Assembly: GCA_024277315.1 (NCBI GenBank)
Contig: JAJRVK010000073.1
Location: 1-34,238 of the forward strand
Length of the DNA: 34,238 nt
Direction of reading: 5' to 3'
DNA from: an archaeon
Lineage (GTDB): Archaea > Thermoplasmatota > Thermoplasmata > WALJ01
Below the pieces are notes generated by a model. That model saw only the letters and a list, made by a program, of their open reading frames with translations. It was not told where the DNA came from and searched no databases. Within the stretch, counting starts at the first letter, position 1. Each line of letters opens with the position of its first letter. This document shows positions 1 through 34,238 of this stretch, piece by piece. The position numbers and the translations under genes are program-made.

Positions 1-108
1 AGCTGTCGCGACCTTCACGAATCTTCCCGGTGTTATCTGGTATTCGGTCTCGAGCATAGCATCCAACCCACATATAAACAAATGGATGTAAAAAGTTTCC
101 GTTCATAT

Positions 109-1647
109 TCAGTGCTTGAACACCCTGTGTCCGGTGAATACCATTGCCATACCGTATTCGTTCGCGGCCTTTATGACATCCTCGTCCCTTATTGAGCCGC
201 CGGGATGAATCACAGCTGTAATCCCGGCCTTTGCAGCCTCATCTATCCCGTCCCTGAACGGGAAAAACGCATCGGAGGACATCACCGCTCCTTTTGCCTT
301 TTCTCCCGCTTTGAAAGAGGCAATTTTCACGGCATCCACCCTGCTCATCTGGCCGGCACCTATACCCACTGTTGTTTTATTTTTTGCAAATACTATGCTG
401 TTGGATTTCACATGCTTAGTTACCTTCCACGCGAATATCATATCTCTCAGTTCCTCTTTCGTCGGCTCTCTTTCCGTAACGACCTTCAATTTAGAGGGAT
501 CGAGCCTCGATATGTCCCTGTCCTGTGCAAGCATTCCGCCGACCACCTTTCTGTAGTCCATAGAGGGCTTAGGGGGCCCCAGCGGGCCTGTCTCCATGAT
601 TCTCAGGTTCTTTCTCTTCATCAGCCTTTCAAGTGCCTTTTCCTCATAGGACGGAGCGATTATGACCTCGAGAAAGATTCCTTTCAGGTCCTTCACTATA
701 TCATATTTAACCTCCCGGTTGAGTGCGAGTATCCCGCCGTACGCGGACATGGGGTCGGCATCCATGCCTCTTCTGAAAGCAGTATATATGTCGTCCGCAG
801 ACGAAACTCCGCAGGGGTTCGTATGTTTTATCGCAGCAACTGTCGGCTCATCGAAGTCCTTTATGAGTTCCAGGGCATCGTTGGTGTCCAGTATATTGTT
901 GTAGGAGAGCGCTTTTCCGTGTAGCTGTCTTGCACTCGCTATGCAGGGTTCCGTTATATCGAGTTCTCTGTAAAATGCCGCTTCCTGTTCCTTGTTCTCG
1001 CCGTATCTCAGATCCTGGACCTTCAGATAATGCAGGAAAAGATGAGGAGGGAATTTCAGACCCGTGAATCTCCGGGAAAGCGTGGAATATATCGTGGAAT
1101 CGTATGCTGCGGTGTGGGCAAACGCCTCGAGAGCCAGTTCTCTTCTCATCTCCTGTGGAACATCGCCTTCCTCGACCAGCGCCTCGATAACTTCATCGTA
1201 TCTCGAAGGATTTGAGACCACAACCACATTCTCGTGGTTCTTCGCAGCGCTCCTTATCAGAGTTGGCCCGCCTATGTCTATGTTCTCTATCAGATCCTCG
1301 ATGCTGGCATCCTCCTCTCTTGCCACTCTTTCAAATGGATAAAGGTTCACGACAACCATATCTATAGGCTCTATTCCCTGTTCCTTTATCTGCTTCATAT
1401 GGTCCTCGTTGCGGAGAGCGAGAATTCCTCCGTGGATAACGGGATGCAGGGTTTTGACCCTTCCGTCAAGCATTTCGGGAAAACCGGTTATCTCCTCCAC
1501 CCTTTTAACAGGTATGCCCGCATCCTCCATGGCCCTTGCCGTTCCGCCTGTTGATATTATCTCTATTCCGAGTCCATGGAGGTTCTTTGCCAGATTCACT
1601 ATTCCTGCTTTGTCCGACACACTGAGGAGCGCTCTTCTTATCTTCAA
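109..1647 (-). CDS. purH: Bifunctional AICAR formyltransferase / IMP cyclohydrolase
   Basis: 512-aa ORF. N-terminal MGS-like region (ALLSVSDKAGIV...ISTGGTA...KTLHPVIHGGILA) followed by a full-length AICARFT-type C-terminal part. Confidence 0.93.
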   Translation of the reverse strand: MKIRRALLSVSDKAGIVNLAKNLHGLGIEIISTGGTARAMEDAGIPVKRVEEITGFPEMLDGRVKTLHPVIHGGILALRNEDHMKQIKEQGIEPIDMVVVNLYPFERVAREEDASIEDLIENIDIGGPTLIRSAAKNHENVVVVSNPSRYDEVIEALVEEGDVPQEMRRELALEAFAHTAAYDSTIYSTLSRRFTGLKFPPHLFLHYLKVQDLRYGENKEQEAAFYRELDITEPCIASARQLHGKALSYNNILDTNDALELIKDFDEPTVAAIKHTNPCGVSSADDIYTAFRRGMDADPMSAYGGILALNREVKYDIVKDLKGIFLEVIIAPSYEEKALERLMKRKNLRIMETGPLGPPKPSMDYRKVVGGMLAQDRDISRLDPSKLKVVTEREPTKEELRDMIFAWKVTKHVKSNSIVFAKNKTTVGIGAGQMSRVDAVKIASFKAGEKAKGAVMSSDAFFPFRDGIDEAAKAGITAVIHPGGSIRDEDVIKAANEYGMAMVFTGHRVFKH

Positions 1648-2416
1648 GTTTTCACCACCGCCCGAAAGCAGATAGGGGAAATAAAGTTAACCCCAGGGAA
1701 AAGACATACACGGATTCAGGCGGCATTTGAAACAGAGTAACGGAAATATCCAGAAAAGAGGGAGGAAAAGGATGAACCCGAAGAGGATACAGAGAAGCAG
1801 ACAGAAGAAACGGACGAGATGGACGATGTCTAAAACCTCTTCCAATCCATATTTTAATCATCTTCTTATTGATTTTTACTTTCTCTCTTAATCTCCTATT
1901 TCGGCCTGAACCCATACCCTCCTCCGGTTTTCCAGTATATCCTCACAGGTATATTACTTCTATCAATTCTCTGCTGGCTGTGAACAGGGACATTCATCCC
2001 ATGCCAAAGTCTGTGTTTTCCGTATCGCACCCCGTTATATACGGATTCACGGCCTCTTTTTCGCTTTTTCTGGTCTTTACAGTTCTTCCGCACTCTTCCA
2101 TATCTCCCTGATTCCGGCGATTCTGGGCATTATCATAGCCCTCCATTTCTATTCGCAGCTCGACTGGCAGGAAGAATATGGGAGATACCTGCAGATATTG
2201 GGGTTTCTGATATTCTGGCTGGTACCATGGGCCACAATCATGGAGATGAGCGGCGTCCATGGCATGCTTATCGCAGGCGTTCTGATGCTTGTTTTTCTGT
2301 TCAAACATAAAAATCTCAATAATCAGAACAATCCATGAAACAGAATAAAATAGAAATGGAACAAAACTATTTATACTACTGTCTGTGACCTCAAAGAAAT
2401 CCTAGGAGAGATTGGA

Positions 2417-5400
2417 ATGAAAAAGGAAAAAGGAAAAATGACGCATGTTTTCACGGTTGTGATTGCACTGATGATGCTCCTTCCCGTTGGAAGCATGATG
2501 ATGGTCTCAGGGAATACGGATTCCCGGATAATATATGCTCAGCCGGAGCCAACTGTGCCAGAGAGCGCAGGAGTTCAGGACAGTACGAACACTGTGATAA
2601 TCCAGCCGAACGGAACAGATGGAAAGGACAATTTTCTCTGGGAAACTCGCCTTGGAGAGAATTATGGTGCAATAGATGAGCTCTGGGTAGGCAACTGGTC
2701 AGATGAAAAGAACCTCACAACCCTTATAGAGTTCAATCTGCCGAGCACTACTGGAACGATTTCAGGGGCGACGCTTTCATTATACTGCTATTATCTGGAC
2801 AACAAAACCAGCGGAGTTAACGTTAGCGTCTATCCCCTAAGCGCGATGTGGACAGAGGGTTCAGGTGCGTCGTACATCATACCATCGACCTCAGATTCAT
2901 GCTGGAACAACAGAACCACGAACACACCCTGGAACACGCCTGGAGGAGATTATTATACGTATCCCAGCTCCAACATGGCCGTAACCCATGTTGATGCATG
3001 GTTTTCCTGGGATGTCACGGAGATAGTTAAGGCATGGGCTAACGGCAGTATGGAAAACAATGGATTCCTATTGAAAGGTAATTCAACAGGAAACACATAT
3101 AATTTTGCAGGATTCAGATCTAGTGATTTTTCTGACTCTGCTTTCAGGCCAAAGCTCACACTCCTTTACTCTGTGGAGATAGACCCACCGGTCGCACCCA
3201 TAACCACGGATGAGGACACGCCGGTTGACATAGACCTCAGCGGAAGAGGACAGGGAACAGTGGTACATAATGCAACGGCAAACAACCCTTCTAACGCCAT
3301 CCCTTTCTTTGGAGGGCTATGGGATGAATGCAGATACCAGGTGCTATACACTCCAGACGAGGTCGGTGCAGAAGGGAAGATAACGAGAATAGCATTTGAT
3401 AGGGCTTCTACAGGGAGCGCAAACTTCAGCAATGTGAAAATCTCCATGGCGCACACATCTCTAACAGACCTTACAGACACCTTCGACAACAACTATGTGG
3501 GATATCTCACAGAGGTATTCAAAGAGCCCGAGGTGTTACTGAACTCCTCGGACGACGATTCATGGCTATATTTTGACCTGAACGGAAATTTCACATATGA
3601 TTCCTCACACAATCTGCTGGTAGACATCCAATGGGTCGGTGACGGTGGTGCGTCAGTCTCACTCGAATCCAGAGACGGAGGCTCGAACAACAGGAGAGTG
3701 TACAACGGTACGGCAACGGCAAGCACTGGAAGCCCAAGTGCAACATACATTCTGGCAAAGTTCTATGTGGATACAATTAAGAACGGAGTGCTTGACAGTG
3801 GGACATCAAACAACTACTGGCCATTTAGCGCAGTAGATGACTCCATGCATATGCAGGCACTCTGGCACAGCTCAGATATAGGTGAAAGCGGAAGGATAAC
3901 AAAGTTCTATTTGCAGGCGGCTTACACCGAAGAAACAGTCACCTTTACGAATCTTAGCATCCGTATGGCACATTCTGCGAACACATCTCTGGGTACGGTA
4001 TTCGAAGCAAATCACATCGACCCATGGGTAGAGGTAATAAACAGTTCTTCGTATACGGTTTCCACCAGCGGAGCTCCCGAATGGATAGAGTTCGACCTGA
4101 ATAGGCCTTTTGATTACAATGGTAATGATAACATTGTAATCGATTTCCGGTGGCAGGAATCCGCAGGTACGGCTCCAGGAATATATATAGCCATAAACCT
4201 TTCTGCAACATACGCTGGGCAGATGGGAACTACGGATTATTCAGCAACGACGGGCAGCATAGCAGGGAACTGGGCGTATAATGTCAGATTCGAGTTTGCC
4301 AATTATCCGGGATTCACATGGTCCGCCACAAGCTCAGACATAAGCCTTTTCACAGTGAGCATTGTTAACAACACCCTGCACATAGACCCCGTCGCCAACG
4401 CATACGGCAGCGGAACTGTGGAATTGACACTGCATAACGGTGCATACAGCACGACACAGACGATTCCGGTTACCATAAATCCGGTGAACGACGCACCCGT
4501 CATAAGCGAGGCACCAGAATCTATAGTGTGCGTTGAAGATGTCCCCTATGAACTGGATATGGCACCTTACATCTCAGATGTGGACGACGAGATGGAGAAC
4601 CTGACCATAAGTACCGATTCCTCCTATGCCACGGTTAATGGCACGGTTATAACATTCCTGTATCCTGAAGGAGTGACGGAGGAGAATGTGACCGTGACTG
4701 TGAGCGACCTGGAGGGAACTTCAGATAGCATATGGATAAACGTGAGCGTAACTCTAGTTAATGACCCGCCGTACTTCGTTGACTATGTGGACAACATAAC
4801 TGTAGATGCCACCGTACCGTACACATATCAATTATATCCTGAGGACGAGGAGACACCGGACAATCTCACCATAAGCACCGATTCTTCCTATGCTACGGTT
4901 AATGGCACGGTTATAACATTCCTCTATCCAAAGGGAATAGGTCATCAGACGGTGAACATCTATCTCTCAGACGCAGAAATATATGGCGAGACCAACAACG
5001 TCACATATGTTCTCGATGTAACCATAATAGACCATCCAGAGGTCTCTTCTGTAAGTGTGAGTGGGTATTCCGTGGTAATGGTCTTTGATATGCCTATGAA
5101 CGAGAGCACGGTATCTCTGAGCATAATCGGCAGCGCTGAAGAGCTCTCAGGTAATATATCGTGGAACGCAGATAGCACCACACTCACATTTGCTGCGGAC
5201 ATGGCTGTACAGGGGAACTACACCCTCACCATCCCCGCAACGGCGACCAGTGTAAGCGGCGCCTCCATGCTGGAGCCATACACAGAAACGATAACCTTCG
5301 CATACACTGACGATGACACCGACGGTGACGGTATGAGCGATTCTTGGGAAGCAGAGAATGGACTGGACCCAAATGACGCATCCGATGGAACTGCAGACAA

Positions 5401-5956
5401 TGATAATGACGGTCTTACCAATCTCCAGGAGTATCAGGAGAACACAGATCCCAATAACGATGACACCGACGGCGATGGCATGCCGGACCAGTGGGAACTG
5501 AACAACAGTCTGAATCCAACGGTTAACGATGCAGAGGGTGATGCGGACGGAGACGGCCTCACCAACATTCAGGAATATCAGGAAGGCACTGACCCCCAGA
5601 ACTCAGACACCGATGGAGACGGCATACCTGATGGGAAAGATTCTCAACCTCTTGCGCCTCAGTCCTTCGTGGAGCAGAATATGATGCTCATAGGAATCAT
5701 TGTGCTCCTCGTGATAGTTGCTGTTGCTGTGCTCCTCTTCATGAAAAAGAAGAAGGGCGGGGTACAGTCGGAGATGCAGCGACCTCAGGAGGGATATGCC
5801 CAGCCATACGGAGAGGAGATGCCGCCGACACAGGACTACGATGGGTTTCCAGTGGAACAGGAGACGCCTGAAGAGATGTCCCAGCCTTCCCCTGAAGGTG
5901 AGAGAGGGAATATCGGAAAAGAGCTTGCCGAAAGTTCCGAGAAAGAGACCTTCTAA
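2417..5956 (+). CDS. Large cell-surface protein: DNRLRE-like domain, repeated beta modules, TSP3-like Ca-binding repeats, C-terminal TM anchor
   Basis: 1179-aa ORF. N-terminal hydrophobic signal/anchor ([20 protein letters not shown]). DNRLRE-like stretch ([47 protein letters not shown]). [12 protein letters not shown] / [12 protein letters not shown] / [10 protein letters not shown] repeats. TM helix [17 protein letters not shown] followed by KKKK and an acidic/Pro-rich tail. Many N-x-S/T sequons. TTTATA at 2370-2375 and a GGAGAG SD lie before the ATG. The start could also be M8 (2438). Confidence 0.85.
4486..5030 (+). repeat. Tandem in-gene duplication of a ~90-aa module inside the surface protein
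   Basis: [23 protein letters not shown] occurs twice (nt ~4601-4670 and ~4865-4932). The two copies differ only by synonymous substitutions. The flanking NDAP.../NDPP... module starts are related. Confidence 0.75.
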
Positions 5957-6006
5957 ACCCCTTTACATCACCCATATTTTTTAATTCGGGATGGTATCGG
6001 GGTGGC

Positions 6007-6645
6007 ATGGATGCTGCAGAGATAAAGGAACTATATTCAAAACTGAGGTCGGAAATAGAATATAGGTTGAAGAAGTTTCGTACTCTCTGGGAAAAGGAAG
6101 ATGAAAGGGACGTATTCGCAGAGATGGTTTTCTGTCTTCTCACACCTCAATCTAAGGCAAGGGTCTGCTGGACAGCGGTGGAGAGGATGAAATGGGACAT
6201 ACTTATTAAAGGGAATGAGGAGGAAATCGTCAATTGTCTGGTCGGGGTAAGGTTCAAGTACACCAAGGCCAGAAGGATTATCGAGGTAAGGGAGAGGTTC
6301 GTGAAATACGGGGAAGTCGCAATAAGAACTATTCTCGAGCGATTCGAAGAACCAGAGGAGGCAAGGGATTGGCTTGTCAGTAACATCAGCGGATATGGTT
6401 ACAAAGAGGCAAGCCACTTTCTGAGAAATATCGGTCTCGGAGAAAATCTGGCGATTCTCGACCGACACATCCTCAGGAATCTGGAAGAGGCGGGAGTAAT
6501 TGAAAGAATGCCAAAAACCCTAACAAAAAGAAAGTACCTTGAGATTGAGGGACGGATGAGAGATTTCTCGATAAAAACTGGCATACCTATGGGTGCGCTC
6601 GACCTGATATTCTGGTATATGGGAACAGATGAAATATTCAAATGA
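6007..6645 (+). CDS. ogg: N-glycosylase/DNA lyase, archaeal Ogg2-type 8-oxoguanine DNA glycosylase
   Basis: 212-aa ORF. HhH-GPD-type motif GYGYKEASHFLRNIG...LAILDRHIL (catalytic Lys/Asp context). Size and layout match the Methanocaldococcus-type Ogg. Confidence 0.82.
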   Translation: MDAAEIKELYSKLRSEIEYRLKKFRTLWEKEDERDVFAEMVFCLLTPQSKARVCWTAVERMKWDILIKGNEEEIVNCLVGVRFKYTKARRIIEVRERFVKYGEVAIRTILERFEEPEEARDWLVSNISGYGYKEASHFLRNIGLGENLAILDRHILRNLEEAGVIERMPKTLTKRKYLEIEGRMRDFSIKTGIPMGALDLIFWYMGTDEIFK

Positions 6646-6686
6646 TTTTTGTGATGGGTATTTTCGACACATTGTTCCATAGAACC

Positions 6687-7598
6687 TCACGGCGGACATC
6701 TGGCGCATACGGAGCTGAACAGGGCGGTACTGAGATATCGGTCTCCTCTGTCCGGGAGTATGGCGACTATATTGCCCGCCTCCATCTTTTCCGCAAATTT
6801 GAAAGCTCCCGCCACGGCGGCACCACTGGACATCCCCACGAATATGCCCTCTTTAGTAGCCAGCAATCTGGCCGTTTCAAAGGCCTCCCTGTCATCCACA
6901 CGGATTTTTTCATCCAGGAGAGCGGGATCGTATATGTCCGGGACTATTGATTCGTTCATGTTTTTCAGACCCTGAATCTTGTGTCCAAGCGGAGGTTCGA
7001 CACCGACCACCTTTATCTCTGGGTTCTTCTCCTTGAGATACTTCCCAACACCCATCAGAGTTCCCGTGGTGCCCATCCCGGCGACAAAGACATCTATATT
7101 GCCATTGGTCTGCCTGAATATTTCGGGGCCTGTTGTTTCATAATGGGCCAGAACATTGTTTTCGTTCCTGAACTGGTCCGGCATGAAGTACTTTTCAGGC
7201 TCTTTCGAAACAAGCTCTCGCGCCCTCTTTATCGCACCGTCCGTACCTTCTTCTGGAGGTGTGAGAACGATTTCGGCTCCGAAAGCCTGGAGAATAAGGC
7301 GTCTCTCGACGCTCACACATTCTGGCATGAAAAGCTTTACACGATATCCTTTGGCTGCCCCTATCATTGCCAGAGCGATGCCCGTGTTGCCGGATGTCGG
7401 TTCCACGATTATCTTACTTTTCGTGAGCTCTCCCGACTCTTCGGCCTTTTTTATCATATAGTACGCCGGGCGATCTTTCACCGAGCCTCCCGGGTTGCAT
7501 CCTTCCACCTTTCCGAATATCCTGACAGCGGGTCTTTTTTCGTTAAGATTGGTGATTTCAACAAGCGGTGTATTTCCTATCGCAGACAGTATGCTCAT
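6687..7598 (-). CDS. Cysteine synthase family PLP enzyme (CysK/CysM/O-phosphoserine sulfhydrylase type)
   Basis: 303-aa ORF. GNTPLV, PLP-lysine motif NPGGSVKDR, EPTSGNTGIALA and GMGTTGTLMG loops. Confidence 0.9.
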   Translation of the reverse strand: MSILSAIGNTPLVEITNLNEKRPAVRIFGKVEGCNPGGSVKDRPAYYMIKKAEESGELTKSKIIVEPTSGNTGIALAMIGAAKGYRVKLFMPECVSVERRLILQAFGAEIVLTPPEEGTDGAIKRARELVSKEPEKYFMPDQFRNENNVLAHYETTGPEIFRQTNGNIDVFVAGMGTTGTLMGVGKYLKEKNPEIKVVGVEPPLGHKIQGLKNMNESIVPDIYDPALLDEKIRVDDREAFETARLLATKEGIFVGMSSGAAVAGAFKFAEKMEAGNIVAILPDRGDRYLSTALFSSVCARCPP

Positions 7599-7637
7599 GT
7601 CGGTTTTCCTCCGGTCTTTCTCTTATCTGTCCCGCAT

Positions 7638-8371
7638 TCAGGATGAGTTTTTAATCTTATCCTTTCCGCAGCACACGATCTCTCCCAGATACCATATATC
7701 CTTTCCGTCGTATTCCAGAAGCACTGGCCTCACTATCAGCCCTTTTTGGAGTGCTCTCCTGTAAACTTTCGCAAACTTTGGGTCCGTTCTTTCGTTGGGA
7801 GCGAAGCATCTGCTATCGGCCCTGAAAATTAGCATCAGAAGAACCGCATCTTCTCCCCGGTCAAGCATGGATATGAGCGTCTCCACATGCCTTCTGCCCC
7901 TTTCCGTCGGAGCGTCGGGGAAAGAGCCACGCCGTTTTCTGTGAGCGTGCATCCCTTCACTTCCACGCCTGTAATCTTTCCCTTCTTTTTCACGATGAAA
8001 TCCAGCCTGCTGTGGCCCACCTTAACCTCGGGAATTATCTCGGCATCAGGAAAGAGCATGTGCATTATCCTCTCGGAAATCTTTCTGTGATATCCGGAGT
8101 TTGTAAACACCCACCGATCTCCGTATCTGGAGGCTATAAGGTCCCACTTCGTCTTTCTATCCGGTTTATCGGCACTTTTGAGCAGAACCCTGTTTCCACG
8201 ATAAAGAAGCTCCTCAAGCCTTCCCGGGTCATGCACATGCACCGTTTCTTTTTTACCGTCTATCTCGACCATTCCGGTGAAGCGATTGGGTCTGGAGAGA
8301 AAAATCCCTTCCCTATCCCATTTTACACTCAAAATCTTTATTTTATCTTTTCCATCAGTATTGCGGGGCAA
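7638..8371 (-). pseudogene. sfsA: sfsA (sugar fermentation stimulation protein / nuclease-like), split by a 1-nt frameshift
   Basis: Two overlapping minus-strand ORFs (7835-8371 and 7638-7952) together give a collinear SfsA. The N-part (..FLSRPNRF..HVHDPGRL..SRLDF..VEVKGCTLTENGVAL) continues in another frame as FPDAPTERGRRHVETL.... The shift lies at the run CTTTCCCC (plus strand 7917-7924). The start may be the ATG at 8371 or the TTG at 8332. Confidence 0.8.
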
Positions 8372-8769
8372 AGGTCCATCACACCCTCTATCTTAGAAAT
8401 TTTTTCGGATATTATCCTGCTAAGTTCCTCGGTGTTTTTTGCCCATATCTCGGCCATAATCATGTGGTCTCCCGTCGATGTATAGACCCATCTGACACAG
8501 TCAAGCTTTGACAGTTCCCTCGCGGCGCTCAAAAAGTGTTTCGGTTCGGCATCCATTCCCAGCAAAACCACCGTACTGTAGCCAAGTTTCCCGGGGTCCA
8601 CATCTATGGTATATTTCCGTATAATCCCGTCCTTCTCCAGCTTTTCTATCCTTTTTCTTGCAGTTCCTTCGGATATGTTCAGCCTGCCAGCTATCTCGGT
8701 GTATGAGATTCTCGCATTTTCTATAAGCATTTCCAGTATCTTGGCATCCTTGTCATCCATGTTTTTCAC
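8338..8769 (-). CDS. Lrp/AsnC-family transcriptional regulator
   Basis: 143-aa ORF. N-terminal HTH (DAKILEMLIENARISYTEIAGRLNISEGTARKRIEKLEKDGII) plus a C-terminal RAM/AsnC_trans_reg-like domain. A TTTATTAA box (minus strand, 8796-8803) lies ~26 nt upstream of the ATG. Confidence 0.9.
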   Translation of the reverse strand: MKNMDDKDAKILEMLIENARISYTEIAGRLNISEGTARKRIEKLEKDGIIRKYTIDVDPGKLGYSTVVLLGMDAEPKHFLSAARELSKLDCVRWVYTSTGDHMIMAEIWAKNTEELSRIISEKISKIEGVMDLCPAILMEKIK

Positions 8770-8778
8770 AACAATATC

Positions 8779-8849
8779 TACGAATATCGTATTACTTAAT
8801 AAACTTTTTCCACATATCTGATACGAAATCCTTAAATAGTCTTTACGAA
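8779..8849. promoter_or_regulatory. Divergent lrp / rubredoxin-operon control region with three TACGAA motifs and a 5-3-5 palindrome
   Basis: TACGAA at 8779-8784, 8822-8827 and 8844-8849 (spacings 43 and 22 bp). The first is part of the palindrome TACGA-ATA-TCGTA (8779-8791). A TTAAATA box at 8832-8838 lies 37 nt before the rubredoxin ATG. Confidence 0.3.
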
Positions 8850-8874
8850 TTCTTCAGACAACAAGGTGATAAGA

Positions 8875-9033
8875 ATGAGAAAGTACAGATGCAGAGTTTG
8901 CGGATATGTTTACGATCCCGAAAAGGGGGATCCACGCAGCGGAATAAAGCCCGGTACGGCTTTCGAAGAGCTTCCGGACAATTGGGTTTGTCCGGTATGC
9001 GGGGTAGGCAAGGACATGTTCGAGCCAATGTGA
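8875..9033 (+). CDS. rd: Rubredoxin (52 aa; too short for the supplied ORF track)
   Basis: My own translation: [52 protein letters not shown]. It has the two CxxCG knuckles and the canonical YDP..G..PGT.F..LPD.W.CP.CG pattern. SD AAGGTGA at 8864-8870. Confidence 0.92.
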
Positions 9034-9042
9034 GGTGGAAGA

Positions 9043-10233
9043 ATGACAGTAAGAGAAATTAAATCCGGAATATACTCGGTGGGAGCGATTGACTGGGATA
9101 GAACCATCTTTGACGAACTGATACCTCTTCCAGAGGGAACAAGCTACAATTCGTACCTGATAAAGGGGAGCGAAAAGACGGCGCTCATCGACACCGTAGA
9201 CCCGACAAAGATCGACACTCTTCTGGAAAACCTGGAAGAATTAGGCGTAACCTGCCTGGACTATGTCATATCCAACCATGCAGAGCAGGACCATTCCGGA
9301 GCGATACCTGCTGTGCTCGATAGATATCCGGAGGCCGAGGTTATAACGAACGAAAAGTGCAAGGGATTTCTAACGGACCTTCTGGGCGTTCCGGACGAGA
9401 GGTTCACGGTCATAGGGGAAGGGGATGAGATTTCGTTGGGAGACAGAACTCTGAGATTTCTTCTAACCCCCTGGGTGCACTGGCCGGAGACCATGGTAAC
9501 CTATCTGGTGGAGGATAAAATACTGTTCACCTGCGATTTCTTCGGTTCACATGTGGCCACCAGCGACCTGTATGCCAGGGGAAACTACGAGGTATATACG
9601 GGAGCGAAGAGGTACTATGCGGAGATAATGATGCCTTTCAGAACCACGGTCAGGAAAAATGTCGAGAAAATAGAGTCCCTGGACATGGAGATAATAGCTC
9701 CGAGCCACGGTCCGATGTATAAGGACCCGAAGTTCATAATCGATGCCTATAAGGACTGGACATCCGAGGATGTGAAGAACGAGGCCATAATAGCGTTCGT
9801 ATCCATGCACGGAAGCACCAGAAAGGCAGCCGAACATCTGGCCGAAACTCTGATGGAGAGGGGAATAACGGTGAAGGTCTTCAACCTTAGCACCGCAGAC
9901 ATAGGTGAACTGGCCATGGCTCTGGTAGATGCGGCCACCCTTGTTCTCGCGGCCCCAACGGTTCTCGGAGGGATACACCCGTCTGCCATATATGCCGCAT
10001 ACCTGGTGAACGCTCTAAGACCGAAGCTTAGGCACATAGGGATAATAAGCTCCTACGGCTGGGGCGGAATGGCGGTGCAACATGTACAGAACTGCGTAAC
10101 CGTAATAAAGCCGGAGGTGTTTGAGCCCGTTTTGATAAGAGGACATCCCGGAGAGGAAGATCTTAGAAAGATAGATGACATGGCCGAAGAAATCATGAAA
10201 AAGCATGAAAACCTCAATCTGATAAAGAGGTGA
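9043..10233 (+). CDS. fprA: Flavodiiron protein (FprA / rubredoxin:oxygen oxidoreductase type)
   Basis: 396-aa ORF. Metallo-beta-lactamase-like domain with the diiron motif SNHAEQDHSG, followed by a flavodoxin-like domain (AIIAFVSMHGSTRKAAE). Starts 9 nt after the rubredoxin stop and is preceded by an SD. Confidence 0.9.
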   Translation: MTVREIKSGIYSVGAIDWDRTIFDELIPLPEGTSYNSYLIKGSEKTALIDTVDPTKIDTLLENLEELGVTCLDYVISNHAEQDHSGAIPAVLDRYPEAEVITNEKCKGFLTDLLGVPDERFTVIGEGDEISLGDRTLRFLLTPWVHWPETMVTYLVEDKILFTCDFFGSHVATSDLYARGNYEVYTGAKRYYAEIMMPFRTTVRKNVEKIESLDMEIIAPSHGPMYKDPKFIIDAYKDWTSEDVKNEAIIAFVSMHGSTRKAAEHLAETLMERGITVKVFNLSTADIGELAMALVDAATLVLAAPTVLGGIHPSAIYAAYLVNALRPKLRHIGIISSYGWGGMAVQHVQNCVTVIKPEVFEPVLIRGHPGEEDLRKIDDMAEEIMKKHENLNLIKR

Positions 10234-10238
10234 AAAAT

Positions 10239-10583
10239 ATGGAAACAAGAACAGGAGACTGGAAGGGAGAGAAGCATGTTCCGGCGATAGATGTTGAAAG
10301 GAGGGAAAAAGGATACCATGTGACCGTCCATGTGGGTAAGGAAATCCCCCATCCGAACACACCGGAGCATCACATAGCATGGATAGAGCTCTATTTCAGG
10401 CCCGAGGATGGGAACTTCCCAGTGATGGTGGGGAGAGCGGCATTCACATCGCACGGAGACATAGCCACCAATCCAAGGGCGGAGTTCTGCATAAAGACCG
10501 ATAAGAAAGGAAAGCTCATAGCCCTCTCATACTGCAACATACATGGGCTGTGGGAATTCGAGAAAGAATTGATAGAGAGGTGA
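10239..10583 (+). CDS. sor: Superoxide reductase (1Fe-SOR, neelaredoxin type)
   Basis: GDWKGEKHVP, GKEIPHPNTPEHHI.WIELYF and LSYCNIHGLWE are collinear with Pyrococcus furiosus SOR as recalled. The ATG at 10239 follows the SD AGAGGTGA. The ORF track starts at the GTG at 10230. Confidence 0.93.
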   Translation: METRTGDWKGEKHVPAIDVERREKGYHVTVHVGKEIPHPNTPEHHIAWIELYFRPEDGNFPVMVGRAAFTSHGDIATNPRAEFCIKTDKKGKLIALSYCNIHGLWEFEKELIER

Positions 10584-10587
10584 AAAA

Positions 10588-11085
10588 ATGGGAACAAAAG
10601 GAAGAGAAATGGTTGGAAATAAAGTGGATGAAGTGATAGACCTGCTGAACAGGGCTCTTGCGGATGAATGGCTGGCATATTACCAGTACTGGATAGGCTC
10701 GAAGATAGTGGTCGGACCCATGAAAGGCGAGGTCATGACGGAGCTGATGGAGCATGCTGCGGACGAGCTGAGGCATGCGGAACTCCTGGTTACGAGGATA
10801 ATACAGCTCGGCGGAAAGCCGATTCTGGACCCGGATGACTGGAAAAAGCTGACGAACTGCGGTTACGATGCACCGGAGGACCCATTCGTCAGGAAGATAC
10901 TGGACCAGAACATAAAGGGAGAGCAGTGTGCGATAAGCACATACAGGAAGATGATGGAGATGACCAAGGAAATAGACCCGATAACATACGAGATAGCTCT
11001 GGAGATAATGAGAGACGAGGTGGAGCATGAAGATGACCTTCAGGGCCTCGTTGAGGACCTGGAGAACATGAAGTTCCTTCGCTGA
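10588..11085 (+). CDS. Dps-like / bacterioferritin-like four-helix-bundle protein (DpsL type)
   Basis: 165-aa ORF. LLNRALADEWLAYYQYW, AADELRHAELL, IKGEQCAISTY and MRDEVEHEDDL (ferritin-like E/ExxH pattern). Starts 4 nt after the sor stop. Confidence 0.8.
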   Translation: MGTKGREMVGNKVDEVIDLLNRALADEWLAYYQYWIGSKIVVGPMKGEVMTELMEHAADELRHAELLVTRIIQLGGKPILDPDDWKKLTNCGYDAPEDPFVRKILDQNIKGEQCAISTYRKMMEMTKEIDPITYEIALEIMRDEVEHEDDLQGLVEDLENMKFLR

Positions 11086-11097
11086 GGAGGTGAGTGT

Positions 11098-11601
11098 TTG
11101 AAGAAGATGACCGAGAAATCACTTGGCGAGGCGTTCGCTGGAGAGAGCATGGCCCACATGAAGTACCTGATATTCGCAGAACAGGCAGAAAAAGAGGGAA
11201 AGAACGGCATAGCGAGGCTTTTCAGAGCCATAGCATACGCTGAGTACGTGCATGCGAAGAACCATGCGAGAAACCTTGGCTACATAGGCAGCACCGTTGA
11301 GAACATACAGGCAGGCATAGACGGCGAAACTTTCGAGATAGAGGAGATGTACCCTGCATACATGGCAATAGCGAAACTTCAGGACGAAAAGGGAGCGCAG
11401 CAATCCATATGGTATGCCGAGGAGGCCGAGAAGATACATGCGGAGATGTACTCTCAGGCAAAGGAGAAGGCGGAAGAAGGAGAGGATTTTCAGGCGGATG
11501 AGGTATATGTCTGCCCCGTTTGCGGCTACACCCACATAGGAAAGCCTCCCGAGAGATGCCCTGTATGTAAGGTGCCCTCCGAGAAGTTCGAAAGATTCTG
11601 A
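11098..11601 (+). CDS. rbr: Rubrerythrin
   Basis: 167-aa ORF. Diiron four-helix bundle (FAGESMAHMKY, AYAEYVHAKNH, EEAEKIHAEMY) plus a C-terminal rubredoxin-like CPVCGY...CPVC. The TTG at 11098 is 7 nt after the GGAGG core. Alternative ATG at 11107. Confidence 0.9.
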   Translation: MKKMTEKSLGEAFAGESMAHMKYLIFAEQAEKEGKNGIARLFRAIAYAEYVHAKNHARNLGYIGSTVENIQAGIDGETFEIEEMYPAYMAIAKLQDEKGAQQSIWYAEEAEKIHAEMYSQAKEKAEEGEDFQADEVYVCPVCGYTHIGKPPERCPVCKVPSEKFERF

Positions 11602-11610
11602 GGTGATGAA

Positions 11611-12120
11611 ATGATAGATAAAGATGTTGAAGAGGAGCTGAACAAGCAGATAAACGAGGAGATGTACTCTGCGTACCTTTACCTCTCGATGTCCGCTTAT
11701 TTCGAGAACATTGGGCTGAAAGGCTTTGCGAACTGGATGTACGTGCAGTATCAGGAGGAGATGGGCCATGCGATGAAGTTCTACAGGTACGTTCAGGAGA
11801 GGGGAGGAAAGGTGAGGCTATATGCGATAAAGGAGCCGCCGCATGAGTGGAAATCTCCCCTGGATGCCTTCGAGCAGACCCTGAAACATGAGAAGCACAT
11901 AACCGAGTGCATAAACAATCTCGTAGACCTTGCCGAAAAGAAGAAGGACAGGGCCACATTCAACCTCCTGCAGTGGTACATAGACGAGCAGGTTGAGGAA
12001 GAGGCGAATGATGAGGAGATAATCGCACAGCTGAAGCTCATAGGCGACAACGGACAGGGGCTGCTCATGCTTGACAGAGAGCTCGGGCAGAGGACATACA
12101 CACCGATAAACCAGGGGTGA
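11611..12120 (+). CDS. ftn: Ferritin
   Basis: 169-aa ORF. LNKQINEEMYSAYLYLSMSAYF, YQEEMGHAMKF, HEKHIT and QWYIDEQVEEE are ferritin ferroxidase-centre motifs. Confidence 0.9.
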   Translation: MIDKDVEEELNKQINEEMYSAYLYLSMSAYFENIGLKGFANWMYVQYQEEMGHAMKFYRYVQERGGKVRLYAIKEPPHEWKSPLDAFEQTLKHEKHITECINNLVDLAEKKKDRATFNLLQWYIDEQVEEEANDEEIIAQLKLIGDNGQGLLMLDRELGQRTYTPINQG

Positions 12121-12124
12121 GAGT

Positions 12125-12631
12125 ATGGATATATCCAGATACAGCCTGGAAGACCTCCTTCTGGCTGCCATAAAGAGCGAGGTCGAGGCCGAAGAGGTCT
12201 ATCTCAGGCTTTCCGAAAGGGTGAAAAATCCCTTCCTCAGGGGAAGACTCGAGTTCCTGGCAGATGAGGAGAAAAAGCACAAGAAATTCCTTGAAAAGGT
12301 CTTCAAGGAGACATTTCCGGCAAAAAACATAGTTCTTCCGAGAGCCAGCAATGTTCCTCTGCCTTCCGTAAGACTCCACGGGGAAACCGGGGCCATGAGA
12401 GATGTTATCGTTATCCTGGAAGATGCGATGAAGGCCGAAAAGGCCGCACATGAGTTCTACGACCATCTGAAGACGAGGTTCAGGGACGAAAAGGTACGGA
12501 CGGCCCTCCATTATCTGGCCCTCATGGAGCTGGACCATTACAGGATATTGCGGATGGAAAGGGACGAGATAGGAGAGGTCGAGAATGTGATGGAAGATAT
12601 GGGATACATCAATCTGGATGGAGTGTACTGA
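12125..12631 (+). CDS. Ferritin-like / rubrerythrin-family diiron protein without rubredoxin domain (paralog 1)
   Basis: 168-aa ORF. Four predicted ligand segments: SEVEAEEVY, ADEEKKH (ExxH), AMKAEKAAHEFY and MELDHY (ExxH). SD GGGGTGA. Confidence 0.75.
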   Translation: MDISRYSLEDLLLAAIKSEVEAEEVYLRLSERVKNPFLRGRLEFLADEEKKHKKFLEKVFKETFPAKNIVLPRASNVPLPSVRLHGETGAMRDVIVILEDAMKAEKAAHEFYDHLKTRFRDEKVRTALHYLALMELDHYRILRMERDEIGEVENVMEDMGYINLDGVY

Positions 12632-12641
12632 GGTGATGAGA

Positions 12642-13133
12642 ATGGATATAAGCGAATTCGGAATGGAAGAATTGCTTCTTGCGGCCATAAAGAGTGAGGT
12701 TGAAAGCGAAAGAATATACAAGGAGACCGCAGTTCGCGTTAAGAACGCTTTCTTAAGGGAGAGACTGGAGTTTCTAGCCGCCGAGGAGAAAAAACACAGG
12801 CAGTTCCTGGAATTCCTTTACAGAAAGAAGATGGGCGACAAAAAAATCGTGCTACCCGAGAAAAGCAGGGTGCCTCTGCCCCGAATTGACATAGGTAGTG
12901 AGAATGACCCCATAAGTCTGTTACTGGAGAGCGCCATGAAAGCCGAAAAGGCGGCAGAAGCGTTCTATAACGCACTGGCTGAGAGGTTCGAGGATGATGA
13001 GACCAGAAAGATGCTGAAGGTATTCGCCAACATGGAATACGGGCACTACAAGATACTGGAATCCGAGTATGAGAGCGCCAAGGTTTTCGAGGACTATGAC
13101 ACCATATGGCCCATGATGCATGTCGGCCCATGA
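12642..13133 (+). CDS. Ferritin-like / rubrerythrin-family diiron protein (paralog 2)
   Basis: Starts MDISEF..., parallel to MDISRY... of paralog 1. SEVESERIY, AEEKKH, AMKAEKAAEAFY and NMEYGHY. The ATG at 12642 follows the SD GAGGTGA. The ORF track starts at 12618. Confidence 0.75.
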   Translation: MDISEFGMEELLLAAIKSEVESERIYKETAVRVKNAFLRERLEFLAAEEKKHRQFLEFLYRKKMGDKKIVLPEKSRVPLPRIDIGSENDPISLLLESAMKAEKAAEAFYNALAERFEDDETRKMLKVFANMEYGHYKILESEYESAKVFEDYDTIWPMMHVGP

Positions 13134-13145
13134 GGAGGTGAAAAA

Positions 13146-13328
13146 ATGGATGTTAAGAAGGAAATCGTGCTGGAAGCCATGAAAAAGGCGGGAAAACCCG
13201 TAAGACCCGGAGATGTTGCAAAGGCCACGGGTCTGGACAGCAAGGAAGTTTCGAAGATAATATCGGTGCTGAAAAAGGAAGGGAAGGTGGAGTCTCCGAA
13301 GAGATGCTATTACTCCCCGAAAAGCTGA
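13146..13328 (+). CDS. 60-aa putative winged-helix DNA-binding protein
   Basis: MDVKKEIVLEAMKKAGKPVRPGDVAKATGLDSKEVSKIISVLKKEGKVESPKRCYYSPKS has a helix / turn / recognition-helix / beta-hairpin pattern. A strong SD GAGGAGGTGA precedes it. It is the last gene of the operon. Confidence 0.6.
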   Translation: MDVKKEIVLEAMKKAGKPVRPGDVAKATGLDSKEVSKIISVLKKEGKVESPKRCYYSPKS

Positions 13329-13332
13329 GAGC

Positions 13333-13396
13333 TTCGATTTTTCCGATCGAAACCCCTTACCGTGGATTTATTCCGGAGATAATCCAATGGTTTTTT
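13333..13396 (+). terminator. Candidate operon terminator: hairpin plus oligo-T
   Basis: Inverted repeat TTCGAT(13333-13338)/ATCGAA(13346-13351) with a T-rich loop. A T6 run at 13391-13396 lies downstream of the last gene. Confidence 0.3.
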
Positions 13397-13410
13397 CATA
13401 TAATTTTAAA

Positions 13411-13438
13411 GTTCATAAATGAACCGTGTGTTTATATA
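13411..13438 (+). promoter_or_regulatory. Candidate promoter with operator-like palindrome for paralog 3
   Basis: Perfect palindrome GTTCAT-AA-ATGAAC (13411-13424), 6 nt upstream of TTTATATA (13431-13438). Confidence 0.3.
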
Positions 13439-13522
13439 GTATGACAGCCAAAGGTGTAAATACAGAAAAAAATTTGCATGTTTGTGGAGATGAGCAGCGC
13501 AAATGACCTGAAAGGTGATAAA

Positions 13523-14005
13523 ATGGAAAACAGAGAGGAAAGTGTGAGAAAGATAGGAAAGATGATGGGGAATGCGATACGAGGCGAGATAGAGGCCGAG
13601 GAGATGTATACCGAACTCTCGGATATGACAGATAGCGTGTTTCTTAGAGAGAGATTCAGATTCCTTGCAAGAGAGGGGGAGGAGTACAGAAAGGTCCTGG
13701 AAAAGCTCTCGAGAGATATATTCGGGGAAGATATAGAGATTCCAGATAAGAGCAGCCTTCCGTTGCCCGACATAAAACTCCATATGAAGAATGGCACGCT
13801 TCCGCTCGAGGAGCTCATAGGGGTGCTAAAAAAAGTAAAGGATTCGGAGAAAGAGGCCCATGATGTGTATATGTCGATGAGCAGGTTCTTCGAGGATAAA
13901 TGCCCCGAGAGAAGAATGCTGGAATATCTGGCATTTCTAAAACTGGATCGTTACTACATTCTCGAGAGAAAGATAATGAAACTCCGGGAGTTCGGAGTGG
14001 TGTAG
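13523..14005 (+). CDS. Ferritin-like paralog 3 with degenerate metal-ligand motifs
   Basis: Collinear with paralogs 1 and 2 (GEIEAEEMY..FLRERFRFLA..LPLP..DSEKEAHDVY..YLAFLKLDRYYILE). Both ExxH motifs are replaced (EGEEY and KLDR). The ATG at 13523 follows the SD GGTGA. The ORF track starts at 13478. Confidence 0.7.
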   Translation: MENREESVRKIGKMMGNAIRGEIEAEEMYTELSDMTDSVFLRERFRFLAREGEEYRKVLEKLSRDIFGEDIEIPDKSSLPLPDIKLHMKNGTLPLEELIGVLKKVKDSEKEAHDVYMSMSRFFEDKCPERRMLEYLAFLKLDRYYILERKIMKLREFGVV

Positions 14006-14082
14006 GACATCCATTCCTCAGGGGTCCAGAAATACACACAAATGTCCGATACATATAAATACAAAAGAGAGGATGCCTGCTC

Positions 14083-14256
14083 ATGGAAGGAGAAGGAGCA
14101 ACTGCATTCTGTATGCCCGACTCGGAGGGAAAGGAGTACTGCCTCGGGGACTTCAATGGAAAACGGGCAATTCTCTGTTTCTATCCCGAAGATAACCCCA
14201 ACGGATGCTCAAGAGAGCCTATAGGATTCTGTGAAAAGAGGGATGAGATTGCGTAA
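14083..14256 (+). pseudogene. 57-codon remnant of a Bcp-type peroxiredoxin (N-terminal third only)
   Basis: My own translation: MEGEGATAFCMPDSEGKEYCLGDFNGKRAILCFYPEDNPNGCSREPIGFCEKRDEIA. It matches the Bcp/AhpC-TSA N-terminus up to the peroxidatic-Cys helix (FYP.D.TPGC pattern), then stops. It overlaps the start of the next gene. ATATAAAT at 14053-14060 lies 22 nt upstream of its ATG. Confidence 0.5.
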
Positions 14257-15967
14257 TGGCGGTACGACCATCTTGCTGTGCGGTGAGGCAGGTCAGGGGA
14301 TAAAAACCCTGGAGATAATGCTACTCAGCTCTCTAAAGCTCTCGAGATTCAATGTTTATGGCACAGAGGAATATATGTCAAGGGTCAGAGGCGGCATGAA
14401 CATAACCGAAATAAGGATATCCCATCACAGGGTAAGGGCTTTCTCCTCCCATGCCGATATCGTGATACCGTTCCACAAAGGGGCACTTCCTTGGATAAGC
14501 GACAGGATATCTGGCGATACCGTGATTATGGGCGACAGCCGCAATATGGAAAAGGAATTTATGAGGGAGGGGAAGACCATAGAAATTCCTCTGACAGACA
14601 TAGCAATCAGAGCGGGAAGCCGCCTCTACATCAATATGGTTGTGGGAGGCTTGATACCGGGCCTTTTCGACGGGACTCTCAAGCTCATGAACGAATACAT
14701 ATTAAAGCGCTTCATGTCGAAGGGAAAGGATGTGGTCGATGGAAATCTCAGGGCACTCGAGGAAGGTTATGCCCTCGGAAAGAAGGTGAAAGACACTGGA
14801 TCATTCGTTCCAGCGGTGAAAAAAGACCCATCGGTTGCCGGAGATATAGTTATCAGCGGTACCGAGGCGGTGGCGCTCGGCGCTATGGCCGGAGGGATGA
14901 ATTTTCTGAGCTTTTATCCCATGTCTCCTTCCACAGGGGTGGCTGTTTTTGCGGCAGCCCACTCGGAGGAGCTGGGAATTCTTGTGGAACAGGCCGAAGA
15001 CGAGATAGCGGCAGGAAACATGGCCATAGGGGCATGGTATGCAGGTGCCAGGGCAATGGTGACAACCTCGGGCGGAGGCTTTTCTCTCATGACCGAGGCG
15101 CTTAGCCTGGCAGGGATGGCCGAGATCCCGCTCGTCATCCACATCGCACAGAGACCCGGGCCTGCCACGGGCCTCCCCACGAGGACCATGCAGGGAGACC
15201 TCAATATGGCCCTTTATGCCGGACACGGCGAGTTCCCGAGGATAATACTGGCACCTGGGAATATGGAGCAGGCATTCCGGCTCAGCGGAGCGGCCTTCAA
15301 TCTTGCGGAGCTTTTTCAGGTTCCGGTTCTGATTCTCACGGACCAGTACTTCGTGGATACCCACTACAACATACCTGAAACGGATTTGGAGCGCATAAAA
15401 AGGGATGGATACATCTCTGAGGCGGGAGAGGATTACAGGCGTTACATTCTGACGGAGGATGGCATATCGCCGAGGGCCGTACCGGGGAACGGAAAAGGCG
15501 TGGTGATAGCAAACGGAAACGAGCATGACGAATGGGGAGACATCTCGGAGGACAAGGAGCTCAACAGGAAGATGCAGGAAAAGAGGGCCATCAAAAAGAT
15601 GGATAAGATACGCAAGCATGCCGAGATGCCGGAAATCATCGGCAATACCGGGGCGAAGAATGCCGTCGTGAGCTGGGGCTCTACATACCATACCGTTAAG
15701 GAAGCGGTGGAGAGGCTGGAAAAGGACGTCATGTTGCTTCATTTCTCATGGGTCCACCCGCTTCCCGGGAATCTCCGCCAAGTTCTGGAGGGAAAAACCA
15801 TAATGTCGGTGGAACAGAATGTGGGAGGGCAGTTTGCGGATATGCTTTCCAGAGAAACCGGTTTGAACATCAGGTATAAAGTACTGAAATACGACGGTAG
15901 GCCGTTTTCTGTGGAAGAACTTTATGAGATATTGAACAGTATTATGGGGGGAGAAGATGGAAGATAG
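14231..15967 (+). CDS. 2-oxoacid:ferredoxin oxidoreductase, alpha subunit (fused gamma-alpha type)
   Basis: 578-aa ORF. N-terminal gamma-like domain (ILLCGEAGQGIKT) followed by an alpha domain (GTEAVALGAMAGG..FLSFYPMSPST..AQRPGPATGLPTR). The start is the GTG at 14231 or the ATG at 14243. Confidence 0.9.
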   Translation: MKRGMRLRNGGTTILLCGEAGQGIKTLEIMLLSSLKLSRFNVYGTEEYMSRVRGGMNITEIRISHHRVRAFSSHADIVIPFHKGALPWISDRISGDTVIMGDSRNMEKEFMREGKTIEIPLTDIAIRAGSRLYINMVVGGLIPGLFDGTLKLMNEYILKRFMSKGKDVVDGNLRALEEGYALGKKVKDTGSFVPAVKKDPSVAGDIVISGTEAVALGAMAGGMNFLSFYPMSPSTGVAVFAAAHSEELGILVEQAEDEIAAGNMAIGAWYAGARAMVTTSGGGFSLMTEALSLAGMAEIPLVIHIAQRPGPATGLPTRTMQGDLNMALYAGHGEFPRIILAPGNMEQAFRLSGAAFNLAELFQVPVLILTDQYFVDTHYNIPETDLERIKRDGYISEAGEDYRRYILTEDGISPRAVPGNGKGVVIANGNEHDEWGDISEDKELNRKMQEKRAIKKMDKIRKHAEMPEIIGNTGAKNAVVSWGSTYHTVKEAVERLEKDVMLLHFSWVHPLPGNLRQVLEGKTIMSVEQNVGGQFADMLSRETGLNIRYKVLKYDGRPFSVEELYEILNSIMGGEDGR

Positions 15968-16817
15968 GTTCGAACCCGGGAGGCCCGGCTCATCAGACAT
16001 CGCATGGTGTCCGGGATGCGGAAACTTCGGAATCAGGAACATCCTGAAAAAGACCTTCTCAGAGCTTGGGTTGGAACCGAATAAAACGGTCATAATAAGC
16101 GGCATAGGACAAGCTGCCAAAATGCCGCATTATATAAAAACAAATGCCTTCCACAGCCTCCACGGTAGAGCCATCCCGATAGCCACCGGAGTGAAGCTCA
16201 GCAACCCGGAGCTGACCGTTATAGCGGAAGGAGGGGACGGAGACATATATTCGGAAGGTGGCAACCATCTGGTCCATGCAATTAGGAGGAATCCGGACAT
16301 CACTGTGCTGGTCCATGACAACCAGATATACGGACTCACAAAAGGACAGGCATCTCCGACGACCTATCCCGGGATGAGGACACCGACACAGCCGTGGGGA
16401 GTCTTCGAGGAGCCTCTGAACCCGATATCCATGGCCGTGGCTCTAGACGCTTCGTTCGTGGCCAGAACATATATGGGTCATATGGAAAAATCGGTGGAGA
16501 TAATAAAAAAAGCCATTATGCACAGAGGCTTCTCCGTTGTGGATATCCTGCATCCCTGTGTTGTCTTCAACAGGCTCAATACATACGAATGGTATAAAGA
16601 GCACACATACTGGATGGAGGGGCACGACCCATACGACAGAACGAAGGCTTTCGAGAAGGCCATAGAGACAGAGCCGGTCCCTCTGGGGATATTCCATATT
16701 CATGAAAAGCCGACATTCGAAGAGCAGGTGAGCGCCTATGCCAGAGATGACACACCGCTTTGGAAAAGAGCTCCGAATATTGATAGCATATTCAAGATAA
16801 TTGAAAAAATGAGGTGA
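15957..16817 (+). CDS. 2-oxoacid:ferredoxin oxidoreductase, beta subunit (TPP-binding)
   Basis: 286-aa ORF. WCPGCGNFGI and the TPP motif GGDGDIYSEGGNH..N. Overlaps the alpha stop by 11 nt. Confidence 0.9.
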   Translation: MEDRFEPGRPGSSDIAWCPGCGNFGIRNILKKTFSELGLEPNKTVIISGIGQAAKMPHYIKTNAFHSLHGRAIPIATGVKLSNPELTVIAEGGDGDIYSEGGNHLVHAIRRNPDITVLVHDNQIYGLTKGQASPTTYPGMRTPTQPWGVFEEPLNPISMAVALDASFVARTYMGHMEKSVEIIKKAIMHRGFSVVDILHPCVVFNRLNTYEWYKEHTYWMEGHDPYDRTKAFEKAIETEPVPLGIFHIHEKPTFEEQVSAYARDDTPLWKRAPNIDSIFKIIEKMR

Positions 16818-16821
16818 AAGT

Positions 16822-17280
16822 ATGATAGAGATAGGAAAAAGAATTGAGGATTTCGTGCTGAAAGACCAGCACGGAAATGAGTTCAGACTCTCGGAGCACA
16901 GAGGAAAGAGGGTGATTCTCTCGTTCCATCCGCTGGCATGGACCCCTGTATGTGCCGAGCAGATGAAAGGCCTAGAGGAAAATCACAAGAGGCTCCATGA
17001 GCTTAACACAATCGCCGTGGGAATAAGCGTGGATTCCACATTTTCGAAGAAGGCATGGGCCGAATCCCTCGGAATAGAGAGAACGCGGTTGCTGTCCGAT
17101 TTCTGGCCCCATAGTGAACTGGCAAAGAAACTCGGTATTTTCAGGGAAAATGACGGATTTTCTGAGAGGGCGAACATAATAGTGGATGAGGACGGAAATG
17201 TGATATTTGTCAAAGTATATCCGATATCCCAGGTACCGGACATGGATGAGATAATAGTCTTTCTGGAAGGAAGGAGGTGA
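16822..17280 (+). CDS. Peroxiredoxin (AhpC/TSA-Bcp family)
   Basis: 152-aa ORF. FVLKDQHGNEFRLSEHRGKRVILSFHPLAWTPVCAEQM contains the peroxidatic Cys. Starts 4 nt after the OFOR beta stop. Confidence 0.9.
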   Translation: MIEIGKRIEDFVLKDQHGNEFRLSEHRGKRVILSFHPLAWTPVCAEQMKGLEENHKRLHELNTIAVGISVDSTFSKKAWAESLGIERTRLLSDFWPHSELAKKLGIFRENDGFSERANIIVDEDGNVIFVKVYPISQVPDMDEIIVFLEGRR

Positions 17281-17284
17281 GATC

Positions 17285-19387
17285 ATGGAACACGATATGA
17301 ACGATATGGATATGAATGAGGGGCAGATGCATCATCACCATGAGCACGGAAACATGGAACACGGAGCGCACGGGATGAAACACGGGGATATGGAGCGTCA
17401 CCACGGAGGACACGAAGGAGGGGGACACAAGGGCCACGGAGACCACCATCAGCACATGGTCGAGGATTTCAGAAAGAGATTCTGGATCTCTCTGTTGCTC
17501 ACCGCTCCTATTCTGATACTCTCCCCGCTGATACAGGAGCTACTCGGCATTTCCGGCGCCATCGACTTCCCCGGTGACCTCTATGTTCTGTTCATCCTGT
17601 CATCCGTGGTTTACATATACGGCGGATATCCGTTCCTGAAGGGTTTCTACACGGAGCTTGCCAGAAAAAAGCCCGGTATGATGACCCTGATAGCCATAGC
17701 GATAAGCACGGCATACATCTACAGTGCGGTGGTGGTATTCGGTGTGAAAGGAAAGATATTCTTCTGGGAACTGGCAACCCTGATAGACATCATGCTCCTG
17801 GGTCACTGGATAGAGATGAAATCCGTGATGGGTGCATCCAGAGCTCTGGAGGAACTGGCGAGGTTGATGCCATCCGAGGCGCACAAACTCATGCTGGACG
17901 GCTCCGTAAAGGATGTCTCCCTGGAGAATCTGCGGCCCGGAGACCTGGTGCTTGTGAAACCCGGGGAGAAGATACCTGCTGACGGCATCGTTGTCAGGGG
18001 GGAGGGCTCGGTGAACGAATCCATGCTCACCGGTGAGAGCAAACCGGTCCCGAAAGGAAAAGGGGACACGGTCATAGGGGGCTCGATAAACGGTGAGGGC
18101 TCGATAACGGTTAAAATAGAGAAGACAGGCAAAGATTCCTTCCTCTCGCAGGTCATAGAGCTGGTCAGGGAAGCGCAGGAGAGCAGGTCGAAGACACAGG
18201 ACCTCGCCAACCGCGCGGCCGTCTGGCTGACCATAATAGCGCTCTCCGGAGGCGCGATAACCTTCTTTGTCTGGAATGTATTGGTGGGCAAGGACATAGC
18301 CTTCGCTCTGGAAAGGACGGTCACCGTGATGGTCATAACCTGCCCCCATGCCCTAGGTCTTGCGGTTCCGCTGGTGGTGGCTGTCTCAACCGCTATATCT
18401 GCCAAGAACGGTCTTCTGATAAGGGACAGGGCCGCGTTCGAGAGGGCCAGGAACCTGCAGGCGATAGTCTTCGATAAGACAGGCACGCTGACAAAAGGAG
18501 AGTTCGGGGTCACGGATGTGATACCTCTCTCGGACATGGGAGAGGAGGATATCCTCAGATATGCGGCGGCCGTGGAAAGCAATTCCGAGCATCCTATTGC
18601 GAAGGCCATAGCCAGAGCCTCCGGGAACATACCGAAGGTCGAGAGCTTCAAAGCGATACCGGGCAAAGGAGCCGAGGGCAAGGTCGAAGGAAGGCTTGTC
18701 ATGGTCGTGAGTCCCGGCTATCTGAGGGAGAAAGGCATTGAGATTGAGGATAAACGTGTTGAAAAGGTCTCATCCGAGGGAAAGACCGTGGTCTTTGTTC
18801 TGGTAGATGGAAAACCGAAAGGGGCCATAGCCCTCGCCGACATAATAAGGCCGGAATCTAGGGAAGCTGTGAAGAAGCTCAGGGAGATGGGCATAAAGTG
18901 CATGATGCTGACCGGAGACAACGAGCAGGTGGCGGCATGGGTCGCAAGAGAGGTGGGTCTGGACAAGTACTATGCCGAGGTCCTGCCCCATGAGAAATCC
19001 ATGAAGATCAGGGAGATACAGAAGGAAGGGCTGATAGTTGCGATGACCGGCGACGGTGTCAACGACGCTCCAGCGCTTGCTCAGGCGGATGTGGGCATAG
19101 CCATAGGCGCAGGGACCGATGTCGCCGTGGAATCAGCGGACATAGTCCTGGTTAGAAGCGACCCCAGGGATGTCGTGGCAATCGTGGGTCTGGCCAAAGC
19201 CACATACAGGAAGATGGTGCAGAATCTCCTGTGGGCCACGGGATACAACGCGTTCGCAATACCTCTGGCAGCAGGGGTTCTCTACTCCGAGGGCATACTG
19301 CTGAGCCCGGCCGCAGGTGCGGTTCTCATGTCCATGAGCACGGTAATAGTGGCCGTGAATGCGAAGTTCCTGAAGGTCACGAGGTAA
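17285..19387 (+). CDS. copB: P1B-type heavy-metal ATPase, CopB-like (His-rich N-terminus, CPH motif)
   Basis: 700-aa ORF. N-terminal HHHHEHGNMEHGAHGMKHGDMERHHGGHEGGGHKGHGDHHQH. TGES, TM6 ITCPHALGLAVP, DKTGTLT and GDGVNDAPAL. Confidence 0.9.
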   Translation: MEHDMNDMDMNEGQMHHHHEHGNMEHGAHGMKHGDMERHHGGHEGGGHKGHGDHHQHMVEDFRKRFWISLLLTAPILILSPLIQELLGISGAIDFPGDLYVLFILSSVVYIYGGYPFLKGFYTELARKKPGMMTLIAIAISTAYIYSAVVVFGVKGKIFFWELATLIDIMLLGHWIEMKSVMGASRALEELARLMPSEAHKLMLDGSVKDVSLENLRPGDLVLVKPGEKIPADGIVVRGEGSVNESMLTGESKPVPKGKGDTVIGGSINGEGSITVKIEKTGKDSFLSQVIELVREAQESRSKTQDLANRAAVWLTIIALSGGAITFFVWNVLVGKDIAFALERTVTVMVITCPHALGLAVPLVVAVSTAISAKNGLLIRDRAAFERARNLQAIVFDKTGTLTKGEFGVTDVIPLSDMGEEDILRYAAAVESNSEHPIAKAIARASGNIPKVESFKAIPGKGAEGKVEGRLVMVVSPGYLREKGIEIEDKRVEKVSSEGKTVVFVLVDGKPKGAIALADIIRPESREAVKKLREMGIKCMMLTGDNEQVAAWVAREVGLDKYYAEVLPHEKSMKIREIQKEGLIVAMTGDGVNDAPALAQADVGIAIGAGTDVAVESADIVLVRSDPRDVVAIVGLAKATYRKMVQNLLWATGYNAFAIPLAAGVLYSEGILLSPAAGAVLMSMSTVIVAVNAKFLKVTR

Positions 19388-20357
19388 TCCAGATTCCGAA
19401 GGCCTTTAGCATGGCTTCAAGGAATAGGTAGATACCGAGAATCGACATGCTCAGGGAAAGGAACACGAAAAGGATGGTGCCCAGACCGAAAGCAACCTTG
19501 AGAGCGCTCGACAGAAGAAAAACGGATATGAGCAGGAGCAAAAATCTCCGATCGATATCCGGAAGTCTCACCTTCTTTTTCTCCTGATTACAGGATATTC
19601 TGAGGTTCCTGTAAAGGATGAAAAACAGCAGGAGATATATGAGCCATGTGAGAAACTGGGTACTCGGGCCCGGCATATACCGGGAGTTCATGTAGGCACC
19701 GAAGAGAAGGTATACGAAAAGCAGAAGCATACCTGTGATAACCATCCCCCTTCTTTTCGGGAGAAGCTCGGCAATTCCGTGTCTGTTTCCGTGCAATAGC
19801 CCCCTCCAGAGTGAAATAGATATTATTATGACGGCCATCCCAGAAACCTCGGAAAGCAGGGTGACGGTCCAGGGTGTGGATGCGACCCAGAGAAGTCCGA
19901 GGCAGAGTGCTCCAAACAGAAGGCTTCTGCGGAACAGCGGCTCTTCGGACACAATCCGTCTGACCCTGGACGGCATGTAGGAAAGAATGTCCCTGGAAGA
20001 GGTGAGGAGCACCTCCGATACCGTGAGCGAGAGGATGAAGGATATGAAGGAATGGAAGAACAGAACCAGAAGGAGGAACGGGAAGATATATATCCCGCCA
20101 ACAGAGGCCGTACCATGGGCCCAGTCGGCAGACCCCCATATCACCTTGGTTATGTAAGTTTCATACATACCGAAAAGCATCCCCGCAGGATAGAGCACAT
20201 AGATCACGGGCCTGCCATATCTGAATACGATGGAGCCGAGAAAAAGTATGTGAAGCAGATATATGGGAAAGACCACGAGCCAGCCAACAGGGGTGAAGAA
20301 TGCGAAGGGTGTGGAGCCTGATATGACCTCTGCGAAGAATGTGGAGACCATTCCCAT
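19377..20357 (-). CDS. Polytopic membrane protein of unknown function
   Basis: 326-aa ORF, hydrophobic throughout (about 9-10 helix-length segments). I recognise no family motif. Its 3' end overlaps the copB 3' end by 11 nt (convergent). Confidence 0.6.
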   Translation of the reverse strand: MGMVSTFFAEVISGSTPFAFFTPVGWLVVFPIYLLHILFLGSIVFRYGRPVIYVLYPAGMLFGMYETYITKVIWGSADWAHGTASVGGIYIFPFLLLVLFFHSFISFILSLTVSEVLLTSSRDILSYMPSRVRRIVSEEPLFRRSLLFGALCLGLLWVASTPWTVTLLSEVSGMAVIIISISLWRGLLHGNRHGIAELLPKRRGMVITGMLLLFVYLLFGAYMNSRYMPGPSTQFLTWLIYLLLFFILYRNLRISCNQEKKKVRLPDIDRRFLLLLISVFLLSSALKVAFGLGTILFVFLSLSMSILGIYLFLEAMLKAFGIWITS

Positions 20358-20618
20358 GATAATCCAGAATAGAACTCTCAGTCTCCGAGGAGGCCCGTTC
20401 TCGATTTATTCTCCTTTCATCGGGAATAGAACCGCAACTTCCTATATATCATTTCGGACACGGACGGCCGGGATTTCTCTTTATGACCGATATTCGATTC
20501 AAAGACCATGAAAAATGATTCATTTAAGTATGTCTGGAATCTTCTGTTTTGAACATGAATACTCATATTTGACCTTTATGCTTTATATATGTCCATCAAC
20601 CCTCCCATAAAGGCGATA

Positions 20619-20948
20619 ATGATGGCAGAGCACATTCAGGTTCTCACAACCACCGAAAGCGAGGAGGATGCGCGCAGGATAGCCAGAGCGCTTCTGGATA
20701 AAAAGCTGGCAGCCTGCTTGCAGATAATCGGCCCGATTAAGAGCATATACAGATGGAAGGGAGAGATTGTGGAAGGCGAGGAGTGGCTCTGCCTGATAAA
20801 GACCCGCAGCGAGCTCTATCAAAGGGTGGAGAGGGAGATTCTCGAGATGCATCCATATGAGGTCCCCGAGATAATAGCGGTCCCTGTCTCTAACGGACAT
20901 TCCGAGTATCTGAGATGGATTGACGAATGTACGGAGGTGCGATATTGA
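20619..20948 (+). CDS. cutA: CutA1 divalent-cation tolerance protein
   Basis: LAACLQIIGPIKSIYRWKGEI...E..LLIKT....Y..VE..I.E.HPYEVPEIIA is the CutA pattern. TTTATATA at 20582-20589 lies 30 nt upstream of the ATG at 20619, suggesting a leaderless transcript. The ORF track starts at 20589. Confidence 0.85.
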   Translation: MMAEHIQVLTTTESEEDARRIARALLDKKLAACLQIIGPIKSIYRWKGEIVEGEEWLCLIKTRSELYQRVEREILEMHPYEVPEIIAVPVSNGHSEYLRWIDECTEVRY

Positions 20949-21913
20949 GGTATTATGAGAGCATACTGGATACCGTGGGCAATACCCCTCTGGTGCGACT
21001 TAACAGGGTCGCCGAGGGAATAAGTGCGACGGTTCTCGCAAAGGTGGAGTACTTCAACCCCGGTGGAAGCATCAAGGACAGGATAGCGATTTACATGATA
21101 GAGGATGCGGAGAGGAAGGGTCTCCTGAAGCAGGGTGGAACAATAGTGGAACCCACATCCGGAAACACAGGCGTCGGTATCGCGCTCGTTGCGGCGATAA
21201 AGGGATACAGGATGATATTCACCATGCCTGACAAGATGAGCATGGAGAAGGAGATGCTTCTCAGGGCATACGGTGCCGAGGTCATAAGATGTCCCACGGA
21301 TGTGCCTCCGGATGACCCTGAGAGCTATTACAAGGTCGCGGAAAGCCTTGTGAAGGAGATTCCCGGGGCCTTCTCACCCAACCAGTACTTCAACGAGAAC
21401 AACCCGAGAGCGCACTATGAGACGACAGGGCCGGAGATATGGAGGGACACCGACGGAAAGATAACGCATCTGGTCGCGGGTGTGGGAACCGGCGGCACGA
21501 TAACGGGTATCGGCAGATACCTGAAGGAAAGGAATCCTGACATAAAGGTCATAGGAGTGGATTCCGAGGGCTCCATATACTATCCGAGATTCCACGGAAT
21601 CGATGGAGACATACGCCCTTACAAGGTGGAGGGCATAGGAGAGGATTTCATACCCGAGACAGTGGATATGAGCATAATAGATGATATGGTGGTGGTCAGC
21701 GACAGGGATGCCTTCCTTATGACGAGGAGACTGGCAAGAGAGGAGGGCATACTGGCGGGAGGCTCCTCTGGAGCGGCTGTTCATGGAGCGCTCCGCATAG
21801 CCGGAGAACTGGATGAGGGTGCTCTGGTGGTTGTGATACTGCCCGACACAGGCAGGAACTATCTGAGCAAGATATTCAATGACGAGTGGATGGGAGAGGA
21901 GGGATATATATGA
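20927..21913 (+). CDS. Cystathionine beta-synthase-like / cysteine synthase family PLP enzyme (MccA-like, no CBS-pair domains)
   Basis: 328-aa ORF. GNTPLVRL, NPGGSIKDR, EPTSGNTGVGIA, GVGTGGTITG and a GVD.EGS tail, typical of bacterial CBS/OAS-dependent enzymes. Overlaps the cutA 3' end. Confidence 0.85.
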   Translation: MYGGAILRYYESILDTVGNTPLVRLNRVAEGISATVLAKVEYFNPGGSIKDRIAIYMIEDAERKGLLKQGGTIVEPTSGNTGVGIALVAAIKGYRMIFTMPDKMSMEKEMLLRAYGAEVIRCPTDVPPDDPESYYKVAESLVKEIPGAFSPNQYFNENNPRAHYETTGPEIWRDTDGKITHLVAGVGTGGTITGIGRYLKERNPDIKVIGVDSEGSIYYPRFHGIDGDIRPYKVEGIGEDFIPETVDMSIIDDMVVVSDRDAFLMTRRLAREEGILAGGSSGAAVHGALRIAGELDEGALVVVILPDTGRNYLSKIFNDEWMGEEGYI

Positions 21914-22743
21914 ACGCAACTATGGAAGAAGATAAGATAAGGGGGATATACAATCGGACGGCACGGGAATATGAGAATCACGTGACACCCTGCAAAATGT
22001 GCCAGTACATGATCCTCCTGCATGAACTAGAACTTAAAGGAGACGAGAAGGTGCTTGAACTGGGTTCTGGTCCCGGCCAGCTTTCCATTGAGATAGCCAA
22101 GAGGCTGAAGACCGGGGGCGTGACAGGCCTGGATATATCGGAAAGTATGGTGCGGATAGCCACCGAAAAGGTCGAAAGAGAGGGAATGAAAAATATCAGA
22201 TTTTTTGTAGGGAGAATAGAGGATTTCAGCGGTGAAGACGGCAGTTTCGATGTCTGTGTAAACTCCTATCTCATCCACTGGATAAACGATGCGAATTCGT
22301 TTCTGAGAAGCATCCACAGAGTTCTGAGGGTCGGCGGAAAACTGGGCATAATATCCCCATCCACCGAGTGGTACAGAGAGATAAGACAGGCATACCGGAA
22401 GGTGATGGCCAGATACGGTGAACATCTTCCCAGACACCTTCTCGAAGAGCCTGTGGGATTGAGGATATACACGGAAGAGGAGCTTCACGACCTTTTGGTT
22501 TCCGCGGGATTCGAAATATCCAAATCCATAGCATTCAGATTCCGGGAAGCCATACCGATAGAGGAGTGCTTCAGACGGATTGCCGCAAAGAGCGGCGAAG
22601 AATACCTCTCGTTCCTTCCCGAGGAGATTTCCAGAAATATACGCGAGGAGATTATGGAGGAAATAGTACAGGTTGCCGATAACCTTAATACGACCGAATC
22701 AGGGTACATCATAATAGCAAGCAGGTGTGAAAATGAGATTTGA
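21910..22743 (+). CDS. Class I SAM-dependent methyltransferase
   Basis: Motif I VLELGSGPGQLS and acidic post-I GLDISESM. The ATG at 21910 overlaps the upstream stop (ATGA). The ORF track starts at 21886. Confidence 0.8.
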   Translation: MNATMEEDKIRGIYNRTAREYENHVTPCKMCQYMILLHELELKGDEKVLELGSGPGQLSIEIAKRLKTGGVTGLDISESMVRIATEKVEREGMKNIRFFVGRIEDFSGEDGSFDVCVNSYLIHWINDANSFLRSIHRVLRVGGKLGIISPSTEWYREIRQAYRKVMARYGEHLPRHLLEEPVGLRIYTEEELHDLLVSAGFEISKSIAFRFREAIPIEECFRRIAAKSGEEYLSFLPEEISRNIREEIMEEIVQVADNLNTTESGYIIIASRCENEI

Positions 22744-23887
22744 AACCAAGGCCATACGCATCGGAGAGGAGCCGGACATCGAGAACGGAAGCGGAGATGT
22801 GGTCTCTCCGATACATCTTTCCACGACATTTGCCAGAAAACGCGTGGACATGCTGCCCGGAGGCTATGAGTACTCAAGAACAGCTAATCCCACAAGGGAC
22901 GCTCTGGAGAGAAAGCTGGCAGCTCTGGAAGACGCCCGCTTCGGTCTGGCATTCTCCTCCGGAATGGCAACCGAGACCACCGCTCTGCTGGCGCTCCTCA
23001 GGAGCGGAGACCATGTCATAGCCTTCGATGACCTGTACGGGGGAACAAAGAGGCTGTTCAGGACATTCGGGAGAAACTTCGGTGTGGACTTCACATATGT
23101 GGACGCAAGGGATCCAGATGAGGTTGCCTCTGCAGTAAAAGATAACACCAGAATGATATGGCTCGAGACGCCGACGAACCCGCTCATGAAGATGTGCGAT
23201 ATAGAGGAGATCTCGGAGATTGCACACGATAAAGGCATCATTGTGGCGGTTGACAACACCTTCGCCACTCCCTATTTCCAGAACCCACTGAAACTCGGCG
23301 CAGACATAGTCGTCCACAGCACCACCAAGTACATCAACGGACACAGCGACTCAGTGGGCGGGGCGATAATGCTTTCGGACGAGGAGATGCACGAAAGACT
23401 GAGGTTCCATCAGAACTCCAGCGGAGCCATCCTGTCGCCCTTCGACAGCTACATGACTCTCAGGGGCATAAAGACACTGGCCGTGCGGATGAGGGAGCAC
23501 GAGAGAAATGCCATGAGGATTGCGGAGTATCTGGAATCCCATCCGAAGGTGAGGCGGGTCTATTATCCTGGTCTGGAGAGCCATCCCCAGCATGGGCTAG
23601 CAAAGAAGCAGATGTCCGGATACGGGGGCATGATATCCTTCGAGATATATGACACTGTGAAGGATGCCACGAAGTTCGCCGAATCGCTGAGACTGTTCTC
23701 TCTGGCCGAAAGTCTCGGCGGAGTCGAGTCTCTAATAGAGATTCCGGCCCTCATGACCCACTCTTCTGTGCCGGAGGAGGAGCGAAGGCACATAGGCATA
23801 TCGGACACGCTGATAAGGATGTCGGTCGGCATAGAGAACGTTGAAGATCTGATTGAGGACATCGAAGGGGCCATGGAGGCCCTGTGA
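22727..23887 (+). CDS. Cystathionine gamma-lyase / gamma-synthase family PLP enzyme (MetC/MccB-like)
   Basis: 386-aa [22 protein letters not shown]-lysine [12 protein letters not shown] and SLGGVESL. The start is the GTG at 22727 or the ATG at 22733. Overlaps the methyltransferase stop. Confidence 0.9.
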
Positions 23888-23904
23888 ATGTTGGGGTGAA
23901 TGAA

Positions 23905-26598
23905 ATGGGGGATAAAGAGGCTAAAAAGGCCGAGATAAAGATATCGGGCATGTCGTGTGCCACCTGCGCGATAACGATAGAGAAATCCCTCTCTTCCCTG
24001 GAAGGCGTCAACCACGCAAAGGTCAATCTCGGAACGGAAACTGCGGTTGTGGAGTACGACCCTGAAAAGGTTGACATGGGCAGCTTGGAGAAGGCGGTGA
24101 AATCAGCGGGCTACGATGTGGTCAACGGGAAAGCAACCGTTAAGATGGGCGGAATGACATGCGCGAGCTGCGTCAGGACCATCGAGAACGCCCTGAAAAG
24201 ACTGGACGGGATAGTGGAGGTGAATGTGAACCCCGGTGCCGAGAAGGCATACATAGTTTTCAATCCGAAGATGACGGGTCTGTCCGAGATAAAGGAGGCG
24301 ATAGAGGGTGCGGGCTACAGATATCTGGGTCTTGAAGGCGAGGAAGAGGATGCGGAGAAGGAAATAAGGGAAAAGGACCTGAGAGGAAAGCTGCACAGGA
24401 TAATCATAGGCTTTGCGGTGGGCATACCGATGATGCTGCTGACCCATGTCCCCGTCGAAGTGCCCATACCCATGCCGTATCTCATGCTCATAATATCCGC
24501 TCCTGTTTTTCTGTACCTCAGTTATCCGATATTCTCCGCTGCTTACCATGCGCTCCTGAACAGAAACCTGAACATGGATGTCATGTACTCGATGGGCATA
24601 GGCGTGGCCTTCGTGGCGAGCATCTTCGGAACATTCGGAGTTGTTCTCTCGAAGGACTTTCTTTTCTATGACACCGCAATACTGCTGGCCACCTTCCTGA
24701 TGATGGGGAGATATCTCGAGGCGAAAGCGAAGGGAAGGACATCCGAGGCGATAAAGAAGCTGATCGGTCTCCAGCCCAAGACTGCGACGGTCATAAGGGA
24801 CGGAAAGGAGGCGGAGGTTCCGATAGAGTATGTTGGGGCCGGCGACATAATACTTGTCAAACCCGGGGAGAGGATACCGGTGGACGGAGAGGTCGTGGCA
24901 GGCGAGAGCTATGTCGATGAGTCCATGATAACGGGCGAGCCCATACCTGTTATGAAAAGAAGAGGTGACACGGTCATCGGAGGGACGGTCAATACGAACG
25001 GCGTGCTCAGATTCAGGGCCACGAAGGTGGGAAAGGATACTGTACTCGCACAGATAATAAAACTCGTGGAGGAGGCACAGGGCTCGAAGCCGCAGGTGCA
25101 GAGGATTGCAGACAGGGTCGTCGCATATTTCATCCCCGCCGTCCTGGGGATAGCCCTGTTTTCCTTCATGCTCTGGTATCTTATCATGGGCAACACGCTT
25201 CTATTCGCTCTGACAACCCTGATATCGGTCCTTGTCATAGCATGTCCCTGCGCTCTGGGTCTCGCAACACCCACAGCTGTCACGGTGGGCATCGGAAGGG
25301 GTGCGGAGCTCGGCATCCTCATAAAGAACGGCGAGGCACTTGAGATATCGGAGAAGATAACGACCGTCGTGTTCGACAAAACCGGGACTCTGACCGAGGG
25401 AAGGCCGGATGTGACCGACATAGTGGCCATCGATATGAAGGAAGATGAGCTGCTCGGAATCGCCGCAAGTCTGGAGAAGAACTCCGAGCACCCTCTTGGA
25501 GATGCGGTGGTGAAGAAAGCCGGGGAGAGAGGCATCCCGTTGAGAGATGTTGAGAATTTCAGGGCGATAAGCGGAAAAGGGGTCATCGGCAGGATAGACG
25601 GCATCGAGATCATGGTCGGGAACAGGATGCTTTTCATGGAAAAGGGACTGAGGTACCCTGAAGATATGGAGAAGACCGTTCTGAAGCTTGAAAAAGAGGG
25701 AAAGACCGTGGTCATCGTCGCATTCGATGGCAGAATAGCCGGCCTGATAGCCATAGCCGACAGGATAAAGGAGAGCGCAAAGGATGCCGTCAGGGAGCTC
25801 AAAGGCATGGGGATAAAGGTTGCCATGATAACAGGCGATAACAGAAGAACGGCCAAGGCGGTTGCGAAAAAGCTCGGCATAGACAGAGTTTTCGCAGAGG
25901 TCTTTCCAAGGGATAAGGCGAACGAGGTGAAAAAGCTCCAGAAATCCAGAGAAACTGTCGCATTTGTCGGAGACGGAATAAACGATGCTCCGGCCATGGC
26001 ACAGGCGGATGTCGGCATAGCGCTCGGAAGCGGCACAGACATAGCAATGGAAAGCGGGGATATCGTCCTTATGAAAGATGATCTGAAAGATGTTGTTGCC
26101 GGAATCCAGCTGAGCAGAAAGGTCATGTCCAGGATAAAACAGAACCTCTTCTGGGCATTCGCATACAACACGGCACTGATTCCCGTGGCTGCCGGATTCC
26201 TTTACCCGATATACGGAATAACATTCAGACCCGAGCTTGCGGGTCTGGCGATGGCGATGAGCTCCGTCACCGTCGTGATCCTCTCTCTGACTCTGAAAAG
26301 GTATGTCCCCTCCCGGAAAGAAGAGAGGAGGGGGAGAATGATAGAGACACTCACCGTAATGGCCTGTCCACACTGCGTGGAATCCTATGATGTGGATATG
26401 CCCACGGACCGCTGCGTTGTTATATTTACCTGCCCGAGGTGCGGTGGAAACATAGTCCCGAAAAAGGGGATTGCTGCGTTTTCTGCTCCTATGCGGATAA
26501 AAAATTCCCCAGAAAACAGGAGGAAAATAAAAGGAGGTGAAATGCTGAACGACAGTTCGGCAGAGGCCTCCGCAATCAAAAACAAAGAAAGGAGGTGA
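23905..26598 (+). CDS. copA: Cu(I)-translocating P1B-1 ATPase CopA with two N-terminal HMA domains and an atypical C-terminal Cys4 extension
   Basis: GMSCATC and GMTCASC HMA motifs, TGEP, TM6 [18 protein letters not shown] and GDGINDAPA. The ATG at 23905 follows the SD GGGGTGA. The ORF track starts at the GTG at 23884, which overlaps the upstream stop. Confidence 0.92.
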
Positions 26599-26603
26599 AA
26601 AAA

Positions 26604-26789
26604 ATGGCCATAGATCCGGTATGTAAGATGGAAGTGGATGAAAAGACGGCCGAATTCGTCACGGAGTACAATGGAAAGAAGTACTATTTCTGCGCTCCGG
26701 GATGCAAGAAATCCTTTGAAAAGAACCCCGAGAAATACATAGGCTCGGAGCACGAAGGACACCACCATCACGGCTGTTGCGGGCACTGA
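26604..26789 (+). CDS. TRASH/YHS-domain small metal-binding protein (CopM-like metallochaperone candidate)
   Basis: MAIDPVCKMEVDEKTAEFVTEYNGKKYYFCAPGCKKSFEKNPEKY is the YHS/TRASH C-x20-C-x3-C pattern. His/Cys tail HEGHHHHGCCGH. SD GGAGGTGA. The ORF track starts at the GTG at 26595. Confidence 0.8.
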   Translation: MAIDPVCKMEVDEKTAEFVTEYNGKKYYFCAPGCKKSFEKNPEKYIGSEHEGHHHHGCCGH

Positions 26790-26838
26790 AGGTGCCTGTA
26801 AACCCTTTATTTATTTATATCTATGAGGATTCGCAGCC

Positions 26839-27621
26839 GTGAGAATCGCTCTGAAGTTTGCCTATGACGGTACGAAATTCCGCGGATATGCCAGACAGTC
26901 GGAAGTGAAAACCGTAGAAGGGGAGATACTCAGAGCTCTTGATAAGATAGGCGCAAGGCACCTAAGGTTCAGATGCGCAAGCAGGACCGACAAAGGCGTG
27001 AGCGCTCTCGGGAATGTCATAGCCTTCGATACCAATTTCAGAGCCGAAGAGATATGCTCCGCCCTCAACGCAAATCTCGAAGACATCTATTTTTTCGGAT
27101 ATGCAAGGGCACCTCTGGAATTCAATCCGAGATATGCCGAGGAGCGCTGGTACAGATATCATCTGCACGGAAGGCACGATATATCTCTTTTCGGAAAAAT
27201 CGCCGACCTCTTTGTGGGAGAACATGATTTCTCATCCTTCGCGCGCATGGAAGAAGGCCGGAACCCGATAAGAAAGGTGAAAGCGGTGAGCATATCGAAG
27301 GAGGATGATTTCACAACGATAGACATAAAGGCGCAGAGCTTTCTGTGGCAGATGGTAAGGAGGATGGTGGGAGCGATGCTCTCCGTGGAAAAGGGAGATA
27401 GAACCATAGAAGACGTAGAGAGAGCAATAAACGGAGAGAGAATAATCTTCGGCATAGCGCCTCCGGAACCGCTGTTCCTGATGGATGTGAGATACAGTAA
27501 GCTCGATTTCATGGATATTGGGCCACCGGAAAGAGTGGAGGATATGAGGAAGAGCACTCTTCTGAAGCTCAGGTTCCTGGAATATCTGATCGGTCGAAAA
27601 ACCCCTCCGAAATCCCGTTAG
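26839..27621 (+). CDS. truA: tRNA pseudouridine synthase A family (TruA/Pus1)
   Basis: 260-aa ORF. IALKFAYDGTKFRGYARQ and catalytic RTDKGVSALGNV. GTG start. An AT-rich TATA-like stretch lies at 26805-26820. Confidence 0.88.
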   Translation: MRIALKFAYDGTKFRGYARQSEVKTVEGEILRALDKIGARHLRFRCASRTDKGVSALGNVIAFDTNFRAEEICSALNANLEDIYFFGYARAPLEFNPRYAEERWYRYHLHGRHDISLFGKIADLFVGEHDFSSFARMEEGRNPIRKVKAVSISKEDDFTTIDIKAQSFLWQMVRRMVGAMLSVEKGDRTIEDVERAINGERIIFGIAPPEPLFLMDVRYSKLDFMDIGPPERVEDMRKSTLLKLRFLEYLIGRKTPPKSR

Positions 27622-27662
27622 CAATCCCAAAACTAATTTAAACCATGTGTATATGGGCATTC

Positions 27663-28175
27663 ATGACCGTCGCAGAAAGAACAGTAAGGCCGGAACTGGA
27701 CGAGTACTTCATGATGATGGCAGTTCTCGTGGCATCACGTTCCACATGCATAAGGAGAAAGGTCGGAGCCGTAATAGTCAAGGACAAAAGGGTGCTCAGC
27801 ACGGGATACAACGGACCGCCGAAAGGAATGAAGCACTGCGATGAAACGGGCTGTCTCAGGGAAAAACTGAATGTCCCGTCCGGACAAAGACACGAGCTGT
27901 GCAGAGGATTGCATGCTGAGCAGAATGCAGTGATACAGGCGGCGGTCTTCGGTACGAGCATAGAGGGTGCCGCCATATACGTAACCAATCACCCGTGCAG
28001 TGTCTGTACGAAGATACTGATAAATGCCGGAATAAAGGAGATAGTTTACGGAGAGTACTATCACGACGAGCTTGCCGAGCAGATTCTGGCGGAATCTGGT
28101 GTGAAGGTAAGACAGTTCAAGGCACCGGAGTGGAGGGACTTTGAGAAATACCTCGCTGGGCTGCACGGGTTCTAA
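27663..28175 (+). CDS. dCMP deaminase (ComEB/CMP-dCMP deaminase zinc-binding family)
   Basis: [23 protein letters not shown] and PCSVCTK zinc motifs. The ATG at 27663 is 25 nt after AATTTAAA (27631-27638). The ORF track starts at 27645. Confidence 0.85.
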
Positions 28176-28176
28176 C

Positions 28177-28641
28177 TTATCCTCTTATGCACCTTCCAAT
28201 ATTTAACGATTTTTTAACATGTCTAATATACACTTCCATATCTCCAAGTTTTTTCTTTATATCTTCGCTTTTAGGTATTGGCGCAGATCCATGACTTATA
28301 ATGATTGCAATCCAAATAAAATTAACGTTATGTGCCTTGTTTATTATTTTTTTCTTAGTCTCTACTATTTGCTCAACAGCATCATTTATCATGTTTCCTT
28401 TTATTTCGACCAGCCCTATTCTGGTATCTGTCTTTTTATAATACACCAATAAATCACAAACGCGCCCTCCTCCAGATTTTTGATTAAATTTACAGTCTTT
28501 ATTTTTTTGATTATCTATGCTGAAAAACTCTACAGTTTCTCCAGTTTGAACATCCATCGTAACAACAATTTTTTCCTTAAACCGAGTTTTAGGAATCAAG
28601 CAGCCATCCAGAAGTTCGCCTAAAAAGTATGTTAAAGACAC
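28177..28641 (-). CDS. 154-aa protein with a PD-(D/E)xK-like nuclease motif (hypothetical)
   Basis: GTG start, 4 nt after the SD AAGGTGGT, which directly follows the upstream TAA. Motif ...GGGRVCD63LLVYYKKTDTRIGLVE79IK81G (D-x15-E-x-K) sits in a beta-strand-like context. I recognise no named family. Confidence 0.6.
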   Translation of the reverse strand: MSLTYFLGELLDGCLIPKTRFKEKIVVTMDVQTGETVEFFSIDNQKNKDCKFNQKSGGGRVCDLLVYYKKTDTRIGLVEIKGNMINDAVEQIVETKKKIINKAHNVNFIWIAIIISHGSAPIPKSEDIKKKLGDMEVYIRHVKKSLNIGRCIRG

Positions 28642-28652
28642 ACTACCACCTT

Positions 28653-29972
28653 TTAAATTTTAAAATAGATATCGGATATTCTATCACTTATTTTCGAAAA
28701 AGTCTCCCAGTTTATCGTGATTTCTTTTCTATCAAGTATATCTTTAACTTTTCCTTCTTTGGTAAACTCATATACTGCAACTTTGTTGGGTGAAATGAAA
28801 GCTTTCTTGTCTTTTAAGAAGAACAGTTCCTGTATTTCTTCTTTCTTTTTAGATTTTGATGCGGCCATGAGATTAATTAGGTGATCTACAATGTAGGGGG
28901 TATGGGTTGTTATTATAAAGTGTGCGCCATCGTTTACAAGCATGGAGATAAATTCCATGAATTTTACTTGGGCCTCTGGATGGAGATTCATTGCAGGTTC
29001 ATCTATGATGAATAATTTGTTTTTATAGCCATAATTCCTTATATAAAGATAAAATATGGATAAAGCCTTTACTAATGAAGATGTCGCATGAATCTTCAGA
29101 TTTCCATCTTTAAAATAATATTTGATTTCGTTTCCTAAATCTCCCTTTTCAGTATCTATCTCTCCAGATAGTATTTCTTTCTCGAATATATCTATAAGCT
29201 TTTTCTTCTTTGTGGAAGAGTCAAAATTTTTCAAATCACCGACTAAACTGATATAATCCCTGATTGGCTTAGGATATTTGGGTATCTTTTCTTTATTTAT
29301 ATCTATATTTTTAAAATATCTATAAACTAGTAAATCACTCATATATGAAAGAGAAGTTCTCTCCGAAGGAAATATCTTAATATCTTTATATATCGATGTA
29401 TGAATCTCTGCTATTATGAGAAAATCTAAGAAAAATGCAGCAGCTTTCTTATTTTTAGAACCGCACAAGATGATTTTAAAGGAATCTTTAACTTTTTTTA
29501 ACTTTTTGCTTGTAAGGGGATCTATGCGCATCATAGTGTCGGATTCAAAAGTTATTCTTTTTTCTTCCCTAAAAAAGTTTTCTTTGACTTTGGTATTGAG
29601 GTTAGTAATATGGACTTTTGCACCTTTCTTCTCTTTATCTAAAAACATGAAATTATTAAAATACAATTCAAAATTATCAGAGATATATTTTTCAAAATCA
29701 AGTTTTTCAAAAACTTTTTCAGCATTAATACTAAAACAACCTTCTTCCTCTTCTATCAATTCTTTATCAAAATAATCAGTATATTTTTTATAATTATATT
29801 CATTTATAAATTCTTTTAGCATTTCAAAAGATGCTGCTACAGAATAAGCAGCCCACGTTTTCCCCGTATTGTTTGGACCTATGAATATTGTGAGAGGCTT
29901 TAATTCAATTTCTGCCTCTTTTATAGGACCAAGATTGGATATCGAAATTTTAAGGTCTTTTCTTTTACCCAT
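28653..29972 (-). CDS. ABC/SMC-like AAA ATPase (AAA_15/AAA_21, COG1106-like class)
   Basis: 439-aa ORF. N-terminal ISNLGPIKEAEIELKPLTIFIGPNNTGKTW (Walker A GPNNTGKT, nt 29856-29879). A long low-complexity insertion. Signature-like HATSSLVKAL. Walker B/D-loop KLFIIDEPAMNLHPEAQ (nt ~28981-29020). H-loop FIITTHTPYIV. Confidence 0.85.
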   Translation of the reverse strand: MGKRKDLKISISNLGPIKEAEIELKPLTIFIGPNNTGKTWAAYSVAASFEMLKEFINEYNYKKYTDYFDKELIEEEEGCFSINAEKVFEKLDFEKYISDNFELYFNNFMFLDKEKKGAKVHITNLNTKVKENFFREEKRITFESDTMMRIDPLTSKKLKKVKDSFKIILCGSKNKKAAAFFLDFLIIAEIHTSIYKDIKIFPSERTSLSYMSDLLVYRYFKNIDINKEKIPKYPKPIRDYISLVGDLKNFDSSTKKKKLIDIFEKEILSGEIDTEKGDLGNEIKYYFKDGNLKIHATSSLVKALSIFYLYIRNYGYKNKLFIIDEPAMNLHPEAQVKFMEFISMLVNDGAHFIITTHTPYIVDHLINLMAASKSKKKEEIQELFFLKDKKAFISPNKVAVYEFTKEGKVKDILDRKEITINWETFSKISDRISDIYFKI

Positions 29973-29995
29973 GAATGCGCATAAGGTTTATTACC

Positions 29996-30002
29996 TATAT
30001 AT
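29996..30002 (-). promoter_or_regulatory. TATA-like box for the island operon (leaderless-type spacing)
   Basis: The minus strand reads ATATATA GGTAATAAACCTTATGCGCATTC ATG. The box ends 23 nt upstream of the ATPase start codon and no SD is present. Confidence 0.35.
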
Positions 30003-30145
30003 CACTTTTTCAAGTTATGTCTCTTAGTCTTCACCCAGGAGATGATTCTTCGCAATCGATTTCTAAACCCAAAAAAATCGAAAATAAATGTCATTTTACT
30101 TTTAAATCTCCTATAATCCGCTTCTTTTTTCCCATTCTTCTGGCT

Positions 30146-30631
30146 ATGCCTATTGCATATCTCATCCTTTTCTCACCGAATTTTCCGGCCTATGCAGCCA
30201 CAGTCGGCACCTTTTTTTTCGCCTTCGGAACCGGTGAGATATCGGCCATAATCGTGGGCACGGCTCTCGGACTTAATCCGTTCCTGCCCGCGCTCCTAGT
30301 CGCATTCATAGAATCTGATATGTCCCTTTTCATAGCATGGAACTTCGATTACCTGAAAAGAATCCCCAAACTCGGACCTCTAATAGAAAAATACGAGAAA
30401 AAGGCAGAAGATATCCTGTCCGGCCGAAAAGCGCTCCTAGGTGCAGAATTCGCCCTCATATTCTTCATGATGTTCATACCATTTCATGGTACGGGCGCCG
30501 TAACAATGACCATTGCGGGAAGGATTCTGGCTCTGGGTGAAAACAGGACTTGGTTGGCGGTCACCCTCGGAACTCTGACCCGCTCTCTTTTAGTGGCATC
30601 ATTGATTTATCTCGGTCTTCTGACCTTCTGA
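30146..30631 (+). CDS. Small multi-pass membrane protein of unknown function
   Basis: Hydrophobic from MPIAYLILFSPNFPAYAATVGTFFFAFGTGEISAIIVGTALGL... onward, with host-like GC. The ORF-track start at 29975 would add 57 AT-rich codons from the island, so the ATG at 30146 is preferred. Confidence 0.6.
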   Translation: MPIAYLILFSPNFPAYAATVGTFFFAFGTGEISAIIVGTALGLNPFLPALLVAFIESDMSLFIAWNFDYLKRIPKLGPLIEKYEKKAEDILSGRKALLGAEFALIFFMMFIPFHGTGAVTMTIAGRILALGENRTWLAVTLGTLTRSLLVASLIYLGLLTF

Positions 30632-31205
30632 AAACGGCAACAACATCTCTTCCCAGTGTATAAACCCTGTCCGCACCCACATCTTTCAGGTATTTCATGA
30701 GCTCTTTTCTGGTAAATATCCATCTCTTCCTGTTTTCCAGCGGATTTATGCCATCCGCATCACCGAGAAGAGAATCCCAGATTTTTCTGAGAATTCCGGG
30801 CATCCTGACATTAAAAGCGCTCACCGGCTCGATAACAACGACGGTCTCGAATTTCTCTCTCATCCTCTCTATGAGCCGCTTTTCCTGTGGTGTTATGTGG
30901 TGCAGAACATCCACTATCACCCCGACCTCCGCTTTAGGAAATCCGTCACTCATGATGTCTCCGACCACACACCTGTATCCCTTCTTTCGGGCATATCTAA
31001 CAAATCTTTCATTCAGGTCCATGCCACAGTATCTATCCTTTTCGAGATATCTTCCGAGCAGGGCGGGACCGCATCCGGCTTCGAAAACTTTCCTGCCGCC
31101 AGCAATCCTCGCAATCTCCTGGTATCTCCTTTCCAGTTCATTTCCATGCATCGTTTTCAGCATTAATAAGTATAACCTCGGACTACGATACATGAGACTT
31201 TTCAT
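30561..31205 (-). CDS. Class I SAM-dependent methyltransferase
   Basis: 214-aa ORF. Motif I VFEAGCGPALLGRYL and post-I CGMDLNERF, with IVDVLHHI downstream. Confidence 0.8.
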   Translation of the reverse strand: MKSLMYRSPRLYLLMLKTMHGNELERRYQEIARIAGGRKVFEAGCGPALLGRYLEKDRYCGMDLNERFVRYARKKGYRCVVGDIMSDGFPKAEVGVIVDVLHHITPQEKRLIERMREKFETVVVIEPVSAFNVRMPGILRKIWDSLLGDADGINPLENRKRWIFTRKELMKYLKDVGADRVYTLGRDVVAVFRRSEDRDKSMMPLKESGSEFRG

Positions 31206-32319
31206 AGAGTTCCATCACCCGTTCCGAGACCACTCTCCAGTCATATTTGCTCCTCACCATTTTCAGTGATCTCTTTGAGAGTATGCTCCTTTTCTCCTTA
31301 TCGCCCATGAGATCGAGCATGGCTCCGGCCAGTTCTTCGGGCTCCGAAGGTGGGACGAGCAGACCGTACTTCCCTTTTCCGAGTATCTCCTCTATTCCGC
31401 CGACCCTCGTTCCTATGACCGGAGTTCCGGATGCCATTGCCTCCAGGAGGACTATTCCGAACGATTCTCCGAAAGATGACGGCAGAACGAATATGTCGGC
31501 GGAGGAAAACAGAGCATTCATCATCTCGCCGGGAACATATCCCAGAAAATCCACTTTTTCCTCTATTCCGATGGCCTTTGACATGGATCTGAGCACGGGT
31601 TTCAGTTTTCCTTTTCCGGCGATTCTGAGCCTAGCTTCAGGCAGCTCTTCGGCAACTTCTCTGAATGCCAGTAAAAGGGTTAAGAGACCTTTCTTGCCTA
31701 CAAGCCTGCCAACATAGAGGAAGAACGGCGCATCATCGAAATTCATCACGGCTCTGGCCTCCTCTTTTCCCATGCTCCTGAACTTGGACGTGTCCACACC
31801 GTTGGGAATCACCGTGATGGGAATATCTGTGAAATAGGATATGAAGCGCCCAGCGGCCTCGCTGACAGCTATTATTTCGTCCGCCTTTGAGAGCATTATG
31901 CGGTAAACAGGATAGCTGTAACTGAGAGCGCTCCACAGATACTCATAGTCAGGCATGAATGATACCGTATGGGTTGTCAGCACGGTTCTTATTCCCAGAT
32001 CTTTTCCTATGTTTAAGCCGGATAGAGGGGTTCTTGAGAACGCATGATGGGAGTGTATGACATCGAAATCTCCCTTTTTTATCACTTCTTTCATCTCTTT
32101 GGAGGCCCATGGTGACAGGTTCACCCTGAAAAACGGGTCTTTGGGCCCTTTTATAACATGAACCGGGACGCTGACCCGCATCTCTTCCGTCTCCCAGGAA
32201 CTAGTTATTATCTCCACATCCAGACCTTTTCTGACGAGAAATTCTGTAAGCTGACTGACGTGGACGGCAACCCCGCCAGCTCTGGCATTCAGCCATTCCA
32301 CAACCATGGCCACCCTCAT
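31183..32319 (-). CDS. Glycosyltransferase, GT4 family (Glycos_transf_1)
   Basis: 378-aa ORF. GG(V/M)..HV..L N-terminal pattern. C-terminal FVLPSSFGESFGIVLLEAMASGTPVIGTRVGGIEEIL. Confidence 0.9.
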   Translation of the reverse strand: MRVAMVVEWLNARAGGVAVHVSQLTEFLVRKGLDVEIITSSWETEEMRVSVPVHVIKGPKDPFFRVNLSPWASKEMKEVIKKGDFDVIHSHHAFSRTPLSGLNIGKDLGIRTVLTTHTVSFMPDYEYLWSALSYSYPVYRIMLSKADEIIAVSEAAGRFISYFTDIPITVIPNGVDTSKFRSMGKEEARAVMNFDDAPFFLYVGRLVGKKGLLTLLLAFREVAEELPEARLRIAGKGKLKPVLRSMSKAIGIEEKVDFLGYVPGEMMNALFSSADIFVLPSSFGESFGIVLLEAMASGTPVIGTRVGGIEEILGKGKYGLLVPPSEPEELAGAMLDLMGDKEKRSILSKRSLKMVRSKYDWRVVSERVMELYEKSHVS

Positions 32320-33416
32320 TCAAATCTCGCCCCGCAGTTCGGGCATATTATCGCATCGCCCGGAATCTCGGTCCCGCACTCAGGACAGACAAAGACCTCC
32401 TCTACCAGTTTATATCCGCATTTACCGCAGAAAACATCATCTTCCAGAACCATTGTTCCGCAATCGGGGCACCTCAGGAGTGCGCATCCGCACTTCCTGC
32501 AGAACCTATCTCCTTTCCTGACGGTAGCCCCGCATTTAAGACAGATTTCATTTCCCAAAGGCAGCTCTCTGGCAGGTTCGATCGATTCCAGCCCCTCTTT
32601 AACATCCATGTCTATGCTGTCCGATGGCAGAGTCCTTATCGCGCTATCCCCCCTTGCCGTCTCTTCCCCGTTTTCTTCTTTCTCCTCCACAACCTCATCG
32701 AGTCTTATGTATTCGACAACCTCGCCCTCCGCGCTCTTTCTGGCCTTTATCGCCATCGAAAACGCTTTCTCATAGTTTTCAGACTCGAAATGCACTTTTG
32801 CCACCCTCAATATTTCACTGGCCTGCGCTATATCCCTGCCTTCGATACCGGCCTTTTCTATGGCATCTCCGGCCCTCCCCATCTCGAACTTCGCCTGCAG
32901 ATAATATGGGGGAAATTTCTGGAAGGCCTCTTTCGGGTTTTCTTCTTTTTCCGTGGAAGGCGGGGCGTTAAGAATGTCAGTGCCTTCCTGATGCTCTTTG
33001 TTGGCTCTGAGCGCCTCTTCTTTAGCCTCTTTCAGAAGATCTTCCACTCTCGAATAGAGTCGACCTTCCATTGAAATCTCGGCCTGATGAAGAAGCATCT
33101 CAGCCTTTTTGATGTTCACTCCTCTGTCTTCCAGGATTTTAAGCAGGGTTTTCGTGGTGCTTATCGAGCTCTCCAGCTCTTCTTTCATCCTTTTCTTGCT
33201 AACTGGAATGCCTTTTTCGAGGTACTCTCTTCTCTTCTTTCTTATGGCCCGGGCTATAAGTATCGCTATCGTAATCAAAAGAAATCCGACCACTACCAGC
33301 ATCATCAGCACAAGGGAGACATCCATATTTTTCGCAACCCCATCCCACAGGAAGGATAAAAAGATTTCTGTAAAAATTCCATGAAATTCCACTTTTTCCG
33401 CCGTCCAACCCGCCAA
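32316..33416 (-). CDS. Membrane-anchored helical-repeat protein with three C-terminal zinc ribbons
   Basis: TM helix LVLMMLVVVGFLLITIAILIA followed by RAIRKKRRE. A long helical/charged region. Then CLKCG..FCRKCG, CPDCG..FCGKCG and CPECG..ICPNCG. The ORF-track start at 33416 is a TTG. The ATG at 33326 (MDVSLV...) is a likely alternative. The stop overlaps the GT4 start (ATGA). Confidence 0.75.
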   Translation of the reverse strand: MAGWTAEKVEFHGIFTEIFLSFLWDGVAKNMDVSLVLMMLVVVGFLLITIAILIARAIRKKRREYLEKGIPVSKKRMKEELESSISTTKTLLKILEDRGVNIKKAEMLLHQAEISMEGRLYSRVEDLLKEAKEEALRANKEHQEGTDILNAPPSTEKEENPKEAFQKFPPYYLQAKFEMGRAGDAIEKAGIEGRDIAQASEILRVAKVHFESENYEKAFSMAIKARKSAEGEVVEYIRLDEVVEEKEENGEETARGDSAIRTLPSDSIDMDVKEGLESIEPARELPLGNEICLKCGATVRKGDRFCRKCGCALLRCPDCGTMVLEDDVFCGKCGYKLVEEVFVCPECGTEIPGDAIICPNCGARFE

Positions 33417-33455
33417 AAAATGAAGGTTGAGGCAGGTCTGGGGTTTCCCGTGGAC

Positions 33456-33851
33456 CTAGAAACCGGGTCTTATCTTCTTCCTGCTTATCTTTATCCCGCC
33501 GGGTGTAGCCATAAGTATGTTTTTTGCCACTCCGGCAACATCTCCGCCTGTGTCTCTGGCAACGGATTTCAGCTCGCTTATGACTCTCTTCAGCTCCAGA
33601 TCGTCATTTGCCATCATAGTGAAATCCAAGACAAGTATGTTTCCGTTGTAAAGCTCCGATGTCAGTTCGGAAAGATCCTCGTACCTCGATATCTCAGCAA
33701 CTTTTACAACTGATCTCGCACCGCTGAGAGCGGCAGCCTCATCTGCAAATTCCATCTCCGCAAGATCTATGTATTCCCCTGCGGATGCTCTCTCATGCTC
33801 TCTTTTGATCGGAATCATTTTCTTTGTTTTTTTAAGGAATCCACCTACCAT
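33456..33851 (-). CDS. sepF: Cell-division protein SepF homolog (DUF552)
   Basis: 131-aa ORF. VVKVAEISRYEDLSELTSELYNGNILVLDFTMMANDDLELKRVISELKSVARDTGGDVAGVAKNILMATP fits the SepF core pattern. SD AAGGAGG lies 7 nt upstream. Confidence 0.8.
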   Translation of the reverse strand: MVGGFLKKTKKMIPIKREHERASAGEYIDLAEMEFADEAAALSGARSVVKVAEISRYEDLSELTSELYNGNILVLDFTMMANDDLELKRVISELKSVARDTGGDVAGVAKNILMATPGGIKISRKKIRPGF

Positions 33852-33904
33852 TTAAAGGCCTCCTTTGAGTGCTTGCCTACCCCATCATTTTATAGAATAA
33901 AAAC

Positions 33905-34238
33905 CTATCGCTTCGTTTGTTTATAATTTTTCGAGAGGAGAATTCCGAAAATAATCGTCAGGAGAAGTGGAAGCCATCGGGAAGGGAACTCGGGTATCGG
34001 AACAGCACCATCTTCGCTCGGATATTCTCGGCTAATGCCAGCAGTGGAAAACAAAGGCGAAAACGACCTGGACAAATCGGAGCGCAAGAAATCCCCGTCA
34101 TCTCTATTGCCCTGCCAATCGGTGAGATATACGAAGAAGCTCGAGTTAGCACCCAGACCAATGTCCCCCGGGATTCCGCATTCGATCTCATGCTCGCCCA
34201 TCGCTGCATTCGCATCTCCGATATACGTCCAGTTCCAG
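33905..34238 (-). CDS. C-terminal part of a secreted/surface protein with a PEF-CTERM-like sorting tail (5' end outside the window)
   Basis: The frame stays open to the window edge (..WNWTYIGDANAAMGEHE..). It ends ...GAVPIPEFPSRWLPLLLTIIFGILLSKNYKQTKR, which reads as PEF motif, TM helix and basic tail. Confidence 0.6.
   Translation of the reverse strand, partial: WNWTYIGDANAAMGEHEIECGIPGDIGLGANSSFFVYLTDWQGNRDDGDFLRSDLSRSFSPLFSTAGISREYPSEDGAVPIPEFPSRWLPLLLTIIFGILLSKNYKQTKR

Follow-up and report, generated by a model that had tools for sequence, protein, structure and literature searches.

The low-GC islet at positions 28177-30016 of the window (the whole 34,238-nt stretch of DNA analysed here) carries a two-gene operon that, with a probability of roughly 70%, belongs to the anti-virus class combining an OLD-type ABC ATPase with a small PD-(D/E)xK protein, probably in an archaeal host. 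Known examples of this class are PD-T4-4, WonAB and the PADLOC candidates PDC-M29 and PDC-M47, and the pair is a divergent, probably archaeal, member of this known design rather than a new system. A preliminary description of the locus had suggested that the pairing might be undescribed. This claim of novelty fails because the ABC ATPase plus small PD-(D/E)xK architecture has already been published, as PD-T4-4, as WonAB and, in the account given of it in PMC12137116, as the 'OLD-ABC ATPase + novel REase' operon of Krishnan et al. 2020.

Gene A (28653-29972, minus strand) has an ATG start and encodes a 439-aa ABC ATPase, the presumed sensor or regulator, and gene B (28177-28641, minus strand) has a GTG start and encodes a 154-aa protein with a predicted restriction-endonuclease-like fold, the presumed effector. 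The intergenic spacer (28642-28652, minus strand) is 11 nt long and holds the Shine-Dalgarno-like sequence AAGGTGGT for gene B; the junction runs from ...AAA ATT TAA through AAGGTGGTAGT to the GTG, such that AAGGTGGT lies immediately 3' of the gene A stop codon. Reading of the sequence therefore confirmed the two ORFs of the preliminary description, together with their coordinates, the gap and the Shine-Dalgarno placement. The short gap and the Shine-Dalgarno sequence suggest that translation of gene A and gene B is coupled. Upstream of gene A, the window and the orthologous locus L001 share every base of a 15-nt block, AAAAGTGATATATAG (29995-30009, minus strand), whereas the spacer around it diverges between the two. 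The block contains a TATA-like element centred about 27 nt 5' of the gene A ATG, and may represent an archaeal BRE/TATA promoter from which a leaderless or near-leaderless operon transcript would be produced.

The islet consists of the gene pair and its 44-nt upstream spacer, and its low GC content, as first described, is borne out by a value of 0.302 for the pair versus 0.498 for the remainder of the window. At the gene B end it is bordered by a dCMP deaminase gene (27645-28175, plus strand), which is convergent with gene B, the stop codons lying 1 nt apart, and at the gene A end by a gene for an Sm_multidrug_ex membrane protein (about 30017-30631, plus strand). The orthologous pair in L001 (61% and 48% identity) has the same neighbours with identical junction lengths, and its two ORFs, its Shine-Dalgarno-bearing spacer and the promoter-like block are likewise preserved. 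Since the insertion falls at exactly the same nucleotide in the window and L001, the pair has been in place for a long time, as opposed to having arrived recently on mobile DNA. The islet flanks were found to lack repeats, a tRNA and an integrase; the one candidate repeat, inverted and 14 nt long (27652 and 29970), was rejected as being at the chance level by our own estimate. The GC content of the pair lies 6-19 points under that of the flanks in all nine loci examined. The window also encodes a disaggregatase-repeat protein; this, the BRE/TATA-like element and the archaeal neighbours of the pair at locus L003 form the context from which an archaeal host is judged probable.

The gene A product matches Pfam AAA_15 (9.7e-22) and AAA_21 (5.5e-11). 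Its best PADLOC model is PD-T4-4_A (PDLC04033; 8e-47), with residues 8-430 aligned to positions 2-445 of 460, followed by PDC-M47A (4e-31) and AriA (1e-24), and PtuA, GajA and Old are matched as well. These AAA_15 and PD-T4-4_A scores, together with the many homologues of both proteins, indicate that the ORFs did not arise by chance. All of the ATPase motifs originally quoted are present on the minus strand and are conserved in 50 homologues. Within Walker A (29856-29879), G32, N34 and K38 are invariant and G37 and T39 are conserved in at least 90%, whereas in the signature SSLVKAL (SSxVK; 29061-29081) S298 and S299 are invariant and K302 reaches at least 90%. The Walker B/D-loop segment (28968-29012) retains I323, D324, E325, L330, H331 and P332 without exception, as does the H-loop (28896-28913) T355 and H357. 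In addition, an FPxER motif is seen in the same homologues, with R205 invariant and P202 and E204 at least 90% conserved. Foldseek comparison of the AlphaFold2 model (pLDDT 84.6) returned PtuA, the SMC head and Rad50 as best matches (E about 1e-8), and there is no long coiled-coil insert. The gene A product belongs to the OLD/Septu class of ABC ATPases and has lost none of the catalytic motifs, and both the profile and the structural matches agree with its original placement in the class found in Septu, PARIS, Gabija and OLD.

No Pfam or NCBIfam family was assigned to the gene B product. A word-index search for homologues recovered only the protein itself, and the family was instead collected by exhaustive phmmer search, which gave at least 117 cluster representatives (E<=1e-3). 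The D-x15-ExK motif reported for this protein is real: across 97 relatives D63 (28453-28455, minus strand) and E79 (28405-28407, minus strand) are invariant, and K81 (28399-28401, minus strand) is conserved in at least 90%, as are E35, C62 and Q91. Position 76 is a Gly in the window protein and a Cys in at least 90% of the relatives. The AlphaFold2 model (pLDDT 94.3, pTM 0.90) contains strands at residues 36-41, 64-69 (with D63 at the start) and 73-81 (with E79-x-K81 at the end), followed by a helix at 85-102, which contains Q91, and a further strand at 109-116. This order fits an alpha-beta-beta-beta-alpha-beta core in which the Asp starts the second core strand and the (D/E)xK lies within the third. 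Thus, the model confidently predicts a restriction-endonuclease strand order with a PD-(D/E)xK-type motif. Foldseek matches were weak (best E 0.028 in the PDB and 3e-3 in BFVD; TM-scores <=0.43) and were mostly to PD-(D/E)xK nucleases, including Mus81, PaqCI, Card1/Can2, NucS/EndoMS, MspJI and UL24. Because none of these is significant, the nuclease fold proposed for the small protein rests on the motif, the topology and remote profile links. A sequence search of the PDB with the gene B profile found nothing meaningful, and faint Pfam matches to HSDR_N and DUF2726 were seen in four of 97 family members. Matches of gene B itself to GHKL, DUF4252 and Imm39 in Pfam were rejected, being below threshold and absent from the relatives.

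The links between the small protein and catalogued defence systems are remote. PDC-M29B is the sole PADLOC model matched by gene B itself, and weakly so (2.5e-4), while no match to the PD-T4-4_B models was obtained at E<=1. Of its 97 relatives, 46 match PDC-M29B (best 5.8e-8), nine PDC-M47B and eight PD-T4-4_B (best 1.6e-5). When the gene B family was compared by hhalign with genuine PD-T4-4_B proteins, taken from pairs that PADLOC confirmed (A at up to 1e-262, B at up to 3e-108), probabilities of 81.7% (E 1e-5) and 67.7% (E 5e-5) were obtained, with CD aligned on CD, ExK on (D/E)xK and Q on Q. A match of the pair to a named system is therefore seen in part, for gene A over the full length of PD-T4-4_A and not directly for gene B with PD-T4-4_B. 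PDC-M47A, like PD-T4-4_A, is matched by 50 of 50 gene A homologues, whereas the match of gene A to PDC-M29A is only partial (1.5e-15, in two stretches) and far below those to PD-T4-4_A and PDC-M47A. As the A and B profiles differ in their best system, no single catalogued system is indicated. To our knowledge, PDC-M29 and PDC-M47 are predicted PADLOC candidates without experimental characterisation, and a literature search for the two found no paper mentioning either.

The pairing was followed across eight distinct archaeal and bacterial loci, the window included. In each of the seven others the small gene lies 8-22 nt 3' of a strong family ATPase, which substantiates the co-occurrence of homologue pairs, and six have a GGAG/AGGA-type Shine-Dalgarno sequence in the gap. 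Over 21 locus pairs, identity between the A proteins tracks identity between the B proteins (r = 0.74), and the A-then-B operon is conserved as a unit in archaea and bacteria. A search of metagenome contigs with the ATPase alignment yielded three loci; a search of genome contigs, for which the query was one ATPase sequence, gave just two ABC matches, neither of them relevant. The family has a patchy distribution over Chloroflexota, Cyanobacteria, Armatimonadota and archaea, and the genes neighbouring L003 are archaeal. The proximity to known defence genes that the preliminary description led one to look for was not borne out, since most loci are surrounded by housekeeping genes, outside defence islands, and only L023 has defence-like neighbours, namely a restriction-modification-like methyltransferase and a Cas4-like gene. 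The small gene occurs without an ATPase in L026, and it is intact beside a broken (frameshifted or pseudogenised) ATPase in L022 and L023/L024.

PD-T4-4, described from E. coli by Vassallo et al. 2022, consists of an OLD-type ABC ATPase and a small PD-(D/E)xK partner (PMC9519451; PMC10952713; bioRxiv 10.1101/2025.07.10.664194). The window pair resembles it in having two co-oriented adjacent genes, with the ATPase first and the small PD-(D/E)xK-type protein second, in the end-to-end match of the ATPase to the PD-T4-4_A model and in the catalytic core CD...(D/E)xK...Q that aligns with genuine PD-T4-4_B. The spacing is likewise tight, at 11 nt in the window and 1-22 nt or overlapping in family loci and verified PD-T4-4 pairs. 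Differences include the length of gene B (154 aa versus 180-210 aa for PD-T4-4_B), the PD-T4-4_B model being reached by some relatives and not by gene B itself, and an identity of gene A to the E. coli/Klebsiella plasmid versions of about 29-32% in the C-terminal half. In addition, the window locus is chromosomal, in a probably archaeal host, whereas canonical PD-T4-4 sits on an ICE-like element and the pairs that strongly match PD-T4-4 models were found on tiny ColE1-type plasmids. One 2026 preprint gives the PD-T4-4 effector as an HNH protein; this was rejected, being contradicted by three other sources and by the PD-T4-4_B alignment (CD...DQK).

WonAB (2025; Vibrio cholerae WASA-1) has the same architecture of an ABC ATPase with a PD-(D/E)xK-variant protein, and WonA mutants of K34 (Walker A), R182 (Q-loop region), E300 (Walker B) and H333 (H-loop) lose defence (PMC12137116). 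By motif type, K38, R205, E325 and H357 of gene A resemble these four residues, the likeness to WonA and WonB (AWB73975.1 and AWB73976.1) being one of motif type and description and not of aligned sequence. Further shared features are a conserved C-terminal extension on the ATPase and a partner of about 16 kDa with a variant PD-(D/E)xK motif, the essential Lys of which is K71 in WonB and would be K81 in gene B. WonAB differs in being prophage-borne and reported mainly from Gram-negative bacteria. Septu (PtuA), PARIS (AriA), Gabija (GajA) and OLD have the ABC ATPase clade and the sensor-plus-nuclease logic in common with the window pair, PtuA being the top structural match. However, and in agreement with the view that the partner is neither HNH nor Toprim, gene B has no match in Pfam or PADLOC to the HNH nuclease (PtuB) that partners the ATPase in Septu, and neither protein matches the Toprim (DUF4435) nuclease that is fused or adjacent to the ATPase in PARIS, Gabija and OLD, the neighbours here being the dCMP deaminase and the membrane protein.

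By analogy with these systems, the ATPase would dimerise head-to-head around ATP and hold or gate the small nuclease, a step modelled on WonA, in which the conserved C-terminal extension is the docking surface. A virus-derived cue, which may be read via the variable insert region of the ATPase, would turn the complex on, and the nuclease would then halt infection at the cost of the cell. We suggest that the mode is likely to be ATPase-gated abortive infection, possibly through translation arrest. The principal alternative for the activity, which we regard as unlikely, is a restriction-like DNase directed at invading DNA, with the ATPase sensing or clamping the DNA, in the manner of Gabija, Rad50-Mre11 or classical OLD models, and with survival of the cell. 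Most PD-(D/E)xK enzymes are DNases. The weak Foldseek neighbours of gene B include the DNA nucleases Mus81, PaqCI, NucS/EndoMS, MspJI and Can2, and DNA degradation in vitro has been seen for several nuclease-NTPase systems whose effector is a PD-(D/E)xK protein. In contrast, purified EcPD-T4-4 cleaved none of 11 DNA substrates; WonAB, the WonB protein of which is Lon-labile, acts abortively, arresting translation while genomic DNA stays intact (PMC12137116); and OLD, PARIS and retron-Septu cut tRNA. Given this behaviour, RNA of the translation apparatus would be no less likely than DNA to be the target.

Beyond the assignment to a known design, there is a small chance that the gene B family forms a separate branch of the ABC-ATPase/mini-nuclease systems, one that has not yet been named. 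The considerations behind this proposal are that the family has no Pfam or NCBIfam model and would probably not be called by the PD-T4-4 models, that its centre of distribution is Chloroflexota, Cyanobacteria and archaea, and that, where the bacterial versions are mobile, the window pair stands by itself in a chromosomal islet of long residence, inserted at the same point in two archaeal lineages, still at 30% GC with no amelioration, and equipped with a conserved archaeal-type candidate promoter. Were such a branch to exist, it may be the first system of this kind shown to act in archaea or, alternatively, may have been domesticated for a host function, for example a stress-triggered translational shut-off. 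The assignment to the known design introduces no new principle, as a sensor ATPase with a small restriction-fold effector has already been published and tested in E. coli and Vibrio. Its value lies in taking that design to a chromosome that is probably archaeal and in delimiting a sizeable uncurated effector family, which Pfam and NCBIfam miss, which defence models reach marginally and which could join the PADLOC or DefenseFinder models. The compact 154-aa effector would also be useful for asking which substrate PD-T4-4/WonAB-type nucleases cut.

We consider it improbable that the pair is instead a selfish toxin-antitoxin-like cassette, in which a nuclease toxin is restrained by the ATPase and the genes are kept by post-segregational killing. 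A compact two-gene operon in low-GC DNA, the carriage of canonical PD-T4-4 pairs on tiny ColE1-type plasmids and the loci with a lone small gene (L026) or a small gene beside a broken ATPase would be in keeping with addiction, as would the toxicity of overproduced WonB (PMC12137116). However, WonAB toxicity needs the ATPase and is not neutralised by it, which argues against simple sequestration (PMC12137116), and an intact small gene with a disrupted ATPase is predicted to be lethal, yet such loci occur. Moreover, the window locus is chromosomal and syntenic in two lineages.

That synteny, with orthologous retention of the pair and a conserved promoter-like element in two archaeal genomes, is compatible with a housekeeping pair for DNA repair or RNA processing, akin to Rad50-Mre11/SbcCD and unconnected with immunity, as are the position of the genes, wedged among housekeeping genes with virtually no spacer, and the Rad50 and SMC heads among the structural neighbours of gene A. 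We nevertheless find such a role still less probable than addiction, since gene A lacks the long coiled-coil insert, the spread over Chloroflexota, Cyanobacteria, Armatimonadota and archaea is patchy, the GC of the pair is below that of the host in all loci examined, the closest profile matches are all to defence models and the ATPase has been pseudogenised in some genomes. Least probable of all is an inactive remnant of horizontally acquired genes, as the AT-rich foreign DNA and the relatives with a frameshifted ATPase might suggest, because both ORFs are intact at 30% GC, where stop codons are frequent, every catalytic residue is kept in both proteins, and the L001 orthologue, at the divergence given above, retains the ORFs, the Shine-Dalgarno spacer and the promoter-like block.

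The ATPase gene (gene A, 28653–29972, 439 aa, ATG start) and the gene of its small partner (gene B, 28177–28641, 154 aa, GTG start) are co-oriented on the minus strand and, as proposed in the preliminary description, fill the span 28177–29972 exactly. The junction between them reads TAA-AAGGTGGTAGT-GTG, which corresponds to a spacer of 11 nt, and the Shine-Dalgarno-like AAGGTGGT follows directly upon the stop codon of gene A, ahead of gene B; this spacing suggests that the two genes are translationally coupled. The low-GC islet is likewise present, with a GC content of 30.2% for the pair compared with 49.8% for the remaining window.

Conservation of the ATPase motifs was scored on an alignment of 50 homologues, across which all of the motifs initially quoted are found and kept. 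Within Walker A, G32, N34 and K38 are invariant and G37 and T39 are conserved at ≥90%, while R205 of the FPxER element, S298 and S299 of the SSxVK signature (with K302 at ≥90%), I323, D324 and E325 of Walker B, L330, H331 and P332 of the D-loop, as well as T355 and H357 of the H-loop, are all invariant. Pfam assigns the protein to AAA_15 (9.7e-22) and AAA_21 (5.5e-11), and the top defence profile in PADLOC is PD-T4-4_A (8e-47, residues 8–430 against positions 2–445 of the 460-residue model), followed in order by PDC-M47A (4e-31), AriA (1e-24), NsnB, PDC-M29A, PtuA, Old and GajA. Both PD-T4-4_A and PDC-M47A are matched by 50/50 of the aligned homologues. An AlphaFold2 model (pLDDT 84.6, pTM 0.88) retrieves PtuA of Septu and retron-Septu complexes, SMC heads and Rad50 with Foldseek (E ~1e-8, probability 1.0), and the closest solved structure by sequence is, weakly, the OLD-family enzyme 6p74 (2.6e-6). 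Because these Pfam, defence-profile, fold and structure-sequence matches agree, the gene A product is an OLD/Septu-class ABC ATPase, as anticipated from its likeness to the ATPases of Septu, PARIS, Gabija and OLD.

For the small protein, searches of Pfam, NCBIfam and PHROG found no family and a word-index homologue search returned only the protein itself; with E ≤ 1e-3 as the cut-off, exhaustive phmmer against 1.84 billion cluster representatives yielded 117 relatives, and those listed are 110–190 aa long with few exceptions. In an alignment of 97 of the 117, D63 and E79 are invariant and E35, F40, D43, C62, K81, A88, Q91 and R153 are conserved at ≥90%, which bears out the D-x15-ExK motif; position 76 is Gly here and Cys in most relatives. 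The AlphaFold2 model built on this alignment is confident (pLDDT 94.3, pTM 0.90) and predicts a strand at 36–41, a strand at 64–69 with D63 at its start, a strand at 73–81 with E79-x-K81 at its end, a helix at 85–102 bearing Q91 and a strand at 109–116, an element order that fits a restriction-endonuclease core. Foldseek with this model gave nothing significant (best E 0.028 in PDB and 3e-3 in BFVD, TM-scores ≤0.43), and many of the marginal matches are PD-(D/E)xK proteins, namely Mus81-Eme1, PaqCI, Card1/Can2, NucS/EndoMS, R.BspD6I, MspJI, Avs4, herpesvirus UL24 and phage restriction endonucleases, with small GTPases such as Arf also among them. Faint Pfam matches to HSDR_N, HSDR_N_2 and DUF2726, which we take to be PD-(D/E)xK families, occur in only 4/97 members. 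The nuclease-like fold proposed earlier is well supported by the motif and the predicted topology, but not by a significant structural match.

The sole defence model matched by the window small protein is PDC-M29B (2.5e-4, PADLOC). Within its family, PDC-M29B is matched by 46/97 members (best 5.8e-8), PDC-M47B by 9/97 and PD-T4-4_B by 8/97 (best 1.6e-5). Reference PD-T4-4 pairs were gathered and confirmed with PADLOC, two of them metagenomic (L011 and L012; A 7e-84 and 6e-96, B 3e-11 and 7e-11) and three on enterobacterial plasmids (L027–L029; A up to 1e-262, B up to 3e-108). The confirmed PD-T4-4_B proteins bear CD...(D/E)xK...Q, for example CDLVLI...IFDQK...QL, and profile-profile comparison aligns the CD/CD, ExK/(D/E)xK and Q/Q columns of the two families (probability 81.7%, E 1.1e-5, 43 columns; probability 67.7%, E 4.9e-5, 96 columns). 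Searched with the HMM of the small-protein family, a small local database also yields the L011 B protein as a direct match (6.4e-5). From these family-level matches and aligned motifs, the window small protein is distantly related to PD-T4-4_B, PDC-M29B and PDC-M47B; it lies outside what PD-T4-4_B models recognise. In the introduction of one preprint (bioRxiv 10.64898/2026.07.10.737580) the effector of PD-T4-4 is given as HNH, whereas three other papers class it as PD-(D/E)xK; the CD...DQK of the confirmed proteins agrees with the latter. The plasmid pairs, annotated merely as 'AAA family ATPase' and 'hypothetical protein', are carried by very small ColE1/Rop-type plasmids and a conjugative IncX4 plasmid (E. 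coli pCUVM53-4, 4.5 kb; Klebsiella plasmid P4, 7.9 kb, where the ATPase appears as two overlapping ORFs; and an E. marmotae IncX4 plasmid).

The suggestion that the pairing of such an ATPase with a small PD-(D/E)xK protein may be undescribed does not hold, as this architecture is already published for PD-T4-4 (PMC9519451; PMC10952713), WonAB and an 'OLD-ABC ATPase + novel REase' operon, the last given in that account as present in 0.96% of bacterial genomes (PMC12137116). The window ATPase matches PD-T4-4_A nearly end to end, but the small protein has no PD-T4-4_B match at E ≤ 1. The novelty that remains is modest: a divergent, uncurated effector subfamily, its residence as a long-standing chromosomal islet and, probably, archaeal hosts for the pair.

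Co-occurrence of the two genes extends to other genomes. Four starting ATPase homologues (P0003, P0004, P0017 and P0028; identities to the window ATPase of 61%, 38% and ~33%) each have a 153–172-aa gene 8–14 nt downstream, and these genes are strong members of the small-protein family (1e-40 to 6e-56). Conversely, an ATPase lies immediately upstream of three of four small-protein homologues; the fourth (L026, 846–1328, plus strand), with an opposite-strand neighbour and the contig end close by, has no ATPase within the 845 nt of upstream sequence present and may be an orphan effector. Spacers in seven other family loci are 8–22 nt, with a GGAG/AGGA-type Shine-Dalgarno in 6/7, and pairwise identities of A and of B correlate (r = 0.74, 21 non-independent locus pairs). 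The ATPase and small genes travel together, and their pairing is obligate.

In some genomes, the small gene remains intact beside a disrupted ATPase. In two assemblies a frameshift divides one ATPase into ORFs of 266 aa and 224 aa that overlap by 4 nt (L023, 4507–5978; L024, 287–1758), and another is in at least four frameshifted pieces (L022, 63–1158), with the same-sample contig L021 intact. These breaks may be assembly errors; an intact small gene with a broken ATPase fits ATPase-dependent toxicity, not a toxin-antitoxin scheme. An ATPase of this family, 303 aa long, is also encoded on a viral contig (L014, IMGVR_UViG_3300019122_000810; 1671–2579, plus strand; PD-T4-4_A 3.4e-48), where the next gene downstream is tape-measure-like and encodes 1627 aa. 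The protein is missing the entire insert region (family-profile positions ~40–240) and has no small partner; it could be a truncated copy carried by the phage, a moron, or a decoy or anti-defence protein.

For the pair itself, homology and intact catalytic motifs are established here. WonAB defence is lost in the ATPase mutants K34A, R182A, E300A and H333A or the nuclease mutant K71A, WonB toxicity requires active WonA, and defence is abortive, with genomic DNA intact and translation halted; WonB docking was modelled on dimerised C-terminal extensions of WonA (PMC12137116). PD-T4-4 forms higher-order complexes, and the purified complex cut 0/11 DNA substrates; its authors suggest that it may require a viral cue or may act on RNA/tRNA (bioRxiv 10.1101/2025.07.10.664194). 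Other users of the same ATPase clade, namely OLD, PARIS and retron-Septu, cleave tRNA. Extrapolating from these experiments, we favour a model in which an ATP-gated dimer of the gene A ATPase would act as a sensor and license the small nuclease, which would then stop infection, with RNA of the translation apparatus at least as likely a target as DNA.

The other genes of the window are those of ordinary metabolism, for AICAR transformylase, pyruvate:ferredoxin oxidoreductase, P-type ATPases, a pseudouridine synthase and dCMP deaminase, together with one for a disaggregatase-repeat protein, a type that we take to go with Methanosarcina-like archaea. No tRNA was found in the window, and no flanking repeats or integrase beside the pair. 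A single nucleotide (28176) separates the convergent stops of the pair and the dCMP deaminase gene. The ATPase start and a divergent Sm_multidrug_ex membrane-protein gene are ~44 nt apart (29973–30016). The listed coordinates of the latter ORF (29975–30631, plus strand) leave 2 nt between its start and the start codon of the ATPase, which is on the opposite strand; its 204-aa orthologue in L001, the orthologous locus in another assembly, suggests by comparison a true start near 30017 (Met15). In L001 the neighbours are unchanged and the junctions are again 1 nt (3244) and 44 nt (1391–1434) long, with amino-acid identities of 86% for the deaminase, 62% for the membrane protein, 61% for the ATPase and 48% for the small protein. 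Because neighbours and junction lengths are shared, insertion of the pair is older than the split of the two lineages, and since the pair is still ~30% GC in both, its composition shows no amelioration even after long residence. The 15-nt AAAAGTGATATATAG, centred ~27 nt upstream of the ATPase ATG, is identical in both and may represent an archaeal BRE/TATA-like element of a leaderless transcript. GC of the pair is 6–19 points under its flanks in all nine loci examined, whatever the host GC (loci named: the window, L001, L003, L008, L009, L021, L023, L025 and the PD-T4-4 loci L011 and L012), and the deficit is a family-wide compositional signature. Housekeeping genes surround most loci. A restriction-modification-like methyltransferase and a Cas4-like gene lie near L023 alone, and the true PD-T4-4 locus L012 adjoins a large helicase-methyltransferase. 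A 14-nt inverted repeat (27652–27665/29970–29983, 93% complementary) overlaps the dCMP deaminase and ATPase start regions, with ~1 such repeat expected by chance per 3.5-kb stretch by our own estimate.
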